Virus record (IMG/VR): IMGVR_UViG_3300022660_001620
Reading direction: 5' to 3' (one strand)
Source: an uncultured virus (IMG/VR IMGVR_UViG_3300022660_001620)
Lineage: Duplodnaviria; Heunggongvirae; Uroviricota; Caudoviricetes
DNA length: 64,000 nucleotides
A program made the position numbers and the translations under genes. Under the pieces are notes generated by a model that did not search any database, was not told the origin of the DNA, and saw nothing but the letters and a program-made list of their open reading frames with translations. Of the stretch, positions 1 to 64,000 are shown piece by piece; the stretch's first letter is position 1; the number at the start of each line of letters is the position of its first letter.

Positions 1-56
1 ACGGATGGGAAGTCATTCAGAATAAATATCTGGAGCTTGCCGGAAGTGCCGAGCGT

Positions 57-1010
57 GTGGATATGCGTTCCTATGAAAGACAGGGGCTTGATATTATCCC
101 GACTGTCCACATGGGAGCCGCCGTGTCTGCTCTGGAACGCAAGGGCATTGAAACCAACATCGGCAACCTCAACCGAGATATTAAAGCTGCTAACCGCATG
201 ATGAACGCTATCCGTAGCACCATCAAAAATCTGCGAAACTGGATTGTGGATATTGTGTCTGCGACAAAAGAAGTCATTGAAGAAGCACAGACAGAAAAGA
301 AAAATGCTTCTCCCGACCTCTCCACTCTGCTCCGTGATTATATGAATCTGCGAAAGGCAGAACGCAGCGACTGGTCGAGATACGGACAGCAGAAAGGCAC
401 GACAGATGATTTGAAAGCAGTCTCCAAAGCTCTGATCTATTTGAAAGAACATGAGCTTTTCACTCTGGAAGATTTGGACACCGCCCTGCAAGGCGTGAAC
501 GAAAAAGCCAGAACCATCAATGCCGATATGAAGAAAGCATCTGCCCGAATGAAAGTCATTACCGGCATACAGAACGCCGTGGCAGATTGCCAGACCCACA
601 AGGCAGTCCATGACAAGTATATCAAAATCGGTTGGAAAATCCGACAGGCGGCTTACGCAGAAAGTCACAAGGACGAACTGGACACCTACAAAAAAGCGTT
701 CCGTTATCTCAAAAAACAGGGCGTTGATTTGAATGTAAATCTGGATGCTCTGCAAGCCGAGTATGATAAGCTGCAAGCAACCCATACCGAGCTTGCCGGA
801 CAACTTGCTGCTGTTAAAGAGGAATTACAGCCGATGAAAGATATTCGCTACTGGGTCGGCAAAGTCCTCACGCCGGAACAGTCCGAGGTTGAGAAGAAGC
901 CCGAACCGAAGCACTCCCTCAAAGAACGCTTGCAGTATGAGCAGGCAGAAAGCAAAAAGAAGCAGGAGCAGAAAGCTCCGCAGCACAAAAAACAGAATAT
1001 GGAACTCTAA
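57..1010 (+). CDS. MobA/MobL-family relaxase, C-terminal part (5' end upstream of window)
   Basis: DMRSYERQG..PTVHMG..ALERKGI.T.IG.LNR.I motif; coiled-coil tail ending KKQNMEL. Confidence 0.8.
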   Translation: MDMRSYERQGLDIIPTVHMGAAVSALERKGIETNIGNLNRDIKAANRMMNAIRSTIKNLRNWIVDIVSATKEVIEEAQTEKKNASPDLSTLLRDYMNLRKAERSDWSRYGQQKGTTDDLKAVSKALIYLKEHELFTLEDLDTALQGVNEKARTINADMKKASARMKVITGIQNAVADCQTHKAVHDKYIKIGWKIRQAAYAESHKDELDTYKKAFRYLKKQGVDLNVNLDALQAEYDKLQATHTELAGQLAAVKEELQPMKDIRYWVGKVLTPEQSEVEKKPEPKHSLKERLQYEQAESKKKQEQKAPQHKKQNMEL

Positions 1011-1056
1011 CAGGCACTTGCCGTTTTCTCTTGTGAAAATGTCGAGTGCCTTTTTT
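1011..1056 (+). terminator. Intrinsic terminator-like hairpin
   Basis: AGGCACTTG...TCGAGTGCCT followed by a T run. Confidence 0.5.
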
Positions 1057-1077
1057 GTTTCCCGAAAGGATGATGCA

Positions 1078-1704
1078 ATGAATGTATTTGAAGCAGTAAA
1101 AGGCAATATTACCACCCGACAGGCGGCAGAGATGTACGGCATCCGTGTCAACCGTCACGGCATGGCAGTCTGCCCATTCCACAATGACAAAAATCCGAGC
1201 ATGAAAGTGGATATGCGTTTCCATTGTTTCGCTTGCCAAGCGGACGGAGATGCAGTTGATTTTGTTTCCCGACTGTTCGGACTGCCAAGCAAAGAAGCCG
1301 CCATGAAATTAGCTGATGATTTTGGTATCTACTATGACAGCAGACAGAAGCCATCCGTCAGACCCAAGATAAGAGAACCTACCCCAGAGCAGAGATACCA
1401 ACAGGAAGAAAACCGATGCTACAAGGTGCTGACCGATTACTTTCACTCTCTCCGAGCGTGGAAACAGCAGTACGCACCGAAACAGCCGGAGGATGAATGG
1501 CATCCCCTGTTCGTGGAAGCCCTGCAAAGAGAAAGCTATATTGAATATCTGCTTGATATTCTCCTGTATGGCACTCCCGAAGAAAAGAAAGCTCTGGTTG
1601 CCGAGCAAAGAAAAGAGGTGATGAAACTTGAACAGCGATTTGCAGAACGCACCGCCGAGCATGACCGTGGAAGAAGTCAGAGGAAGTCTGGACTTGACCG
1701 ATAG
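1078..1704 (+). CDS. CHC2 zinc-finger (primase-type) protein
   Basis: CPFHNDKNPS...FHCFAC motif; ATG 1078 after GAAAGGA. Confidence 0.85.
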   Translation: MNVFEAVKGNITTRQAAEMYGIRVNRHGMAVCPFHNDKNPSMKVDMRFHCFACQADGDAVDFVSRLFGLPSKEAAMKLADDFGIYYDSRQKPSVRPKIREPTPEQRYQQEENRCYKVLTDYFHSLRAWKQQYAPKQPEDEWHPLFVEALQRESYIEYLLDILLYGTPEEKKALVAEQRKEVMKLEQRFAERTAEHDRGRSQRKSGLDR

Positions 1705-2989
1705 CGGAGCAATCAAGAACAGCATAAGGAACTGTCTGACCGTCTTTCAGAATGACCCCCATCTGCAAGGTGCTGTCAGGTATAACATTCTCACGGAGCG
1801 TATCGACATTGTGAAGCCCCTTTGGTGGAGCAAGCAGACAGCGACCTTGAACGACACGGATTTGAATTATCTCATGCTCTATCTGGAAGATAAATACGGA
1901 CTGACGAGCGAGAAGAAAATCCAGAAAGCTATCTCCATTGTCGCTGACTGCGATAAGTACCACCCCATCCGTGACTATCTGAACAGTCTGGAATGGGACG
2001 GCACAGAACGCATCCGCTACGCTCTGACCCGTTTTCTCGGTGCGGAGGACAGCGAGTACACTTATCAATGCTTGCGACTGTTCATGTTGGGAGCTATCAG
2101 CAGAGTGTTCAAGCCAGGATGCAAATTTGAAGTCATGCTTTGCCTTGTTGGTGGGCAAGGTGCAGGAAAGTCCACTTTCTTCCGACTGCTTGCAGTAAAA
2201 GACGAATGGTTTTCCGATGACCTAAAGAAGATTGACGATGACAATGTTTACCGCAAGATGCAGGGGCATTGGATAATCGAAATGTCAGAAATGATTGCCA
2301 CAGCCAACGCCAAGAGCATTGAGGATATTAAGTCCTTTATCAGCAGGGCGAAAGAAACCTATAAAGTGCCGTATGAAACCCATCCGGCAGACAGACTTAG
2401 GCAATGCGTGTTCGGCGGTTCGTCAAACACAATGGACTTCCTGCCCCTTGACCGAAGCGGCAACCGCAGGTTCTTGCCCATCATGGTACACCCCGAAAAT
2501 GCCGTGGTTCACATTCTGGAAGATGAAGCTGCATCCAGAGCGTTCATTGACCTTATGTGGGCAGAAGCCATGTTTATCTATCACAATTTCCCTGTAAAGC
2601 TGACCTTATCAAAGGATATGGACAAGGAACTGAAAGAACTGCAAAAGCAGTTCATGCCGGAGGACACCAAGGCAGGACTGATACAGTCTTTTCTTGATAA
2701 TTTTGGCGGCACACAGGTCTGCTCCAAGCTGATCTATGCAGAAGCTCTGAACCATCCCTTTGACGAGCCAAAACAATGGGAAATCCGAGAAATCAACGAG
2801 ATAATGAACAACAGCATTGAGGGATGGACACCGTTTTCCAATCCCCGTATCTTTGCCAAGTACGGCAGACAGCGAGGATGGGAACGCATACCGTCCGGCA
2901 ACGAGCTATCGGCAACAAGCCCAAATCTGCCAGACGGTTTTCGGGAACTGACCGAGGAAGAAGCCCGACAGATGGAACTTCCATTCTGA
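1628..2989 (+). CDS. Virulence-associated E (VirE/VapE) family P-loop helicase
   Basis: HPIRDYL, PGCKF, Walker A GGQGAGKST, RRFLP. Confidence 0.85.
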   Translation: MNSDLQNAPPSMTVEEVRGSLDLTDSGAIKNSIRNCLTVFQNDPHLQGAVRYNILTERIDIVKPLWWSKQTATLNDTDLNYLMLYLEDKYGLTSEKKIQKAISIVADCDKYHPIRDYLNSLEWDGTERIRYALTRFLGAEDSEYTYQCLRLFMLGAISRVFKPGCKFEVMLCLVGGQGAGKSTFFRLLAVKDEWFSDDLKKIDDDNVYRKMQGHWIIEMSEMIATANAKSIEDIKSFISRAKETYKVPYETHPADRLRQCVFGGSSNTMDFLPLDRSGNRRFLPIMVHPENAVVHILEDEAASRAFIDLMWAEAMFIYHNFPVKLTLSKDMDKELKELQKQFMPEDTKAGLIQSFLDNFGGTQVCSKLIYAEALNHPFDEPKQWEIREINEIMNNSIEGWTPFSNPRIFAKYGRQRGWERIPSGNELSATSPNLPDGFRELTEEEARQMELPF

Positions 2990-3198
2990 AAAACTGACCG
3001 TGTTGCCGAGCCAGTTGCTATCCCGTTGCCGACCCCGTTGCAGGGCTAATCCCTTAAAACCCCTTTATTTACAAGGAGTTTTCTTCTCCGGCAACGAAAG
3101 CAACGGAGAAATCAAAGAAAAAAGTAAAAATAGTATAAGAGCCAGATAGGACTATGTTCGAGGTTTTTTGAAGCCCGTTGCCGGACTTCGTTGCCGAC
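2897..3198. repeat. GTTGC(C)/GGCAAC direct and inverted repeats, putative replication origin of the element
   Basis: About ten GTTGC/GCAAC copies in the virE 3' end and downstream, around an A-rich tract at ~3105-3140. Confidence 0.5.
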
Positions 3199-3241
3199 CC
3201 TCACACCCTGTCTGGCTTTTTTCATTTCAAGGAGGTATTCA

Positions 3242-3427
3242 ATGGCAAAAACAAAGAACACAGCACCCACAACCACCGAGCAGACCGCACCCATGATTGT
3301 CAGAAAGATTGGAAAGACCACCTACATGGTAGGCATCCATTTCAGCCAGACGAGCAAGGAAACAATGGACGATAAGGTGCTGCGCCTTATCAAAAACGAC
3401 ATTCGCAACGCCGCCATGTGCGGATAA
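3242..3427 (+). CDS. tnpW: Transposon-encoded TnpW family protein
   Basis: RKIGKTTYMVGIHFSQTSKETMDDKVLRLI signature; AAGGAGG RBS. Confidence 0.8.
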   Translation: MAKTKNTAPTTTEQTAPMIVRKIGKTTYMVGIHFSQTSKETMDDKVLRLIKNDIRNAAMCG

Positions 3428-3506
3428 AACCACCATCAAGGCAGGATGTGCGTTGTTCATAAAATGTTTGCAAATAAAATGCACATTCTGTCTTGACGAA
3501 ACGCTT

Positions 3507-4445
3507 CCGAAGGGCAGCATTGTCATCGAATGTGGTAATGCCTTGCTGAAGCATGGCTATAACATCAAGATTTTTAACACCATCAACTTCAAAAAGTCGA
3601 TGCACTATAACCCCTTCGCCTATATCCATTCGGAAAAAGACATTCTGAAACTGGTGACTACGCTGATTGCCAACACCAAGGGCGACGGAAAAGCCGGTGA
3701 CGAGTTCTGGACGAAAGCAGAGACTTTGCTCTACTGTGCCTTGATTGGCTATATCCATTACGAAGCTCCGGTGGAGGAACAGAACTTCTCCACTCTGATC
3801 GAGTTCTTAAACGCAATGGAGGTGCGTGAGGACGATGAGGAGTTCCAGAATCCTGTGGACTTGATGTTTGAAGCTCTGGAAAAGAAAAAGCCAAATCACT
3901 TCGCAGTTCGTCAGTATAAGAAATACAAGCTGGCTGCCGGCAAGACAGCCAAAAGTATTCTGATTTCCTGCGGTGCAAGACTGGCTCCCTTCGATATTCA
4001 GGAAGTCAGAGATGTTACTGCCTATGATGAATTGCAGTTGGATACTCTGGGAGACAAGAAAACAGCACTGTTCCTGATTATGTCGGATACAGATGCGACC
4101 TTTAATTTCTTGATTTCCATGATTTATACCCAGCTTTTCAATCTGCTTTGCGAAAAGGCAGATGATGTGTATGGTGGCAGATTACCGGTTCATGTGCGAT
4201 GCCTGATCGACGAAGCGGCAAATATTGGACAGATCCCGAACCTGGAGAAACTGGTTGCCACTATCCGAAGCCGTGAGATTTCAGCTTGTCTGGTGCTTCA
4301 GGCACAGTCGCAGCTGAAAGCCATTTACAAGGACAACGCTGATACCATCATCGGTAATATGGACTCCCGTATTTTCCTCGGTGGTTCTGAGCCGACTACT
4401 CTGAAAGAGTTGAACCAGTCGCTTGGTAAGGAAACCATCGACACC
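3507..4445 (+). pseudogene. virD4: Internal fragment of a VirD4/TraG coupling protein, interrupted at both ends
   Basis: (D)PKG...SMHYNPF, LIDEAANIG, IRSREIS, LQAQSQL, LGKETIDT then unrelated WKKSGRI*; no N-terminal membrane part or Walker A. Confidence 0.8.
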
Positions 4446-4623
4446 TGGAAGAAATCTGGACGGATATGAAAGATGTTCTTGTCCATTTGGCATCTCTCCA
4501 GTAATCCCCGACAACTTGTCGGGAAGTCGCAGTTTCGACTGCGACTTTTACATACCACTTGACATCATTGTGTGTTTTCACACGATAAGGTACAATATAA
4601 GTGAAAGAAAGGAGCTGACCCTT

Positions 4624-4911
4624 ATGATGAAAATGGTATTGAAAGTATTCGCACTCCCTGTGCTTCTCGTAACAAAAATTGTATGTATCCTTGGCAATCT
4701 GCTCACCAATATATCCTCCTATGTGATTGGACTGTTGCTTCTGGTTCTCGCTGGCTGTGCGATTTTCTGCGTGGTCAAAGCCATGTGGGAATCCCTGGCT
4801 ATCCTTGCGGTCATGGGTGTTACTGCAATCGCAGTAATCTTTCTCTTGATGTGGGTTGTAGTTAAGGCAGAGACCTTCAGTGATTTTCTTGGAGATTTCC
4901 TCCACTCGTAA
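4624..4911 (+). CDS. CD1845-like small membrane protein
   Basis: MKMVLKVFALPVLL..., hydrophobic, upstream of relaxase; AAGGAG RBS. Confidence 0.6.
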   Translation: MMKMVLKVFALPVLLVTKIVCILGNLLTNISSYVIGLLLLVLAGCAIFCVVKAMWESLAILAVMGVTAIAVIFLLMWVVVKAETFSDFLGDFLHS

Positions 4912-4930
4912 AACTGAATATGAAATATCA

Positions 4931-4960
4931 GAGAAGTCACCGTTCGGTGACTTTTTCTTT
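4931..4960 (+). terminator. Terminator-like hairpin
   Basis: GAAGTCACC-GTTC-GGTGACTTT followed by T run. Confidence 0.55.
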
Positions 4961-4980
4961 TGGAAAGGATGTGATGGGAT

Positions 4981-6375
4981 ATGGCTGCAACCCGATTGAT
5001 TGCTCTCCATGTGAACAAGGGAAAAACGGTCGCTCAGTGTCTGGCTGATCGAACCGACTATTCGCAGAATGCGGCAAAGACTAATGATGGTGAGTTCATA
5101 AGTTCATTTGAGTGCGATCCCAAAACCGCTGATGAAGAATTTCTTCTTTCAAAAAGGCAGTACCAACACAAAACTGGCAGGCAGCAGAAAAACGATACAA
5201 TCGCCTACCAGATTCGCCAGTCTTTCAAACCCGGCGAAGTTACACCGGAGGAAGCAAACCAAGTCGGATATGAAACGGCAATGCGCTGGACAAAGGGTAA
5301 ACACGCTTTTATCGTGGCAACCCATATCGACAAGGCTCATATACACAACCACATCATTTATAACTCAACGACGGTTGATGGTTCCCGGAAGTTTGATAAC
5401 TTCTTCCTGTCTGGGCTTGCAGTTCAGAAACTCAGTGACCGTGTTTGTGCAGAGCATGGACTTTCCATCATCACGCCCAAGCCCTATCGTGAAAGAGTTA
5501 AGCGAACAGACTATCCCAAGCGGCGCAGTCAGCGTGATGATCTGTGCGAAGCTATCGACAATGTTCTGAAAGAAAAACCAAAGGATTTCGCAGAGTTTTT
5601 GCAATCCCTCTCTGCTATGGGCTATGAGTTCAAGGACGGTAAGCAACCGGCGTTCAAGGGAAAAGGACAGAAACGATTTATCCGTCTGCGCTCCCTGGGC
5701 GACGGTTACAGTAAAGAAGAACTTCGTGCAGTGATCTCTGGTAAGAGTCTGCATAAGACAAATTTCCGCAAAGCGCAGCCGAAACAGTTCAACTTGCTCA
5801 TTGACATCGAATCCAAAGTGGCTGAAGGAAAATCTGTCGGCTACGAAAAATGGGCAAAGAAGTTCAATCGAAAAGAAGCTGCCCGTACCGTATGCCTTTT
5901 GAAAGAAAAAGGCATTGGGAATTACGAGGATCTGGTTGCCCTGACAGATAAATTATCTTCCCGCTTTTCGGAGCTTTCTGATTCTATCAAGGACTCAGAA
6001 AAAAGAGTTATTCAGCTTCAGGCGTTGTTGGAACACATGGACAATTATTCCGCAACAAGACAAACCTATGTGGAATACCGCAAAGCCGGTTACAGCAAAA
6101 AGTTTTTCGAGGAGCATCGTCAGGAGATTACACTTCACAAGGCCGCAAAGAAAGCCTTTGATGAATTAAATCTGACGAAGCTCCCACTCCGCAAATCGGT
6201 GTATGAGGAAATTCATCAGCTGACAGTCCAAAAGAAAAAGGACTACGCAGAATACCGTCAGGTCAAGAAAGATATGCAGGAATATCTGATTGCCAAGAAA
6301 ACTGTCGAGACGATTCTGAACATCGACAAAAAGAAAGAGCAGGAAAAAGAACAAGAAAAGAAAACTGTTCGATAA
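4981..6375 (+). CDS. Relaxase/mobilisation nuclease (MOBP-type)
   Basis: MAATRLIALH, AYQIRQSFKPGE, HUH motif HIDKAHIHNHII. Confidence 0.9.
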   Translation: MAATRLIALHVNKGKTVAQCLADRTDYSQNAAKTNDGEFISSFECDPKTADEEFLLSKRQYQHKTGRQQKNDTIAYQIRQSFKPGEVTPEEANQVGYETAMRWTKGKHAFIVATHIDKAHIHNHIIYNSTTVDGSRKFDNFFLSGLAVQKLSDRVCAEHGLSIITPKPYRERVKRTDYPKRRSQRDDLCEAIDNVLKEKPKDFAEFLQSLSAMGYEFKDGKQPAFKGKGQKRFIRLRSLGDGYSKEELRAVISGKSLHKTNFRKAQPKQFNLLIDIESKVAEGKSVGYEKWAKKFNRKEAARTVCLLKEKGIGNYEDLVALTDKLSSRFSELSDSIKDSEKRVIQLQALLEHMDNYSATRQTYVEYRKAGYSKKFFEEHRQEITLHKAAKKAFDELNLTKLPLRKSVYEEIHQLTVQKKKDYAEYRQVKKDMQEYLIAKKTVETILNIDKKKEQEKEQEKKTVR

Positions 6376-6431
6376 AGAAATTGCCGTCGTTATTTCTCCA
6401 TCTGGAGCGATAGCGGCGACAGTCTTTTTTT
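6376..6431. terminator. Bidirectional terminator-like hairpin between convergent genes
   Basis: TTGCCGTCGTTAT...ATAGCGGCGACAG flanked by A and T runs. Confidence 0.45.
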
Positions 6432-7101
6432 ATTCGTACCTTGGCGGACAATAGAAAATCAGTAAGTCCAACTCAATTTCTTCTGGGTTATCTTTGTTTT
6501 CTCGTCGATCAATGTCGATGTAATAATCGCCAAAAGTAAAAGCGGTGATATTTTCTTCAAACAGTCGAAATTCAAGCGTTTCAAAATTGATAACTCCGAT
6601 TCCATAAGGCTCATCCCATGCTTCGTTCATAATTGTAGTTAAGCAATCTTGGCAGAGCATAGACTCTATGCTATTTTTGTCTACAGAATCATTGGATTTG
6701 AGATAAACATGAACATCAGCATATCCTCGGTCTGGATTAGCATTAACGCTGGTTGAGATTCCATCTTCACCGAAACTGTTATGTGTTATGCTCATGTGTC
6801 CTGCGGCTTCTTCAATCAAGTTTCCATAGTCATCGTAGCGGTTAATCGCTACCGGAGACATGTCGAAGTTGTTGATGCAGATGATACCGACATTGTTTTG
6901 TCCTGCATAAGCAGGTAAGAGTGTTTTTCCTTGCTTGCTGCATAGCCAGCAGTTCTCTTTTTCAATCTTGGATGTGTAAATCACTTCCTCTTTTTCTTCT
7001 GCATCGTATTTTACTTGAGTGCCGGAGTCAGGAAGTTCCGATTTAGAGCATCCGGTTAGAGCCAATAGTAAGCAAAATAAAAAAATGAGTTTTCTTTTCA
7101 T
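6430..7101 (-). CDS. Lipoprotein of unknown function
   Basis: MKRKLIFLFCLLLALTGC lipobox; two CxxC motifs. Confidence 0.75.
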   Translation of the reverse strand: MKRKLIFLFCLLLALTGCSKSELPDSGTQVKYDAEEKEEVIYTSKIEKENCWLCSKQGKTLLPAYAGQNNVGIICINNFDMSPVAINRYDDYGNLIEEAAGHMSITHNSFGEDGISTSVNANPDRGYADVHVYLKSNDSVDKNSIESMLCQDCLTTIMNEAWDEPYGIGVINFETLEFRLFEENITAFTFGDYYIDIDRRENKDNPEEIELDLLIFYCPPRYE

Positions 7102-7120
7102 AAGGATTCCTCGCATGAGT

Positions 7121-7585
7121 TTATTTTGCCAGATTGATAATCTGTAAGCCTTTCTTTTCAGCATAACGCAAGGTAGTATAGGCTCCACCAAAATCTCTAT
7201 AAACAAATGCCACTAACCAATCGCTTTTCTCAACCATCCAACGGTTTCTCTTTCCAATAGCAGATTTGTAATGGACACCGGCAAGCTCGATAGGAACAAC
7301 TATATCATCATAGCTCGCTTCATAGAAATCTTTATTATCATTAAGTTCTTGTGTGAGATACGGCAAGACAATCTCTAAGCTGATCTGTTTGTTAGGAAAA
7401 TTCTTCTTGGCTTTGCGTACTGCGGAAGAACACATACCGTCAAAATCACCCATCCCTCCAACAAGGAATCTGAAGCTGTCATCGCATTCGATAATTTTTG
7501 AAATAGCTTCGTCCAAGCTGTCAGAAATATTTGTTTGATATACTTCTCTGTGACCGGCAAAAGTACATACCGTCACATTTCTCAC
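7121..7585 (-). CDS. SLOG-superfamily (DUF1273/YspA-like) protein
   Basis: CTFAGHR, GGMGDFD, RNRWMVEKSD, GGAYTT. Confidence 0.75.
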   Translation of the reverse strand: MRNVTVCTFAGHREVYQTNISDSLDEAISKIIECDDSFRFLVGGMGDFDGMCSSAVRKAKKNFPNKQISLEIVLPYLTQELNDNKDFYEASYDDIVVPIELAGVHYKSAIGKRNRWMVEKSDWLVAFVYRDFGGAYTTLRYAEKKGLQIINLAK

Positions 7586-7693
7586 ACCCTTAATGTTTAT
7601 TTTCTTGGCTGTTATATAACTTTTACAGTCACATTATCAATTAAAATAATAACGAGTATACTCGTGTAGCCGACACCTTTAGTGTCGTTCAAA

Positions 7694-7795
7694 GGGGATT
7701 GGGGATGCTGCCCCAACAAGCAAATTTTCACGATTACCTCGAATGAGATAATCGTGAAAATAGGGGAAGTGGTACCACTTCCCACTGCTTGCCAA
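7694..7795 (+). other. Putative oriT: three inverted repeats followed by a GCTTG^CCA nic-like site
   Basis: TTGGGG..CCCCAA; 13-bp IR ATTTTCACGATTA/TAATCGTGAAAAT; perfect 20-bp palindrome GGGAAGTGGTACCACTTCCC 7764-7783; GCTTGCCA 7787-7794 resembles pC221-type MOBP nic. Confidence 0.6.
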
Positions 7796-7801
7796 TTTGT
7801 G

Positions 7802-8278
7802 TTAGAGAAGAAAAAGCAATGCTCCTAATATTATGCCTGCGCATCCTAAAACTCCACCAAGGAAAGAGGATTTATATGTAATGCCGCCCAGTTTATCTAT
7901 CGTGATTTCAAAAAAGATGTATGCAAATAGCGGTATTATCATTACTTGCAATCCAAGCATAGATAATAATTTATTGCCAAAACCCCATGTGGAATAATTA
8001 TTAGCCAAATCGTTAAGTAAGAAAAGTAGATAATTTGCCGCAACTATTGATCGTAATAAATTCCAACCTGTGAACCAATATACGAGACGCTTAGAATACT
8101 TTTTTATGATTGGCAAAACCTCAATCAATATTACTAACAAAAAGAAAGCATATATTCCGGCTTTTATTGCAAACCAATTCTGAGTAATCCACAGAGTTGC
8201 GCTAAGTGCAAGTGAATCCGCACACAAAGATATTACAAAAAACAAAATAAATAATAATTCAAAAGATATGATGATCAT
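7802..8278 (-). CDS. Multi-pass membrane protein
   Basis: About five hydrophobic segments; last gene of the AT-rich operon. Confidence 0.65.
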   Translation of the reverse strand: MIIISFELLFILFFVISLCADSLALSATLWITQNWFAIKAGIYAFFLLVILIEVLPIIKKYSKRLVYWFTGWNLLRSIVAANYLLFLLNDLANNYSTWGFGNKLLSMLGLQVMIIPLFAYIFFEITIDKLGGITYKSSFLGGVLGCAGIILGALLFLL

Positions 8279-8299
8279 TTCTTCTTACCTGTCATATAA

Positions 8300-9418
8300 T
8301 TAATCATTGTTATCTAATAAGAGATTTTTAAGGTTGTTATTTACAAGAATATCACTATTAAAAAGGATTTTGCTCAGGCTAAAAATGAGCTGAGCTTGTT
8401 TTCTTAATCCCATTTCTCGAAATGTTCGTGACATTGAGATAATTGATTTTATTTTTGCTTTATCAAAATCTTCTAAAGTTTTGGCATCTGAGGAAGTAAC
8501 AATATCATAAATATTTTCGATCAATTCTTCACGTTCGTCTACAGACATTGCTTTAATCCACGAGTTAATAATTTTTTCAAACTGCTTTCCAGAAAGAGTT
8601 CTGGAATTATCATAAACAAAATGTTTACCAGAAACTATCCATGAAAATGGATTATGTTGTAAAAGAGACGGACTGGAACTGCGTATAATTGTATAAGTAT
8701 CATGTTCCATTAGAACACCTACAATAGATGATTCTGGGACAAAAGATTGTATTTTCATTCTAATGTCAAGATAGTAATCTGCATTCAAAAAATTTTCATT
8801 AAAACCAGGTGCATCATTGCTAAAAATGTTTATGATACGCTTTTTATGTTCAGAGGAGAGATGTGCGCTTGCCCAAATGGACAAATTACCACCTTTGGAA
8901 TGACCGCCTAAACGTAATGGAAGGTCAATTTCTTGAGCAATCGACTCAACATATTTTGCGGCTTCAAGCTGAGACGGAATACCATCAATAAAACACATAT
9001 TGAGGTCTTCTTTCCATCCAACCAAGGTATTATCTGTCCCTCTGTATGATATAAATGCTGTTGTATCTTGAAGTATAAATGTAACAGCTGCGAATTGTAT
9101 TTCTAATTTCTCATCTGTAATGTCAACAAATTTAAACACTCCCATATCTCTGTAACGTTCAGCGGTTGCAGCTTTATTGGCTAAGGCTACAACATCTTCC
9201 ATTATAATTCCTGGACCATCAAATTTTTGTTCGTCAGGCATTGAATTTATTTTTTCTACAGCATCTCTAAAGAATATAATCTCATCCTTTACACATGAAA
9301 AATCCAGATATGCAAATATGGAAAGTATTAGTGCATCAATTTCGTTAAATGCACTCTGCTGAAAAGATAAGTCCCCTCGCCACTCTATATAATCAAAAAC
9401 ATCAGATTTTTTTCCCAT
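8300..9418 (-). CDS. DUF2974 (Mbeg1-like) alpha/beta-hydrolase/lipase
   Basis: YRGTD..LVGWKED, GHSKGGN, DAPGF, QHNPFSW. Confidence 0.85.
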   Translation of the reverse strand: MGKKSDVFDYIEWRGDLSFQQSAFNEIDALILSIFAYLDFSCVKDEIIFFRDAVEKINSMPDEQKFDGPGIIMEDVVALANKAATAERYRDMGVFKFVDITDEKLEIQFAAVTFILQDTTAFISYRGTDNTLVGWKEDLNMCFIDGIPSQLEAAKYVESIAQEIDLPLRLGGHSKGGNLSIWASAHLSSEHKKRIINIFSNDAPGFNENFLNADYYLDIRMKIQSFVPESSIVGVLMEHDTYTIIRSSSPSLLQHNPFSWIVSGKHFVYDNSRTLSGKQFEKIINSWIKAMSVDEREELIENIYDIVTSSDAKTLEDFDKAKIKSIISMSRTFREMGLRKQAQLIFSLSKILFNSDILVNNNLKNLLLDNND

Positions 9419-9446
9419 TTACGCTCCTTTGTGCAAGTTAGAAGGA

Positions 9447-9542
9447 TTAGTTGTTATGATGAATAAACAATGTAATAAGACCGGCAATGATTGCCAATAC
9501 CATGCCGATGCTTCCTATGACTTTCCATTTGGACTTATTCAT
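9447..9542 (-). CDS. 31-aa single-TM peptide (not in the ORF track)
   Basis: MNKSKWKVIGSIGMVLAIIAGLITLFIHHNN*; GGAGGAG RBS; start overlaps the patatin 3' end. Confidence 0.6.
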   Translation of the reverse strand: MNKSKWKVIGSIGMVLAIIAGLITLFIHHNN

Positions 9543-10413
9543 GTATTTCTCCTCCTTCAGTTATTTTGTCATGGCGGATGATTTTTTTTGCAAGTTTATT
9601 TAGATTAGTCACAATTACATCGCCAGTTATTCTTACAGTTCTATGACTACTATTAGTAGCATTAATTTCAGCAATTCTATTATGTATAAAATCCAAATCG
9701 TCAAAACCATTTGAGAAGATAAATGTCATAATCTCCTTGGTTCTTCTATATCCTTCATTTATCATTCGTATAATAGAATCGTGTTGGATAAAAACCGAGT
9801 TTGATACAATCTTTTTATCTGGGAATGTTAGCCTGATAACTTTTTTGTCAGAGTCAACATCTTCAAAGATGTAATTGACATCATCAAAATAGATGCAAAT
9901 TACATAATCCAAATGTTCTTTTAGAACGGGATAAACTGGAATATTATCGACGACTGCACCGTCGTAAAGAGATTTCGTTCCGATTTTCACTCCTCTATTA
10001 TAAAATGGCATTGCAACACTTGCGCACAAATATTGTTGCATATCCGCTGGCACAATCGAAGAAAAATCATAGTATTCAAGTTCTCTGCTTGAAAGATCAA
10101 GTAATGGAACATAAAATGTGTTTTCAATATTCTTATCTACTACAATATTTTCAATAATTTCTTGCAGAAATGTACTTTTCAATACAGATGTAATAAATCG
10201 TTTATTACCTTCAAGATTAACATTTTCCCAAATATTCTTTGCTTTTTCTAAATTGTCGGTTAGAAAAGCATATGTATTCAAAGTGCCAATTGAAGCAGCA
10301 CTGACATATTCAAAGTCGGAAGGAAGAAAGAACTCACTAATTGCAGTTAAAGCACCAATCTGGTAAGCACCCTTTCCCATTCCTCCCGATAATACTAATC
10401 CTATATGTTTCAT
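9535..10413 (-). CDS. Patatin-like phospholipase
   Basis: LVLSGGMGKGAYQIG, AASIG nucleophile, ASVAMP, DGA. Confidence 0.85.
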   Translation of the reverse strand: MKHIGLVLSGGMGKGAYQIGALTAISEFFLPSDFEYVSAASIGTLNTYAFLTDNLEKAKNIWENVNLEGNKRFITSVLKSTFLQEIIENIVVDKNIENTFYVPLLDLSSRELEYYDFSSIVPADMQQYLCASVAMPFYNRGVKIGTKSLYDGAVVDNIPVYPVLKEHLDYVICIYFDDVNYIFEDVDSDKKVIRLTFPDKKIVSNSVFIQHDSIIRMINEGYRRTKEIMTFIFSNGFDDLDFIHNRIAEINATNSSHRTVRITGDVIVTNLNKLAKKIIRHDKITEGGEIHE

Positions 10414-10443
10414 TTTTTCTCCATAATCTGTGATTTGATATCA

Positions 10444-10800
10444 TCAGAAGTAGTATTCGAGTAAATTTTTGTTTTTAAAGAAACACTCATCAATAATATT
10501 GAATTTTGCCCATGTATCACTTTCAAAGCGATATACAATAAAGTCGTTATCTCCGGTATCAAAAAGCGGAAGAATCTTTAATGTGCTAAAATCAACATGA
10601 AGATCTTCGGAAGCTTCCAGAACTTCTTTTGTTGAAAGAGTTCTCCAACCGTTCTCAAAAAAGATACTTTCCTGAGAATAGGAGATAATTTTTTTGACAA
10701 TCATAGGCAATTGCATTCCGTATTTTGCTTCTATTTCTTTAATTACATCTTTATTTTCTGATTGATTTTTCAGCTGTAATATAAACTCTTTCCCAGTCAT
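10444..10800 (-). CDS. SMI1/KNR4 (SUKH) family immunity protein
   Basis: IKEIEAKYGMQLP...ILPLFDTGDNDFIVY; directly after the HNH toxin gene. Confidence 0.75.
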   Translation of the reverse strand: MTGKEFILQLKNQSENKDVIKEIEAKYGMQLPMIVKKIISYSQESIFFENGWRTLSTKEVLEASEDLHVDFSTLKILPLFDTGDNDFIVYRFESDTWAKFNIIDECFFKNKNLLEYYF

Positions 10801-10808
10801 AGCCTACC

Positions 10809-11456
10809 TCACAACATTTTATCTAATTTACTATAAGGACTATCAGGAGCATGAACCCCCTGCTTATCATAATGTTCATTTGCATGAAGTGGCGTAATAT
10901 TCGAAGCTTCATTTTTTCCACCCATGCCAAGTGGCTGAATATGATGGGCATCATAATCTCCACCCGCTTTTCTTATCATTTTCCCGTTCGATGAATATAC
11001 ATCGTTATCGTATTTGGGCCATGGTTGTCCATGTTCTTCAGCCCATTGTTTCTTTAAATCTGATTTTTTATCATCAAACTCATCACGTTTAGCAGCGGTT
11101 TCCTCTGGTGACAATTTCTTAAGATCTCTTGACTCAAAAGGGCGATCCTTAATAGTATCAGGGCAATCGGAACGATTTTTTAGGTCACTAAAATAATTGT
11201 TTAGATTTGATTCAATATTTTCCGGTTGCTTTTTTTCAACGGCTTGTTCATGCGGACGGACAGTATTAAGTTTTCCTTTTCCATCATTATCAGATGATGA
11301 ATCAATTTTACTAGTTCTACATCTTTCGAAATTATCAGAGGATCGCTCTAACTTCCGCTTATCTATTGAAGATGGAGCAGTATTCTCAGCCATTCCTTTT
11401 GTAGCCACTCCTTTTTCAGGATTCTCGGCTTCATCAAAATTACCTATACGGGCCAT
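10809..11456 (-). CDS. HNH-nuclease polymorphic toxin with shared N-terminal leader
   Basis: WPKY...YDAHHIQPLGMGGKNEASNITPLHANEH...GVH. Confidence 0.8.
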   Translation of the reverse strand: MARIGNFDEAENPEKGVATKGMAENTAPSSIDKRKLERSSDNFERCRTSKIDSSSDNDGKGKLNTVRPHEQAVEKKQPENIESNLNNYFSDLKNRSDCPDTIKDRPFESRDLKKLSPEETAAKRDEFDDKKSDLKKQWAEEHGQPWPKYDNDVYSSNGKMIRKAGGDYDAHHIQPLGMGGKNEASNITPLHANEHYDKQGVHAPDSPYSKLDKML

Positions 11457-11483
11457 AGCATATTACCTCTATGTATTGTAAAT

Positions 11484-11777
11484 TTACCAACGGCTGAGTG
11501 TTTTCTGTTTAGTTGCAGGGGATGCAGGTGAATCCCATTCTGTATTATGCGTTGGTTTTCCATCCCAGCGATAAGCATACGATGGTTTATCTGAAAGTTT
11601 ATCTTTACCAGAGTCATTTTTCTCTGGTATATAACTGTATTTGGATTTTGTATCTTCCGTGCGTTCTAACTTTTGTTTATCTGCTTCTGCTGGCGTGATT
11701 GCTTTTTCAAAAGCATTTGATTTATTTGGTGTTTGCTCTGGGCTTTCTGACTCTTTAAAACTATCAATTCTAAGCAT
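11484..11777 (-). CDS. Small hydrophilic protein with shared leader
   Basis: MLRIDSF...DKQKLER...GKDKLS. Confidence 0.7.
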   Translation of the reverse strand: MLRIDSFKESESPEQTPNKSNAFEKAITPAEADKQKLERTEDTKSKYSYIPEKNDSGKDKLSDKPSYAYRWDGKPTHNTEWDSPASPATKQKTLSRW

Positions 11778-11841
11778 TGTATTCCTTCATGGCAATGCAG
11801 TACACCACCCATCAACATCGAAGAAAGTAATATGATGTATG

Positions 11842-12825
11842 TTATTGTTTATTATGATATACATATTCTCGTAATATCCACTCATTGTTACCGCTTGAGT
11901 CGATTTGCAGTGCATCAAGCAATTTTTCCGTGTCTACATCGCCATTTCCCTTTCTGCATTTGTCAATAGTATCAGCACTGGTAAAATAGTTGCTCGTTTT
12001 ATCGTTATCTGCCGAACGTAATTGATAAAACACCTCTCCATCTTTTAATTTTCTCGAAGAACCAAAAGCATCTTGATTCATACCAAGGTTCTCCTGGTTG
12101 GAATGCGGATAATTATAATTTTCTATTTCGTTTCGTTCGTTATCATTTTTTATTACTTTCGGCAGATCTCGAGTTGGTCTTGTGCTGTTATTTAATTGCT
12201 GCCATTCTTTATTTTCTGATTTAGAAAGCGGTGTATTATCCACACTAAAAGATTTCCCTTGATTTTTTACATTATTTTTATTCTCTGGAAGTTCAGCAGG
12301 TGTGTTCCTCGTGTTTTCATCAAGTTGCTTCCATATATTTTTCTCTGATTTAGAAAGTGGGGTAGAGTCAACCATTACCGTAGGCGTTTTTATGTTTCCA
12401 TTTTTAGTTGCTGAATCTTTATGTTGCAACTTTTCTTCTCCGACCTTTTCTAAGTAACCTTCTTTGAGCGGAATCCTTCCGTCTTCTCGCAATGGTTGAT
12501 TGCCTGCATTGCGAACAAAAAATTGTTCTCCACCACCTTTTCCATATTTGGGGTTTTCACAGACTGTACCCGATTGAACTAAGTCTCCTGGCTTTTGACG
12601 AATCTGATTTTTATTGTTCAATCGCTCTTTGCCAGTGGTAAGCTTCTGGCTCTCAGAATCCATCTCAATCTTCGGATTGGATAAGATGGATTCTGAGGTT
12701 TTGTTTCCTTCTTGATGAGCAAGCTTTTTTCGCTCATCTTCTGTAACAGATGGGATTGATTCCATTTTATTCTTTGGTTGTGTTTCAAATTTTTCAATTC
12801 CATCAAAATTGCCTAATTTACCCAT
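11842..12825 (-). CDS. Leader-bearing protein with putative permuted TNT/ART-like toxin domain and an internal repeat
   Basis: MGKLGNF leader; GTVCENPKYGKGGGEQFF at aa 86-103; LKDGEVFYQL..SNYFT..ALQI..REY at aa 260-321. Confidence 0.6.
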   Translation of the reverse strand: MGKLGNFDGIEKFETQPKNKMESIPSVTEDERKKLAHQEGNKTSESILSNPKIEMDSESQKLTTGKERLNNKNQIRQKPGDLVQSGTVCENPKYGKGGGEQFFVRNAGNQPLREDGRIPLKEGYLEKVGEEKLQHKDSATKNGNIKTPTVMVDSTPLSKSEKNIWKQLDENTRNTPAELPENKNNVKNQGKSFSVDNTPLSKSENKEWQQLNNSTRPTRDLPKVIKNDNERNEIENYNYPHSNQENLGMNQDAFGSSRKLKDGEVFYQLRSADNDKTSNYFTSADTIDKCRKGNGDVDTEKLLDALQIDSSGNNEWILREYVYHNKQ

Positions 12826-12830
12826 ATTTG

Positions 12831-13121
12831 TTATTCACGCTCAGTTTCATATCCACGTTCTAACTGACGCTGACCTCTTGATGTATCCCCTTCAGAAGAT
12901 GTATTGTTTGAACGTTCTAATTTTTGACGATCTTTTGCATCCTGTGATTGCTCATTAAGACTTTTTCTTTGTTCTTCAGGAGATTTATCTTGGAATCGAT
13001 CTAATTTTCCCTTAGCTTCAGGTGTTTGTTTTTCAGGAGTCTGTGTTATTTGATTTTTAGGTTTTACATCAGGCATTTCTGCTTCATGACCTTCACGATT
13101 TCTATTACCAAACCATTTCAT
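12831..13121 (-). CDS. Small charged protein built from KL(E/D)R motifs
   Basis: AKGKLDR, DRQKLER, GQRQLER; AAGGAG RBS. Confidence 0.7.
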   Translation of the reverse strand: MKWFGNRNREGHEAEMPDVKPKNQITQTPEKQTPEAKGKLDRFQDKSPEEQRKSLNEQSQDAKDRQKLERSNNTSSEGDTSRGQRQLERGYETERE

Positions 13122-13151
13122 GTTGATTCTCCTTGCATAATATTTTTATGA

Positions 13152-14798
13152 TTAGCCCATTGCAAGCATAAGCCAAAACAGTAGTGTCAAAATGCTACCA
13201 ACCGTGCAAACAATATATTTTGTTCTATGGTCAGGCTCAGGATCGCTGGATAAGCCGTAAAATCCTGCTATTGTAGAAATAGGAAGAAGGAATGGCCAAA
13301 TTATTCCAATTAGCCAACACCAAAGTGCGACTTTTCCTGTTGTACTCGGTTTCACCTTTGAGATGACTTCAATATTGCAAATAGCCGCCAATTTAGAGTC
13401 GGAATCGTAGCAGCGGACATTACCTTTTCCTTCATAATTTGTAGATGCAATTACTTGACATCTCTTTCCTGTTTTAGAAGGATTGATGGATGCAATAGTT
13501 TTGTTATCCAGTTCCCAAATGAGGTTTTCGGTAGGTGCATCAGAAGGACTTACATTGCATTCAAGAATAAATGTTTCTCCTGTTTTCAAGCGAACTGACT
13601 GTTGCGAAAAACTTAAATTCTGCAAAGCAGGTTTTACTTCAACCACCAGTGAAGCACTTGTTGCATAGCCAGATACAGTAATTGTTGCCTTACCGTTCTC
13701 GAGTGCAATTATGTTACCACTTTCGTCGACCTGGATAACATTGGGATTAGAAATATTCCATGAGAGTCGGTTGGCATCTTCGGCATTTAAAGGTGTAATA
13801 ATTACATCAATACGATTTCTTTCGCTGCGCTTCAAATACTCAAAACGAGGGATAAGTCTGATTTCCTCTACATATTGATGTTGAATTACAGAAATCTGTT
13901 TTTGAGCAACTACCTCATTTTTATCATTTATGATAGAAATAAAAGTGGTTCCACCTTCATGTGCAGTAACTGTGTCAGCACTACATGAAATGATAGATTC
14001 GTTTTCGCTTCTAAGTGAAAATGCAGTTGTTGGGAAACTTGCAAATTCAATCGGAGTGCTTTTCCCTTTATCTAAAGAAGCTGGAATATCTGTAATATAG
14101 TAGCCAGGAGCATTGTTTTTTATTGAATCCAGCTCTGCTTTCTGGGTCGGGTTTAATTTGGCATATCTCAATGCAGTTATGTATTCCTCGATTAAAGGAC
14201 GAGTAATGAGTTCAAATACTATGTAATCCCAGAATATCGGCATTTCTGTTTGCGGGATAGCATAGTATGCTCGATTCCCAAGGTTCTTGTACGAAACATT
14301 ATCTGAAATGATAATAGGAATACGAACCGTCGAAGGTATTTCGTTTGGGTTAACAAAAACACCAATATCTGCCTTCGGACTATCAACGATGGATAAATAG
14401 TCACTTTTAGGAACGGATGAATTGGAAGGATTGTAAACCGTAATATTAGCATTTTTTTCTACTGTTATATTATTTTGTTCGCTAATAATCGCAAGGCGTT
14501 CTAGAAGCTCTGATGGATCATAGAGCGATTCAATCTCGTGATGCTGAATCGCTTTGCAAAATTCCGATTGACCTGAAGTAGTCAAAAGTAATTTATAAGG
14601 ATACAGCTTACCATAAAAATCAATTTGGTAATCATCGAAAATCTCATTGTCCAGCCCAGGAATAATATTATGGAACGCTTCCATATAAGGGCGATTTAGT
14701 GTTGTGGTAAGTTCACTGTAGGGACTGACCTTTTCTCCATTTATTGTTACCTCTGCTTTACTGGAGAAATATGAATATCTTATTTCTACTTGGTTCAC
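13152..14798 (-). CDS. Ig-like (Big_2) domain protein with C-terminal membrane segments
   Basis: LSWNISNPNVIQVDESGNIIALENGKATITV and LIWELDNKTIASI repeats; hydrophobic C-terminus. Confidence 0.75.
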   Translation of the reverse strand: MNQVEIRYSYFSSKAEVTINGEKVSPYSELTTTLNRPYMEAFHNIIPGLDNEIFDDYQIDFYGKLYPYKLLLTTSGQSEFCKAIQHHEIESLYDPSELLERLAIISEQNNITVEKNANITVYNPSNSSVPKSDYLSIVDSPKADIGVFVNPNEIPSTVRIPIIISDNVSYKNLGNRAYYAIPQTEMPIFWDYIVFELITRPLIEEYITALRYAKLNPTQKAELDSIKNNAPGYYITDIPASLDKGKSTPIEFASFPTTAFSLRSENESIISCSADTVTAHEGGTTFISIINDKNEVVAQKQISVIQHQYVEEIRLIPRFEYLKRSERNRIDVIITPLNAEDANRLSWNISNPNVIQVDESGNIIALENGKATITVSGYATSASLVVEVKPALQNLSFSQQSVRLKTGETFILECNVSPSDAPTENLIWELDNKTIASINPSKTGKRCQVIASTNYEGKGNVRCYDSDSKLAAICNIEVISKVKPSTTGKVALWCWLIGIIWPFLLPISTIAGFYGLSSDPEPDHRTKYIVCTVGSILTLLFWLMLAMG

Positions 14799-14818
14799 AC
14801 CAGTGTCCTCCTATTTGT

Positions 14819-17800
14819 TTATTTTATCTGTGTATAAATCTGACGATACAAAATGCTATAACTGATTGCATGATGCTCGAACTTCTTCGAATGAAGAATA
14901 TATTGCCGAACAATTTCACGATAAGTATCATCAATAGATACATATTGTGGAAGTGCATTATCAATATGGCTGTACCATTCAGATAATGATTCGTCGGTAT
15001 AACATTCGATTAAATTACCTTCATCATCAGTTTTATATTCAAGGTATTTTTCTGCTTTCCTAAATGCATCATTACACCCAACTAAACGCAACATTGTTCG
15101 TCCGAACAAAATGCTATCGTAACCTTTGGCCATAATGCGGTTAAATTGGACGAGCATTCGGAGCATTTCTGCTTTTTTAGATGGTAATATATCAAATTCC
15201 TCTACCTTGCTAATAACCTTGCTAATATCCTGCTCGTCAGTCAATTCAAATTGATTTATTAGCTCTGAAAGAACGACACTTCTAAATTCCTTGAGTTTCT
15301 CAAATGTTATTGGCTGTTCATAACCTTCATAAGGGTGTTTTGCTTCATTTATCTTAGACAATACTGGAACGGACCAGTTGTTTTGCATAACAACTGCAAC
15401 ACCAGTTTCTAATTTTGCCAATTCATCCGTTTGTTGTTCAGTAAGGGAAACTGAATGTCCGGCAATCTTACAATCTTCATCCTCTGGAAGTCTCATAATG
15501 ATTTTTGTGTTTGTGTTTTTTATAGCAGCTATGTCTACGGAGGTAGGAGACTGGTCCACAATAACAAAGCCTTCTCCATAAGTTCTCATTTCTGCAATGC
15601 TGTTAACAATCATTTCTACAGATTTAGCAACAACATTGTTGCCAGCAGTACCTTGTGAATTCTTAGAATTTTTCAAGATATTATGCGCTTCTTCCAAAAT
15701 TGTTAGATGCTTTAATGCAGAATTACCACGATTGGCGTTTGCCATGCGATGTTCTGTGAGTTTTAGGATCAAAATACCCATAATCAGTGATTTTGTTTCA
15801 GAAGATCCAACTCTACTCAAATCAACAATCGTATTTTCGTCAAATAAAGTTTTGTTATCAACTTCAAACTCATCGCAAAAAATTTGGCCATAAATGCCAT
15901 TAGTCATAGAGTTTACTCGTGTAACAAGAGCACCAATATAGTCTCCTTTTGTATCAGCTGAGTATTCCGAACTATTGATTATTTTGGGGAGTTCCTGTAA
16001 AACGTCTATGAAGGTAGGAAATACAGGTTCACCCTCGCCAATATATACAGAATTTAATAAATCCCATCCCTTACTTACATAAGCTTCTTCAATAGCTTCT
16101 TTAAGTATTGCAGGCATTGCTGCATACATCTCCCAGCATCCATTAAAAATCTCAACTATACGATCCAGGTGTTCCAAAATATGAATACCTTCGCAAAAAG
16201 CAAACGGATTCAATTTTAGCATTTGGTCAATTTGAGGATTGGTGCTGAATAAATTTATGTTTTTAACGTTTCGGAACTCATTGCGATATTCGCCTTTCGC
16301 TGGTTCAATGACCAAAAATGGTATTTTGAATGGTTCCTTTGTTACTTCTTCAATCAATTTGTAGATTGTATTTGATTTACCACTACCTGTTGAGCCAGTT
16401 ACAAAACAATGAGAAGTTAAACTATCAATATTTAGTTTGACAGGAGCATCTTCTTTTTGCCCCATATGGTAGATATGCCCCAGCTCTATTTCTCTTTGTT
16501 TATAAGCTGTGTTGGAAAGCACATTTCTACCAAATTCAGCCATTTCGGTAATCATTATTCCGTTAACTGATTTTCTTGGCAAATTCAACAACTGCGTTAA
16601 CTCCTTTCCGTTGATATAACTGGTAGGAGATAATGCTTGTATATGCTCCGTGTTATTTGAACCATTAAAGACTGGAATTAAAAAAGTCGGGTGCTCACAA
16701 TAGCATAGTGACTCTTCAATACTTGCAGTTATATTGTCAGTACTGTCAAAAAGAGTAAAATTAGGCTTTTCAATACCGGTTTCTTCTCCTAATAATAGAG
16801 AGCGATAAGAGCTTGCAGCAATAGCAGCCGTTTTCTTTTCTTTTGCCATAAAATATGATGCAACTTCCCAAACACCATAAGAACTGCCTGTTTTAAGTCT
16901 TTTTATGTGTCGCTCAATTTTCTCTAAAAGGTTTTCGATACTTTTATCTCTGAATTCAATCGTCAAGTTATCTGTTGTACCAGTAGTTTGGGATGTGGAT
17001 TTCTGGCGAGAAAATGCATCTGTCCTTGTACTTGTATCGGTATTGGTACTTACTTCATTAGAGCCAGTAGACCATCCCTCATTAGTTCCAGTAGTAACAC
17101 CAAAATTTAGTAACATATGCATACCCATATTAAATCCAGAATTTTTACCGTGGGTATGTCCGTCAGAACGTCCAGTCGCCTTAGAGATACCTTTTGAGAT
17201 AGAATCAGAAATACTTTCTGTGATGCCTTCAGTCAAAGTAGTTCCCTCATTGTGTCCATGAGAGCTTGTTTTTTTAGAAAAAGGAAAAAGTGCTGAATAT
17301 AGTTCCTCAAAACCATTCATTCGGTATTCTATTTCGCTGTCTCTTATAGGAGAAGCAATTATCTCACACAGATATTCGCTTCCTCGCATGGTATCAATAA
17401 ATTTTTCTAATCCTTGGATGTATTCCCCCTGTTTAGAATTACGTTCTGAGGGGAGAATATTTACATATGCAATGTTTCTCGGAGTATGTTCGCATTCGCC
17501 TTCATTAAATATTTCGCTGATTTGGCTGGTCTTAATTGCATTTATTTTACTTCCTGGAAAGTTTCCAAGAAACGAGTCGTGTAACACTTCGCTGGCTGTT
17601 GCCGCATTGCTGATTTGTGAAGCTCGAATTCCAAAGTAAAGGTCAACACAATCCGATGATCCTTTCAGTATCATGACGATATTTTTACAAAATGGCATTA
17701 CAGCATGAAAAACACTTATGAGTTTTTCATTTATATCCTCGTTTTTGTCATATACAATCTTTTGAATATGAAATAATCTTGTTAAATTATGTTTTTTTAA

Positions 17801-17923
17801 GTATGTGTCCAATGGATGGACACGATAATCATGCAATGCTTCCAAGTAACTTTTATCAATAAATTGATTTGCTGCTTCGATTTGAGCGAGCATCTGTGTT
17901 TCCGTAATCATACTATTTACCAC
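14819..17923 (-). CDS. HerA/FtsK/VirB4-like ATPase (DUF87-type), 1034 aa
   Basis: Walker A GSTGSGKS, VIEPAKGEY, Walker B LTILEEAHN, EMRTYG, VDQSP. Confidence 0.85.
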   Translation of the reverse strand: MVNSMITETQMLAQIEAANQFIDKSYLEALHDYRVHPLDTYLKKHNLTRLFHIQKIVYDKNEDINEKLISVFHAVMPFCKNIVMILKGSSDCVDLYFGIRASQISNAATASEVLHDSFLGNFPGSKINAIKTSQISEIFNEGECEHTPRNIAYVNILPSERNSKQGEYIQGLEKFIDTMRGSEYLCEIIASPIRDSEIEYRMNGFEELYSALFPFSKKTSSHGHNEGTTLTEGITESISDSISKGISKATGRSDGHTHGKNSGFNMGMHMLLNFGVTTGTNEGWSTGSNEVSTNTDTSTRTDAFSRQKSTSQTTGTTDNLTIEFRDKSIENLLEKIERHIKRLKTGSSYGVWEVASYFMAKEKKTAAIAASSYRSLLLGEETGIEKPNFTLFDSTDNITASIEESLCYCEHPTFLIPVFNGSNNTEHIQALSPTSYINGKELTQLLNLPRKSVNGIMITEMAEFGRNVLSNTAYKQREIELGHIYHMGQKEDAPVKLNIDSLTSHCFVTGSTGSGKSNTIYKLIEEVTKEPFKIPFLVIEPAKGEYRNEFRNVKNINLFSTNPQIDQMLKLNPFAFCEGIHILEHLDRIVEIFNGCWEMYAAMPAILKEAIEEAYVSKGWDLLNSVYIGEGEPVFPTFIDVLQELPKIINSSEYSADTKGDYIGALVTRVNSMTNGIYGQIFCDEFEVDNKTLFDENTIVDLSRVGSSETKSLIMGILILKLTEHRMANANRGNSALKHLTILEEAHNILKNSKNSQGTAGNNVVAKSVEMIVNSIAEMRTYGEGFVIVDQSPTSVDIAAIKNTNTKIIMRLPEDEDCKIAGHSVSLTEQQTDELAKLETGVAVVMQNNWSVPVLSKINEAKHPYEGYEQPITFEKLKEFRSVVLSELINQFELTDEQDISKVISKVEEFDILPSKKAEMLRMLVQFNRIMAKGYDSILFGRTMLRLVGCNDAFRKAEKYLEYKTDDEGNLIECYTDESLSEWYSHIDNALPQYVSIDDTYREIVRQYILHSKKFEHHAISYSILYRQIYTQIK

Positions 17924-17943
17924 CTAATTACAAAAATATATGA

Positions 17944-18000
17944 AAAAACACGATAAAAGATAATCCTCGCAAGTGAGAATCAATCTTTTATCGTGTTTTT
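17944..18000. terminator. 18-bp inverted repeat (terminator/attenuator)
   Basis: AAAAACACGATAAAAGAT ... ATCTTTTATCGTGTTTTT. Confidence 0.65.
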
Positions 18001-18050
18001 GAAAGTTCTAACACGCTAACTGACTGTAACGTATAATCGTTATGTAATGT

Positions 18051-18353
18051 TTATCTCAGCTTGCGGCCCTGAGAATCTACCAAGCTATTGCAAAGGATTC
18101 GAATAAAGTCGATAAGTACCCAAATAGCTTCAACAATAATCAGTCCCCATCCCAAAACAGGAATAAAAATACCGCCAATGAACATAACTAACATCACAAT
18201 ACCAGAAGCATGGCTGCCAAGATAAAATCTGTGGACGCCAAGCATACCAAAGAAAAGGCAGAATAAGGCTGTTGCAACTTTACCTTTGTCTGATACCGTA
18301 GACTGAGTTATTACTTCACCTACAGAACCACTATTGTTAAATTCGTCGCTCAT
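18051..18353 (-). CDS. TM2-domain membrane protein
   Basis: LFCLFFGMLGVHRFYLG...IWVLIDFIRIL...DSQG; GGAGGA RBS. Confidence 0.85.
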   Translation of the reverse strand: MSDEFNNSGSVGEVITQSTVSDKGKVATALFCLFFGMLGVHRFYLGSHASGIVMLVMFIGGIFIPVLGWGLIIVEAIWVLIDFIRILCNSLVDSQGRKLR

Positions 18354-18466
18354 AATTTTTTCCTCCGTATTTAGTATGATATAGGAAATAGGTGTCAGGC
18401 AATTTTCGTAGAGTATCTTACTCCACGAAGAAACTATCGGCAACTATTCACACCACATTCATTAGT

Positions 18467-18495
18467 ATTATAATGATTTCGCCTGCTTTTGTCAA
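18467..18495 (-). promoter_or_regulatory. Consensus sigma70/sigmaA promoter for the AT-rich operon
   Basis: TTGACA (18495-18490), 17 nt, TATAAT (18472-18467). Confidence 0.8.
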
Positions 18496-18522
18496 TATCA
18501 TTTGCATCTTTTTCTTTGCCCA

Positions 18523-18551
18523 GGAAAAGTCAAGCATTAAATGCGAACAAA
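18523..18551. repeat. Candidate IS30-type terminal inverted repeat at the prophage left end
   Basis: Minus strand TTTGTTCGCATTTAATGCTTGACTTTTCC resembles IS30-family ends; sits at the GC transition. Confidence 0.35.
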
Positions 18552-18688
18552 TTTCACCGTCTAATTTTGTCTAATTTGAACATAACAACCAGGCCACCGT
18601 TGAAACGCCCAGCCGGTAGCCTGCTCTGAATGGTATTCCTTTCCATGCAAAGTGTCCCTTTCGTCGCCCTCTCTCCCTTAATGATATG

Positions 18689-19762
18689 TTATGCCGTCAG
18701 TCCGATTTCCTGTAAACACTGCTTAAACATGATCTCGCTGCTCATGTAGCCGAGTATCTTGCGGGGGTAATTATTTATCCACTGTTCCGTCGCGGCGATC
18801 TCCGCCTTGCTCACCTTTGCAAAGTCGGTTCCCTTTGGATGCTTGCGCCGAATCATAATATTCTGGTTCTCGTTGCTGCCCCGCTCCCATGAGGAATACG
18901 GATGGCAGAAGTAAATCTTTGTCCGGGGAATCGTCTTATTGATAACAGAACGCTCCAGCTCCTCCGCCGCCGAAAACTCAGAGCCGTTGTCTACTGTGAT
19001 GCTCCTGAACACCTTTCGGAAGATCGGAGCACCCAGCTTTCTTTCCAGCGCGTCGATGGCCTTGACGACGGTTTCCGCCTTTCGATTTGGGATTAGCACG
19101 ATGATCTCCCGCCGGGTTTTTCTCTCGGTCAGCACCAGCAGGGCCTTTGTGGAGGTATTCGCGCCGCTGTAAACCGTGTCCATTTCCCAGTGACCAAAAA
19201 TTTCCCGGTTATCGACCTCTACCGGGCGGCGCTCGATGCTCTCACCAGCCGGGGCGCGGGCAGGCTCCTTAGTTTCCACCCGCTTATAACTGGCCTTGTG
19301 CTTTCCCCTCCGGGGCAAATCAACCTGAGTAAGCCGCAGGAACACACCCTTTTTGATATAGCTGTACACCGTTGCCACAGACACGGAAGTTTTGAACACT
19401 TTCCCCTCCATTTGTGCATAACCCAAAACGGCGGCAGGGCTGCAATCATTGGCAATGATCGTTTCCTCAATGTAGGTCGCAAGCTCATGGTCATTACCGA
19501 TTTTCAGATCAGGCCCTTTCTCCCGCAGATTGGCTTGATACCGTTCCTCTGCAATGTCCGGGCTGTATGCCGTGGTCATTTCCCATGTGTCGCCGTTCAG
19601 CCGCTCATAGGCTCCGCGCTTCAATTCACGGTAAACCGTGGAAACATGAACGCGCAGCTTCCCGGCGATCTCGCCGGGCTTTAATCCCATCCGCAGCCAC
19701 TTTTCGATTCGCAGTCTGTCCGACTTCGTTAGGTGTTTGAATGTCCGCTTTGTGCTTTGCAC
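18689..19762 (-). CDS. IS30-family DDE transposase
   Basis: HTH VHVSTVYRELKRG; GHWEMDTV, ITVDNGSEF, SWERGSNEN, INNYPRKILGY; probable GTG start at 19762 after GAGGGGAGG. Confidence 0.9.
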   Translation of the reverse strand: MQSTKRTFKHLTKSDRLRIEKWLRMGLKPGEIAGKLRVHVSTVYRELKRGAYERLNGDTWEMTTAYSPDIAEERYQANLREKGPDLKIGNDHELATYIEETIIANDCSPAAVLGYAQMEGKVFKTSVSVATVYSYIKKGVFLRLTQVDLPRRGKHKASYKRVETKEPARAPAGESIERRPVEVDNREIFGHWEMDTVYSGANTSTKALLVLTERKTRREIIVLIPNRKAETVVKAIDALERKLGAPIFRKVFRSITVDNGSEFSAAEELERSVINKTIPRTKIYFCHPYSSWERGSNENQNIMIRRKHPKGTDFAKVSKAEIAATEQWINNYPRKILGYMSSEIMFKQCLQEIGLTA

Positions 19763-19902
19763 AGTGGAAACCTCCCCTCTGGTATCTGCGCAGGCGGTGT
19801 CGGTTTTTCCGTTCCGTTCTGCTTGTCGCATTTTGTCTTATTTACGCCCCTATCATAATTCACAATTTCGTTTTTCGCAACTTATTTATTGCAAATGAAC
19901 GC

Positions 19903-19950
19903 AAAAAATCCCCCGGCTATCACATTTTCGTGACAACCGGGGGACTTCTT
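19903..19950 (-). terminator. Late-operon terminator
   Basis: TCCCCCGG...CCGGGGGA stem with T run on the minus strand after the holin. Confidence 0.65.
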
Positions 19951-19955
19951 ATTAT

Positions 19956-20351
19956 TTAAGTATGCTCTGCGTTTTCGCTCTCTGCGGGCAGCTCAACTTC
20001 GCTCTCAACGAACACATCGCCCAGCAGGCCAATACCATTCTGTACCGCAATATCCAGCTCGATCACGCGGGCCTCGATCATAGCCCGTACTTCCTGCGTT
20101 ACCGTGATGCCCTTTGCCTCCAGCATCTTGACCACATAATCATTCTTGGGAATAGTCAGTGTCCCGGCTTCGGCCATCTTCTCCGCCGCCTTGACAAAGG
20201 TGCCGACGATGGAGTACAGCCGCTTTTCTTTCAACCAGGGGATGCCGGTGTTCACCACCCAGGGCAGGAACACACAGGTAAAGAGCAGGCCGCAGATTTC
20301 GACCAGGGAATCCAGCAGCACCGCAATAATGTTGGTGATCAGATCGTTCAT
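19956..20351 (-). CDS. Holin (LL-H-like)
   Basis: N-terminal TM, VKAAEKM...K..YV..L...IEARV; follows the endolysin. Confidence 0.7.
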   Translation of the reverse strand: MNDLITNIIAVLLDSLVEICGLLFTCVFLPWVVNTGIPWLKEKRLYSIVGTFVKAAEKMAEAGTLTIPKNDYVVKMLEAKGITVTQEVRAMIEARVIELDIAVQNGIGLLGDVFVESEVELPAESENAEHT

Positions 20352-20363
20352 GGTAAATCCTCC

Positions 20364-21842
20364 TTACAGTTTCGTCAGATATTTCTTATCGACAGCGCCG
20401 GTCACAGCGCCGGTTTTCTGCGTGGAAATGACAACGCGGTTCCCGTCGATGCCCCGGACATACAGCTTTACAGCGTACACCCAGGAATGGAACTTTTTCA
20501 GCGTTCCGTAGACCGTGGCCGCCTTGTCCATCTTCACGCGGTCACCAATGGCAAGCTCGCTGTCGGCCTCCTCCGCAATGTCCTCCTCGTCCGTCCAGCC
20601 GTAGACGCTGGCACCGACCAGGTGATAGGGGTGCTTACTGCCGGGATTTCTCGCCGTGACCGTCGCCGAACAGGGCTTGCACTTCTTTCCGCTGGCCGCA
20701 TTGGAGCTGACATAGTGGGTCGTGCCGATAAACTCCACCTTGTCACCAACCTTGTATTTCAGGGCGGGCGTGGTGGTGTCGGTAGCCGGTGCGGGTGTGG
20801 GTACGGCGGTTGCACCATCCTTAACCGCAGGATTGTAGATAAAGCCCAGGAAGGTATAGCCGCTCCCAGCGCCCCAGTTGCCGTTGCCCTTTTTACGGGT
20901 TTTTGTCCAGAACGGGGTGGCGTTGCCGTAACCGCTTTCAGAGGTCACGATCTCCGTTGCGCTGATGATCTGCTCCACGATTGCCACATGGCCCGCTCCG
21001 TCAGAGCCGGACAGGGTAGCGCCCTTGCGCCATACCATACAGGCACCCAGCTTCGGGGTCTGCCCGATTTCAAGGCCGCCCGCAAACTGGATAAAGTTCT
21101 CCGCGTTCACCGGGCGCAGATACTTGCAGCAGCCATACCCGCCGATCTCGTTGAATCTGCCGTAGGCATAGCCCACGCAGTTGGACAGGACATTGCACTG
21201 CGCGTCCACTGGCTTTCCCTTGATCGCGTCGGAATAGCCTCCGGCGCTCTTGGTGATGTAATACTTGTTCCCGGCCTCCGGCCTTGTCAGCCTGGGCTTA
21301 TAGGTCGTAACGGTTTCCGCCTCGGATTTCTCGGCGTACCTGTCGTAATACTTCTGGCCGTATGCGGCGCGTCTGGTCTGCACCGTTACGCCCTGATCTG
21401 CCGGGCGTTCGTACTTGGTCAGCACCGCGTCCGATGCCTCCCGGACACTGGTTGCACATTTCAGGACGGACAGCACGGCCTTGTAGCCCTCCTGCAGCTC
21501 TTTCATCAGGAACCCAAGCTGCATTTCCAGATTGCCGATGCTCTTGCCCATGTCCAGAGCATAGTTCAAAAGCCCCTGCTTGCGGCTCCAGTATGTCCAC
21601 TGGGCAAGGCCGTAACCGGCGCAGTCCCGCACAAAATCGTCGTACTCGCCGTTGTCCACCGCCTCGGTGTAGCCCGCGTCCGTAAAGCCCAGCTTCGTTT
21701 GATAGCTGTTTTGCAGATTGTTCGGTGCAAGGCCGCTTTCCGCATACAGGTTTCCCATCAGGCCCGCGATGCCGTAGTCATTCAGCCCCGCGTCTTTCAG
21801 GTAATTCCATATCTTTTCTTCGTTGGTGTTGCCTTTCAGCAT
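20364..21842 (-). CDS. Endolysin: phage tail-type lysozyme + CHAP + SH3-like domains
   Basis: GIAGLMGNLYAESG, GYGLAQWT, YERPA; NCVGYAYGR, GHVAIVE. Confidence 0.9.
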   Translation of the reverse strand: MLKGNTNEEKIWNYLKDAGLNDYGIAGLMGNLYAESGLAPNNLQNSYQTKLGFTDAGYTEAVDNGEYDDFVRDCAGYGLAQWTYWSRKQGLLNYALDMGKSIGNLEMQLGFLMKELQEGYKAVLSVLKCATSVREASDAVLTKYERPADQGVTVQTRRAAYGQKYYDRYAEKSEAETVTTYKPRLTRPEAGNKYYITKSAGGYSDAIKGKPVDAQCNVLSNCVGYAYGRFNEIGGYGCCKYLRPVNAENFIQFAGGLEIGQTPKLGACMVWRKGATLSGSDGAGHVAIVEQIISATEIVTSESGYGNATPFWTKTRKKGNGNWGAGSGYTFLGFIYNPAVKDGATAVPTPAPATDTTTPALKYKVGDKVEFIGTTHYVSSNAASGKKCKPCSATVTARNPGSKHPYHLVGASVYGWTDEEDIAEEADSELAIGDRVKMDKAATVYGTLKKFHSWVYAVKLYVRGIDGNRVVISTQKTGAVTGAVDKKYLTKL

Positions 21843-21854
21843 AGTTTCCCTCCG

Positions 21855-22184
21855 TTATTGGTTGTCGGGCGGATTGTCGGACTGTTGCATGGCCCGCTCC
21901 ATATCCTCCCGCTCCTGTTGTCTGTCCTCCTGCTGCCACTTTCTGTCCTGCCGCTTTTCCTTGGTGGTCTTAATCCATCCCATGATGCCGCACTCGCCGC
22001 CCAGGACGGTGAATACACAGGTAACGAGAGTGTCAGGTACGGAGCCGTACACGGTAAAAATCCAAATCATTGCCGCAGTGAAGATCACCAGGCAAATAAA
22101 AATGACAACCAGAATCTTGTCCATCGTGCCGATAGACTTCTTCTGCCTGCCACTCTGTTTCGATTTTTCGTTTTTGCCTCCCAT
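21855..22184 (-). CDS. Two-TM lysis-cassette protein
   Basis: Hydrophobic segments, VPDTL..CVF...GGE. Confidence 0.65.
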   Translation of the reverse strand: MGGKNEKSKQSGRQKKSIGTMDKILVVIFICLVIFTAAMIWIFTVYGSVPDTLVTCVFTVLGGECGIMGWIKTTKEKRQDRKWQQEDRQQEREDMERAMQQSDNPPDNQ

Positions 22185-22185
22185 A

Positions 22186-22470
22186 TCAGGTTTCCTTGAT
22201 ACGGGGGTGGGCGTGGTTGTTCAGGTGCTTGTTCAGCTTGTCCAGCGCGTCCTTGCACGGGCCATTGCATCCCTGCTCCACAAGCCCCTGCAGCGCACCG
22301 CGCAGGCCGTAGCAGATCAAGGTCTGCTCCTCCTGAATGGCGTTGATAAATTCGGTCTGCCTCTTGTTGGATTCGATCACCTTATAGACCGCGATCACAG
22401 CGGCCACCAGAGCGCCGACGGCAGACAAAAGACTGGCCGCCTTGATGATCATGTTAGCGTCAATGTACAT
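22186..22470 (-). CDS. Holin-like membrane protein
   Basis: N-terminal TM; EEQTLICYG...LQGL..QGCNGP. Confidence 0.65.
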   Translation of the reverse strand: MYIDANMIIKAASLLSAVGALVAAVIAVYKVIESNKRQTEFINAIQEEQTLICYGLRGALQGLVEQGCNGPCKDALDKLNKHLNNHAHPRIKET

Positions 22471-22476
22471 CGGTAG

Positions 22477-22812
22477 TTATTCCTCCTGCCCCATGGGGCT
22501 GATCATGTTGTCCGGCCACTCGTCGCCGCCGATCACTGCGCGGTATGCCTTGTCGGCTTCCGCAATTTCATCGCGCCCGGTTTCGGTGTCGCCCAGCTCC
22601 GCAAGGCGCATGGACAAAACCTTGATCGCCCGCGCCTGGATTTCCGTCACCGATTCCAGTTCCTGAATGATTCGCAAATGGCTCATGCTTTCCATCCTTT
22701 CTGCTGCTTCCCGCAACAGATCGTTGATCTCTCCGATCTGGCGCAAAAATTCCCCGTCCGGCAACGCCTCGTCTACGCCGTAGAACAGGGACAGATAGTG
22801 CTTGTTCTGCAT
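22477..22812 (-). CDS. Hypothetical acidic helical protein downstream of the RT
   Basis: GGAAAGGAGG RBS before MQNKHY; possible second start at MSHLRII. Confidence 0.55.
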   Translation of the reverse strand: MQNKHYLSLFYGVDEALPDGEFLRQIGEINDLLREAAERMESMSHLRIIQELESVTEIQARAIKVLSMRLAELGDTETGRDEIAEADKAYRAVIGGDEWPDNMISPMGQEE

Positions 22813-23852
22813 CTGTACCTCCTTTCCCACCGGGACACATACGCACGGGCCGCCCCCTTGCTTATCGTCGGTTTGATGTGCTGACAATAATACCGCCCGA
22901 AATTGATGCGTTTGCCCCATCCAAGCCGCGAGAGGAACCGCCTTGCCCTGCCGATGTTCAGCCCCAGCGCAGCGATTCGCCGCACCGTCCGCGTCAGCCG
23001 GTAAAGCAGCTTCTCCCGTAGCAGGGTATATCCCCGGAAATACCGATACCCCACAAAGTCAAGCGGCCTGCTGTGGACGCGCCACAACTGCCAGTTTCCC
23101 TTGATCGTCAGGCCGTAGCCCTCTGCGGTCATAAACTCCGCCAGGGCTTGCATTGCCCGGCGCAGCTTCCGCTTGTTCGGCCCCATCAGCACCATGTCGT
23201 CCACATAGCGCACATAGTACGGCACTTTCAGTTTTTCCTTGATGTAGTGGTCGATCTCCTGCAAATAGAAGTTGGATAACCACTGCGATGTGTAATAGCC
23301 AATGGGCAGGCCCGGCCCGCCGTTGTCGATGATGGCACCCAGCAGCTCCAGCACATCCCTGTCCTTGATCTTCCGGGCCAGCAGTTCCTTTAGCTTGTCG
23401 TGCCGGACAGACGGGAAAAATTTCCGCACATCCAGTTTCAGCACATACCGGGTGTTCTTCTTCCGTAGAGCCTTTTCCACATACCACTTTGCCGCCTTGC
23501 CTCCCCGTCCGGGTACGCTTCCGCAGCTATAACGGTACATCCCTTTGGATAACACAGGCTCTAATACCTGTATCACCGCCCAATGGACGATCTGATCTGG
23601 ATAAAAGCGCGGCACCGTGATCTCCCGCTCCTTGCCGCAGGAAGTATCGCGGATTATCCTTGTGCGGTTTTCGCCCGGCACAAATCGGTGTTCCCGCAAC
23701 ATAGCGCTGATCTGCGCCGTGTACCGCTCCGGGTCTGCCAGAATGTGCCGGACATACCCTCTGTTGTGCTTGTGCTGGCAGGCATGGAAGATGGCCCGCC
23801 TTACATTGTCCGGGTCACAGATTTTTTCGTACAAATAACCTACGCGTTTCAT
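22773..23852 (-). CDS. DGR reverse transcriptase
   Basis: MKRVGYLYEKI; KEREI, PDQIVHWA, LKLDVRKFF, GLPIGYYTSQWLSNFYL, YVRYVDD, LDFVGY; adjacent TR/VR pair. Confidence 0.95.
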   Translation of the reverse strand: MKRVGYLYEKICDPDNVRRAIFHACQHKHNRGYVRHILADPERYTAQISAMLREHRFVPGENRTRIIRDTSCGKEREITVPRFYPDQIVHWAVIQVLEPVLSKGMYRYSCGSVPGRGGKAAKWYVEKALRKKNTRYVLKLDVRKFFPSVRHDKLKELLARKIKDRDVLELLGAIIDNGGPGLPIGYYTSQWLSNFYLQEIDHYIKEKLKVPYYVRYVDDMVLMGPNKRKLRRAMQALAEFMTAEGYGLTIKGNWQLWRVHSRPLDFVGYRYFRGYTLLREKLLYRLTRTVRRIAALGLNIGRARRFLSRLGWGKRINFGRYYCQHIKPTISKGAARAYVSRWERRYRCRTSTICPCSTA

Positions 23853-24160
23853 GGTAAGAGTTCTCCCTGTCTTTGTTGTCTCACGGGTGTTCGAGCGCCC
23901 GCCTACTGACCCGTGCTCTTTACGACCGTTTTTTGCCAAGGGGCAAGGACATATATCTCCTGGAGGGGCCGTTCCCTCCAATTTACCAGGGACAAAAAAG
24001 AGAGGCGCGCGCCGATGTTGGAGTTCGAGTTCGACGCATCGTTGTTGCCGTTGAGGTACCACAAACCCGCCTTGCCCGCGTTGTTCCAGTTGCCGCCGCA
24101 GTTGAGCACAACGCCACGCAGGCCGATCAGCGCCGCAAGAGCGGAGATATATGCCCTGTA
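23853..24160 (-). ncRNA. Putative DGR template RNA (5' flank, TR, spacer)
   Basis: TR bracketed by a 14-bp long-range stem (24143-24156 with 23947-23960); non-coding spacer up to the RT start. Confidence 0.6.
23997..24115 (-). repeat. DGR template repeat (TR), 119 nt
   Basis: AAC-rich copy of the target 3' end; differs from VR almost only at adenines. Confidence 0.95.
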
Positions 24161-24176
24161 TTCACAAGTTTAATTT

Positions 24177-24202
24177 GCGAGGGGGAGTGCGCTCCCCCTC
24201 GC
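24177..24202. other. DGR target-recognition hairpin
   Basis: Perfect 11-bp stem GCGAGGGGGAG / CTCCCCCTCGC, 4-nt loop, 8 nt past the target stop. Confidence 0.8.
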
Positions 24203-24210
24203 GCTCCCCC

Positions 24211-25755
24211 TTAAAGAGGTCTGAAAGAGAGGCGCGCGCCGACGTCGGAGTACGAGTACGACGCCGCGCCGTAGAGGTACCACAAACCCGCCGAGCCCGC
24301 GTTGTCCCAGCTGCCGCCGCAGTGGAGCACCACGCCGGAGCTGTTGTAATAACAGTAATCTCCGTAATAAGTGGTCTCCGAGCCGGACGCATCCGACGGA
24401 TAGGCGTAGGAACGCACATCGTTTTGCGGTGTGTCGCTCTCCGTGCCGTGCTTCATGCTCTTGATGTAGTTGCTGGATGTGGGGCGGCTGAACCCCAGTG
24501 CCTTACCGTTGGCGCTGCTGTCCGCGTGGTGCTGGGGGAATTTGTGCGCATAGATGGTGGAGCCGGAGAAATACACGCCGTCCACCCACTTGAAGATGTT
24601 GCCAAAGGGGTTTTCGATGCCCAGCATCTTCACGCAGTCGGTAGAGGTGTTCCAGCCGTTCATGCCCACGCAGCCGTCTGTGGTGCCGGTCACCGATGCC
24701 GCAGACCAGCTATGCCCACTGACGCTGCCCGTGCGGCCGCCATACACTTTCTGGATATTGGCGGTGCGGTAGTACATCATGCACAGCAGATTGTAGGCAA
24801 TGAGCTGTGCAAAGTCGAGCTGCTGATAACCGTTGTAGTAGTTGGCGCTGGTGCCGTAGGCTCTCGCGCCTGCTCTGGCGTTCGCTCTGGTGATATTCAC
24901 AAGACAGGTGGCCCCGGTCTTGGAGTACATCTTGCTGGAGCTGCCGCTGGCCTCATACTTACCCAGGGCAAAATAGTCCAGATAGGTGTATTCATCGGTG
25001 CCGTAGCACTTGGGGTCAAGGAACGCATCGGGAATAAAGTAGTCCTCGTCCACCTGGCCGTTGGCGATCTGATAGCCGTCGATCACGCCGCTGTCATTGG
25101 TCAGCCACTTCATCCAGAATTTCGGGAATTTGACCATCACATTCCCGTCCGCGTCCTCGTATTCCTCGATAGCGCTGAACGGCCACATTGCGTCAAGGTC
25201 ATTGCTGACGCTGGTATAGTCGCCGTTTGCCGATGTTTCGTATGCCGCCACATCCGCCGCCGCGTCCGTCAGGGTCAGAACGCCGGTGGAGCCGGTCAGC
25301 CCGGTAACGCCCAGCACGATAGACGCGGTGAAGTGGGCGTAAATGGTGGTATCCTCCGTAGGCACAAAGGGGAACTTTACCCGCTCGCCGCCCTCTGCCT
25401 CGGTGTACCATCCCGCAAAGGCGTACCCGGCCCGTGCGGGGGAGCCGGTGGGCCGCGCCACGCTCTGCCCGGCGGTCACGGAAACATAGGCATAGGTCAG
25501 ACCGTTTGCGGAGAATGTCACGCCATAGCCGCCCACAACGCTGCTTCCGCCGCCGGATGCTTCAACGGCCACCGTCACCGTACCCAGACCGTCATACCCA
25601 GCGTCACAGGTATACACGCCGTTTTCCGTGATGGCCTTGTCCTGGACAACGGGAACCTCGTCCCAAAACTTCGCGCTTTCGCCCTCCTCTGTTTCAACCT
25701 CCAGATAGGACACATCGCGGAATACGCTGCCGCCGATCTTAACATTTTTCGACAT
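24211..25755 (-). CDS. DGR target protein, probable receptor-binding/tail-fibre tip (InlB-B-like repeat + C-type-lectin-fold C-terminus)
   Basis: GYAFAGWYT repeat; GIENPFGNIFKWVDG; GGSW..AG.W......GARLSF end containing VR; located in the tail module. Confidence 0.85.
   Translation of the reverse strand: MSKNVKIGGSVFRDVSYLEVETEEGESAKFWDEVPVVQDKAITENGVYTCDAGYDGLGTVTVAVEASGGGSSVVGGYGVTFSANGLTYAYVSVTAGQSVARPTGSPARAGYAFAGWYTEAEGGERVKFPFVPTEDTTIYAHFTASIVLGVTGLTGSTGVLTLTDAAADVAAYETSANGDYTSVSNDLDAMWPFSAIEEYEDADGNVMVKFPKFWMKWLTNDSGVIDGYQIANGQVDEDYFIPDAFLDPKCYGTDEYTYLDYFALGKYEASGSSSKMYSKTGATCLVNITRANARAGARAYGTSANYYNGYQQLDFAQLIAYNLLCMMYYRTANIQKVYGGRTGSVSGHSWSAASVTGTTDGCVGMNGWNTSTDCVKMLGIENPFGNIFKWVDGVYFSGSTIYAHKFPQHHADSSANGKALGFSRPTSSNYIKSMKHGTESDTPQNDVRSYAYPSDASGSETTYYGDYCYYNSSGVVLHCGGSWDNAGSAGLWYLYGAASYSYSDVGARLSFRPL
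24224..24336 (-). repeat. DGR variable repeat (VR), 113 nt
   Basis: 10 A-to-N substitutions relative to TR plus a 6-nt deletion; ends in GGCGCGCGCC + IMH-like CTCTCTTT. Confidence 0.95.
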
Positions 25756-25757
25756 GA

Positions 25758-27455
25758 TTAACCTCCCAAAATGAGTGTTCTTGTGATGGTGTTGTGCTGT
25801 GCGTGGGCGCTCTGGACGGTCACATTCAGCCCGCCATCCTCCGCCACGGACACGCTTGCCTCGCAGCGGTTGATCTGAACGCCCGCGTCAAACAGCGTTT
25901 CGCCGTTATACACGATGTCCACCGTGGAATACTTGATGTGTGTGGCGTAGTTCTGGCCGGGGGAAACGCTGTCCCTGTAATCGTGCATTTCCCATTCCGA
26001 GCTGGATTTCTCCTTACCCACATACACCACGCCGTAACAGGTCATTTCAGCCGTGGCCGCACTCAGCGTTTCCACGGTAAAATCCGACATCAGGAACATC
26101 ACGCCGTGATAGGTGTGCGCCTCGTTTTCCAGATAGGCCACGGCGGCGTAATCCCCGGTGTAGACCTCCGTCACTTCCTCAATGCAGGCGGCAATTTCCT
26201 CCGGGGGCTGCTCTACCACATTCGGCTCCGTCACATCTACCACGATCTCGTCATAGCCGTCTACTCCGGCAGGGGGCGTGTAGGTGCCGTTTTCCGTGAC
26301 AGTCAGCGTCCGCAGGGTCGGGTCTACATACACATACTCCGTGTCCGCTTCCAGCGTACCCGTCTTGCCGTAGATCGTAACGCCCTTTTTGATGTTTCCC
26401 GCCACAAGGTTTGCGTCGCCTTTCACCGTTACCTCGGAAAAGCCGTCCACATCCGCGCCGGGGGAAACGGTAAATTCCTCGCCCGTGGGCGTGACCGTCA
26501 CTTCTGCCAGATCAGGCTCCGTTTCCGGCACCGCCACCACCACTTGCGCCTGCTGCGTCACATCATAGGTTCCGTTCCCCGTGACGGTTTTCGACCCGCT
26601 GGGGACGATATAACCGTCAGGCACGGGGACATCCACCTGTGCGTTGGCGTACTGGCTGACATCGTGTGTTCCGTTCTCCGTGATAGCCTTTGTCCCACTG
26701 GGGGCAATATAGCCGTCAGGCACGGGGACATTCACCTGGGCGTTAGCGTACTGGCTGACATCGTGGGTTCCGTTCTTCGTGATGGCCTTTGTCCCACTGG
26801 GGACGATATAGCCGTCAGGAATGGGTACGGCCACTTCGACCTCCACCCCGGACAGCACATGGCCCTCGTCCGGCTCCACCGTGACGGTGCCGTTTTCCGT
26901 GACCTCCACGCTCTTGCTCTGCTCCGGCTTTGCGGTGTCAATGTCCACCTCCGCCTCGGCATAGTCGGTAACATCGTGGGTGCCGTTTTCTGTGATGCGC
27001 AGCGTTCCTGCGGAGGGATTCGGAACATTGACCGTTACCTTGCTCAGATACTTGCCCGCCGTCGGCGTGACTTCGCCGTTGGCGCTCACACTCTTTTCCT
27101 CGGTCTGGATGGCTCCCACCGTTACCTTGCTCAGTCCGTCGTACCCGTCGTCCGGCGTGACGCTCTGCGCCTGGGTGGTGGGCTGTGCCGTCTTTTCCTG
27201 CAGCACTGCCGGAATGTCCGCCACATTCACCGTCACTTTCGACAGTCCATCATATCCCGCGTCCGGCGTGACCTCGCCGTTGGCGCTCACGCTTTTCTCC
27301 TGCAAGGTCGGGTCAGTCTTGATGGAGCGCACCTTGCCCGGATAGCTTGCAAAGGTGTCGCCATCCGCCACCGGCTGCCCTTTCTCGATCAGGGCGGCTT
27401 TCAGATCGTCCTTTGTCGCCGCCACCTTGTTCAGCTTGTCAGCGATAGTCCCCAT
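25758..27455 (-). CDS. Repetitive tail-fibre-like protein
   Basis: Repeated ITENGTHDV and LQEK....[14 protein letters not shown] units; 99-bp tandem repeats ~26580-26830. Confidence 0.7.
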
Positions 27456-28099
27456 CAGACAACCTCCCCGTTAATGGCATCCAGCACAGCGGCGATATTG
27501 CCCAGCGCGTCACCCACGGCCTTTGCGTCCGCCGCCGCGCCCGCCACAGCTAAAGTGGCATCCACGCTGACCGCCGCGTTTTTGATCGCCTGCCGGATGT
27601 CCGCGTGGGCCTCCTCGTCCTCGTTGTGCGCGTTCACGCTGGCCTGCACCATTTCCCGCGACGCAAGAGCCGCCGGGTCTACATTGACCTGGAGCGTACC
27701 CGTGTTTGCCATTTCCAGCATACCGTAGAATGTATAGACGAAATCCGCCATTTCCCCGGTGCTGGGAATGTCCACGCCCGCGTCCGTGTCCGTCTGATAC
27801 AGGGCCAGCATGGCTTCCTCGCCGCCGTCAAGCTGCGCGAATACGCCGATCTGATTCAGCGCATACCCCACGGCCTGCGGCGTGATCTGCATACTAAGCC
27901 GCTGGCCGTCCAGCGTTTCCACGCTGGACAAAATGCTGATCTCCTGTTTCTGGTTCACAAGGGCGGTCTGTACGATCAGGGCCAGTTCTTCCACCCGTCC
28001 CGTACCCGCCGCCGCCCGCGTGATCTCCAGCGTCTTTCCCGCTGTCCATCCGTTCAAAAGCTCGTTTCCCGCGTTGGTGATAACGCCTTTCCAGGACAT
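27455..28099 (-). CDS. Tail fibre attachment protein (P2 gpH N-terminal-like)
   Basis: [10 protein letters not shown]...[15 protein letters not shown]; follows tail protein I. Confidence 0.65.
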
Positions 28100-28115
28100 A
28101 AGCGATTCCTCCTTT

Positions 28116-28709
28116 TCAAAGCATCTTTGCAGTTGCGCCGTCCGTTACGCTGCTGCCCGCCCATGCGGCCATGGCGTAAGCCGTCGCGGTGCCGCCCGCG
28201 TTGTAATACTCCACACCCTCCAGATGGGCGCTGAACCGTTTTGCGCCCGCAAGCCTGCGCTCGATCTCCGAAAGGCTCATGGCGGAAAACCGTTCCTGTT
28301 CCTCGGCGGTCATGATGTTGGCCCGCAAACGGTAATATCCCGGCTCGCCGCCGTACTCAAACCATTCCTCCACCACCGTTCCGGGCCAGATAGCGTTGGC
28401 CTGGGCCTTGACCGCGCCCAGCGTTCCCATCGTTCTTCTGACGCTCAGCGCCGTGGTGATGCATTGCCGTTTCTGCTGCACAGTGTACCCGGTGTCGTAC
28501 CAGTCTACTTTCCAGCCCACGGCCAGCGCGTCCAAAACTTCCTCGCTCGCGCTGTCGATGGCGGTGTAGATTTGGCTCCGCGCGATGTACTCCATCGTCC
28601 TTTCGTGCAGCGCACCCAAGGCCCCGGAAAGGGCTTTGGCCCAGGGCTGTTCCGCCACGATGCGGGGCAGGCCGTCAGTAAGCCTTGCGTCTTTCAGGCT
28701 CTTAATCAT
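28116..28709 (-). CDS. Tail protein I (P2 gpI-like)
   Basis: LDALAVGWKVDWYD, GTLGAVK, EEWFEYGGEPG. Confidence 0.8.
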   Translation of the reverse strand: MIKSLKDARLTDGLPRIVAEQPWAKALSGALGALHERTMEYIARSQIYTAIDSASEEVLDALAVGWKVDWYDTGYTVQQKRQCITTALSVRRTMGTLGAVKAQANAIWPGTVVEEWFEYGGEPGYYRLRANIMTAEEQERFSAMSLSEIERRLAGAKRFSAHLEGVEYYNAGGTATAYAMAAWAGSSVTDGATAKML

Positions 28710-29859
28710 CCTCCAGCCCTCCGTAGGTCACGCTCACGCTGGTACACTTGGGGAGCTGGATTTTGGAAACCGTGATGTCCTCCGGGGCGGTCAGCTTGAC
28801 CCGCTTTGCCCCGGCTTCCCGCAGCCTGGCGATCAGCTCCGTGGGGTTAATGTCCCGGCCCAGCTTCCTTTGCCACGCCTGAAATTCCTCCACCGCCGCC
28901 GCGATTCGGCTTTGAATGTTGCCGGTGCTTTTCTGGTCGCTTTCGGCGATCCAGTAAGTCGCCTCGATGCTGTACGGGATTTCCGTCGGGGCGTTGCAGC
29001 TCACCAGATCGCACAACGGTCTGATGGTTTCGGCGCTCAAATACTCCTGCATACCTGTCAGCTCCGTTTCGTTGGGCAGCCTGAGTTCTTCCCCGTCCTC
29101 GATCACAAAGTAGACATCCACCATGTACGGCTGCGGGCTGTCAAGCTGTACATCCGCCACATCGCTGCGCCATGCCCGCGCATAGTATTCGTAAGCGTCG
29201 CGCGGCCCTGCGCTGCTGTATACGCCCGGAGCCAGATAGACGCGCCGGGTCAAGTCCTCGTCGCTTTCCGTGTCCAGGCCGCCGGTGCTTTCCGTGATGT
29301 TGACCGCCGCCGCGATATAGGGGATGGGGTCAACCAGAATATTGATCGCGCCGATCAGCAGTCCGCTGCTTCCCGTTCCGCTCTCCTGCGCCTGCACCGT
29401 CACATCCGCAAAAAGCTCTCCCTTGGAGATTTCTCCATAGGACAGGGTATTGAAATACTTTCCGTCCTGGGTCTTTACCCGCGTTCCCAGCGGGATAGCC
29501 ACCGCTTCATTCCTCGCCTCCGACAGCGTAAAGCGCACCGTTGCCGTCGCCTTTGTGGGGCTTTTCCGCTGGATGCCCACCAGCGCGGCCAGATTATCCA
29601 GCGCGTCGCCCGTACTGGTCGGCAGCAGCTCCGCCCGGCCCTTTGCCTCGATGTACTGCATCGTCTGGTATTCGATCAGGCAGAACGCTTTGATAATCAG
29701 ATTGATCGGGTCGGCTTCGCCCAACTCAGGCTCTTTCCCGGTCAGCTCCCGGTAAAGTCTGGTGTAATGCTCCCGTGTCAGCTCCTCCGTTTCTTGCAGT
29801 GTCATGTGTTCGATAAAGCTGATCTCCGGGCAGTTCTGTAATTCTGTGATGTTAGACAA
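28702..29859 (-). CDS. Baseplate J/gp47
   Basis: LDNLAAL, GGLDTESDE, SSAGPRDAYEY, IRPLCD. Confidence 0.9.
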   Translation of the reverse strand: MSNITELQNCPEISFIEHMTLQETEELTREHYTRLYRELTGKEPELGEADPINLIIKAFCLIEYQTMQYIEAKGRAELLPTSTGDALDNLAALVGIQRKSPTKATATVRFTLSEARNEAVAIPLGTRVKTQDGKYFNTLSYGEISKGELFADVTVQAQESGTGSSGLLIGAINILVDPIPYIAAAVNITESTGGLDTESDEDLTRRVYLAPGVYSSAGPRDAYEYYARAWRSDVADVQLDSPQPYMVDVYFVIEDGEELRLPNETELTGMQEYLSAETIRPLCDLVSCNAPTEIPYSIEATYWIAESDQKSTGNIQSRIAAAVEEFQAWQRKLGRDINPTELIARLREAGAKRVKLTAPEDITVSKIQLPKCTSVSVTYGGLEDD

Positions 29860-30166
29860 GCTCGATCACCACCTTTGGGGTCATATTTCCGTCCGACGGA
29901 TTTCCCGTCGTCCATTCCACCCGGACAACTCTTGCCCGTGGTTCATATTGCCTTGTTTTTCGCACATACTCCGCCGCAAGCAGCGCCCGCGCGTTTTCCT
30001 GCGGGCAGTCGATCACGGCGGTATCAATGCCAAATTCCCGGTCAAGGGCCTGTTCTCCCGCCTGCGTGGCGTACAGCACGCTCAGATTTCGGTATACCTC
30101 CTGTGCCGTGGTATCGTCAGCGCTCCCCGGCAGGATTTCGATAACCGGCTTTCCTGTGTTCACCAT
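29852..30166 (-). CDS. Baseplate wedge gpW/gp25-like
   Basis: GEQALDREFGID, YEPRARV. Confidence 0.75.
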   Translation of the reverse strand: MVNTGKPVIEILPGSADDTTAQEVYRNLSVLYATQAGEQALDREFGIDTAVIDCPQENARALLAAEYVRKTRQYEPRARVVRVEWTTGNPSDGNMTPKVVIELV

Positions 30167-30176
30167 AGCCGCCTCC

Positions 30177-30569
30177 TTACAGGTATTCTTCGATGGTCAG
30201 GCTCACCTTGCACTCCACCATCGTTCCACCGTTTAAGACAACCGCCCATTCATCGCTGATGTCCGTGATCTTAAACGGGTTTTCCGAGATCGGGGTGCCG
30301 CCGATGATGAACCAGTCCGCCCGGTTGCTCTCCGACATATTCTGAAAGTGCTGCAGCGTGCTTCTGGGGTTTACACCGTCCTGCGCCCGCAGCAGCAGAT
30401 CAAACGAATATTTGCGCAGCTTCGGCGCGACCCACTGGCTGCGGGCCTTTGCGCCCGTGCGGTTGTGTGTGGCCCACTCGCTGCCGCCCTGTCCTTTCAG
30501 GTTGCTGGGGGTCAGGATGCGCCGGTTGCTCACCGTGAATGTCCGGCCCATAAAACTTCCTACTGCCAA
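30177..30569 (-). CDS. P2 GpU-like tail protein
   Basis: MAVGSF...FTVS...WATH...LTIEEY. Confidence 0.75.
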   Translation of the reverse strand: MAVGSFMGRTFTVSNRRILTPSNLKGQGGSEWATHNRTGAKARSQWVAPKLRKYSFDLLLRAQDGVNPRSTLQHFQNMSESNRADWFIIGGTPISENPFKITDISDEWAVVLNGGTMVECKVSLTIEEYL

Positions 30570-30582
30570 TACTGCTCCCCCC

Positions 30583-31047
30583 TTACTTTACAGGCGGGCC
30601 ATATCCGCCGTCGCTGTGGGTGTGGTTCGACAGGCTCACGCCGTTAATAGTGATGTCGCCCGCCGTGTTCAGGTACACGGAGCCGTCGCCGTTGATGGTG
30701 ATGGTCACTTTCCCGACGGTCAGGGTAAACACGCCCGTATTCGCATCGTACCGGCTGTACGCTTGCCCCGGCTTCTCGCCAAACTCCTTGCGGTACAGTC
30801 CCTTGAACCCCTCCGCCGGTTTGTTGGTCTTGTTCCACACCGTTCCCGTTGTGGTGGCCGCCGCAGTGCCGTTGCTGTTGTGGCTCACGCTCACGATCTG
30901 TCCGATGGTGGGCATTTTATACTCGCCGTTGGACATGGCGTTGATCTGGCGCGTCACGCTCTTTCCCCGGTCAAAGTAGGTCACTTCATAGGTGCCTGCC
31001 TCATAGTCGATGGAGCTGACGCGCCCTGTTCTGTTCGTACTTTCCAT
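30583..31047 (-). CDS. Baseplate spike gpV-like
   Basis: RTGRVSSID, MPTIGQIV, SLSNHTH metal-binding tip. Confidence 0.8.
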   Translation of the reverse strand: MESTNRTGRVSSIDYEAGTYEVTYFDRGKSVTRQINAMSNGEYKMPTIGQIVSVSHNSNGTAAATTTGTVWNKTNKPAEGFKGLYRKEFGEKPGQAYSRYDANTGVFTLTVGKVTITINGDGSVYLNTAGDITINGVSLSNHTHSDGGYGPPVK

Positions 31048-32438
31048 TACTGCATCGCCTCCACTGACGGCTTGCTTTGGATGCCGTTACTCAGCGACAG
31101 CGCCGAGCCGCCACCGCCGCCCGCCGTTTCGCTCTCTGTTGTACAGTAGCTTGCGGGAACCCAGCCCGTCACATTCTGGCCCACGGGCAGCTTCCCGCAC
31201 CTTGACGCGCTGTTGGTGATGCGGTAGCGCCCGCTGATCAGGATGCCGTCGTAGAAATAGAAAGTGCCGCTCTTGTAGCAGGCAGGGCTTCCCGCCGTGC
31301 TGGAAACATAGAACGGCGCGTTTTTCAGCGTCACGGCAGTTCCCGCCTCCGCGTTGCCCGCATTGGCCGCCGGTTCTGTCGTGGGGCTTTCCTCCTCCTG
31401 TTCGTGGTATTCGATGCTCCCGCCCACATCCCAGTGGTGGAACGCCGTACCGATGCCGCTGCACTCAAAGTCGGTGGTAAAGCCGCTCTTGGAAATTTTG
31501 TGTGTCACCTTGTCCACAAAATACTTTCCGTCCAGGCATCCGAACCCGGAAATTTCGATGTTGTTTCCCGCGCATACAAGCCAGTCTCCGTCCACGCCGA
31601 ACCGCACTTTCACTGTGCCGTGGTTGGCGTTGTTCAGCTCCGCGCAGAGCTGGACGCTGGCATCGTATACGCTTGTCGCCCGGCGGTTTACACTCTTGGT
31701 GTGGCTGCCTCCGCCCACGCTGCACTCGATGTCTATATCCTTGTCCGCGTCCGTGTAGCTGAAATGGCCGCCGGTGTATGTGCCGGAAAGGGTGGTGGAG
31801 TAGCCAAAGCTCCCCGGCCTGATCTGCGAGCGTGTGAATGTCCGCACGGCCCGCTTCTCTTTGTACTTCTCCCGGTCATATACCCACAGCCGCCGGGCAT
31901 ATACTTTCAGGATAAGCCCGTAATTTTTGCATAACTGGTTGTAATAGCTGCTGTCCGTTCCGTCCTGTTCGTCGCACTCTATGTCGTAGTCGTCCGCGTC
32001 ATAGGAGAACTCCAGTCCGTACCGTTCCGCAATGCTTTCCCCAATCTTCCTGATCGTGGTGTTTTTCCAGATGGTTTCCCGCTCCAGCTCCGAAAAGTCG
32101 CTGTCGCTGGGCTTGCTTACGCCGCCCACCTGTAAGGTCGTTGGCGCGTCGGAATAGTTTACATCGTCCAGAACGAACAGCCCGCACTCAATGATTCTGC
32201 TGTCGTCCTCCCGCTCCCAGTGCTGGCCCAGGATGCGCGGGCGCAGGGTAGCCCCCTTGTCCGGCATCCATCCGTAAAGCCACTTCCTGTCCTGGGCGTT
32301 CAGGATGATGTCAATGCTGTCGCTGTTGTCCGCCGCATTGTCCACATAGGTCAAGCTCTCGATGTCCGCCCCAACTTGCCCCGCAAAGGGATTGTTGTTG
32401 TAGCGCACATCCAGCGCAAGGCTTCTGGTCTTAATCAT
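31047..32438 (-). CDS. Late control D / baseplate hub with C-terminal SH3-like extension
   Basis: YVDNAADNSDSIDI, CGLFVLDD, DGKYFVDKVTH; C-terminal GRYRIT...VTGWV. Confidence 0.8.
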   Translation of the reverse strand: MIKTRSLALDVRYNNNPFAGQVGADIESLTYVDNAADNSDSIDIILNAQDRKWLYGWMPDKGATLRPRILGQHWEREDDSRIIECGLFVLDDVNYSDAPTTLQVGGVSKPSDSDFSELERETIWKNTTIRKIGESIAERYGLEFSYDADDYDIECDEQDGTDSSYYNQLCKNYGLILKVYARRLWVYDREKYKEKRAVRTFTRSQIRPGSFGYSTTLSGTYTGGHFSYTDADKDIDIECSVGGGSHTKSVNRRATSVYDASVQLCAELNNANHGTVKVRFGVDGDWLVCAGNNIEISGFGCLDGKYFVDKVTHKISKSGFTTDFECSGIGTAFHHWDVGGSIEYHEQEEESPTTEPAANAGNAEAGTAVTLKNAPFYVSSTAGSPACYKSGTFYFYDGILISGRYRITNSASRCGKLPVGQNVTGWVPASYCTTESETAGGGGGSALSLSNGIQSKPSVEAMQ

Positions 32439-32643
32439 AGGCCGCCTCGAATTTCCACGGCGGGAGCAGTCCGTCCCGCTCGTCTGCCAGCTCCGGGGCG
32501 GCGATCTCCACCCCGGAGCCAAAAACGAATGTGCCGATATGCTGCGGGTTCGCAGCCATCAGCACATCGGCACGGTATTCACTTCCGTAAACTTCCTTGG
32601 CGATCACATCCCATGTGTCGCCGCTCTTGGTGATGTATGCCAT
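32431..32643 (-). CDS. Tail protein X (LysM-like)
   Basis: YITKSGDTWDVIA..YG......LMAANP...LPPW. Confidence 0.85.
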   Translation of the reverse strand: MAYITKSGDTWDVIAKEVYGSEYRADVLMAANPQHIGTFVFGSGVEIAAPELADERDGLLPPWKFEAAYD

Positions 32644-32655
32644 GCCGTCCTCCTG

Positions 32656-35600
32656 TTAATACGCTGTCCGCGCGTATTTCCGCTGCATCTGGAGATACCA
32701 GGTTTCAAACCGGGCCTGCGCCTCTGCCAGCGCTTCTTCCACGGCGCTTCTGTCGGCGTTGCCCTGAATGATGATCTGCGGCGCAAAGCTGATGCCTCCG
32801 CCGCCGAAACCGCCGCCCTCCGGGGCGGGTATCTCTTTCAGCTCCACCGGCTTCACGCCCAGCATCCGTCCGGCCCGCGCCCAGGTGTTCAGGTTGTCCC
32901 TGCGCACACTGCGCTGGAAGCTGATAACCGCCTCCATCCCGGCCTCGCCCGCGATGCTCGGCCCATTTGTAAAGCCGCCCTTCCCCAGCATGGGGATTTC
33001 CGGGATGTTGATGGCGAACGACTTGCCGCCGATCAGCGGCACCCAGTCGGGGATGGTCAGGCCAAGGCCGTTGATGCCGGAGATCGCCTTGTTGATCAGC
33101 GAAATAACCGCATTGATCGGTGTCTTGAACAGAGCGCCCAGCGTGTCAAAGATGCCCGTAAAGATGGACTTCACGCCCTCCCACGCCTGACTCCAGTTGC
33201 CGGAGAAAACGCCGGTGATGAAATTGATAATGCCCTCAAAGATGGTTTTCACGCCCTCGATGGCATTTTTCAGCCCATCGGCAAATACGCTGAACGCCGC
33301 CAGCACCGCCGGAATCACGACCTGACCCACTTTCAGCAGCGCCGTTCCCAGCGTCTCGATGATGGGCCATACAAACTGAATGGCCTGCCCGATGATCTGG
33401 GCCACCGTCATGATCGCGGAGCCAACGCCGCTGATGATGTTGGCGATGTACGGAGCTGCCGCCGCCACGGTCTGCATGATAATGGGCAATACCGTCTGCG
33501 TGATGAAGTTGAACACATCAAGGATAATGGGTTTGACCGTATTGACAGAAAAATCCACCACCTGTTTGATAACGCCCATCACCGATTGCAGGATGGTAGT
33601 CACGCCGTCAAAGGCCGCTGCCGCATCCGGGCCGAACAGGTTTGCGATCCCCTCCCGCAGCGGTGCCAGCGCACTTGCCACGCCGCCCTCCGCGAACAGA
33701 CTGTTAAAGAACTCGCCCACCTGGCCCAAGGCTCCTGTGAAGCTGTCAAACACGGCAACGCCTTGTTCACCAAAGACGCTGCCTATGATGTTACGGATGC
33801 CCTCCAGATTGTCGCCCAGGATGCTCACCACGGCGATGATGCCGGAGATCACACCCACGATGGGCAAAGCGCCGGACAACAGGCTTCCAAAGCCGCCTGC
33901 TATCGGCCCCCAAATGCTGCTCAGCACACCAGCGCCGGAGCTTGCGATGCCGCCCAGACTTCCCATCGCTCCGCCGATTGCCTGCCCGATGCCGGAATTT
34001 GCAACGCTGCCCAGCAGGCCGGATGCCCTGCCGAACAGGCCGCTTACCGCAGTACCGGCCTTGGAGTTTATGATGCTCTGGCCCACATTCCCCAGCAGGC
34101 CGCCAATGCCTGTCTTTGCCTTTCCGAACAGACCGCTTACCGCGCCCCCGGCTTTTCCAAACAGGCCGCTTACCGCGCTTCCTGCCTTGGTATTGCCCAG
34201 CGCTTGCCCCAGGTTGCCCAGGGAGGAACCGATGCCGCTGAAATACTGTCCGGCGGCGCTTTCGGCCACAGCGGTTTTGATCACGCTCCCCGCGCTTGTA
34301 TAGCCGGACAGCAGGCCCGGCGTTGCCGCCGCCGCTTGCAGCAGATCAGTCGTACCCTTGATGCCGTTGCCGGACACAAGGCTGGAGATCGTCGCCCCCA
34401 GCGTAGACAAAAAGCCGCCGCTGGACGATGCGCCGCCAAAGGCAGACAGGAAGCCCGCTCCCGCAGCGCCCGCTTTCTGGCCGCCGGTGAACAGGCTCTT
34501 GATGCCCGCGAACAGGCCGCCGCTCTTGCCGCCGCTGCCGGTGCCGCTTCCAAACAGCACCCCGCCCGCACCGCTCAAAAGGCCCTCCGCCGCCGGGGCA
34601 AACTTCATAGCAACAAAGGCCGCCGCCACCTTTGCCAGAACGGATGCCACCTGGTCGCCGTTGTTCACAAGGTAGTCAAGTCCTTTCTGGATATAGGGCA
34701 GCGCCCAGTCCATCGCGTCGCCCAGCTTGGAAACGCCCTGGCTCGCCAGCGTTCCCAGTGATTGGGCAAGCTGTGAAAGCTCCGGCATATGTTCCCTGAT
34801 CTCGTTCAGGAAGTCGATCATGGCAAGGCCAAGTTCTTTCTTCGCGGGCAGGAACGCGGTGCCGATGTCCACCTTTACCGCCTGCAATGCGCTTGCGGTC
34901 ATGGTGTCGATGGCCTCCGATGTGGTCGCCTTGATGATAAACTCCCGCTCCATGCTTCCTGTGTAGGCCGCAGGGTCATTGACCATATCCAGCGAATCCG
35001 TGTACGCCTTGATATTTCCCGCCAGCTTGGCAGCGTCCTTGATGGCCCACTGTCCAAACAGAGTGTTCAGGGTCGATGCCTGTTTGTCTGCGTCAAGATT
35101 TCCAATGGCCTCCAGCACTTCTATCATGGTGCCGGTCGCGTCCTCTTGCAGTGAGGCCGCCACCCCCGATGCGGTCATGCCCAGGGATTCCCACGCCTTG
35201 ATCTGCGCCGCAGTGGAAGCGTCACCCTTGCTCATGTTGACCAGCATACGGTTGATGCTGGTCGCCGCCACATCAGCGCTGGAACCCATCGACAGCATGG
35301 CGTTTGCCATGGCCGCAATGGCCGCCGGGTCCATACCGGCGATACTGCCCAGCGAGCCGCTGGTGTTGACCACATTGGCAATGTCCGCCGCGCTGGCCGC
35401 GCCGTTGGCCGCCAGGTAGTTGATCTGGTCGAACAGCTCCATAACGCCGCTGTGGTCTATCTGAAATGCCGTTTCCCACTTGGCGGCCCATTCGCCCGCC
35501 TGATCTGCGGAAACATCCATGGCCGTACCGGCCATAGCTACATTTTTCAGAAAGCCCGTCACATTGCCGCTGCTGTCGATCTGGAAGATTTCATCCATGC

Positions 35601-35991
35601 TCTTTCCCGCTTCACCGGCGGCACCGGCCAGCGCAGCCAGTTCCTCCTGGGTGTAGGGGATTTGCGTACTTAAATCCATGATCGCCTTGCTCATGGCTTC
35701 GTAGTTTTTGGTGTTGATCTTGCCGGTGGAATCCGCCAGCCCGTCCACATACTTCACCACATCGGCCATGTAGCCCTCAAACTTCTGCGCCTCCTTGGTA
35801 CAATCAGCCAGCACCGCAATGGTGCCTGTTGCCAGTGCGCCCATCGCCGCAAGTCCCGCCGTTCCGATCTTGCTGATACTGCGGGAAAAGCTGCTGATCT
35901 GGTTTTGTGTGCCTGTCAGCGCCGCCGTCAGGCTCTTGTCCATCTTACCGGCGATCTTGATGCTTAACTCTAATGTTTTACCTTTTGCCAT
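32656..35991 (-). CDS. Tape measure protein
   Basis: 1111 aa Ala/Gly-rich; FEGYMADVVK; GNWSQAWEGVK. Confidence 0.9.
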   Translation of the reverse strand: MAKGKTLELSIKIAGKMDKSLTAALTGTQNQISSFSRSISKIGTAGLAAMGALATGTIAVLADCTKEAQKFEGYMADVVKYVDGLADSTGKINTKNYEAMSKAIMDLSTQIPYTQEELAALAGAAGEAGKSMDEIFQIDSSGNVTGFLKNVAMAGTAMDVSADQAGEWAAKWETAFQIDHSGVMELFDQINYLAANGAASAADIANVVNTSGSLGSIAGMDPAAIAAMANAMLSMGSSADVAATSINRMLVNMSKGDASTAAQIKAWESLGMTASGVAASLQEDATGTMIEVLEAIGNLDADKQASTLNTLFGQWAIKDAAKLAGNIKAYTDSLDMVNDPAAYTGSMEREFIIKATTSEAIDTMTASALQAVKVDIGTAFLPAKKELGLAMIDFLNEIREHMPELSQLAQSLGTLASQGVSKLGDAMDWALPYIQKGLDYLVNNGDQVASVLAKVAAAFVAMKFAPAAEGLLSGAGGVLFGSGTGSGGKSGGLFAGIKSLFTGGQKAGAAGAGFLSAFGGASSSGGFLSTLGATISSLVSGNGIKGTTDLLQAAAATPGLLSGYTSAGSVIKTAVAESAAGQYFSGIGSSLGNLGQALGNTKAGSAVSGLFGKAGGAVSGLFGKAKTGIGGLLGNVGQSIINSKAGTAVSGLFGRASGLLGSVANSGIGQAIGGAMGSLGGIASSGAGVLSSIWGPIAGGFGSLLSGALPIVGVISGIIAVVSILGDNLEGIRNIIGSVFGEQGVAVFDSFTGALGQVGEFFNSLFAEGGVASALAPLREGIANLFGPDAAAAFDGVTTILQSVMGVIKQVVDFSVNTVKPIILDVFNFITQTVLPIIMQTVAAAAPYIANIISGVGSAIMTVAQIIGQAIQFVWPIIETLGTALLKVGQVVIPAVLAAFSVFADGLKNAIEGVKTIFEGIINFITGVFSGNWSQAWEGVKSIFTGIFDTLGALFKTPINAVISLINKAISGINGLGLTIPDWVPLIGGKSFAINIPEIPMLGKGGFTNGPSIAGEAGMEAVISFQRSVRRDNLNTWARAGRMLGVKPVELKEIPAPEGGGFGGGGISFAPQIIIQGNADRSAVEEALAEAQARFETWYLQMQRKYARTAY

Positions 35992-36131
35992 TCCTCCGCC
36001 ACCTCGTTATTCAGCTCTATAAACTCCTGAACCGGCAGCTTCAAATAGAAGTCAACGCCCGTCCGCGTCACCGCAGACAGCCTGATCGCAGCTTTTCTCA
36101 GGGCCTTGGCTCCGCCCTTTACCCGAAAAAA
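35970..36131 (-). other. -1 frameshift extension of the tail assembly chaperone
   Basis: Slippery T TTT TTC at 36131-36125; -1 frame open to TAG at 35970: RVKGGAKALRKAAIRLSAVTRTGVDFYLKLPVQEFIELNNEVAEEWQKVKH. Confidence 0.75.
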
Positions 36132-36754
36132 TCCGCGTCGTTCACCGCGTTTTTCAGCTTCAGCAGCTCATACAGGGGCAGGCTGGTGAAGAACTCCTCC
36201 GGGATGCCCGTTGCCATGCTGGCGATCACACAGGCGTACAGATAGTTGGTGGCGTTCTCCGTCACCACAAAGCCCTCGCGGGCCATTCTGTTCTCCGCCT
36301 CACTCTCGTTCAGGCTGTTCAGGTCTGCGATACCGTTCAGGTCGATGTCCTGATAGGTCTTGCCCTTGTAGATGCAGGGCTTGACCAGGCGCATCACATG
36401 GTTTTCCGTGGTGCTGTCCACATTCAGATAGCCGCGCACCGTTGCCGCCACCCGGCGGGAAACGCCACGGGGCATCAGCTTGAAAAACTCAATGGGCTGC
36501 TCCGTCGCCTTGGCCGCGATGGTGCGGGCAAAGGCCGTGGTGGTTTCGCACAGCACCGCTGCCGCCACTTCCTGCTCCCCGAACAACTGGCGCTGTGCGT
36601 CGATTGCGTCCTGAATGGTCAGCTTGTCCAGCCCGGACAGGTCGATCTCGGGGTATTCCTTGCCCTCGAATACATAGGGCTTGTTCAGCTCCACCACGCG
36701 CTTTTCGCTGTTTTCGGCGGCAGCCTCCGCCGCGATGTTCATGTTTTCTGCCAT
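36119..36754 (-). CDS. Tail assembly chaperone with tandem-duplicated domain
   Basis: Two KP...GK.Y..IDL.G...L ... P.EFF units; between tube and tape measure. Confidence 0.8.
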   Translation of the reverse strand: MAENMNIAAEAAAENSEKRVVELNKPYVFEGKEYPEIDLSGLDKLTIQDAIDAQRQLFGEQEVAAAVLCETTTAFARTIAAKATEQPIEFFKLMPRGVSRRVAATVRGYLNVDSTTENHVMRLVKPCIYKGKTYQDIDLNGIADLNSLNESEAENRMAREGFVVTENATNYLYACVIASMATGIPEEFFTSLPLYELLKLKNAVNDADFFG

Positions 36755-36793
36755 GTTGAAAGGCTCCTTTCGGTTTTTCTGAAATATGAAAAT

Positions 36794-36826
36794 ACAGCCC
36801 ACCCGCGATAATTGCGGGTGGGCTGT
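36794..36826. terminator. Hairpin after the tail tube gene
   Basis: ACAGCCCACCCGC / GCGGGTGGGCTGT. Confidence 0.65.
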
Positions 36827-36837
36827 CCTCGGTCTGG

Positions 36838-37362
36838 TCAGATCAGGTTGTTGATGCCAGCCAGCATATCCACACCGTTGACGCGGTAAACGCCGTTCAG
36901 CTTGTCAACCTCCAGAAGCTGCTTGCCGTCCACTTCAATCAGGATGTAGGTCAGCTCCAGCTTGACGGTTGCCTCCATCGCCTCGCCCTTTTCCACCTTG
37001 CCGGGGTTAAAGCTCTTCACGCGGCCCATCTCGACCACGCGCAGGCCCTTGAAGTTATAGCCGCCCGCCTTGTCATAGACCTGCTGTGCGGCCCGCAAAG
37101 TCAGGTTGACCGTGGACATGGGGGACAGCATATCCATCGCGGAGCTGTACAGGGTGTTGAACTGGATTTCCTGCTCCATGCTCTCGAACTGGCCGATGGT
37201 GGGGCTGTCCACCTCGCCGTTTACGCCAACGCCGGAAACGGTGCTGGTTTTCATGTTGACCTCCGGCAGCGTGACGGAGGCTGCAACGCCGATCATCTTC
37301 GTGCCGTCCAGATAGGCGTTGTAGTCATTGATCTTTTCGGGGATGTAGTTGTTGCTGATCAT
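36838..37362 (-). CDS. Major tail tube protein (P2 FII-like)
   Basis: IPEKINDYNAY, VTLPEV, EVDKLNGVYRVNGVDML. Confidence 0.9.
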   Translation of the reverse strand: MISNNYIPEKINDYNAYLDGTKMIGVAASVTLPEVNMKTSTVSGVGVNGEVDSPTIGQFESMEQEIQFNTLYSSAMDMLSPMSTVNLTLRAAQQVYDKAGGYNFKGLRVVEMGRVKSFNPGKVEKGEAMEATVKLELTYILIEVDGKQLLEVDKLNGVYRVNGVDMLAGINNLI

Positions 37363-37380
37363 GTCTTTGTCCCTCCCTTA

Positions 37381-38829
37381 TCAGCTCAGTGCGGCGGTCA
37401 GGGCTTCGGGGTCAAACTCGATAATGTCCTCGATGTCCTCCGCAGGGGTAAACGGGGTGATGTACTGGTGGAAAGTGATCTTGCCATCCAGCAGATCGGC
37501 GGTGGTGTTCTCGTCCTCGTTAAAGGCGATCTCATACCGGGCGCACACGCCACGGGCCACAAAGCCGTTGCCGCGCACATTCTCGCTGTCCACAATGGCC
37601 TCGATCAGCCGCTTGTTGGCGGGGCTGTCCACCTTGGAGAAGTAGGTGAGAATGAAGCTGTTGGCCGCCCAGGTCAGGAAGCGGCGGACGCTGAACCAGC
37701 GGTCTTTGGGGTCGCTGGTGCCGGGGTAAGCGGCGGTGTTGTTGCCCCACAGGCGGAATCCGTTCATGTTCAGCCAGGTGGCGATGCCAAAGCCGTTCAC
37801 GGTGTTGGCCTGCTCCTGGTCAAGCACCACCTCCGTACCGTCAGCCAGGCAGGCGGCAGAGATCGCAATGGTCTTGTTGCTGGGGCTGACATTGGGGGTG
37901 TCGTCATTCTGCGCGTCGGTGTATGCGGTCAGGGCAGAGGCCAGGGCGGAACCGCTGTACACCACTTCGCCCACCTTGGCGAAAGGCCACACGCCGTATG
38001 CGTTGGCATCGCTCACGGCCTGCTTCTCCTTGGTGGCCTTGACATCGGTGTACTTGGTCGCGCCGTCGGCGCTGCTGTCAATGTCCACGATGCACACAGC
38101 GCCGAAAACGCCGTTGATGCTCTTGGTCTTTGCCTGGAGCGCAGCGGCCACGGTGGGGTCGGCGCTGAAGCGGGGAGCCACCAGAATACCGGGGTTCATG
38201 GACAGCAGGGGATAAATCTGCCGCACCACTTCCAGGCCGGTTTCCTTGCCAGTGTCCGCGTCCACGCTGCCCACGATGTCGGCGGCAGTGACCTTGGAGG
38301 GGTCGATCTTGGTGCCGCTCACGGTCAGGTTGGCAGCGCCGTCGCCCTTGCCGCCGGAGATCAGCACGATAGTCAGGGTGCCGTCGTCGTTCCAGGTGGT
38401 GGTGTAGTCGGTGCCTGCGGTCAGGGCGGTAGCATCGTTCTTGACCACCAGCTTGTCCAGCAGAACGCCCGCCACATCCAGCACCGCCACACCGGCGTTG
38501 ACCTGAACGGCGGTTTCCTCGATGGCGGCGTTGTGCTTGTCGGGGTCAAGGACATTGATCAGCACCATGGGGCCAACGCCCACAACGCTGAAATTGGCGC
38601 TGATGCTCTCGCAGAGGGTGTATTTGGCAAAATCGGGGTTGTAGCCGACGGCCTCCACAGCCTCCTTGTAGTTGTGAACCAGCAGCGGCACATTGACCGC
38701 AGCGGCGGGATTTTTCAGCATATTCACCGGGGCAGTGCCGACGATCACCTGGAGGCCCGCCGTGCCGGTGATGGGGGCGCTCATGCTGGTGGCCTGCTCA
38801 CTGGTGTATACTCCGTGCTTGTAAGCCAT
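37381..38829 (-). CDS. Tail sheath protein
   Basis: MAYKHGVY, VGTAPVN, SPSNK, GFRLWGN, TPFTPAEDI. Confidence 0.9.
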   Translation of the reverse strand: MAYKHGVYTSEQATSMSAPITGTAGLQVIVGTAPVNMLKNPAAAVNVPLLVHNYKEAVEAVGYNPDFAKYTLCESISANFSVVGVGPMVLINVLDPDKHNAAIEETAVQVNAGVAVLDVAGVLLDKLVVKNDATALTAGTDYTTTWNDDGTLTIVLISGGKGDGAANLTVSGTKIDPSKVTAADIVGSVDADTGKETGLEVVRQIYPLLSMNPGILVAPRFSADPTVAAALQAKTKSINGVFGAVCIVDIDSSADGATKYTDVKATKEKQAVSDANAYGVWPFAKVGEVVYSGSALASALTAYTDAQNDDTPNVSPSNKTIAISAACLADGTEVVLDQEQANTVNGFGIATWLNMNGFRLWGNNTAAYPGTSDPKDRWFSVRRFLTWAANSFILTYFSKVDSPANKRLIEAIVDSENVRGNGFVARGVCARYEIAFNEDENTTADLLDGKITFHQYITPFTPAEDIEDIIEFDPEALTAALS

Positions 38830-38844
38830 ACTGTTTCTTCCTCC

Positions 38845-39192
38845 TTACAGTTCGGATTTGATCTTGTGATACAAGATGGCCTCCGCCGTCCCGGCGGTTT
38901 CCATCTGCTTTCGGGTCTGCGCAAAACGCTCCATCGGCACCAGCAGCGCCTTGGCCGCCGGGTGCTGTGCGATAAAGTCATTCAGCGCCGCCGGGATGTC
39001 CCCGGTAAATACGGTGTACTGCTTCACCACACCGCGCACGGTGGGACCGCAGTAAACGCAGGGGCCGCTTTTCGCGGCCACGGTGGCCTCCGCCATAGGC
39101 TCGGCCTCATTCGCCGCCTCCGGGGCGGTCACCGCCGCCGCAGACGCGAAAACGGCCACGGCTTCCGCCACGGCCTCACGCTTTTTACTCAT
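38845..39192 (-). CDS. Phage protein
   Basis: VYCGPTV.G...YTVF; coupled in the tail operon. Confidence 0.6.
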   Translation of the reverse strand: MSKKREAVAEAVAVFASAAAVTAPEAANEAEPMAEATVAAKSGPCVYCGPTVRGVVKQYTVFTGDIPAALNDFIAQHPAAKALLVPMERFAQTRKQMETAGTAEAILYHKIKSEL

Positions 39193-39716
39193 ACCAATTC
39201 CTCCAGTTCGGTGTCTTGGGTCATGGCTGGGGCGGTACAGGTCAGGGTACAGGCCCCGAAATAATACGGATGCGTGTCGTCCTGCTGCATCGCCCAAACG
39301 ATGGGCTTCAAGATCGTAAACGCTCCGCCGAAATACGGCGCGGAACATACCCGCTGGATGATGTCCTCCTTGATGTTCGCCACATCCTGATAGCCCTCCC
39401 GTGCGCCGCCCGTGTCATAGGCGCACACGATCAGGCTGAACTCCACCTTTTGCGGGCCGTCGTCGTCCTCGATCTGTCCGCCCGTCATGCGGGCCACGAT
39501 ATAGGGAGCTGCCGCCGCGTCCGTGTCAACATCGGAATCGTTGTCCTCCGGCACAGGCAAATCCTGCTTGAAGATTCTCAGGGGCTTTCGCCCCTCCTGT
39601 CCGTTGTACTTCTTCCCGGCGAACAGCTCCTCCAGCATTTCGATCAGCGCGTCTTGGCAAAGCTGCGGGGTGCGCCCGATGCCTGCGGCCTTGACCGCGT
39701 TTTTGTAGTCTTTCAT
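39189..39716 (-). CDS. Tail completion/terminator protein
   Basis: Position; APYIVARM, HPYYFG. Confidence 0.6.
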   Translation of the reverse strand: MKDYKNAVKAAGIGRTPQLCQDALIEMLEELFAGKKYNGQEGRKPLRIFKQDLPVPEDNDSDVDTDAAAAPYIVARMTGGQIEDDDGPQKVEFSLIVCAYDTGGAREGYQDVANIKEDIIQRVCSAPYFGGAFTILKPIVWAMQQDDTHPYYFGACTLTCTAPAMTQDTELEELV

Positions 39717-39719
39717 GGG

Positions 39720-40436
39720 TTATCCCTTTCTGGCCGCTCTGTCCAATACCTGACTTATCCGGCGTTCCACAAATTTTTCCAGGTTTTCCGCCGCTTCTTG
39801 GTTTACTCCTCTGTCCCACACAGCTCTGCCCATACTGGACACGCCGGGGCGCTCCATGTCGTATACTTTCTCGATTTTGCCATTCGGACTTTTCCACCTC
39901 GGATAACCTCGGTTTGTTGTTGTCCTTTGGGTGTGAGAATCTAATACGCGCTGCAAGATCGCAAGATGGTCATTCCCACTCTTGGCATTGTGAATGTCCA
40001 CCAGAAAGCCCTTGCTTCTGCCGTTTTCCTCAACCAAGTTTTTATATCCTTCGCTTTGAAGCACTCTTGCCCGGAAGTGGGACGGTGCCGCACCCATTGC
40101 CTTTCCCATATAAGGCCTTTCCGGGGTATGCTCAAAGTAGACGATATTGAGCGGCAAAGCATCATCCTCACCGTGGATAATGGCCAGCAAATCCTTATTC
40201 GTTGCCTTTTTCCTCTGCTTGTAGTCCCGCAGTTTTTCGCGGCCACGGCTTGTCAGTGCATACCGCTGTTCGGCAGCCTTAACGGCATCTCTTGCGGCCT
40301 GCCTCGCGGTGGCGTTGATGGCAACTTTCAATACCGCTGGAGTTTTCTCTTTCAAATCCCCCAGCGCTTTTTCAATATCCTCCAGCCCCGCCACGGTAAT
40401 GGTCAGGTTTCCCGCGTCATAGGTTACGCTGCTCAT
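39720..40436 (-). CDS. Minor tail protein (lambda gpZ-like)
   Basis: VLKVAINATAR...RY; position. Confidence 0.6.
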   Translation of the reverse strand: MSSVTYDAGNLTITVAGLEDIEKALGDLKEKTPAVLKVAINATARQAARDAVKAAEQRYALTSRGREKLRDYKQRKKATNKDLLAIIHGEDDALPLNIVYFEHTPERPYMGKAMGAAPSHFRARVLQSEGYKNLVEENGRSKGFLVDIHNAKSGNDHLAILQRVLDSHTQRTTTNRGYPRWKSPNGKIEKVYDMERPGVSSMGRAVWDRGVNQEAAENLEKFVERRISQVLDRAARKG

Positions 40437-40846
40437 TGCCTCGTCCTTTCCATGGAGATACGGTACACGCCGCTCTGCTCCTCACAGCTCAAAATGCTGT
40501 AAGTGCGCTGCTGCTTCGTACCCTTGTCCATTACCAGGTGCTTGCCCACCTTCGGCTTGGGACCGTAGTCCGCGACGCGGATAAACAGCACGGTATATGC
40601 CGTGTACAGGCCGGTATCGAAATTCTGCTTGGCTCCGGCTTCCCAGTGGGAATTATGCTCTTTCAGGCCGTAGTCCTCCAGAATGACCAGCGCTTCCTTG
40701 CCGTCAACCGTGTGGAGGTCTGCGTGTTCGTTCCCGTCAAAGAAAGTCAGGTCGATGTCCGCCGCCGCGCAGTCCTTGAAAGTGGGCATCTTCCATTCCT
40801 CCGCCGGGCCGGAGCCATATTCCTGTTCCAGTTCAAATAGCGCCAT
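40433..40846 (-). CDS. Head-tail connector (gpFII-like)
   Basis: TFKD....DI...FF...E.A..H.VDG. Confidence 0.6.
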   Translation of the reverse strand: MALFELEQEYGSGPAEEWKMPTFKDCAAADIDLTFFDGNEHADLHTVDGKEALVILEDYGLKEHNSHWEAGAKQNFDTGLYTAYTVLFIRVADYGPKPKVGKHLVMDKGTKQQRTYSILSCEEQSGVYRISMERTRQ

Positions 40847-40902
40847 CGCTTACCTCCGCAGAAAAATTCCCCCGCCTGCACGCGCAGGCAGGGGATATGT
40901 CG

Positions 40903-41955
40903 TTAGCACACGGTAGCCACCAGCCAGCTATCCACCTTGTCGGGGATGGGCAGGGGGTGAGCCTGCAGCTCCACCATGCGGCGGTCGGGGTGATGCTCCA
41001 CATAGCTGCGCAGCAGGCGGGAAGTCTGGGCAGTGACCCACAGGCCGTTGGCACCCTCGATGTAGGTACAGGCACCATAGGCCATCATGTAGTTGGGCTT
41101 GGAGCTGATCAGGATAACGGCGTTGTCGGGGATAAGGGCCTTGGTGGCAGGGGCGGCGGGGTCAGTCCAGTCGTCGTAGTACACCTCGCCATAGGTGTAC
41201 AGGTCAAGGCTGGGGTCGGCCAGGTGGCCCAGGTATCTCACGCCGTTGGGCAGATCGCGGGGGGCGATCTCGCCCATGTTCATGCGGCGGTTGTCCAGCA
41301 TCTTCTGCACCTTGGCATCGTCAAAGAACAGCTTCTTTGCCGTCTTGCCCATGATGAGGGTGTCCACATTGGCAAAGCCGCCGTGCAGCACCTTGTCCAC
41401 CCAGTCGCCCAGGTTGCCCAGGATGTTGGCCTTGGAGCCGCCCCAAACATTGTCGCCCTCCAGAGTGACCTTGTTGGTAAAGCCAAAGTCGATCACTTCA
41501 TTCACGCCCTCGCCGACCACGGGAATCTGGCCGGTAACGATTGCCTGAACGGCCATCCACTCCTCACGGCGGGTAGTAGCGTCATTCAGGGTGGCGTACT
41601 CCTCCATCAGCTTGCGGGCCGCCCGCTGGGCGGGGGTCATGCCGCTGTACAGATCTTCACCGGGCAGGCGGGTCATAAGCTGGTCGGCAGTGGTCACATC
41701 GTAGGGATTGACCAGAGGGGGCTTGTAGCTCTCGGTGGTGTAGCCGTTGGCTTTCAGCACCTTGCCGCCCACGCGGGGGTGTACGAAAGCGGCCATACGG
41801 CGATCACCCTTAACCAGATCAATGTCCACGCGCTCGGTAGCAAAGGTCTTGATGTTGGTAAAGAAAGTGTCGCGGAAATAGGTGTGGGTCGCGGGAGCCT
41901 GCTTCACGACCTCCGCCAGATAGCGGGGGCTGTAAATGTTCACTTCATTAGGCAT
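40903..41955 (-). CDS. Major capsid protein (lambda gpE family)
   Basis: FRDTFF, RRMAAFVHP, RREEWMAVQA, PLPIP. Confidence 0.9.
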   Translation of the reverse strand: MPNEVNIYSPRYLAEVVKQAPATHTYFRDTFFTNIKTFATERVDIDLVKGDRRMAAFVHPRVGGKVLKANGYTTESYKPPLVNPYDVTTADQLMTRLPGEDLYSGMTPAQRAARKLMEEYATLNDATTRREEWMAVQAIVTGQIPVVGEGVNEVIDFGFTNKVTLEGDNVWGGSKANILGNLGDWVDKVLHGGFANVDTLIMGKTAKKLFFDDAKVQKMLDNRRMNMGEIAPRDLPNGVRYLGHLADPSLDLYTYGEVYYDDWTDPAAPATKALIPDNAVILISSKPNYMMAYGACTYIEGANGLWVTAQTSRLLRSYVEHHPDRRMVELQAHPLPIPDKVDSWLVATVC

Positions 41956-41968
41956 TTTGTTGTCCTCC

Positions 41969-42313
41969 TTACTTCAAGAAAATACCGATGTTGCGCAGGG
42001 CCACTTCCACATCAGCGGCAGTAGCGCCGTCGGGCAGCACCAGCGTATCGGCAAAGAACTCGCCGGACAGGTAAACGATACCGTCCTCACCGGCACCGGC
42101 AGCCTCCGCCATGATGCCGTACAGGCCGTCGGTGGTAACAGCGCCGTCCGCCACGGTGATGGCAGCCAGCTTGCCGTCGCCGTTCAGGACGACGACAGCG
42201 CCGCGCTCCAGAGCTGCGGCAGTTTCCTTGGTTGCGGTCACGATCTCCGCAACGCCCGCAATCAGATAGTCGGGCTGGGTGGAAAAGGTCTTTTTCTCCA
42301 AATCCATGCTCAT
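41969..42313 (-). CDS. Head decoration protein D-like
   Basis: LERGAVV, YGIMAE, VYLSGEF, LRNIGIFLK. Confidence 0.8.
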   Translation of the reverse strand: MSMDLEKKTFSTQPDYLIAGVAEIVTATKETAAALERGAVVVLNGDGKLAAITVADGAVTTDGLYGIMAEAAGAGEDGIVYLSGEFFADTLVLPDGATAADVEVALRNIGIFLK

Positions 42314-42327
42314 GTCGTTATCCTCCC

Positions 42328-43419
42328 TTACTTATTCTTGCCCACGGACTTGATCGCGTCCATGAACTCGTCGGGCTTCTTGCCGCCGGTAGTGTCGTTG
42401 CTCACGCCGCCCATGCCGCTCTTACCGGCATCTGCGGTAGCGCCGTTCAGCCAGGCGTTGCCCTGCTCCTTGGCCTTTTTCATGGCGGCCTTGGCATAGT
42501 CGCTGGCACTGATGGGCTTGGTGAACTTGGCCTCAAAGGTCTGTTCCTCGTTGCCGGGCAGTGCCATTTCCTCGATGTCCTGGATGCGCTGGCGCTCCGC
42601 GCTCTGTGCCTGCTGCGCCGCCGCCTCCTCGATCTCGTTGACCAGCGCAGGATAGGCACTGCGCAGATCGTTCGCGGTCTTGATTTCGTTTGCCATGTCG
42701 TTTACCTCCTTATGGCAATTTTTATTTACAAAACATCCGGCGGCGGGGGCTGCTGCCTTGCTGTTCTGTACGAAAGTCGGTGCCTTATCAAAAGGCAGAT
42801 TCATGTTGACGCTGTTGATAAACAGCAGGCCGTCGCGGTTCTCCACAACGGTTTCTTCTTCCTCGTCCACCAGCTCGTCAACAAAGCCGTTGGCCTTGGC
42901 CTCCGCGCTCGTCCACCAGCTCGTCGCGTCCATCCATCCGGCCACCTCGTCCTTGTCCCTGCCGGTCTTTTTGACATACAGAGAAACGATGCTCTCCCGG
43001 ATCGCCGCAAGGGCTTCGATGTACTTCTGCAATTCGTCGGCGTTGTAGTAGCCGTAGGCTCCCATTCTCACGGGATGCACCATGTAGGTGCTGTCGTTGG
43101 CCGCCACCACCTTGGAGCAGTGGCAGGCGACGATGGTTGCGGCGCTGGCGCACAGGCCGTCGATCTTGGCCGTCACCTCCGCCGGGTGCTGCTCCAGCTG
43201 ATTGCCGATGGCCTGCGCGGCGAACACATCACCGCCGCCGCTGTTGATGCGCACCACGATCTTGTCCAGTGCGCCCAGCCCGGAAAGCTCCTCGGCAAAC
43301 TGCCTGGGGGTCACTTCATCGCCCCACCAGCTCGTCTGCGAAATGTCGCCGTACAGCAGCAGCTCCACGGTGTTGCCCACCTGATTGCAGAACTGCCAGA
43401 ATTTCTTTGCGTTGGGCAT
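42328..43419 (-). CDS. ClpP-type head maturation protease/scaffold
   Basis: RINSGGGDVF, DGLCASAAT, YMVHP, GFVDE. Confidence 0.9.
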   Translation of the reverse strand: MPNAKKFWQFCNQVGNTVELLLYGDISQTSWWGDEVTPRQFAEELSGLGALDKIVVRINSGGGDVFAAQAIGNQLEQHPAEVTAKIDGLCASAATIVACHCSKVVAANDSTYMVHPVRMGAYGYYNADELQKYIEALAAIRESIVSLYVKKTGRDKDEVAGWMDATSWWTSAEAKANGFVDELVDEEEETVVENRDGLLFINSVNMNLPFDKAPTFVQNSKAAAPAAGCFVNKNCHKEVNDMANEIKTANDLRSAYPALVNEIEEAAAQQAQSAERQRIQDIEEMALPGNEEQTFEAKFTKPISASDYAKAAMKKAKEQGNAWLNGATADAGKSGMGGVSNDTTGGKKPDEFMDAIKSVGKNK

Positions 43420-43429
43420 TGTTTTCCTC

Positions 43430-45031
43430 CTATTCTCCCGCCGGGGCCTTGGGCGGCTCCGCCGGATTTGTGATCTCGTCCACCTCGCGCTTGCGCTTGG
43501 CTTCAATGGCTCGCTGCCTGATGTTGCGGTTGTAATCGCCGCCGGTCATTTGGGCGGTTTCTTCCTGCGCGGTGGAGAATCCTGCACCCACGCGCTTGAT
43601 GGCCGCGTCAACCTCCTGCACCGGGTTCAGGTTTGTTCTGGCCGGGCCGTTCCAGGAGCAGGCGGTATACGCCTTTCGGATGGCCGGGTCGCTGAAAAAG
43701 CCGGGGGCCTTGATGCGGCCACGGGCCACGGCCTCCGTAAACCATTCCTCATAGATCGGCTGGCAGAAGTCGTCCACGAACCAGTCCCGCTGCATACTGC
43801 AAGTGCGCCAGAACTCGTTAAGTGCGCCACGGGCGGCGCTGTAACTGGTGGTGAACTGCTTTAACATGACCTCCGGCGGGATTTCCAGCGCCGCGCCGAT
43901 CAGCCTGATCGTGGCGTTGGTAAAGGTGTCGTAGCCGCTGTTGGGGTGCTTGGGGTCGGCAAACTGTACCTCCTCGCCGGGGTTAAGGTCGATGATCGCG
44001 CCCGGCCCCAGCTCAATGCTGTTCGGGTCCTGGGTGTCGATCAGCTCCTCCGCCGGTATCATTTCGCCAAACGGCCTGCCGTCGTTGGGCGCTTCGGATT
44101 TCACGAACACCGTAAACATGGCCGAAAGCACCGCCGCCGTGATCTCCGCGTCGGTGTATCTGCCCAACTGCTTCAGACTTTCCAGCACAGGGGCAAGGAT
44201 TGGAACGCCGCGCCGCTGGCCCGCCCGCTCCCGGTTCATCACATGGAGGACATTGCGGCGGCCTGTCTGCTGGCCGTATGCCTCTACCCGCGTCCAGGTC
44301 ATGCCCTCCGCGTCAACGGCGCTGTTGCTGCCCAGCGGGTGCCGGTTGCAAATCCAGTAGGCCACCACCATGCCGTCGGCATCCGTTTCAATGCCCTGCA
44401 CGATGTTGTGAACTTCGTACCCGTGAACATTGCACGGCATCAGCCTGTCGTGGCCGTCCGGGCTGCATACCCGGTCAGCCTCCACCAGCCGCACACGCAG
44501 ATCATAGGGCTGTCCCCGCTGCGGCTTCATCGGCAGCAGGGTTATGGTGTCGCCGTTCATCAGGTAGCTTAAATACGCAAGCTGCTGGAGCTTGTAGAAG
44601 TTATCCACCCGGTCAGCATCGCATACGGGCGTATCGGCCCAAAGGCCAAATTCCCGGACGATCTGCGCCTGCAGCTCCTCGGTCTGCTCCGCCGTCAGCC
44701 CCAGGTAATCCCCGTCGATCTGCGGCGCGGGCATCAGGCCGCTTGCTATCACATTCGTGCGCATGGTTTTCAGGGCTGCCGCCGCCGTGGGGATTCCCAT
44801 ATAGGCATCGCGGCTGCGCTGGCGCAGCACATCAATGTTGTCCTCGATGTCCTCCTTGGCGCTTCCGCCGTGGTACTCCCAGCCTCTCATGCTCTTTTTG
44901 GTCAGGTTTGCGCCGTAATTTCCGTACCCGCTGTTGATAACGGACATGGCGGCCCGTGCCGCCGCCCGTTTCGCTGCGTGTATCGGGGCGACAGCGGCAA
45001 CCGCTCTGTCAAAGATATTCGGTTTTGCCAT
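43430..45031 (-). CDS. Portal protein (lambda family)
   Basis: LRQRSRD, RAGQRRGVP, SYSAAR, NPVQEV. Confidence 0.9.
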   Translation of the reverse strand: MAKPNIFDRAVAAVAPIHAAKRAAARAAMSVINSGYGNYGANLTKKSMRGWEYHGGSAKEDIEDNIDVLRQRSRDAYMGIPTAAAALKTMRTNVIASGLMPAPQIDGDYLGLTAEQTEELQAQIVREFGLWADTPVCDADRVDNFYKLQQLAYLSYLMNGDTITLLPMKPQRGQPYDLRVRLVEADRVCSPDGHDRLMPCNVHGYEVHNIVQGIETDADGMVVAYWICNRHPLGSNSAVDAEGMTWTRVEAYGQQTGRRNVLHVMNRERAGQRRGVPILAPVLESLKQLGRYTDAEITAAVLSAMFTVFVKSEAPNDGRPFGEMIPAEELIDTQDPNSIELGPGAIIDLNPGEEVQFADPKHPNSGYDTFTNATIRLIGAALEIPPEVMLKQFTTSYSAARGALNEFWRTCSMQRDWFVDDFCQPIYEEWFTEAVARGRIKAPGFFSDPAIRKAYTACSWNGPARTNLNPVQEVDAAIKRVGAGFSTAQEETAQMTGGDYNRNIRQRAIEAKRKREVDEITNPAEPPKAPAGE

Positions 45032-45042
45032 CTGTGACCTCC

Positions 45043-45279
45043 TCATACATCACGGGCAACAAGCCGGTATGCGCGGTTTCTTCCGCCGCTCTTTTCCTCG
45101 GCCTCCGCCTCGGCCAGCTTGGCCGCCCAGTATTCCATTTCCTCGCGGATTTGTTTCAGGTCTGCCCGCGTCAGCATACGGCTCCCGATTTGGTAGCTCT
45201 GGCCCGTTGCCACCGCTTCCTCGGCGGCAAGCCATGTGTTCAGCTTCTTTTTGCACAGCTCTTTCGAGAAAACTGCCAT
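45043..45279 (-). CDS. Head-tail joining protein gpW-like (DUF6148)
   Basis: WLAAEEAVATGQSYQIGSRMLTRADL. Confidence 0.8.
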   Translation of the reverse strand: MAVFSKELCKKKLNTWLAAEEAVATGQSYQIGSRMLTRADLKQIREEMEYWAAKLAEAEAEEKSGGRNRAYRLVARDV

Positions 45280-47115
45280 TTAGATTCCTCCCCGCATCCG
45301 GCGGCCCGCCGGGCGTTTTCTTGGCTGGGGCGCTCCCTCGGCAATTTGCAGTACCGGGTTTGCGATCTCCAGCGCAGCGGTGGCGTAATTGCGCAAGTCC
45401 AGCGGCTCGTTGCGTTTGTGCTTGCTATCTTTCAGCTCCCACACCACAACGCTTCTGCCCTTGCGGAAGCGCACCACCATTTTTTCAGCCGTAAGGCCCT
45501 TGAAATATTGCTCGTCGTACCCCGCTTCCTCGTTCATGGGGAAGTGGCAGTAGTTCGGCCCCTTGGTTTCATGCCGCAATCTCTGGTAAAGCAGGGCCTT
45601 TCCCGCGTCTACGCCGATGGTGAACAGCGGCGCTTTCACGCGGTTGTTGGTGGACGGGTTTCGGATGTACGGCACTTCCGCGCCGCCCTTGCCCTTGATG
45701 GCCCACACCTTGCGCTCATACCTGTCTTTGGTGAAGCGGTAAACCTGATCGGCGTGGTGGCCGCCGCTGTCCATACAGCAGCTAATGATGTGCAGCGTCG
45801 TTCCGTCCTGCTTCTTAAAGCCGGTCAGCAGGAAGTTGTCCAGATCGTTCCACACCTGTTCTTTCAGCAGATCGCCGTAAATCTTCTGGTAGCGGATGCC
45901 CCAGCTTTCCTTGCCGATGCCCCAGCCCACCACTTCGACCTCAAAGCGGTCATCCTGCACATCCACGCCAGCGGTCAGCACCAGCACATCGTCCGGCACA
46001 TCCGCCGGGTACAGCTCCCGCCGGTTGTAAAGCTCGGTGTCCTCCAGCCGCTCGCCCTGCTCCTCCCAGGTTTCGCCCAGTTCGGTATTGACCCATGTTT
46101 TCATGCCCTCCGGGTTGCCCTGGTCAAGCTGTTCTTTCGCCACAAGGAATTTCTGCACGACCTCTTTCCAGGAGCAAAAGGTGGATGCCAGCGTATTCAG
46201 GTGGAACCCCCGCGCCTCCGCTTCCGGGTTTTCCGCCACAAAGCGCCCGTGTTTGCTGGCCGCTTTCCACTGGTATTCACCCGAAACAACGCCGCACCGC
46301 TCGCACTTGTAAAGCACTTCGCCCGTGGGGTTGTCCCGGTCAAAGATCACATTCGCCCACACAAGGGGCTGGTAATGCCCGCAGTCCGGGCATGGTACAT
46401 TCCATTCCTCCCGTGTGCTTTGGTTGAACTCCGTTTCAATGCGGCTGCTGCCTTTCAGCACCGGCGTACTGACGATCACGGTTTTCTTGTCCCAAAAGGT
46501 CGTCTGGCGCTTTTGGGCAAGGCTCAAAGGGTCGCCCTCCGTTCCGGCGCTGGCCGGGTATCGGTCAACCTCGTCGGCCAGCAGCACCTTGATCGGGCGG
46601 CTTGCAAGGCCCGTCGCGCTGTTCGCGCCTACGATGGTGATGTGTCCGCCGGGGAAATTCTTTTTCATGATCGTGTTTCCCGAATAGCGGCTTTTCACAT
46701 CCACCTTGTCCCGCAGTTCCGGGGTGTCACGAATCATGGGGGCCAGTCTGTCCTTGGAAAAGGTCTGGCCCATGTCAAGGGTCGGCTGCATAACGAGGAT
46801 GGGCGCTGGCGCATAGTCCATGTAATAGCCTATGGTATTCAGCACAAAGGCATCGGTCTTGCCGATCTGCGCGGCGCTCATAATGACCACCTTGCGGATA
46901 TGCGGGTCACCTATCGCGTCCATGATCTCCCGCTGATACGGGGCCTTGTCCGTGTGCCATCGGCCCGGCTCGGCGCTGCTCTCCGCCGAAAGCATCCTGT
47001 ATTTGTCTGCCCACTGGCTCAATGTCAGCTCCGGGGGCGGTTTCAGCACCGCCACGCACCGGGCCAGCATATCCATCGTGGACTTTGGAATATCAATCAG
47101 CTTTTGTTTCTTCAT
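45280..47115 (-). CDS. Terminase large subunit (GpA family)
   Basis: SAAQIGKT, LADEVDRYP, STP, CPDC, AGVDVQ, DSGG, RNEPLD. Confidence 0.95.
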   Translation of the reverse strand: MKKQKLIDIPKSTMDMLARCVAVLKPPPELTLSQWADKYRMLSAESSAEPGRWHTDKAPYQREIMDAIGDPHIRKVVIMSAAQIGKTDAFVLNTIGYYMDYAPAPILVMQPTLDMGQTFSKDRLAPMIRDTPELRDKVDVKSRYSGNTIMKKNFPGGHITIVGANSATGLASRPIKVLLADEVDRYPASAGTEGDPLSLAQKRQTTFWDKKTVIVSTPVLKGSSRIETEFNQSTREEWNVPCPDCGHYQPLVWANVIFDRDNPTGEVLYKCERCGVVSGEYQWKAASKHGRFVAENPEAEARGFHLNTLASTFCSWKEVVQKFLVAKEQLDQGNPEGMKTWVNTELGETWEEQGERLEDTELYNRRELYPADVPDDVLVLTAGVDVQDDRFEVEVVGWGIGKESWGIRYQKIYGDLLKEQVWNDLDNFLLTGFKKQDGTTLHIISCCMDSGGHHADQVYRFTKDRYERKVWAIKGKGGAEVPYIRNPSTNNRVKAPLFTIGVDAGKALLYQRLRHETKGPNYCHFPMNEEAGYDEQYFKGLTAEKMVVRFRKGRSVVVWELKDSKHKRNEPLDLRNYATAALEIANPVLQIAEGAPQPRKRPAGRRMRGGI

Positions 47116-47284
47116 GGTCTGTTGCCTTTGTGCGGGGCCACAGGCGCTTGTATTCCTCCCTCATGCACTTCGGGAACAGACACAGCACCTTGTCCTCGCT
47201 GGTGTGTGTCCGCCACACGCAGCCCTCGCACGGGTGTTTAGCTTTCTTCTTCCTCTCCATCGCGTTCACCGTCCTGTACCGCAA
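47093..47284 (-). CDS. Small Cys-rich protein
   Basis: HPCEGCVW...CLFPKCM; overlaps both terminase genes. Confidence 0.45.
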   Translation of the reverse strand: MRYRTVNAMERKKKAKHPCEGCVWRTHTSEDKVLCLFPKCMREEYKRLWPRTKATDHEETKAD

Positions 47285-47726
47285 AGGCCACCTTGTAATC
47301 GCTCAATTCCTCCAGCGTTTCGTCGATGGCCTTTTTCAGCTCGTCAAAAATGGCGGTCTGGTTCCCGCCCATGCTCGCCAGGGCGGGGGACAGCTTGGCG
47401 GGCAGTGCCAGAAAACGGCTCCTCATGTTCAGGAACATGGTTTTGATTCCCTGCTCTATGTCCTCCGTGCGGTGTGTTTCACCCCGCCGCAGCGCATTGT
47501 CCATTTCCGCCGCCTTGCGCTTTTCGGCGGTCAGCAGCATACGCTCGTTGTTCAGGCTCTCCTTGCCCGCTCCGCCGATGTAGCTGATATACCGGGCTAC
47601 CGTCGGCTGTAATTCATACAGTCCGGGCCGGGCCTCCACGATCACGCCCTCGTCCCGGAGCTGCCGCACCCGGCGCTCGGTCAGGCAAAGCCACTGGGCG
47701 ACGACCTTGCTTGTGTATAACCTCAT
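47238..47726 (-). CDS. Terminase small subunit (Nu1-like)
   Basis: HTH VAQWLCLTERRVRQL; coiled coil; FLALPAKL. Confidence 0.85.
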   Translation of the reverse strand: MRLYTSKVVAQWLCLTERRVRQLRDEGVIVEARPGLYELQPTVARYISYIGGAGKESLNNERMLLTAEKRKAAEMDNALRRGETHRTEDIEQGIKTMFLNMRSRFLALPAKLSPALASMGGNQTAIFDELKKAIDETLEELSDYKVAFAVQDGERDGEEEES

Positions 47727-47755
47727 AGCGCCTCCTCGATCTCATGGTCAAATGC

Positions 47756-48496
47756 CTATTCGCCGTCCTCCGGGTCTGGCACATCCACAACGCCGGTGGC
47801 CCTCATGCGCAGAATGGCAAGCCGTTCTTTCTCCAGCTCCATCCTCCGCTCGCTTTCCTCCAGCGCCCGCAGGCTGTCCGCGATCTTGGCAATGCGGCCC
47901 TGCACTTTGTATAGGGCCTCCTGCAATTTCAGCACCCGGCTAAAGGCGCTGTCCTTGCTGTACATTCCCATGTTCTGCACGGCACCGTCTTTCTTGTCCT
48001 TGCCCCGCCCGCTCGGAACGCGCATATCAAGCAGACTGCTGATATACAGCGTATCTTCCGGCTGGCTCTCATACTCGGCGATCTTCGCCATGATCTTGTG
48101 CTCCCGGAATTTGAGCAGCTGCATTTCATGTTCCAACGCCGCCTTGCTTCCCAGCGGCGTTTGGGCGATGAAATCCCGCTCCTGTTCGGTGAGCATATCA
48201 AAAAAGACGGCGCTGTAAGCTCCGTCCTTTTCCGCGTTCTTGTTTCCTACCGGCGCTCCGGGGTGGCTCCCCGCAGCGTTCTTTTTTCCGGCGCTGTTCC
48301 TGTTGCCCGGCTGGCCGCCGCGCTTTTTCTTTGGCAGGGCCTCGTCCCACTTGTCCGCCGCTTTCCAGTTCCGCATCGTCTGATAGGACACGCCCAACTC
48401 CTGCGCCAGCTCCCGCAGGCTTACTTTTTCGCCCCGTGCTTTCCGGGCGACATATTCAGCCTTGGCGGTGTCGCGCTTCTCGCTCCGCTTCGGCAT
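47756..48496 (-). CDS. Second terminase-small-subunit-related HTH protein
   Basis: LRELAQELGVSYQTMRNWK..DKW; GGQPGNRN, GAPVGNKNAEK.G. Confidence 0.75.
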   Translation of the reverse strand: MPKRSEKRDTAKAEYVARKARGEKVSLRELAQELGVSYQTMRNWKAADKWDEALPKKKRGGQPGNRNSAGKKNAAGSHPGAPVGNKNAEKDGAYSAVFFDMLTEQERDFIAQTPLGSKAALEHEMQLLKFREHKIMAKIAEYESQPEDTLYISSLLDMRVPSGRGKDKKDGAVQNMGMYSKDSAFSRVLKLQEALYKVQGRIAKIADSLRALEESERRMELEKERLAILRMRATGVVDVPDPEDGE

Positions 48497-48686
48497 TTCG
48501 CACCTCCTGAATAGGCGGCACACCCCGTCCGGCCTACATCATTACCCCGCGCAGGAACGCAGGGCTTCGGCCAAAACAGGGTGCGCCAATAGCAAAGCCC
48601 GCAGCGTTTCCGCCACGGGCTTTGATTCCACAATATTGTTTTACCACAGAAAACCTGTCAAAGTTGCTAACTCTCAAAAATTATTT

Positions 48687-49733
48687 TTATTCCGTCACAT
48701 AGTCGTATGTCACAAAGCCAATGTATGCCGTCAGCAGCACCAGTTCCCGGTCTATATCATTCAGGATATTTACCTCCGCGCTTTCGTTGCCGTGTCCATT
48801 CGCGGCCAGCAGATTGCACAGGGAAACGGACAGGTCTGCGGTGGTGTTGCGCAGCTCGTTCCACACCTCCGCGGCATCCTCCGTCCCGGCCTTTGCCAGC
48901 ACTGCTGTTTCTGCCATACCGTCGCACCAAAGGTTGACCACATACACCGTTCCGACCAGCTCCACCGTGTAATCGTCCTCAAAGAACCGTTCCATAGTTT
49001 GCTCGATCAGCGCGACCATTTCCTCTGTCGGTATGGCCTCCGGCTCCTCCGGCACTGGTGCGGTGTACTGCTGTTCCATGTATACATACCGCTCGCCGGT
49101 TTCATCATCAGTCTTTACCAGCGGGCCGCTCATGCACTCGCCCTGGGTTCCAAGCTCGGTTTTTGCCCAATACCCCTGCTCCTCCATTCTCATGGTGCAG
49201 CTTACGGTATACTCTCCGGCCAGATCGTGGTAGTCCCCAAAGAAGCGGTCTGTTGTTGCCGTTCCGTTTTTCACCTTTACCGTCTGGGACTTTGTGTAGC
49301 TTCCGCCGTCGGCCAGCGTCACAGTCAACTCCGTCTTATCCGGCAGATTGGTTTCCACAGTGAATATCGGGCGTTCCGGGTCACCGCCTGGCGTGATCTT
49401 CATTGTGACCTCGAATTGCTCCAGCGCATAATGTTTAACGACCACCGCCGCGTCCGGCTTGAACTTGTTTGCTGTATTATAGCTTTCCATATCGCCAATG
49501 ACCACGGACACCACTTCTCCGTCCCGCTCCTTGTCGTTGGTGCTGACGGTTTCCGTCGTGATCTGCGTAAATCCCGCCGCCGTGAGCTGTTCCATCACAT
49601 CGGCGTAATTCATGCCCGCGCTGTCCTCGTCGGTAAACGGGGCGTTGATCTTGTCCCCTCCGCCGCATCCGGTCATAAGCAGAAGAAGCATAGTCGCAAG
49701 CAGCAGAAGCGTCGCCATCCTTTTGGTTTTCAT
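48687..49733 (-). CDS. Lipoprotein moron
   Basis: MKTKRMATLLLLATMLLLLMTGC lipobox; PASTA-like GMNYADV..QL..AGF segment. Confidence 0.75.
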   Translation of the reverse strand: MKTKRMATLLLLATMLLLLMTGCGGGDKINAPFTDEDSAGMNYADVMEQLTAAGFTQITTETVSTNDKERDGEVVSVVIGDMESYNTANKFKPDAAVVVKHYALEQFEVTMKITPGGDPERPIFTVETNLPDKTELTVTLADGGSYTKSQTVKVKNGTATTDRFFGDYHDLAGEYTVSCTMRMEEQGYWAKTELGTQGECMSGPLVKTDDETGERYVYMEQQYTAPVPEEPEAIPTEEMVALIEQTMERFFEDDYTVELVGTVYVVNLWCDGMAETAVLAKAGTEDAAEVWNELRNTTADLSVSLCNLLAANGHGNESAEVNILNDIDRELVLLTAYIGFVTYDYVTE

Positions 49734-50329
49734 TTTGCTGTGACCCCTTTCGTATAAAATAAAAAGTGCGGCTACCGAAGCAGCCGCACAAAAACACAAA
49801 CTCCGATAGTCGCCAAACCAATCTGCACAAACGGGTATTCCCACACGAACAGAAACGGAATTTGCATTTTATCAAATTCATTCCATTCGTGCGGGATATG
49901 TTTGTGCATCCAATGGGTATACTACCCCCTTGGATTTTTGTTTGTGCATTTATTCAGATTGATTTGGCTTTTCTATTGTATCGCATTTTGTCGCAAAATT
50001 AAAGTACCTTGCTAAAATATTTTTTCTCCCCCCCGGACTGCCCGCGCAGCTCCGGGGTTTTTCCGTGTCCCGCCGCATCCACGCCCGGCCCGTTTGCCCA
50101 CTCAGTTGCCAACATGCTTTTAACTTGCCTGTAACTTGCTTACAACTTGCGTCCACCGGCCCGGAACCGCCACCGCCGCGCCCGCTCCGCTTGCCATCCA
50201 CCCCGGAACCGCCGCCACCCTCATGCTCCGCCAGCCCGGAAACACCCAGTTTCCGGGCCTTTTGTCGCGTTTTGACCCCCGCCTCCTTTTTCCGCCCCGC
50301 CCCAGGGAAGCGATTTTTTGCCCCCTCAC

Positions 50330-50390
50330 CTAAAAAAATTTTGCGCTTCCGAACCCGCAGAGCTTGGCGCTGCCGCCGCCAGTACCTACG
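50330..50390 (-). other. Putative cos region
   Basis: Minus strand AGGTACT-GGCGGCGGCAGCGCCAAGCTCTGCGGGTT loosely resembles lambda cosQ (GGGTCCT)/cosN; non-coding, upstream of GpA/Nu1 terminase. Confidence 0.35.
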
Positions 50391-50437
50391 CGCGGGCGCG
50401 TTTAGAATTTCGCGCGGGTGTGCGCGAGCGCGGGCGC

Positions 50438-50770
50438 GGGCGTTTGGTATCGCGGGTGCGGGCGTTTGGTTGGCCTGCGGTGGTGGCTGGCTGGTAGTGG
50501 CCTGCTGTCGTGCGGGCGTGGGCGTTTGGTCTGCCGTCCTGCTGGCCTGCGGTCTGGCGGTATGGCCTGCGCCCTGTTGCCGATCTTGTGCGAGGGCTTG
50601 CCCCTGCTGGCTGTTGCGTGGGCGCTGCTGGCCTGCGCCGGGCGCACATGGTCAGCCGGTCCCGGCTTGCCTGCTGCCGATCTGGTGCAACCCTGCCGGG
50701 GGAGTGCAGCCGGGCGACCTGGGAGCCGGTGCCGATGGCCTGCGCCGTTATCGCTCCGGGCGTGGCCTGC
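50438..50770 (+). repeat. A-poor non-coding tract with 7x TGGCCTGC and 3x GGGCGTTTGGT
   Basis: TGGCCTGC at 50471, 50498, 50543, 50563, 50629, 50736, 50763; GGGCGTTTGGT at 50438, 50460, 50520. Confidence 0.75.
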
Positions 50771-50985
50771 TTTCGTTGCCGTTGCCCGGCCTGCCGTCTT
50801 TCCGCCCCGGATGCCGTCGGGAGGGGTTTTATGCGCCCGGTCTGGTATCTTGATAGCCTGGATATATATGCCCCCTATAATCCCCCAAACTGTGCAATTT
50901 TCACGAAAATCCGCCACAAAAATTTGTGCAAAAATAATTCCCACAGTTCCCCTTTAGGGGGAACTTGGGAACGGTTTTGGGGGTA

Positions 50986-51014
50986 TTGACGGCGCAAAAT
51001 TTCGCCGTTATCAT
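50986..51014 (+). promoter_or_regulatory. sigmaA promoter with internal inverted repeat
   Basis: TTGACG-17-TATCAT; ACGGCG...CGCCGT spans the spacer. Confidence 0.7.
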
Positions 51015-51089
51015 CCGGGGCAAGCGGAGGCCACGCGGCCAACGCCCAGCGAACCGCCGACCAACGGCGACCAGAAAGGGGAGGTGAAC

Positions 51090-51215
51090 ATGGACAGCAT
51101 GAACACGCGGGAACTTGACCGCCTGGCCGACTGGCTCAAGGCGCAAGGCTTCACGGCGGAACAGGTTCTTGAGTGCCTGAAGTACATCACAGGCACCACA
51201 CCGCCGGAGAAGTAA
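51090..51215 (+). CDS. 41-aa small protein (not in the ORF track)
   Basis: MDSMNTRELDRLADWLKAQGFTAEQVLECLKYITGTTPPEK*; GGAGGTG RBS; own promoter and terminator. Confidence 0.65.
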   Translation: MDSMNTRELDRLADWLKAQGFTAEQVLECLKYITGTTPPEK

Positions 51216-51260
51216 AAAACACCGGGGGCCAGCCCTCGCAAAGCTCCCCCGGTGTTTTTC
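51215..51260. terminator. Bidirectional terminator
   Basis: AAAAACACCGGGGG...CCCCCGGTGTTTTT. Confidence 0.7.
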
Positions 51261-51412
51261 TCAACCAGTCCGGGCGGTGAGTTCGCCACCGCCCCGGACA
51301 CGGTAAAAGCATATCACACCAGCGCCGAAAAATCAACGGCACCCGGCAAAATAAAAAATTTTCCCCCTACGGGGGAACGGCCCGGAACCAGAAAAAATTT
51401 CAAAATTTGGGC

Positions 51413-51471
51413 TTGACAACGGCACGCAACAGTGCTATGTTGTAGCCACAGCAACAAGCACGCAACAGTGC
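51413..51471 (+). promoter_or_regulatory. Early promoter with two identical 14-bp operators
   Basis: TTGACA-17-TATGTT with extended TG; GCACGCAACAGTGC at 51422-51435 and 51458-51471. Confidence 0.75.
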
Positions 51472-51500
51472 AATCACAAACACAAATGGAGGTAAACACC

Positions 51501-51914
51501 ATGACAAACAACGAAATCATTTTTGAAACCGTCCGCGCCGCCTTTACTCCCGCCCAGCTCGCCGATCTGGTCAACGCGATCTATCCCGCCGACAAGATCA
51601 CCGCCCGCCGGGCCAGCGTCAAGATCGCCGTTGCAGAGGACAGCAACGACACCCCGGAAGATATTTTTAACGCCATGCTGGCCGCTGAAACTTTCCACAC
51701 TTTCTCGGAGTGGAAGCGCATGGGGTACAGCGTGAAAAAGGGCGAACACGCCGCGCTTGTCTGCAATCTCTGGAAGTACACCGACAAGCCCGGCAAAGCC
51801 GCCAGGGAAGCCGCCGCCGCTGCCGGGCAGGATGCCCCCGAAAGCGACCCGCATTTTTACATGGCGAAAGCGCACCTTTTCAGCGCCTTACAGGTGCAAA
51901 AAATCAAGGCTTGA
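51501..51914 (+). CDS. ArdC-like ssDNA-binding domain protein
   Basis: FHTFSEWKRMGYSVKKGEHA....LWKY...LFSALQV. Confidence 0.75.
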   Translation: MTNNEIIFETVRAAFTPAQLADLVNAIYPADKITARRASVKIAVAEDSNDTPEDIFNAMLAAETFHTFSEWKRMGYSVKKGEHAALVCNLWKYTDKPGKAAREAAAAAGQDAPESDPHFYMAKAHLFSALQVQKIKA

Positions 51915-51923
51915 CCCCGGCGA

Positions 51924-51970
51924 CGCGGACACTTTAGCAGGGCTGCACCGCACAAAGCAACCCAGCCCCA
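51924..51970. repeat. Intergenic structured element, copy 1
   Basis: CGCGG ACACTTT AGCA GGGCTGC A CCGC ACAAA GCAACCC AGCCCCA. Confidence 0.8.
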
Positions 51971-52011
51971 GCCCAGCAGGGCCAACAACAGAATTTTTTG
52001 GAGGTTATCAC

Positions 52012-52938
52012 ATGAAAAAGTTTACCGTCCATTACACCAAGGACACCGCCAAGGCCATCAAGGCCGCCGAGCGCCTGATCTGCACCACCACCGAGGACGG
52101 CGCGATCTATCTTTGTTCCGGCTACTGGATGTACAAAATGGACGCGCTGGAATATGCCGCCGTTGCCCAGCCCGTCACCCACTGCGACCCCGGCAACTGG
52201 ACGATTGACAGCAACGGCAAGCGGGACGGCAACGACGGCAAAAACCTGTTGCGGATTTTCGCGGATGCCGTAAAGGCCAACGAAAGCAAGCCCGCCCTGG
52301 AGCGTTGCCCCCTCTCCCTGGAGCGTCCGAACCTCTCCGCGTATCTGTATCACAGCCCGGACGGCTTCGCCGCTGCTTATGACTGCCGATACATTGCCCC
52401 GATCAGCAAGGGCCAGCAGCTCCGCGCCCCCGGCGCAACCTCTCCCGCCGTTTTCTACGACAGCGAAAAAGAGCCGTTTGCGCTGGTTATGCCCATCCGC
52501 CTGGATGCCAAGGACATCCGCGCCATTACGGCATATTTCACCGAACCCGCCGCACAGAACGCCAGCGACAGCGCCGCCCAGGTTGACCGGCTCCGGGACA
52601 AGCTGACCCAGGCACAGGACGAAAACGCCCAGCAGGCCGCCGAGCTGGAAGCGCTGCGGGCCAAGCTGGCCGAGCTGGAAGCCCAGCAGGCACCCGCACA
52701 GGAAGCCGCCGACGACAAGCCCCAGCAGGCACCCGCCCAGGACGCAAAGACCGCCGCCGAGCTGATCGCTTCCCGCTTCGCAGGCTTTGCAGGCGTGACC
52801 GCCACCATCAAGGGCGCACAGACCGCCGCGCCGGTGGTATGGCTGGCAGGCGATACCGAGAAACACGCCGACGCGATCAAGGCAGCAGGCGCAAAATGGA
52901 GCAACAAAAAATCTGCCTTTTATGTCCGCGTCGCCTGA
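52012..52938 (+). CDS. Hypothetical early protein (coiled coil + C-terminal WLAGDT..H...IK..G.KW domain)
   Basis: GGAGG RBS; open frame with phage-like codon usage. Confidence 0.7.
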   Translation: MKKFTVHYTKDTAKAIKAAERLICTTTEDGAIYLCSGYWMYKMDALEYAAVAQPVTHCDPGNWTIDSNGKRDGNDGKNLLRIFADAVKANESKPALERCPLSLERPNLSAYLYHSPDGFAAAYDCRYIAPISKGQQLRAPGATSPAVFYDSEKEPFALVMPIRLDAKDIRAITAYFTEPAAQNASDSAAQVDRLRDKLTQAQDENAQQAAELEALRAKLAELEAQQAPAQEAADDKPQQAPAQDAKTAAELIASRFAGFAGVTATIKGAQTAAPVVWLAGDTEKHADAIKAAGAKWSNKKSAFYVRVA

Positions 52939-52954
52939 CCCGGACACCCGGACA

Positions 52955-53001
52955 CCCGGACACCTTCGCGGGCCGCACCGGCACAAAGCGACCCGACCCC
53001 A
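52955..53001. repeat. Intergenic structured element, copy 2 (5' octamer CCCGGACA triplicated from 52939)
   Basis: CCCGG ACACCTT CG CGGGCCGC A CCGG CACAAA GCGACCCG ACCCCA. Confidence 0.85.
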
Positions 53002-53040
53002 GGCCACCGGCCACAAAATCACAAAATGGAGGTACACAAA

Positions 53041-53523
53041 ATGTCCAGCTTCATCATGTCGCCCCAGTCCCACGCGACCCTTGCAAACGCCCTGGAATAT
53101 ATCTTGAACAGCGGCTTTAACCGCTTCGGCTTTGACGCTCCCGACACCCTGCACAAAGCCCTGAATGACTGCCGTGATCGTTACGGCTTCTACTGTAACG
53201 GCCTGATCTACAACCGGCTTTACAGCCTGAACGCCCGCGCCGTAGATACCCGATACAAACACGCGGACGCTTCCCAGGTGCCAGATATGCCGGAGGTGCC
53301 GCCGCTGATCGAGGAGCGCCAGCGCGTCAACCACCACGAAAAGCTGCTGCCCTGGCATTACAAATTCTGCAAGATGCTTGATTGCCAGATTTACCAATCC
53401 AGTGAGGACGCGACCCGAAACGACCCGCTTTTGCTTGCCCTGATCGACTTCTCCCGCGTCTACAAATCGTTTCTTGTGACCAACACCGACGAATACGACG
53501 CCGCCCCATGGGGCTGCATCTGA
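53041..53523 (+). CDS. Hypothetical early protein
   Basis: MSSFIMS...LY.LN..AV..RY...LDCQIYQSSE; GGAGG RBS. Confidence 0.7.
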   Translation: MSSFIMSPQSHATLANALEYILNSGFNRFGFDAPDTLHKALNDCRDRYGFYCNGLIYNRLYSLNARAVDTRYKHADASQVPDMPEVPPLIEERQRVNHHEKLLPWHYKFCKMLDCQIYQSSEDATRNDPLLLALIDFSRVYKSFLVTNTDEYDAAPWGCI

Positions 53524-53532
53524 GCCACAAGA

Positions 53533-53578
53533 CCCGGAAACCTTGGCGGGCCGCACCGGCGAAAGCGACCCGACCCCA
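53533..53578. repeat. Intergenic structured element, copy 3
   Basis: CCCGG AAACCTT GG CGGGCCGC A CCGG CGAAA GCGACCCG ACCCCA. Confidence 0.85.
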
Positions 53579-53614
53579 GCCAAACGGCACAAAACAAAAC
53601 AGGAGGAAAAGACC

Positions 53615-54649
53615 ATGTACGAACAATACAGCATGATCGACCCGGCCCCGGAACAAACCACCCCGGAAGCGGAACAGACAGCCCCGGAAGCGGAGCAGGC
53701 CCAGCCCGAAACGGAACAGACCGCACCGGCGACCCGCTATTATGAGATCAGCGAAAGCACTGCCCGCCGGGCGCACGACATGAACTCCATGCGGGACTAT
53801 CCCACAAACCGTGCAACCGACGAATACCGCGCCGCCGTTGACGCTGCCGCCGCCCTGGTAGCATCCAAAAAGGCCAGCGTCAGCCCCTACTACCACGACA
53901 AGCTGGACGGCCTGCTTGATCGCTACGCCCGCCGCCTTGCCGAGTGGACAAACGCATACAACCGCAACCGGGCGAGCTGCCCCAGCATCCTTGTTTCCGG
54001 CGGCTCCAATTTCCCGGTCAACAAGAAGAACAAGCAGAACGCCCGCGAGGACAGCTTGTGGCAAGAGTACAAAACCATCGAGGCCATCTTGGAAAAGATC
54101 AAGAGCGTCGGCACCGGCCCCGTTGACCTGACCGACCCCCACGCCCGCGAAATCCTCACCGATCAGCTCAACGCCTACCAAAAGGCCCTGGATGATGCAA
54201 AGGCCGCAAACGCCTATTACCGCAAGCACAAAACGCTGGACGGCTGCCCCGGCATCGGCCCCAGGGAACGCGAATGGCTGACCCGGCCCGGCGTGTTCGC
54301 AAAGGGCGGCGGCTCCCCGCTGGAGCTGTACGGCTGCCCGTTCCCGCCTTACGAACTGCAAAGCCGCCGGGGATATATCAAGCGCGTTGCTGACCGTCTG
54401 GCCGAGCTGGACAGACTGGAAGCGGCAAAGGCCAACCCCGCCGAAAGCACAAAATTTGACGGCGGCGAGATCGTCCGCAACGCCGTGGAAAACCGGCTGC
54501 AAATCCTCTTTGACGACAAGCCCGACGAGGACACCCGCGCCGCGCTGAAAGCAAACGGCTTCCGCTGGTCGCCCCGCAACCAGGCATGGCAGCGCCAGCT
54601 TACTGACAACGCCGAAAGCGCCGCTCGCCGGGCGCTGGGCCTGAACTGA
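53615..54649 (+). CDS. Polyvalent-protein-type early protein (DUF3560-like)
   Basis: CPSILVSGGSNFP; NRLQILFDDKPDEDTR..LK.NGFRWSP...AWQRQL. Confidence 0.65.
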   Translation: MYEQYSMIDPAPEQTTPEAEQTAPEAEQAQPETEQTAPATRYYEISESTARRAHDMNSMRDYPTNRATDEYRAAVDAAAALVASKKASVSPYYHDKLDGLLDRYARRLAEWTNAYNRNRASCPSILVSGGSNFPVNKKNKQNAREDSLWQEYKTIEAILEKIKSVGTGPVDLTDPHAREILTDQLNAYQKALDDAKAANAYYRKHKTLDGCPGIGPREREWLTRPGVFAKGGGSPLELYGCPFPPYELQSRRGYIKRVADRLAELDRLEAAKANPAESTKFDGGEIVRNAVENRLQILFDDKPDEDTRAALKANGFRWSPRNQAWQRQLTDNAESAARRALGLN

Positions 54650-54680
54650 CAACCAATTTCGTGGCCCCACGAAAATGATA

Positions 54681-54728
54681 CCCGGACACCTTGGAGCCGT
54701 CGCACCGGCATAAAGCGACGGCACCCCA
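54681..54728. repeat. Intergenic structured element, copy 4
   Basis: CCCGG ACACCTT GGA GCCGTCGC A CCGG CATAAA GCGACGGC ACCCCA. Confidence 0.85.
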
Positions 54729-54771
54729 TACACAACCCGCCGCCCAGGGTAAAGGGCAGGGAGGACGCAAA

Positions 54772-54960
54772 ATGACCATCCGCGAGTATGCAAAAAGCGT
54801 CGGCTTTGAGATCGTCGGCAAGCTGACCCGCAAAGTTGAACCCTACGGCATAGACCGAAAGCAGCGTGTCTATATCGACGAGGCCGGGAACAAATATTAC
54901 CCCGACAACGGCGATGCCTGCGGTTTCTGCATCGTGACCGTTGACGGCAAGATCATCTGA
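54772..54960 (+). CDS. Small hypothetical protein
   Basis: MTIREYAKSVGFEIVGKL...; GGAGG RBS. Confidence 0.65.
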   Translation: MTIREYAKSVGFEIVGKLTRKVEPYGIDRKQRVYIDEAGNKYYPDNGDACGFCIVTVDGKII

Positions 54961-54979
54961 CAAAACGGATGTACACAAA

Positions 54980-55138
54980 ATGGAACTGAATTGGAATATC
55001 CCCAGTGAAAGCCTGATACTGGACAAACTCGACGAGCTGCGCCAGGCTTTAGAGAACTTCCCCGAAAGCAGGCTTGCCCCTGTATGGCGACATGCTATCG
55101 AGGAGCTGGAAGCCCAGCTTCCTTGCAGCAAAGATTAA
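54980..55138 (+). CDS. Small hypothetical protein
   Basis: Fills the gap in the operon; weak RBS. Confidence 0.4.
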   Translation: MELNWNIPSESLILDKLDELRQALENFPESRLAPVWRHAIEELEAQLPCSKD

Positions 55139-55161
55139 CAAACTCACAAGGAGGAATGCAC

Positions 55162-55629
55162 ATGATTGACCGATACAACCACTACGCCCGCTACAATGAG
55201 CTGATGGCCCTTGCATCTGGCTCCGCCCCTGCGCGCCGGAATGACGGTGGCTACATGGCCGCCCTTTACATTCTCTCCGCCGACACAGAACTGTATGGCA
55301 TCGCCCGCTCCAAGATCGGCAGCAACGGCGTTAGCTTTAGCAGTCTGTTAAGCGCAGCCCGCCGCGCCGAGCTGTCCGATTCTCAGGTTATCGCCGCCAA
55401 AGCGGCGCACAGCCTGTTCAATGGCGGTTCTGGCTCTACCACGCCTTGCGATCTTGTCCACTGCGATTACAGCACTCTGGACATCATCACCGACGCGCTG
55501 TATATCTGGAAAGGCGGGCGCATCCCCGCCGCCGACGGCAGCGGCCAAATGTACCTTGACCGCTCCACCGAGCACCGCCACAGGAGTTTTGAAGTTGCGC
55601 TTGCACAACACTTTGCCGCAGAGGCGTGA
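55162..55629 (+). CDS. DUF6075-like protein
   Basis: H..RY..L...D.GYMAALYILSAD...LS......AHSLFNG; AAGGAGG RBS. Confidence 0.55.
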   Translation: MIDRYNHYARYNELMALASGSAPARRNDGGYMAALYILSADTELYGIARSKIGSNGVSFSSLLSAARRAELSDSQVIAAKAAHSLFNGGSGSTTPCDLVHCDYSTLDIITDALYIWKGGRIPAADGSGQMYLDRSTEHRHRSFEVALAQHFAAEA

Positions 55630-55676
55630 CCCGAGATTCCACCTTTCCACAAAACGACCCGCACAGGAGGCAAGCT

Positions 55677-55913
55677 ATGTTCATTGCACCCGCAGGCACC
55701 GCCCTGTACACAAAAGAGCATGACGGCACAATCCAGCGTTGGTATCTGGATAGCTGGCACGGCGACTGGTTTTCCGTCGCCACAAAAAAGAACGCCAGGC
55801 TGTCCGACTACAAGCGCTACTATCCTGCCGCCGAGATTGGCACGGCCATCTATAAAACCCGGAAAGAGGCCGTTGCGGCACCCCGCCCGGCCACCGTTTA
55901 CCAGCCGCGCTAA
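55677..55913 (+). CDS. Small hypothetical protein
   Basis: AGGAGG RBS; IG..IYKTRKEA. Confidence 0.6.
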   Translation: MFIAPAGTALYTKEHDGTIQRWYLDSWHGDWFSVATKKNARLSDYKRYYPAAEIGTAIYKTRKEAVAAPRPATVYQPR

Positions 55914-55921
55914 AAAAGCAT

Positions 55922-55950
55922 TAGACCATCTTGATTTCGTATGATATAAT
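55922..55950 (+). promoter_or_regulatory. Internal sigmaA promoter
   Basis: TAGACC-17-TATAAT with extended TG. Confidence 0.55.
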
Positions 55951-55987
55951 GCGACAAAACGAGAATACGCAGAAACGAGGCGATACA

Positions 55988-56257
55988 GTGGACAATGCAC
56001 ACGCAATATACCCCGCGTTCCGTCTGGTGGCGCAGTTTGCCGACGGAACACGGCTTTTGTTCGACGGTTTCACCGAGGAGCAGGCCCAGCAGCGCATGGA
56101 GGCCGCCCAGGCCCAGCATGGGGAAATCACCTGGTACGACGGCGTGACCGACGAACACTACGAAAACGGCAGATTTTACAAGCTCACCCCGCCACCGCCG
56201 GAGATCAGCATGATCGACCTGACGGAATACGGCCCACTTCACGAAAAGGAGGAATGA
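55988..56257 (+). CDS. Hypothetical protein
   Basis: GAGG RBS, GTG start. Confidence 0.55.
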   Translation: MDNAHAIYPAFRLVAQFADGTRLLFDGFTEEQAQQRMEAAQAQHGEITWYDGVTDEHYENGRFYKLTPPPPEISMIDLTEYGPLHEKEE

Positions 56258-56260
56258 CCA

Positions 56261-56482
56261 ATGCCTGTATCAGAAGCAAAGCGCCGCAACAATGATAAAT
56301 ACAATGCCAAATGCGACTATATCAGCATCCGCCCTGTAAAGCCCGTTGGCGCAGCCATCCGGGCCGCCGCGAAAGCAGCCGGGCAAAGTGTCCAGGGCTA
56401 CATCCTGCAATCCTGCGCCGAGCGTCTGACGCGCGAGGGCCAGCCCTTGGAGCTGCCCGCAGAAGAAACCGACGCAGAGTGA
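56261..56482 (+). CDS. Ribbon-helix-helix (Arc-like) regulator
   Basis: SEAKRRNNDKYNAK.DYISIR......IRAAAKAAGQSVQGYI. Confidence 0.75.
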   Translation: MPVSEAKRRNNDKYNAKCDYISIRPVKPVGAAIRAAAKAAGQSVQGYILQSCAERLTREGQPLELPAEETDAE

Positions 56483-56491
56483 CCACAAAAC

Positions 56492-56543
56492 AAAACACCG
56501 CCACGGAAAGCCAGACCGGCCCGCCGTGGCGGTGTTCTTTTTT
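56492..56543. terminator. Terminator at the convergent junction
   Basis: AACACCGCCACGG...CCGTGGCGGTGTT + T run. Confidence 0.7.
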
Positions 56544-56741
56544 GCTCATTCGCAAATTGTTTTTCCAGCGCCGCCACAGAGCGGCGGAAATCCTTTCGCG
56601 TTGCGCGTATGGTATTTTCCCTCACTTGCCTTATAGGACGGCCCGTGCGCCCTGCTGGCCGCCACAAAAGCAGCTCTCCGGCAGCCTTGAAAGCGGGGGC
56701 TTTTCTCCCGCTCCAAAGTGCGGAATTTTTTTCGGCGCTTA

Positions 56742-57224
56742 TTAGGTACGCGCGCGCGAGGCACGGGCCACAAGATCACCCGCGCCGGGCAGCTCCTCCA
56801 GCACTTCACCGAAACGCTCCATAGCCTTTTCGTGCCAATGGCGGGCCGTGCTGTCCGGGGTGTTGGTTCTGGTGGAGATTTTACCCCAACTGTACCCAAA
56901 AACATGGCGCATCAAGATCACCTGTTTGTACCTACCGTTCAGGGTGTCCAGGCAGGCCCGGATATTGGCCGCGTCTGCGGTCAGCTCCCGCTCCTTTTCC
57001 TCGATCTCCCGCAGCCGGTCACCAATTCCGTTTTCCGCGACCCGCATCCCCATTGCTTCCGTCGGTTTTCCCGGCGACGAGCCATGCGGCATCCCATCAG
57101 CCGCCACGCCGCGCAGCCCGTTATATTCCTGTTCCAGTTCCTCGCGCTCCTGTTTCAGCAGCCGCAGCATCCCCGGAATAGCCTTGTAATACATGGCTAC
57201 GCGCTTCACGCTTTCGTACCGCAT
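56742..57224 (-). CDS. ArpU/RinA-like late transcription activator
   Basis: DGMPHGS...KPTE; sigma region-4-like C-terminus LNGRYKQVILMRHV.GYSW. Confidence 0.7.
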   Translation of the reverse strand: MRYESVKRVAMYYKAIPGMLRLLKQEREELEQEYNGLRGVAADGMPHGSSPGKPTEAMGMRVAENGIGDRLREIEEKERELTADAANIRACLDTLNGRYKQVILMRHVFGYSWGKISTRTNTPDSTARHWHEKAMERFGEVLEELPGAGDLVARASRART

Positions 57225-57247
57225 CCCGTCGCCTCCTGTTCCCGCTG

Positions 57248-57880
57248 TTAAGTCAGCGTCCTGCCAAAAATCGGCTCGGTGGCCTCCGATTCGTCCACCT
57301 CCACCGGCTCACCCACCAGGGCGCTCAGTCTCCGGGCAAGCGCCGCATAGCCGTAATAATCCCCGCTCTCGGCGTACCCGCCAAACTTCCTGAAATTATC
57401 CTCCGTGGCCTTGACCGTCACAGCGATACGCTCCTGTCCAAAGCCCAGCACTTTCTTTGTGGAAAGCACATAGATTTTTACCACCGTTTCCGCCGCGTCC
57501 CGCTGTTCGCCCAGCATCCGCCACTCCCGGTTGTTCTTCGGGGATTTGACCGCCGGAAGCACAAAACCGCCCGGCAGCAGATCGCCCAGTTCCTCGTCCA
57601 GTTTTTTCTTGGCCCGCTCCAACCCCACGGCTTTCTTGTTGGTGTCAAAGCGTCCCGCACGGGCGGCGGCATCGTCAACCACCCTCTGCAACCGGCTTTC
57701 GCCAATGCCGTAGCAGTCATTCAGGGCCACGATGAAGCACATCCCGATCACATCAGCCGCCGCCCGCCTGTTTTCGTCCACGCGCTGGCTCTCCGGCTTT
57801 TTCCCGCTGAGAAAATTCCGCTCCGTCTGCCGGACGATGTTCCGCCCGTAATAGATCGGCATCCTGTTCTTTCGGCTCAT
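57248..57880 (-). CDS. Hypothetical phage protein (two G.G..R repeats)
   Basis: ALNDCYGIGESRL and VLGFGQERI. Confidence 0.6.
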   Translation of the reverse strand: MSRKNRMPIYYGRNIVRQTERNFLSGKKPESQRVDENRRAAADVIGMCFIVALNDCYGIGESRLQRVVDDAAARAGRFDTNKKAVGLERAKKKLDEELGDLLPGGFVLPAVKSPKNNREWRMLGEQRDAAETVVKIYVLSTKKVLGFGQERIAVTVKATEDNFRKFGGYAESGDYYGYAALARRLSALVGEPVEVDESEATEPIFGRTLT

Positions 57881-58395
57881 GGTTTTCCTCCTTTTGCCAG
57901 CTCCCGCCAGCGTTTCACTTCTTCCTTGCTGTCTGCCGTGATGATCTCCGTAAACTTCCAGCCCGCAGGCCGGGCAATCAGCTCCAAAAACACCCGCCGC
58001 CGCACGGGGTAATCCCGCTGCATCCGCCGGACGAACTTGCTCTTGACCTCCACGATCTCCACGGTGCCGTCGGCATATTTCAGGCGAAAATCCGCCGTGT
58101 ATTGCACAGGGCGCAGCTTTACACCGCCGTATTCACCGGCGGGGAACAGGGGAAAGCGCGGGTGCGCCTCCCACTCCACGATCTCACCACGGGCCACTTT
58201 GGGCGCAATGGTTCCTATGTAATACTCATACTCGCCCCGGCTGTCAAAGTCACGGCCAGCAGCAGCGGCGGCCTTGACGGCATCGGCCAGCGCGTCCACC
58301 ATGTCGTTGCGCTTCTTCCTGCCCTTGACGATCTGCTGCTCCGCCTGCGCACGATAACGGGGCGGCAAGTCCGACAGCTCCAGGCGCAGCGACAT
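57877..58395 (-). CDS. DUF1064-like PD-(D/E)xK endonuclease
   Basis: FDSRGE..YY; YTADF......EIVEVKS. Confidence 0.75.
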   Translation of the reverse strand: MSLRLELSDLPPRYRAQAEQQIVKGRKKRNDMVDALADAVKAAAAAGRDFDSRGEYEYYIGTIAPKVARGEIVEWEAHPRFPLFPAGEYGGVKLRPVQYTADFRLKYADGTVEIVEVKSKFVRRMQRDYPVRRRVFLELIARPAGWKFTEIITADSKEEVKRWRELAKGGKP

Positions 58396-58967
58396 TACAG
58401 CCCCTCCCGGCGCTGTTCGTCCTGCGTTGCCAGCATATCGGCGGTGTGGAGTGCCAGCACAAGGGGCGTTTTTTTCATGGCGGCGTTGAGCGCACGGCTC
58501 CCGCCACGGAAAGCGTCGTCATACGCGCCCATGTGCCAGCGGATGGCAAGGGCCTCGTCGTCGGTCAGCTTCATGTACTGCTGAATGAGATACACGGACT
58601 TCTCCCCGTGTCCCATGGGCAGACGCTCCTTGACCTCCCAGCCCGGCACATCCTCCCACTGCCCCTGCGCGTTTTTCTTCCGCTTGGTGGTGGGGGAGTA
58701 ATATTCCGCCTTGCAGACATCGTGCAGCAGGGCCACGATGGCGTGGCTCTCCCCGGAATACTCGTCCCGCGTTCTGTAATTCCCGATCAGGGCATAGTAG
58801 ACATTCAGGCTATGATCTACCAGCCCGCCGGGGTAGGCTCCGTGGTGCTTCGTGCTGGCCGGTGCCGTGAAAAAGTCTGTACTTTTCAGCCATTCCAGCA
58901 GCTCCGCCGCGCCCTCCCGGTTGATCTGCGTTTCAAAGATTGCCTTGAAACACTCCGCTTTTGTCAT
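58395..58967 (-). CDS. HD-domain hydrolase
   Basis: APASTKHH...GGLVDHSLNV, ALLHDVCK, GHGEKS, AIRWHMG. Confidence 0.85.
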   Translation of the reverse strand: MTKAECFKAIFETQINREGAAELLEWLKSTDFFTAPASTKHHGAYPGGLVDHSLNVYYALIGNYRTRDEYSGESHAIVALLHDVCKAEYYSPTTKRKKNAQGQWEDVPGWEVKERLPMGHGEKSVYLIQQYMKLTDDEALAIRWHMGAYDDAFRGGSRALNAAMKKTPLVLALHTADMLATQDEQRREGL

Positions 58968-59848
58968 TCCCGTTTCCTCCTTTGCGGTGGTCTTGGTTTA
59001 TGTCCTCCGCCGTGCCAGCACTCGGCCCGGCGTAAGATCACGGTGGTGTGACGAAAACCGGCATCGCTGACCTTGGTTTCCACCCTGTTCAGGGTGTAGC
59101 CGGGGTATTTGTGTTCCCAGTATGCCGCATCGTCTATGTACATGGTGCTGGCATCTTCCAGCTTCTTGCGGCTCCACTTGCTGTCATTGGGGGGCGGGGT
59201 CTTGGGCTTCTCCAGCCCCCGGCTTTGCCTCCAGCTCCGGGCGCACCGCTTGTTTTTGCTTATATATCTAACAAGGCTCTCCACGCTGCCATGGTCAACA
59301 TCCAGGTATTCGCAGCGTGTCATGCCGATTTTCCCGTGTTTATCGTGCCACAGTTCCTCCAGCACATCGCGGTTAAGGCCCTTGGTATGCTGGATGATGG
59401 CGTGGTGATGGTGACGGCCACAAACGCCGCCGTCCTCGGTGATAGTGCTGTACTCCGTGGCAGCTACCCACTTCGGGCGCTCTACCTGGTGCTTGTCACA
59501 CCAGCGGTACAGCCTCTTGATGAAGTTTGTAAAATCCAGATCGGCCCGCTTCGTGTCGCCCGGCTCCGGCAAGTGTTCGTCGCTGTATGTTCCCGTCCAG
59601 GAGAAGTCCCCCTGTCCAAAGTTGGTGTTGACGAGCTGCACATGATACCGCTTTGCCCGGTTGTCGTTGTAGGTCTGTTGGGCCAGGGAGGAGGCTTCTT
59701 TTCTCTTTGCTCTCCGGCTGGCCCTGTGCTGGCTTACCGTCACCGGGTATAGATCGACTTCCATGTACGGCGCTGTGTCGTAGTCCTTGCCGCAGATATG
59801 CTTTTGTTCCCGGTAGTACATCTGGCCCACGACACTCACTCCCTCCAA
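58964..59848 (-). CDS. HUH-type rolling-circle Rep-like protein
   Basis: Motif I WTGTY, motif II GRHHHHAII, motif III LVRYISK; start uncertain (59848 or ATG 59821). Confidence 0.65.
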   Translation of the reverse strand: MEGVSVVGQMYYREQKHICGKDYDTAPYMEVDLYPVTVSQHRASRRAKRKEASSLAQQTYNDNRAKRYHVQLVNTNFGQGDFSWTGTYSDEHLPEPGDTKRADLDFTNFIKRLYRWCDKHQVERPKWVAATEYSTITEDGGVCGRHHHHAIIQHTKGLNRDVLEELWHDKHGKIGMTRCEYLDVDHGSVESLVRYISKNKRCARSWRQSRGLEKPKTPPPNDSKWSRKKLEDASTMYIDDAAYWEHKYPGYTLNRVETKVSDAGFRHTTVILRRAECWHGGGHKPRPPQRRKRE

Positions 59849-60022
59849 CTCGCCACCCCTGAGAGCAGCACACGCTTACGGCGTGTCCCTTAACTTAATG
59901 CTGATATACCAGCCCATTGTCGGCCCTCGCCGACATTGTTTTTTCCCGCCGCCACGGCAGGAACAGGATTTTTCTGCAACCGGCGAGGCCGCGCCGCCAT
60001 GCGACGCGACCGTTTCCGGCTG

Positions 60023-60358
60023 TTAAATTGTCTCGTCCGGCGGCAGTTTCAGCAGCTCTTTGAGCTGTTTCCAGATGCGGAATTGCCGCTTGTCCACCCG
60101 CTCCACACCGTCCCTGATAAGGGACAGGCGGGCGATGATCTGGTCAGAATCCCGGCGGCGCTCCGCTTCGATCTGTCGCTCGATCTTGTTCCTGCCCGCC
60201 GTGCGGGCGATGGTAGTACGGTAGCTCACCGAGAGCGTCCGCCCGCTCAACAGGTGGACATCCAGAGAATACGGACAATCCCCGGTGCCTCTGTCCGTTG
60301 CGGCGATGTACTCCACCTGTTCCGCCGCGATGGTGTAATAGCCCTCAAAGTCGATCAT
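60023..60358 (-). CDS. Hypothetical protein
   Basis: ATGA-coupled in the early operon. Confidence 0.6.
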   Translation of the reverse strand: MIDFEGYYTIAAEQVEYIAATDRGTGDCPYSLDVHLLSGRTLSVSYRTTIARTAGRNKIERQIEAERRRDSDQIIARLSLIRDGVERVDKRQFRIWKQLKELLKLPPDETI

Positions 60359-60510
60359 GCTTCCACCAGCTTTGTGATCTCACGCCCGCAGGCGGGGCAG
60401 AAGTGCCAACCGTTTTCCGCCGGGCCGTCCGCCTCAAAGTTTTCGATGTGGCCGCACTTGGCGCACTTCCAGGCATCATGCTCCGGGTCAATGCAGATGT
60501 ATTCCGTCAT
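60355..60510 (-). CDS. Small zinc-ribbon protein
   Basis: CAKCG...FCPACG; GGAGG RBS. Confidence 0.65.
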   Translation of the reverse strand: MTEYICIDPEHDAWKCAKCGHIENFEADGPAENGWHFCPACGREITKLVEA

Positions 60511-60620
60511 TCCGGTTCCTCCTCCGGCTTGCCGTGCTGGCAGTCCTTGCACTCCACATCCTCGTTGGGGTTATCGCAGGGCCGCTCCTCCCACTCCGGG
60601 CAATTACACTGGTATCTCAT
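60507..60620 (-). CDS. 37-aa Cys-rich peptide (not in the ORF track)
   Basis: MRYQCNCPEWEERPCDNPNEDVECKDCQHGKPEEEPE*; ATGA overlap. Confidence 0.5.
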   Translation of the reverse strand: MRYQCNCPEWEERPCDNPNEDVECKDCQHGKPEEEPE

Positions 60621-60624
60621 TCTT

Positions 60625-61362
60625 TTATCTCCCTTCCAATTCAAGTCGCGCGGCGGCCACTTCCAGCCAGTGCGCGTCGTTGTCTATCCCGATGTACTTC
60701 CTGCCCGCTCGCAGGCAGGCTTCTCCGATTGACCCGCTCCCCATGCAACAGTCGAGAACGGTTTGCCCCTCGTCCGTGTAGGTCAAGATCATTTGCTCGC
60801 ACAGCCAAACCGGCTTTTGTGTCGGGTGCAGATTGGAGCGGCGTTTATCCGTCGGGCCTTTCAGCACATCCCTAGGGTATCTGTCCGTGCTGTCATAGCT
60901 GACATCGCCGTATTTCCCGTACATTTCCCCGTGTCTGCAGTTTCGCTTATGGCTGGCAGTGCTGACCTTTCGCTTGTGGCCGTGGGTCATTTGCGGGTTG
61001 TAGGTGGGCAGACGGTCATAAAAAATCAGGATATTTTCATGGGCTTTCATCGGCATTTTCCGCGCGTTCAAATGCCCGGTTGCTTCGGTTTTCTCCCATA
61101 TCCATTCATACCTGAACTCTTTGAGGTTGCTTACCCCCAGCACCTTGTCAAACGGAGATTGTGCAAACAGCGCCTTTACGCCGCCTGGCTTCACGGCCCT
61201 GTTTGCCGCAGCCCAAAACGCGGCAAGGTCTATCGGCGTGTCCCACTTACAGTTGGTGGTGCCATACGGCAGATCGGTGAAAAGCATATCAACACTGCCC
61301 GGCGCAAGCTGCAGCATCGTTTCTACGCAGTCACCCAGCATAAGAATCGCGTTTTCTTCCAT
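60625..61362 (-). CDS. Orphan N6A/N4C DNA methyltransferase (beta class)
   Basis: TDLPYG, HENILIF, HPTQKP, VLDCCMGSGS. Confidence 0.9.
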   Translation of the reverse strand: MEENAILMLGDCVETMLQLAPGSVDMLFTDLPYGTTNCKWDTPIDLAAFWAAANRAVKPGGVKALFAQSPFDKVLGVSNLKEFRYEWIWEKTEATGHLNARKMPMKAHENILIFYDRLPTYNPQMTHGHKRKVSTASHKRNCRHGEMYGKYGDVSYDSTDRYPRDVLKGPTDKRRSNLHPTQKPVWLCEQMILTYTDEGQTVLDCCMGSGSIGEACLRAGRKYIGIDNDAHWLEVAAARLELEGR

Positions 61363-61372
61363 GCTGAACCTC

Positions 61373-63295
61373 TCATGCCGTGACTGCTTTTTCAAGCTGT
61401 TGCATGGTTTCGTATCGCTCCGTACACCATTCCGGCAGATTCGCCCGGACAAGGGCCGTCGCCATCGGCGGACACACAGCGTTTCCGCAGCGGGCAACCT
61501 GTTTTGTCTTGCCGTACTCGTTGCCCAGGTAGTCCCTGTCAATGATGTAATCAGGCGGAAATCCCATGGCGTTATAAAGCTCTCGCGGGGTCAGCATCCG
61601 CAGCATAATATCTGCGATGAAGTAATACACGCCGCCGATCTCCAGCAAAAGCACATCATCCTCAGCCAGAGAATAGCCGCAGTATTCATTGAGCAGATCG
61701 CGGATTTTCGGCCAGTGCATCAAATCTTTTCCGCCCGCTTTCACAAGACGGGTATGGCAGGCCGCGAACTCACCAGCGGATGCCGTGATCGTGCGCAACG
61801 GCTTTTTCGGGTCTTGCCCGATGTCCTGCCCCTTGAACTCGACGACATGGGCCGCCGTCAGGGCGTTGTGATCTATGGCCGTCACGGTTGGCACAGGCTC
61901 CGCCGCGCCCGCTCCGATCACCCCACCGTAATACTTGCTGATATGTGCGCATACAACGGCTTCCCGGTCATGGCTGGTAACGGTGTGCATCGGTTTTGTC
62001 ACATCCAGCGGCGCCCCGTTCCCGAAATACTCTACAAGCTGGGCCGTGGTCAGACCGTAGCGGTTTGAAGTGTCCGCCGTCGGCAAGGGCGCTGTCATTC
62101 CGTTGGCCCGTACATTTTCGGTTTGCTCTGTGTGATACTGAATCATGTTCGCCGCCACGACACACGCTTCCTGCTTTGTTACGCCGGTTGGTGCCGGGTC
62201 GTTTACATCCCGAATCCGATCACCGCCGCCGGTCTGGCCGATGCTCATAAGGCTGGCCGACGCAAGGATTTGTCCCCCTGCGGTGCGTATTGTGTGTACC
62301 GGCTCTCCGGCATCCGCGCCCACGCTCCCGCCGGTATTACTGAATGTGAACGGTGCCATAACAGGCTCGCACAGGCCGCCGGTATATTTCCCGGTGACGG
62401 TGTTGACCGGCTCCGCCGCGCCCCTTGTGTGTCCGTCCCCTCCGTGGTTACACTCCACAATGAACGGCTCGCCACTGCGGATGGTGAACTTGTCCACACC
62501 GCGAATAACGCGGCGCATCGTATTCTTTGCCAGCGGTCGGACAGCGTTCACGCCGTACTTTTCCTTGATCTCCTGCTTTGTTTCAAACACGGAATAACAC
62601 GGGATGCTCCAGTCGATGATCTCCGCCGCGCTTCTCCACGGAAGCAGTCGCCCGTTCTGTACCTCCTGACTGTCTCTCGGCGCGTGGGTGCGCTCCGGCC
62701 AGACGATGGGCCGCCCGTCACATCTGGCGATCAGGACAAACCGCTTTCGCGTGGTAGGTGCGCCCAGGTCTGCCGCCACAATCTCCCGATGCTCCACGCG
62801 GTAGCCCAGTGCAAGCAGTTGTTTCTTCCACTGTTGAAATGTTTGGCCCGCTTTTTTCTTGATCGGCTTTCCTTTGCGCACAGGCCCCCAGGTAACAAAC
62901 TCCTCGACATTCTCCAGAATAATCACCCTTGGCCGTACAGTACCGGCCCAGCGCAGCACAATCCACGCAAGGCCGCGAATGTTTCTATCCACCAGCGCCG
63001 CGCCTTTTGCTTTGCTGAAATGCTTGCAGTCCGGGGAAAACCATGCAAGGCCGACCTTGCGCCCCCGGCAAACCTCCCTGGGGTCAACATCCCACACACT
63101 CGCCTGCAAATGCTCGGTGTACGGGTGGTTGGTTTTGTGCATCAAGATTGCGTCCGGGTCGTGGTTGATGGCGATAGCCACCGGGCGGCCCGTTGCCAGT
63201 TCCATTCCCGTTGAAGCACCACCGCCGCCGGCAAAATTGTCCACTATGATCTCGTCAAGAAAACTTAATTGACCGCGATAGCTATTGTCTTTCAT
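61373..63295 (-). CDS. Orphan C5-cytosine DNA methyltransferase
   Basis: NFAGGGG, SPDC, ENV, RKR, GNAVCP; repeated P..T(V/I)T units in the variable region. Confidence 0.9.
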   Translation of the reverse strand: MKDNSYRGQLSFLDEIIVDNFAGGGGASTGMELATGRPVAIAINHDPDAILMHKTNHPYTEHLQASVWDVDPREVCRGRKVGLAWFSPDCKHFSKAKGAALVDRNIRGLAWIVLRWAGTVRPRVIILENVEEFVTWGPVRKGKPIKKKAGQTFQQWKKQLLALGYRVEHREIVAADLGAPTTRKRFVLIARCDGRPIVWPERTHAPRDSQEVQNGRLLPWRSAAEIIDWSIPCYSVFETKQEIKEKYGVNAVRPLAKNTMRRVIRGVDKFTIRSGEPFIVECNHGGDGHTRGAAEPVNTVTGKYTGGLCEPVMAPFTFSNTGGSVGADAGEPVHTIRTAGGQILASASLMSIGQTGGGDRIRDVNDPAPTGVTKQEACVVAANMIQYHTEQTENVRANGMTAPLPTADTSNRYGLTTAQLVEYFGNGAPLDVTKPMHTVTSHDREAVVCAHISKYYGGVIGAGAAEPVPTVTAIDHNALTAAHVVEFKGQDIGQDPKKPLRTITASAGEFAACHTRLVKAGGKDLMHWPKIRDLLNEYCGYSLAEDDVLLLEIGGVYYFIADIMLRMLTPRELYNAMGFPPDYIIDRDYLGNEYGKTKQVARCGNAVCPPMATALVRANLPEWCTERYETMQQLEKAVTA

Positions 63296-63567
63296 AACTC
63301 CTCCACGGCCCGCTCCAGCCAATCCATGCACTTGTTTACAGCCTCGCCAGTGTAGGGCTGCACGGCTCTGTCCAGCCTGTCCGGGTCCGCGCCCATCTTG
63401 GCAAGCAGGATCGCCAGCTCCTCGGTGTCCATAACTTCCATCTTGTCAGCGTTGTTCCGTACTACCTCCGGGCAATGCACTTTCCGCGCACACTGGCAGG
63501 CTTTCCCGCCCGGATTTAACAGGTAGCCGGGGACGCTGCATCTATTGCACATTTTCATGTGTGTCAC
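63292..63567 (-). CDS. Hypothetical protein
   Basis: NADKM..MD.EELA...WL motif common in phage early regions. Confidence 0.6.
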   Translation of the reverse strand: MTHMKMCNRCSVPGYLLNPGGKACQCARKVHCPEVVRNNADKMEVMDTEELAILLAKMGADPDRLDRAVQPYTGEAVNKCMDWLERAVEEL

Positions 63568-63577
63568 CCCTCAAAGT

Positions 63578-63844
63578 TCATTCTTCATCGTACCTTGTCG
63601 CGTAATCCCCGGCGGCATAAAGCTCGCATCGCTCCATGTCCGGCCGTCTCACGCAACTGCTATTCATCAGCTTCCCGTTTTCCACTCTTTGCGGCTGATA
63701 GCTCTTGGAGCGTACCACACGGGAGCAGTATCCATCCCCATCCTCTTTGTATCGGTCAAGGTGCTTGCATCCGTGGCAGTTCATGTCCCGCATCCTTTCC
63801 AACGGAAATTTTCGCACTGAAACGCCACCCCCTCCTTGTAACAC
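63578..63844 (-). CDS. Small Cys-rich hypothetical protein (start uncertain)
   Basis: CHGCKHL...GYC. Confidence 0.45.
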   Translation of the reverse strand: MLQGGGGVSVRKFPLERMRDMNCHGCKHLDRYKEDGDGYCSRVVRSKSYQPQRVENGKLMNSSCVRRPDMERCELYAAGDYATRYDEE

Positions 63845-64000
63845 ATCTTCCCGCAGGCGGCGCAGTAGTCACCGCACAGATCGGCCAGAACCTCGTCCGC
63901 AACAGGATTGTCGATGCCATGCGCTTGCCGGACGCTCTCGATCTTCCCGAATACAGTGGTGATGTCCACCACCGCAGCGTCCCGCTCTTTGGTCAGCTTG
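63781..64000 (-). CDS. Hypothetical protein, 3' part
   Basis: Open frame continuing to the window edge. Confidence 0.4.
   Translation of the reverse strand, partial: KLTKERDAAVVDITTVFGKIESVRQAHGIDNPVADEVLADLCGDYCAACGKMCYKEGVAFQCENFRWKGCGT

Follow-up and report, generated by a model that had tools for sequence, protein, structure and literature searches.

A Repeated Element in Four Consecutive Gaps of a Prophage Operon

One operon holds the same short element in four consecutive intergenic gaps, which raises the question of what this element is and what it may do at the borders between cistrons. We addressed this question for a 64,000-nt stretch of viral DNA (IMG/VR record IMGVR_UViG_3300022660_001620), referred to here as the window. 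The operon is part of a prophage of the Oscillospiraceae/Faecalibacterium type, and its products include an ArdC-N-like protein, a primase-family protein, the proteins of genes 2 and 3, and those of several small ORFs. A promoter-like site on the + strand (TTGACA, 17 nt, TG-TATGTT; 51413..51441), found by a consensus scan with 10 of 12 hexamer matches, lies about 60 nt upstream of gene 1 and, going by the consensus match alone, is probably the operon start. Gene 1 (51501..51914, + strand; 137 aa) is ArdC-N-like (Pfam PF08401, 22.8 bits at a cutoff of 22.6; phrog_34979, E = 3.6e-31), i.e., similar to an ssDNA-binding, anti-restriction-type N-terminal domain. It is followed on the same strand by gene 2 (52012..52938; 308 aa) with a coiled-coil middle part, gene 3 (53041..53523; 160 aa; phrog_35696, E = 9e-23), and gene 4 (53615..54649; 344 aa), which matches a primase-annotated family (phrog_19458, E = 1.7e-120) and whose homologue in phage FP_Toutatis carries the annotation primase. 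Gene 5 (54772..54960, + strand; 62 aa), an ORF with a GGAGG RBS, is the first gene past the last copy and gave no family match in Pfam and PHROG searches. Besides the primase-family protein and the ssDNA-binding-type domain, the neighbourhood encodes a rolling-circle-type replication initiator.

A preliminary description of this DNA had reported four copies of about 47 nt, one in each of four consecutive gaps between a stop and the next RBS, and all four were found in place on the + strand. Each copy lies between a stop codon (ending at 51914, 52938, 53523, and 54649) and the next GGAGG and ATG (52012, 53041, 53615, and 54772, respectively). Defining the core as the first pseudoknot base to the A of a CCA, copy 1 spans 51925..51982 (core 51925-51970), copy 2 52956..53012 (core 52956-53001), copy 3 53534..53588 (core 53534-53578), and copy 4 54682..54761 (core 54682-54728). 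The main stems had been read correctly as GGGCTGC/GCAACCC, CGGGCCGC/GCGACCCG, and GCCGTCGC/GCGACGGC, and so had the second pairing, which joins 5' GCGG to loop CCGC in copy 1 and CCGG to CCGG in copies 2-4. Two loop-1 bases would face the 3' arm of the main stem, TT over AA in copy 1 and CT over GA in copy 2. The CCA of copy 1 (51968-51970) is followed by a hairpin in the predicted fold (hairpin 2; 51971-51982, GCCC-AGCA-GGGC), and corresponding hairpins lie at 53002-53012 in copy 2 (GGCC-ACC-GGCC) and 53579-53588 in copy 3 (GCC-AAAC-GGC). The downstream hairpin of copy 4 (approximately 54736-54761) extends to the RBS. The reported C-A mismatch of the first three copies was confirmed as well, as was the T-A that replaces it in copy 4; the latter is the sole U-A at position 19/36 among the 118 copies aligned below.

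As the preliminary description had noted, there is no U tract: at none of the four copies is the stem or hairpin 2 followed by a run of T, and a terminator scan gave no + strand terminator-like site in the four gaps. An intrinsic terminator was rejected for these reasons. On the − strand, the same scan picked up a perfect 8-bp palindrome (TTTCGTGG-CC-CCACGAAA; 54657..54674) located between the gene 4 stop and copy 4. Furthermore, Tandem Repeats Finder identified a perfect repeat of ACCCGGAC (3.4 units, 100% matches, score 54) on the + strand at 52938..52964, which triplicates the 5' pseudoknot strand of copy 2.

The Element Corresponds to RAGATH-5

By their sequence and model matches, the four repeats are almost certainly copies of RAGATH-5 (Rfam RF02685). 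With Rfam cmscan, copies 1, 3, and 2 reached 60.7, 56.7, and 53.1 bits, above the curated gathering score of 50 bits, and copy 4 reached 41.7 bits (E = 9.2e-5), below it. All four alignments cover model positions 1-53 from end to end, and the hallmarks of RF02685, i.e., the hairpin loop ACCG...AAA and the flanks 5' CGGA.AC and 3' CCCCA, are present in every copy. Our own covariance model R1 returned only the four copies from the window (67.6, 57, 63.6, and 58.1 bits for copies 1-4), which it matches by construction because all four sat in its seed; the next best hit scored 15.1 bits (E = 0.048). A degenerate pattern drawn from the copies matched four times in the window and not once in 100 dinucleotide-preserving shuffles. 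Nothing essential differs between Rfam's RAGATH-5 and the window copies, with copy 4 being divergent and carrying a GCCG-type stem. Compared with the structure line displayed by cmscan, and with that line alone, the pseudoknot, the base triples, the CCA, and hairpin 2 are additional. The setting is likewise shared, namely phage-like DNA of gut Firmicutes near twister-sister and hammerhead ribozymes.

The element is thus already catalogued and not new, having been in Rfam for years. The preliminary description had called the RNA unrecognised and had itself named a match to a described family as the outcome that speaks against novelty, so this part of it no longer stands; as a discovery, the repeats carry no weight because the motif has long been in Rfam. 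The motif reportedly originates from Weinberg et al. (2015, Nat Chem Biol), and a literature search by name, with that original publication outside its reach, returned no mention of RAGATH-5 or RF02685. In PMC11061315, the name RAGATH is expanded as near genes that associate with twister and hammerhead ribozymes.

Covariation Supports a Triple-Helix Pseudoknot

To describe the fold, we used an alignment (A4) of 118 distinct copies from the window and from gut-phage contigs, with loci L101-L151 and L152-L208 left out. The loci had been fetched by a window-derived pattern with CGG and CCG fixed, and the pseudoknot variants among them all stem from neighbouring copies that the model picked up. 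Because the pattern came from the window, the sample leans towards close relatives and RAGATH-5-bearing gaps.

The predicted H-type pseudoknot is upheld by compensatory changes across the 118 copies, and both pairings covary, in agreement with the covarying cis-RNA first described. Pseudoknot pair 1/27 is GC in 28, CG in 27, and another standard pair in 5 of the 85 cells with letters; pair 2/26 is CG in 110 copies, GC in 3, and UA in 1, and the two other pairs are invariant. The pairs of the main stem (S2) covary similarly, with 81 GC, 24 AU, and 3 CG at 13/42 and 80 CG and 33 UA at 20/35. In this fold, the 5' NCGG would pair with the hairpin loop CCGN in a helix of 3-4 bp (S1), and S2 would comprise up to 11 layers. 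A phylogeny-aware test found approximately 14 changes per column on a weakly supported tree, the supported branches of which hold 3 of 3 and 2 of 2 independent pairs, and is therefore underpowered. Folding z-scores of single sequences against shuffles ranged from -0.1 to -1.6 on the + strand and from 0.0 to -1.1 on the − strand. Since folding energies are thus no better than those of shuffles on either strand, support for the fold is comparative and not thermodynamic.

A further set of contacts joins loop 1 to the 3' arm of S2. Loop-1 position 9 and position 35 are CG in 81, UA in 36, and UG in 1 copy, and positions 10 and 36 are UA in 65 and CG in 52 copies, with 1 other. Together, both contacts fit in 235 of 236 cells (99.6%), a value reached by 0 of 500 shuffles and compared with at most 66% for slid registers. 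The contacts run in a parallel register, which is impossible for a normal helix. Position 36 agrees with position 10 in 117 of 118 copies and with its Watson-Crick partner, position 19, in 50 of 117, and in orthologous gaps, the dinucleotide type differs among phages yet stays matched. Parallel covariation of two loop-1 pyrimidines with two 3'-arm purines is the signature of major-groove base triples, and the covariation follows the pyrimidine-motif rule, under which a pyrimidine third strand runs parallel to the duplex purines and matches U to A and C to G. A triple-helix pseudoknot is therefore likely on comparative grounds, with loop 1 predicted to sit in the S2 major groove and to form at least two pyrimidine·purine triples (U·A or C+·G). 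An antiparallel pairing between loop 1 and the 3' arm was tried and rejected: slid registers pair 42% and 30% of cells, and the crossed register contains 26 C.A and 26 U.G of 71.

Outside the helices, loop 3 closes with an AAA that does not vary. The CCA abuts the 3' end of S2; its last C and A are invariant, and its first C is present in at least 90% of the 118 aligned sequences. The base before the CCA is a C, again in at least 90%, and pairs with position 12 in 58 of 117. A GC hairpin without a U tract follows the CCA in 107 of 117 copies. In total, about 20 positions out of some 50 show little or no variation, and these gather at the helix junction.

Triple-helix H-type pseudoknots include the SAM-II and preQ1-II riboswitches and the telomerase RNA pseudoknot. 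As is likely for RAGATH-5, these place pyrimidines of loop 1 in the stem 2 major groove; U·A-U / C+·G-C covariation and an A-rich loop 3 next to stem 1 are common to both. Rfam gave no similarity of the copies to any of the three families. By position, RAGATH-5 is not a riboswitch, since there are many copies per operon, the RBS lies outside the knot, and an expression platform is lacking. We rejected a riboswitch accordingly: four to seven copies per operon each follow a stop, there is no terminator, and the window copies matched no riboswitch family in Rfam at E up to 10.

Ribozymes Occupy the Same Gaps in Related Phages

An Rfam search of 20 related loci identified 81 RAGATH-5 copies, 11 twister-sister ribozymes, and one type II hammerhead ribozyme; in the window itself, the Rfam scan gave no ribozyme. 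RAGATH-5 and ribozymes share the strand in all eight loci that hold both. The gap after gene 2 homologues (n = 7) is occupied by RAGATH-5 in three cases, by twister-sister in three, and by a hammerhead in one. As for numbers of copies, the homologous operon of the cultured Faecalibacterium phage FP_Toutatis has six by Rfam and, within 10 kb, seven by our own model, and a 5-kb locus (L020) has up to seven. A tRNA gene was found in an equivalent gap in none of 60 loci and not in the window. Flanking genes vary, gaps after different genes carry the element, and no protein family was seen to accompany it here.

Twister-sister (RF02681) and type II hammerhead (RF02276) ribozymes resemble RAGATH-5 in strand, in gaps, in starting near a stop (0-4 nt past it in 8 of 10 cases), and in being followed by an A-rich spacer and an RBS. 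Their folds, in contrast, are unrelated to that of RAGATH-5, and self-cleavage is proven for these ribozyme classes. The next start lies at a median of 52 nt for RAGATH-5 versus 20-36 nt for the ribozymes, and the extra GC hairpin is usual only in the former. According to PMC6765202, the gene neighbourhood common to twister and hammerhead ribozymes implies that cleavage is needed there irrespective of the motif, and a function in processing polycistronic transcripts has been proposed. According to PMC11061315 (2024), ribozyme activity among RAGATH motifs has been demonstrated solely for hammerhead variants, HDV variants, and twister-sister, and the function of the rest is unknown.

The Element Is Probably Read as RNA from the Sense Strand

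The preliminary description had left the active strand open, given that C-A mismatches become G-U on the opposite strand. The doubt was fair, as the helices of the aligned copies hold 218 A.C oppositions and 27 G.U, and an A- and C-rich coding strand accounts for only part of this A.C excess. Because the 218 cells turn into G.U, 94.4% of helix cells would be canonical on the minus strand versus 83.2% on the plus strand. The base-triple pattern and gene context nevertheless favour the + strand, and a sense-strand RNA is very probable. A same-strand ORF ends at most 15 nt upstream of 110 of the 118 copies (median 7 nt), compared with 4 of 118 for antisense ORFs, and an RBS and start follow downstream in 110 (median 52 nt), compared with 10 in antisense. 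The RBS is located 23-33 nt past the CCA and outside the fold. Regarding the triples, the third-strand base tracks its purine on the plus strand only; for the second triple, a minus-strand reading would yield A·G.U (64 copies) and G·A.C (19 copies), neither of which fits any triplex rule. The A-rich loop 3 would suit a minor-groove RNA triple.

These observations bear on the reading in which the minus strand or ssDNA is functional, be it as a priming or single-strand-origin signal or as a recombination site shuffling gene cassettes, as had also been suggested. In its favour are the more canonical minus-strand helices, the neighbouring initiator, primase-family protein, and ssDNA-binding-type domain, and gap occupants that differ among related phages. 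Integron attC sites, too, are repeated imperfect inverted repeats between successive genes that pose a strand question. However, no attC features were seen: the RAGATH-5 stem has 8-11 bp with a conserved 10-nt loop and is not a bulged duplex, and no integrase is adjacent. The element is moreover locked in orientation to the genes and, in eight of eight loci, to ribozymes acting as RNA. The cassette idea is therefore without support, and any function of the minus strand or of ssDNA appears highly improbable.

Possible Functions at Cistron Boundaries

Of the RNA functions proposed at the outset (processing site, exonuclease block, antiterminator, or ribozyme), a processing site fits best, and from the comparisons made here, we regard a processing or punctuation role as about evenly balanced. 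RAGATH-5 would punctuate the polycistronic mRNA at cistron boundaries and do the job of the twister-sister and hammerhead ribozymes that occupy its gaps in related phages, the gap-for-gap replacement indicating that both do one job. The transcript would be cut at RAGATH-5 into units with structured ends. Since RAGATH-5 is missing from the RAGATH motifs for which self-cleavage is reported (PMC11061315), a host nuclease may do the cutting, with RNase P as the leading candidate. Taken singly, RNase P is rather unlikely and self-cleavage clearly unlikely, and the remainder of this role falls to other RNases. It is known that RNase III processing sites, which are long irregular duplexes, lie between the early genes of phage T7. 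They resemble RAGATH-5 as one conserved structured element per gap of an early polycistronic transcript, whereas RAGATH-5 is a compact pseudoknot with a duplex too short for RNase III.

For RNase P, the pseudoknot and its CCA may mimic a tRNA acceptor arm (stacked S1 and S2), and the host enzyme would cut in loop 1. An RNase P substrate is expected to end its stacked helix in a single-stranded RCCA, which pairs with the P15 loop, and to be cut 5' of the first pair. Bacterial RNase P cuts loop 1 of H-type pseudoknots with a 3' RCCA in vitro, according to PMC12710915. The mimics, i.e., the TYMV tRNA-like structure and a biotin-aptamer pseudoknot with added RCCA (PMC12710915), share with RAGATH-5 the order a-L1-b-a'-L3-b' followed by a single-stranded NCCA. 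S2 and S1 of RAGATH-5 would stack approximately 13-14 layers, compared with 12 in a tRNA arm, and the outermost conserved pair is G-C or A-U, as in the mimics. However, RAGATH-5 is internal to an mRNA and not at a 3' end, its loop 1 is long (7-8 nt) and held in triples, and it has no T-loop. The base before the CCA is C instead of the purine of RCCA and is often paired with position 12. Equivalent gaps (60 loci and the window) also lack a tRNA gene. Alternatively, RAGATH-5 could itself self-cleave under conditions or with flanks not yet tried and cut the mRNA directly. Rfam types RF02685 as "Gene; ribozyme", and gaps, strand, and spacing are as for proven ribozymes. The near-invariant positions are grouped at the helix junction, and the protonation-dependent C+·G triples and A.C oppositions hint at pH dependence. 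Against this, the strand order, which we take to equal that of the HDV P1/P2 knot without P3 and P4, fits no known self-cleaving class, the family name was never raised to that of a ribozyme class, and PMC11061315 counts only the three groups named above as shown RAGATH ribozymes.

The element may also act uncleaved, either as an exonuclease block that protects the upstream cistron from 3'-to-5' decay or keeps RNase J from running 5'-to-3' into the downstream one, or as a tuner of how translation terminates and re-initiates between cistrons. In other pseudoknots, compact triple-helix folds are known for their mechanical stability, and in RAGATH-5 the GC hairpin without a U tract usually comes next. 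In 89 of 116 copies, 5-10 nt separate the stop from the knot, close enough that a ribosome terminating there would run into it. We consider such a role rather unlikely, given that the gaps interchange with ribozymes whose only known activity is cleavage, that stop-to-knot spacing (0-17 nt in most copies) lacks a frame preference, and that the next start follows at a loosely kept distance (30-68 nt, 0-90th percentile). The varied spacing and its spread over the three frames (44/36/36) also led us to reject a recoding pseudoknot for frameshifting or readthrough. A role as an operator, through which an RNA-binding protein of the phage or host would control all cistrons together, would agree with the many copies per operon (four in the window, up to seven in L020, seven in FP_Toutatis) and the strongly conserved single-stranded AAA and CCA, but is very unlikely in view of the replacement by ribozymes, the varying flanking genes, and the lack of a co-travelling protein family in our search.

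If RNase P processing of RAGATH-5 were true, this would be the first natural bacterial or phage mRNA pseudoknot that RNase P cuts in vivo. Such processing would further explain why a motif without reported self-cleavage shares gaps with ribozymes, with phages obtaining the cut from their own or from a borrowed host ribozyme. RAGATH-5 is a lead on why self-cleaving ribozymes and orphan RAGATH motifs are packed together in phage operons, and the triple-helix and CCA anatomy offers a concrete and cheap way into how it works. Faecalibacterium prausnitzii and phage FP_Toutatis, with its seven copies, form a cultured host-phage pair.

Identity and Setting of the Repeats

The DNA is that of a prophage, whose structural genes occupy the minus strand from ~48.5 kb down to ~20 kb and encode the small and large terminase, a lambda-type portal, a ClpP-like protease, major capsid protein E, tail tube, tape measure, baseplate J, and tail lysozyme. 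A plus-strand gene block spans 51.5 to 57.2 kb and is preceded by a promoter-like site (51413-51441). It encodes an ArdC-N-like protein (gene 1, 51501-51914), two proteins of unknown function (gene 2, 52012-52938; gene 3, 53041-53523), a primase-family protein (gene 4, 53615-54649), and several small ORFs. Four ~47-nt repeats, one in each gap between the first five genes, lie on the plus strand between 51925 and 54728, as first located. A pattern derived from them gave four matches in the window and none in 100 shuffles, and a covariance model search of the window found no fifth copy.

Comparison with Rfam (release 15) assigned three copies to RAGATH-5 (RF02685), with 60.7, 56.7, and 53.1 bits (gathering score, 50); copy 4, with its GCCG-type stem, aligned over the entire model at 41.7 bits (E 9.2e-5). 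The preliminary description had proposed an unrecognised element and had itself named a match to a described family as deciding against this; since Rfam already lists the family, the claim of newness is refuted. Rfam labels RF02685 as a 'ribozyme', and PMC11061315 describes RAGATH motifs as lacking a known function, save for hammerhead variants, HDV variants, and twister-sister. Neither 'RAGATH-5' nor 'RF02685' was mentioned in the literature searched. What we add is the base-triple covariation and the CCA-plus-hairpin anatomy, both of which Weinberg et al. 2015 may already describe, in the main text or in the supplement, together with the gap-for-gap equivalence with ribozymes and a cultured phage suited to testing.

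Relatives were collected by a pattern scan of IMG/VR, which returned at least 151 matching stretches. With a stricter pattern, 57 stretches in genomes or MAGs were obtained, labelled as Faecalibacterium, Gemmiger, Subdoligranulum, Oscillibacter, Flavonifractor, Dysosmobacter, Acutalibacter, Allofournierella, unclassified Oscillospiraceae, Ruminococcaceae, Clostridiales, Eubacteriales, and Clostridia, and one unclassified bacterium; one Muribaculaceae and one Desulfovibrio MAG were taken for binning errors. A covariance model built from 80 copies gave 230 matches in 100 fetched loci (L001-L100), many of them duplicates of overlapping loci. Two non-redundant runs over 70 sources (102 and 105 matches) yielded 118 distinct sequences, which were realigned with MAFFT; positions below refer to this alignment. 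Arrays are usual among the relatives, with seven copies within 5 kb in locus L020. The cultured Faecalibacterium phage FP_Toutatis holds six copies by Rfam and seven by our own covariance model, each directly past an annotated CDS in an operon with a primase gene.

Fold and Probable Base Triples

Covariation in the alignment confirmed the pseudoknot, which the preliminary description had drawn as a second pairing. Of the 85 copies with letters there, its outer pair 1/27 was G-C in 28 and C-G in 27; 5 more had another standard pair and 25 were unpaired. Pair 2/26 was C-G in 110, G-C in 3, U-A in 1, and C.A in 4, and the two inner G-C pairs were invariant. The main stem had been drawn too short: it extends to 13/42 (G-C 81, A-U 24, C-G 3) and to 12/43, which is Watson-Crick in 58/117. 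The junction is near-invariant (G3 G4 A5, A7 C8, G21 C22 A23 C24 C25, AAA, and G33 C34). Directly past the stem stands a CCA, followed in 107/117 copies by a GC hairpin that begins 0-4 nt later in 101 of these 107 (mean −9.7 kcal/mol vs −4.8 in shuffles) and is absent in ten copies.

A further match links the loop-1 pyrimidines 9 and 10, after the conserved AC, with the purines 35 and 36, which follow the GC in the 3' arm. Positions 9 and 35 read C/G in 81, U/A in 36, and U/G in 1 copy, and positions 10 and 36 read U/A in 65, C/G in 52, and otherwise in 1. This rule fits 99.6% of 236 cells, a value reached by 0/500 shuffles and compared with at most 66% in slid registers, and the two column pairs rank first and second by mutual information. 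As 9 matches 35 and 10 matches 36, the strands would be parallel, which is impossible for an ordinary helix. A third strand of pyrimidines can follow a purine strand within the major groove, forming U*A-U and C+*G-C triples. The covariation is what such a third strand would give, and the geometry is right as well, as loop 1 would run from the junction of the pseudoknot helix and the main stem along the 3' arm in the strand order of RAGATH-5. Position 36 agrees with position 10 in 117/118 copies and with its nominal Watson-Crick partner 19 in 50/117; the 19/36 cells comprise C.A 64, C-G 30, U.G 19, and U-A 1, the sole U-A being that of copy 4. Between orthologous gaps the dinucleotide type varies from phage to phage and the match is retained, e.g., CC/GG 11, TT/AA 2, TC/AG 2, and CT/GA 1 after gene-4 homologues. 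A tree built without the triple columns implied ~14 changes per column, with independent pairs on supported branches amounting to just 3/3 and 2/2, few branches being supported because the sequences are too short.

Strand of the Element

The preliminary description had left the active strand uncertain, and this doubt has a real basis: read on the plus strand, the helices hold 218 A.C vs 27 G.U cells, and canonical cells amount to 94.4% on the minus strand vs 83.2% on the plus. Part of the A.C excess is explained by the A- and C-rich composition of the coding strand in this region (AT skew +0.26, GC skew −0.15). The A.C argument is nevertheless outweighed by gene orientation, co-orientation with ribozymes, and the triple pattern. 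A same-strand ORF ends ≤15 nt upstream in 110/118 copies (antisense, 4), and an RBS, start codon, and ORF follow downstream in 110/118 (antisense, 10). RAGATH-5 and twister-sister or hammerhead ribozymes share a strand in 8/8 loci holding both. Moreover, the third-strand base tracks the contacted purine on the plus strand only, and at the second triple a minus-strand reading would give A over G.U (64 copies) or G over A.C (19 copies).

Across the 118 copies, the A.C preference inside helices was noted at 19/36, 12/43, and 15/40, and U-A is nearly avoided at 19/36 (1/117). This preference could reflect protonated A+.C wobbles or a specific recognition site. If the A were protonated, C19.A36 would form a wobble isosteric with U19.G36, and such wobbles, combined with C+ triples, would render the fold sensitive to pH.

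Position at Cistron Boundaries and Exchange with Ribozymes

The pseudoknot begins a median of 7 nt past the stop codon (5-10 nt in 89/116), and the next start codon follows a median of 52 nt past the CCA. The upstream stop codons were TGA in 72 and TAA in 44 of 116, with no TAG, a codon that may simply be rare in these phages. Stop-to-knot spacing showed no frame preference (44/36/36), and a recoding reading was rejected on this defining test; termination and riboswitch readings failed theirs as well.

According to Rfam, 20 related loci, some of them overlapping, hold 81 RAGATH-5, 11 twister-sister, and one hammerhead II motif. The ribozymes start 0-4 nt past the stop codon in 8/10 cases, and, as for RAGATH-5, an A-rich spacer and an RBS come next. 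Counting non-identical homologues of the window genes only, we found RAGATH-5 in 8/8 gaps after gene 1, in 3 of 7 after gene 2 (three others hold twister-sister and one hammerhead), in 12/12 after gene 3, and in 16/21 after gene 4 (a different hairpin in 5/21), proportions that are biased towards RAGATH-5 as the sample was fished with it, with the ribozyme replacement after gene 2 unaffected. These data show that a conserved, sense-strand pseudoknotted RNA sits at cistron boundaries and that it is interchangeable with self-cleaving ribozymes.

Several smaller elements lie near the copies. Directly past the gene 2 stop, a perfect tandem repeat of ACCCGGAC (x3.4, 52938-52964) supplies three alternative 5' pseudoknot strands for copy 2, and partial duplications of this word lie upstream of copies in L045 and L061. 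A perfect palindrome, TTTCGTGG-CC-CCACGAAA (54657-54674), separates the gene 4 stop from copy 4 and has a one-base variant upstream of the orthologous copy in L004. A conserved CCCGCCGCCCAGGGTAAAGGGCAG-type hairpin (54736-54761), also found in L004, L029, L039, and L045, overlaps the RBS of the small gene past gene 4; 5/21 gene-4 homologues are followed by a related hairpin and no RAGATH-5.

Possible Function

RAGATH-5 may serve the same end as the ribozymes that replace it, i.e., the polycistronic transcript would be cut into units with structured ends. For twister and hammerhead ribozymes, the review PMC6765202 argues from their common gene neighbourhood that cleavage as such is needed, irrespective of the motif, which is the argument made here for RAGATH-5; it presents processing of polycistronic transcripts as suggested, not shown. 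We put the chances of such a punctuation role at about even. In competing readings, the element would stay uncleaved and block exonucleases or couple translation, would serve as a protein operator, or would act on the minus strand or as ssDNA; the A.C excess would point to the last of these, and the gene context speaks against it.

As to the cutter, self-cleavage under untried conditions would accord with the Rfam label; RAGATH-5 is absent from the motifs reported to self-cleave, which favours a host enzyme. Host RNase P is the leading candidate by analogy: the predicted stack of ~13-14 helix layers would terminate in the single-stranded CCA and loop 1 would take the place of the 'leader', as in the acceptor-arm pseudoknot of tRNA-like structures from plant viruses. 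Kosek et al. 2025 (PMC12710915) showed that bacterial RNase P RNA, with or without its protein, cleaves an H-type pseudoknot to which a 3' RCCA has been added, and that a type B RNase P RNA does so as well; the cut falls in loop 1, the CCA is required, and whether pseudoknots are targeted in vivo is, for these authors, an open question. Against RNase P, the base preceding the CCA is a C and often paired, loop 1 is tied up in the predicted triples, RAGATH-5 has no T-loop, and no tRNA gene was found in an equivalent gap in 60 loci or in the window; we give this enzyme a fairly low probability.

Other Elements in the Window

Two further RNA motifs were detected on the minus strand. At the head of the structural operon, directly before its small-terminase ORF (minus strand, 47759-48523), lies a DUF3800-VIII motif (RF03075, 48519-48585; 68.3 bits, gathering score 40.2). 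An RT-18 motif (RF03021, 23869-23945; 59.6 bits) lies within or adjoins the 5' part of a reverse-transcriptase ORF (RVT_1, 22776-24062, minus strand), whose neighbour among the tail genes is a Listeria-Bacteroides-repeat protein; the locus looks like a diversity-generating retroelement. An IS-type transposase (HTH_38 and rve, 18692-19831, minus strand) marks a sharp GC boundary. Within the region concerned (~6-20 kb), the GC content is 33-37% in the 8-18 kb stretch vs 55-61% across the prophage, which marks the left part of the window as being of different origin.
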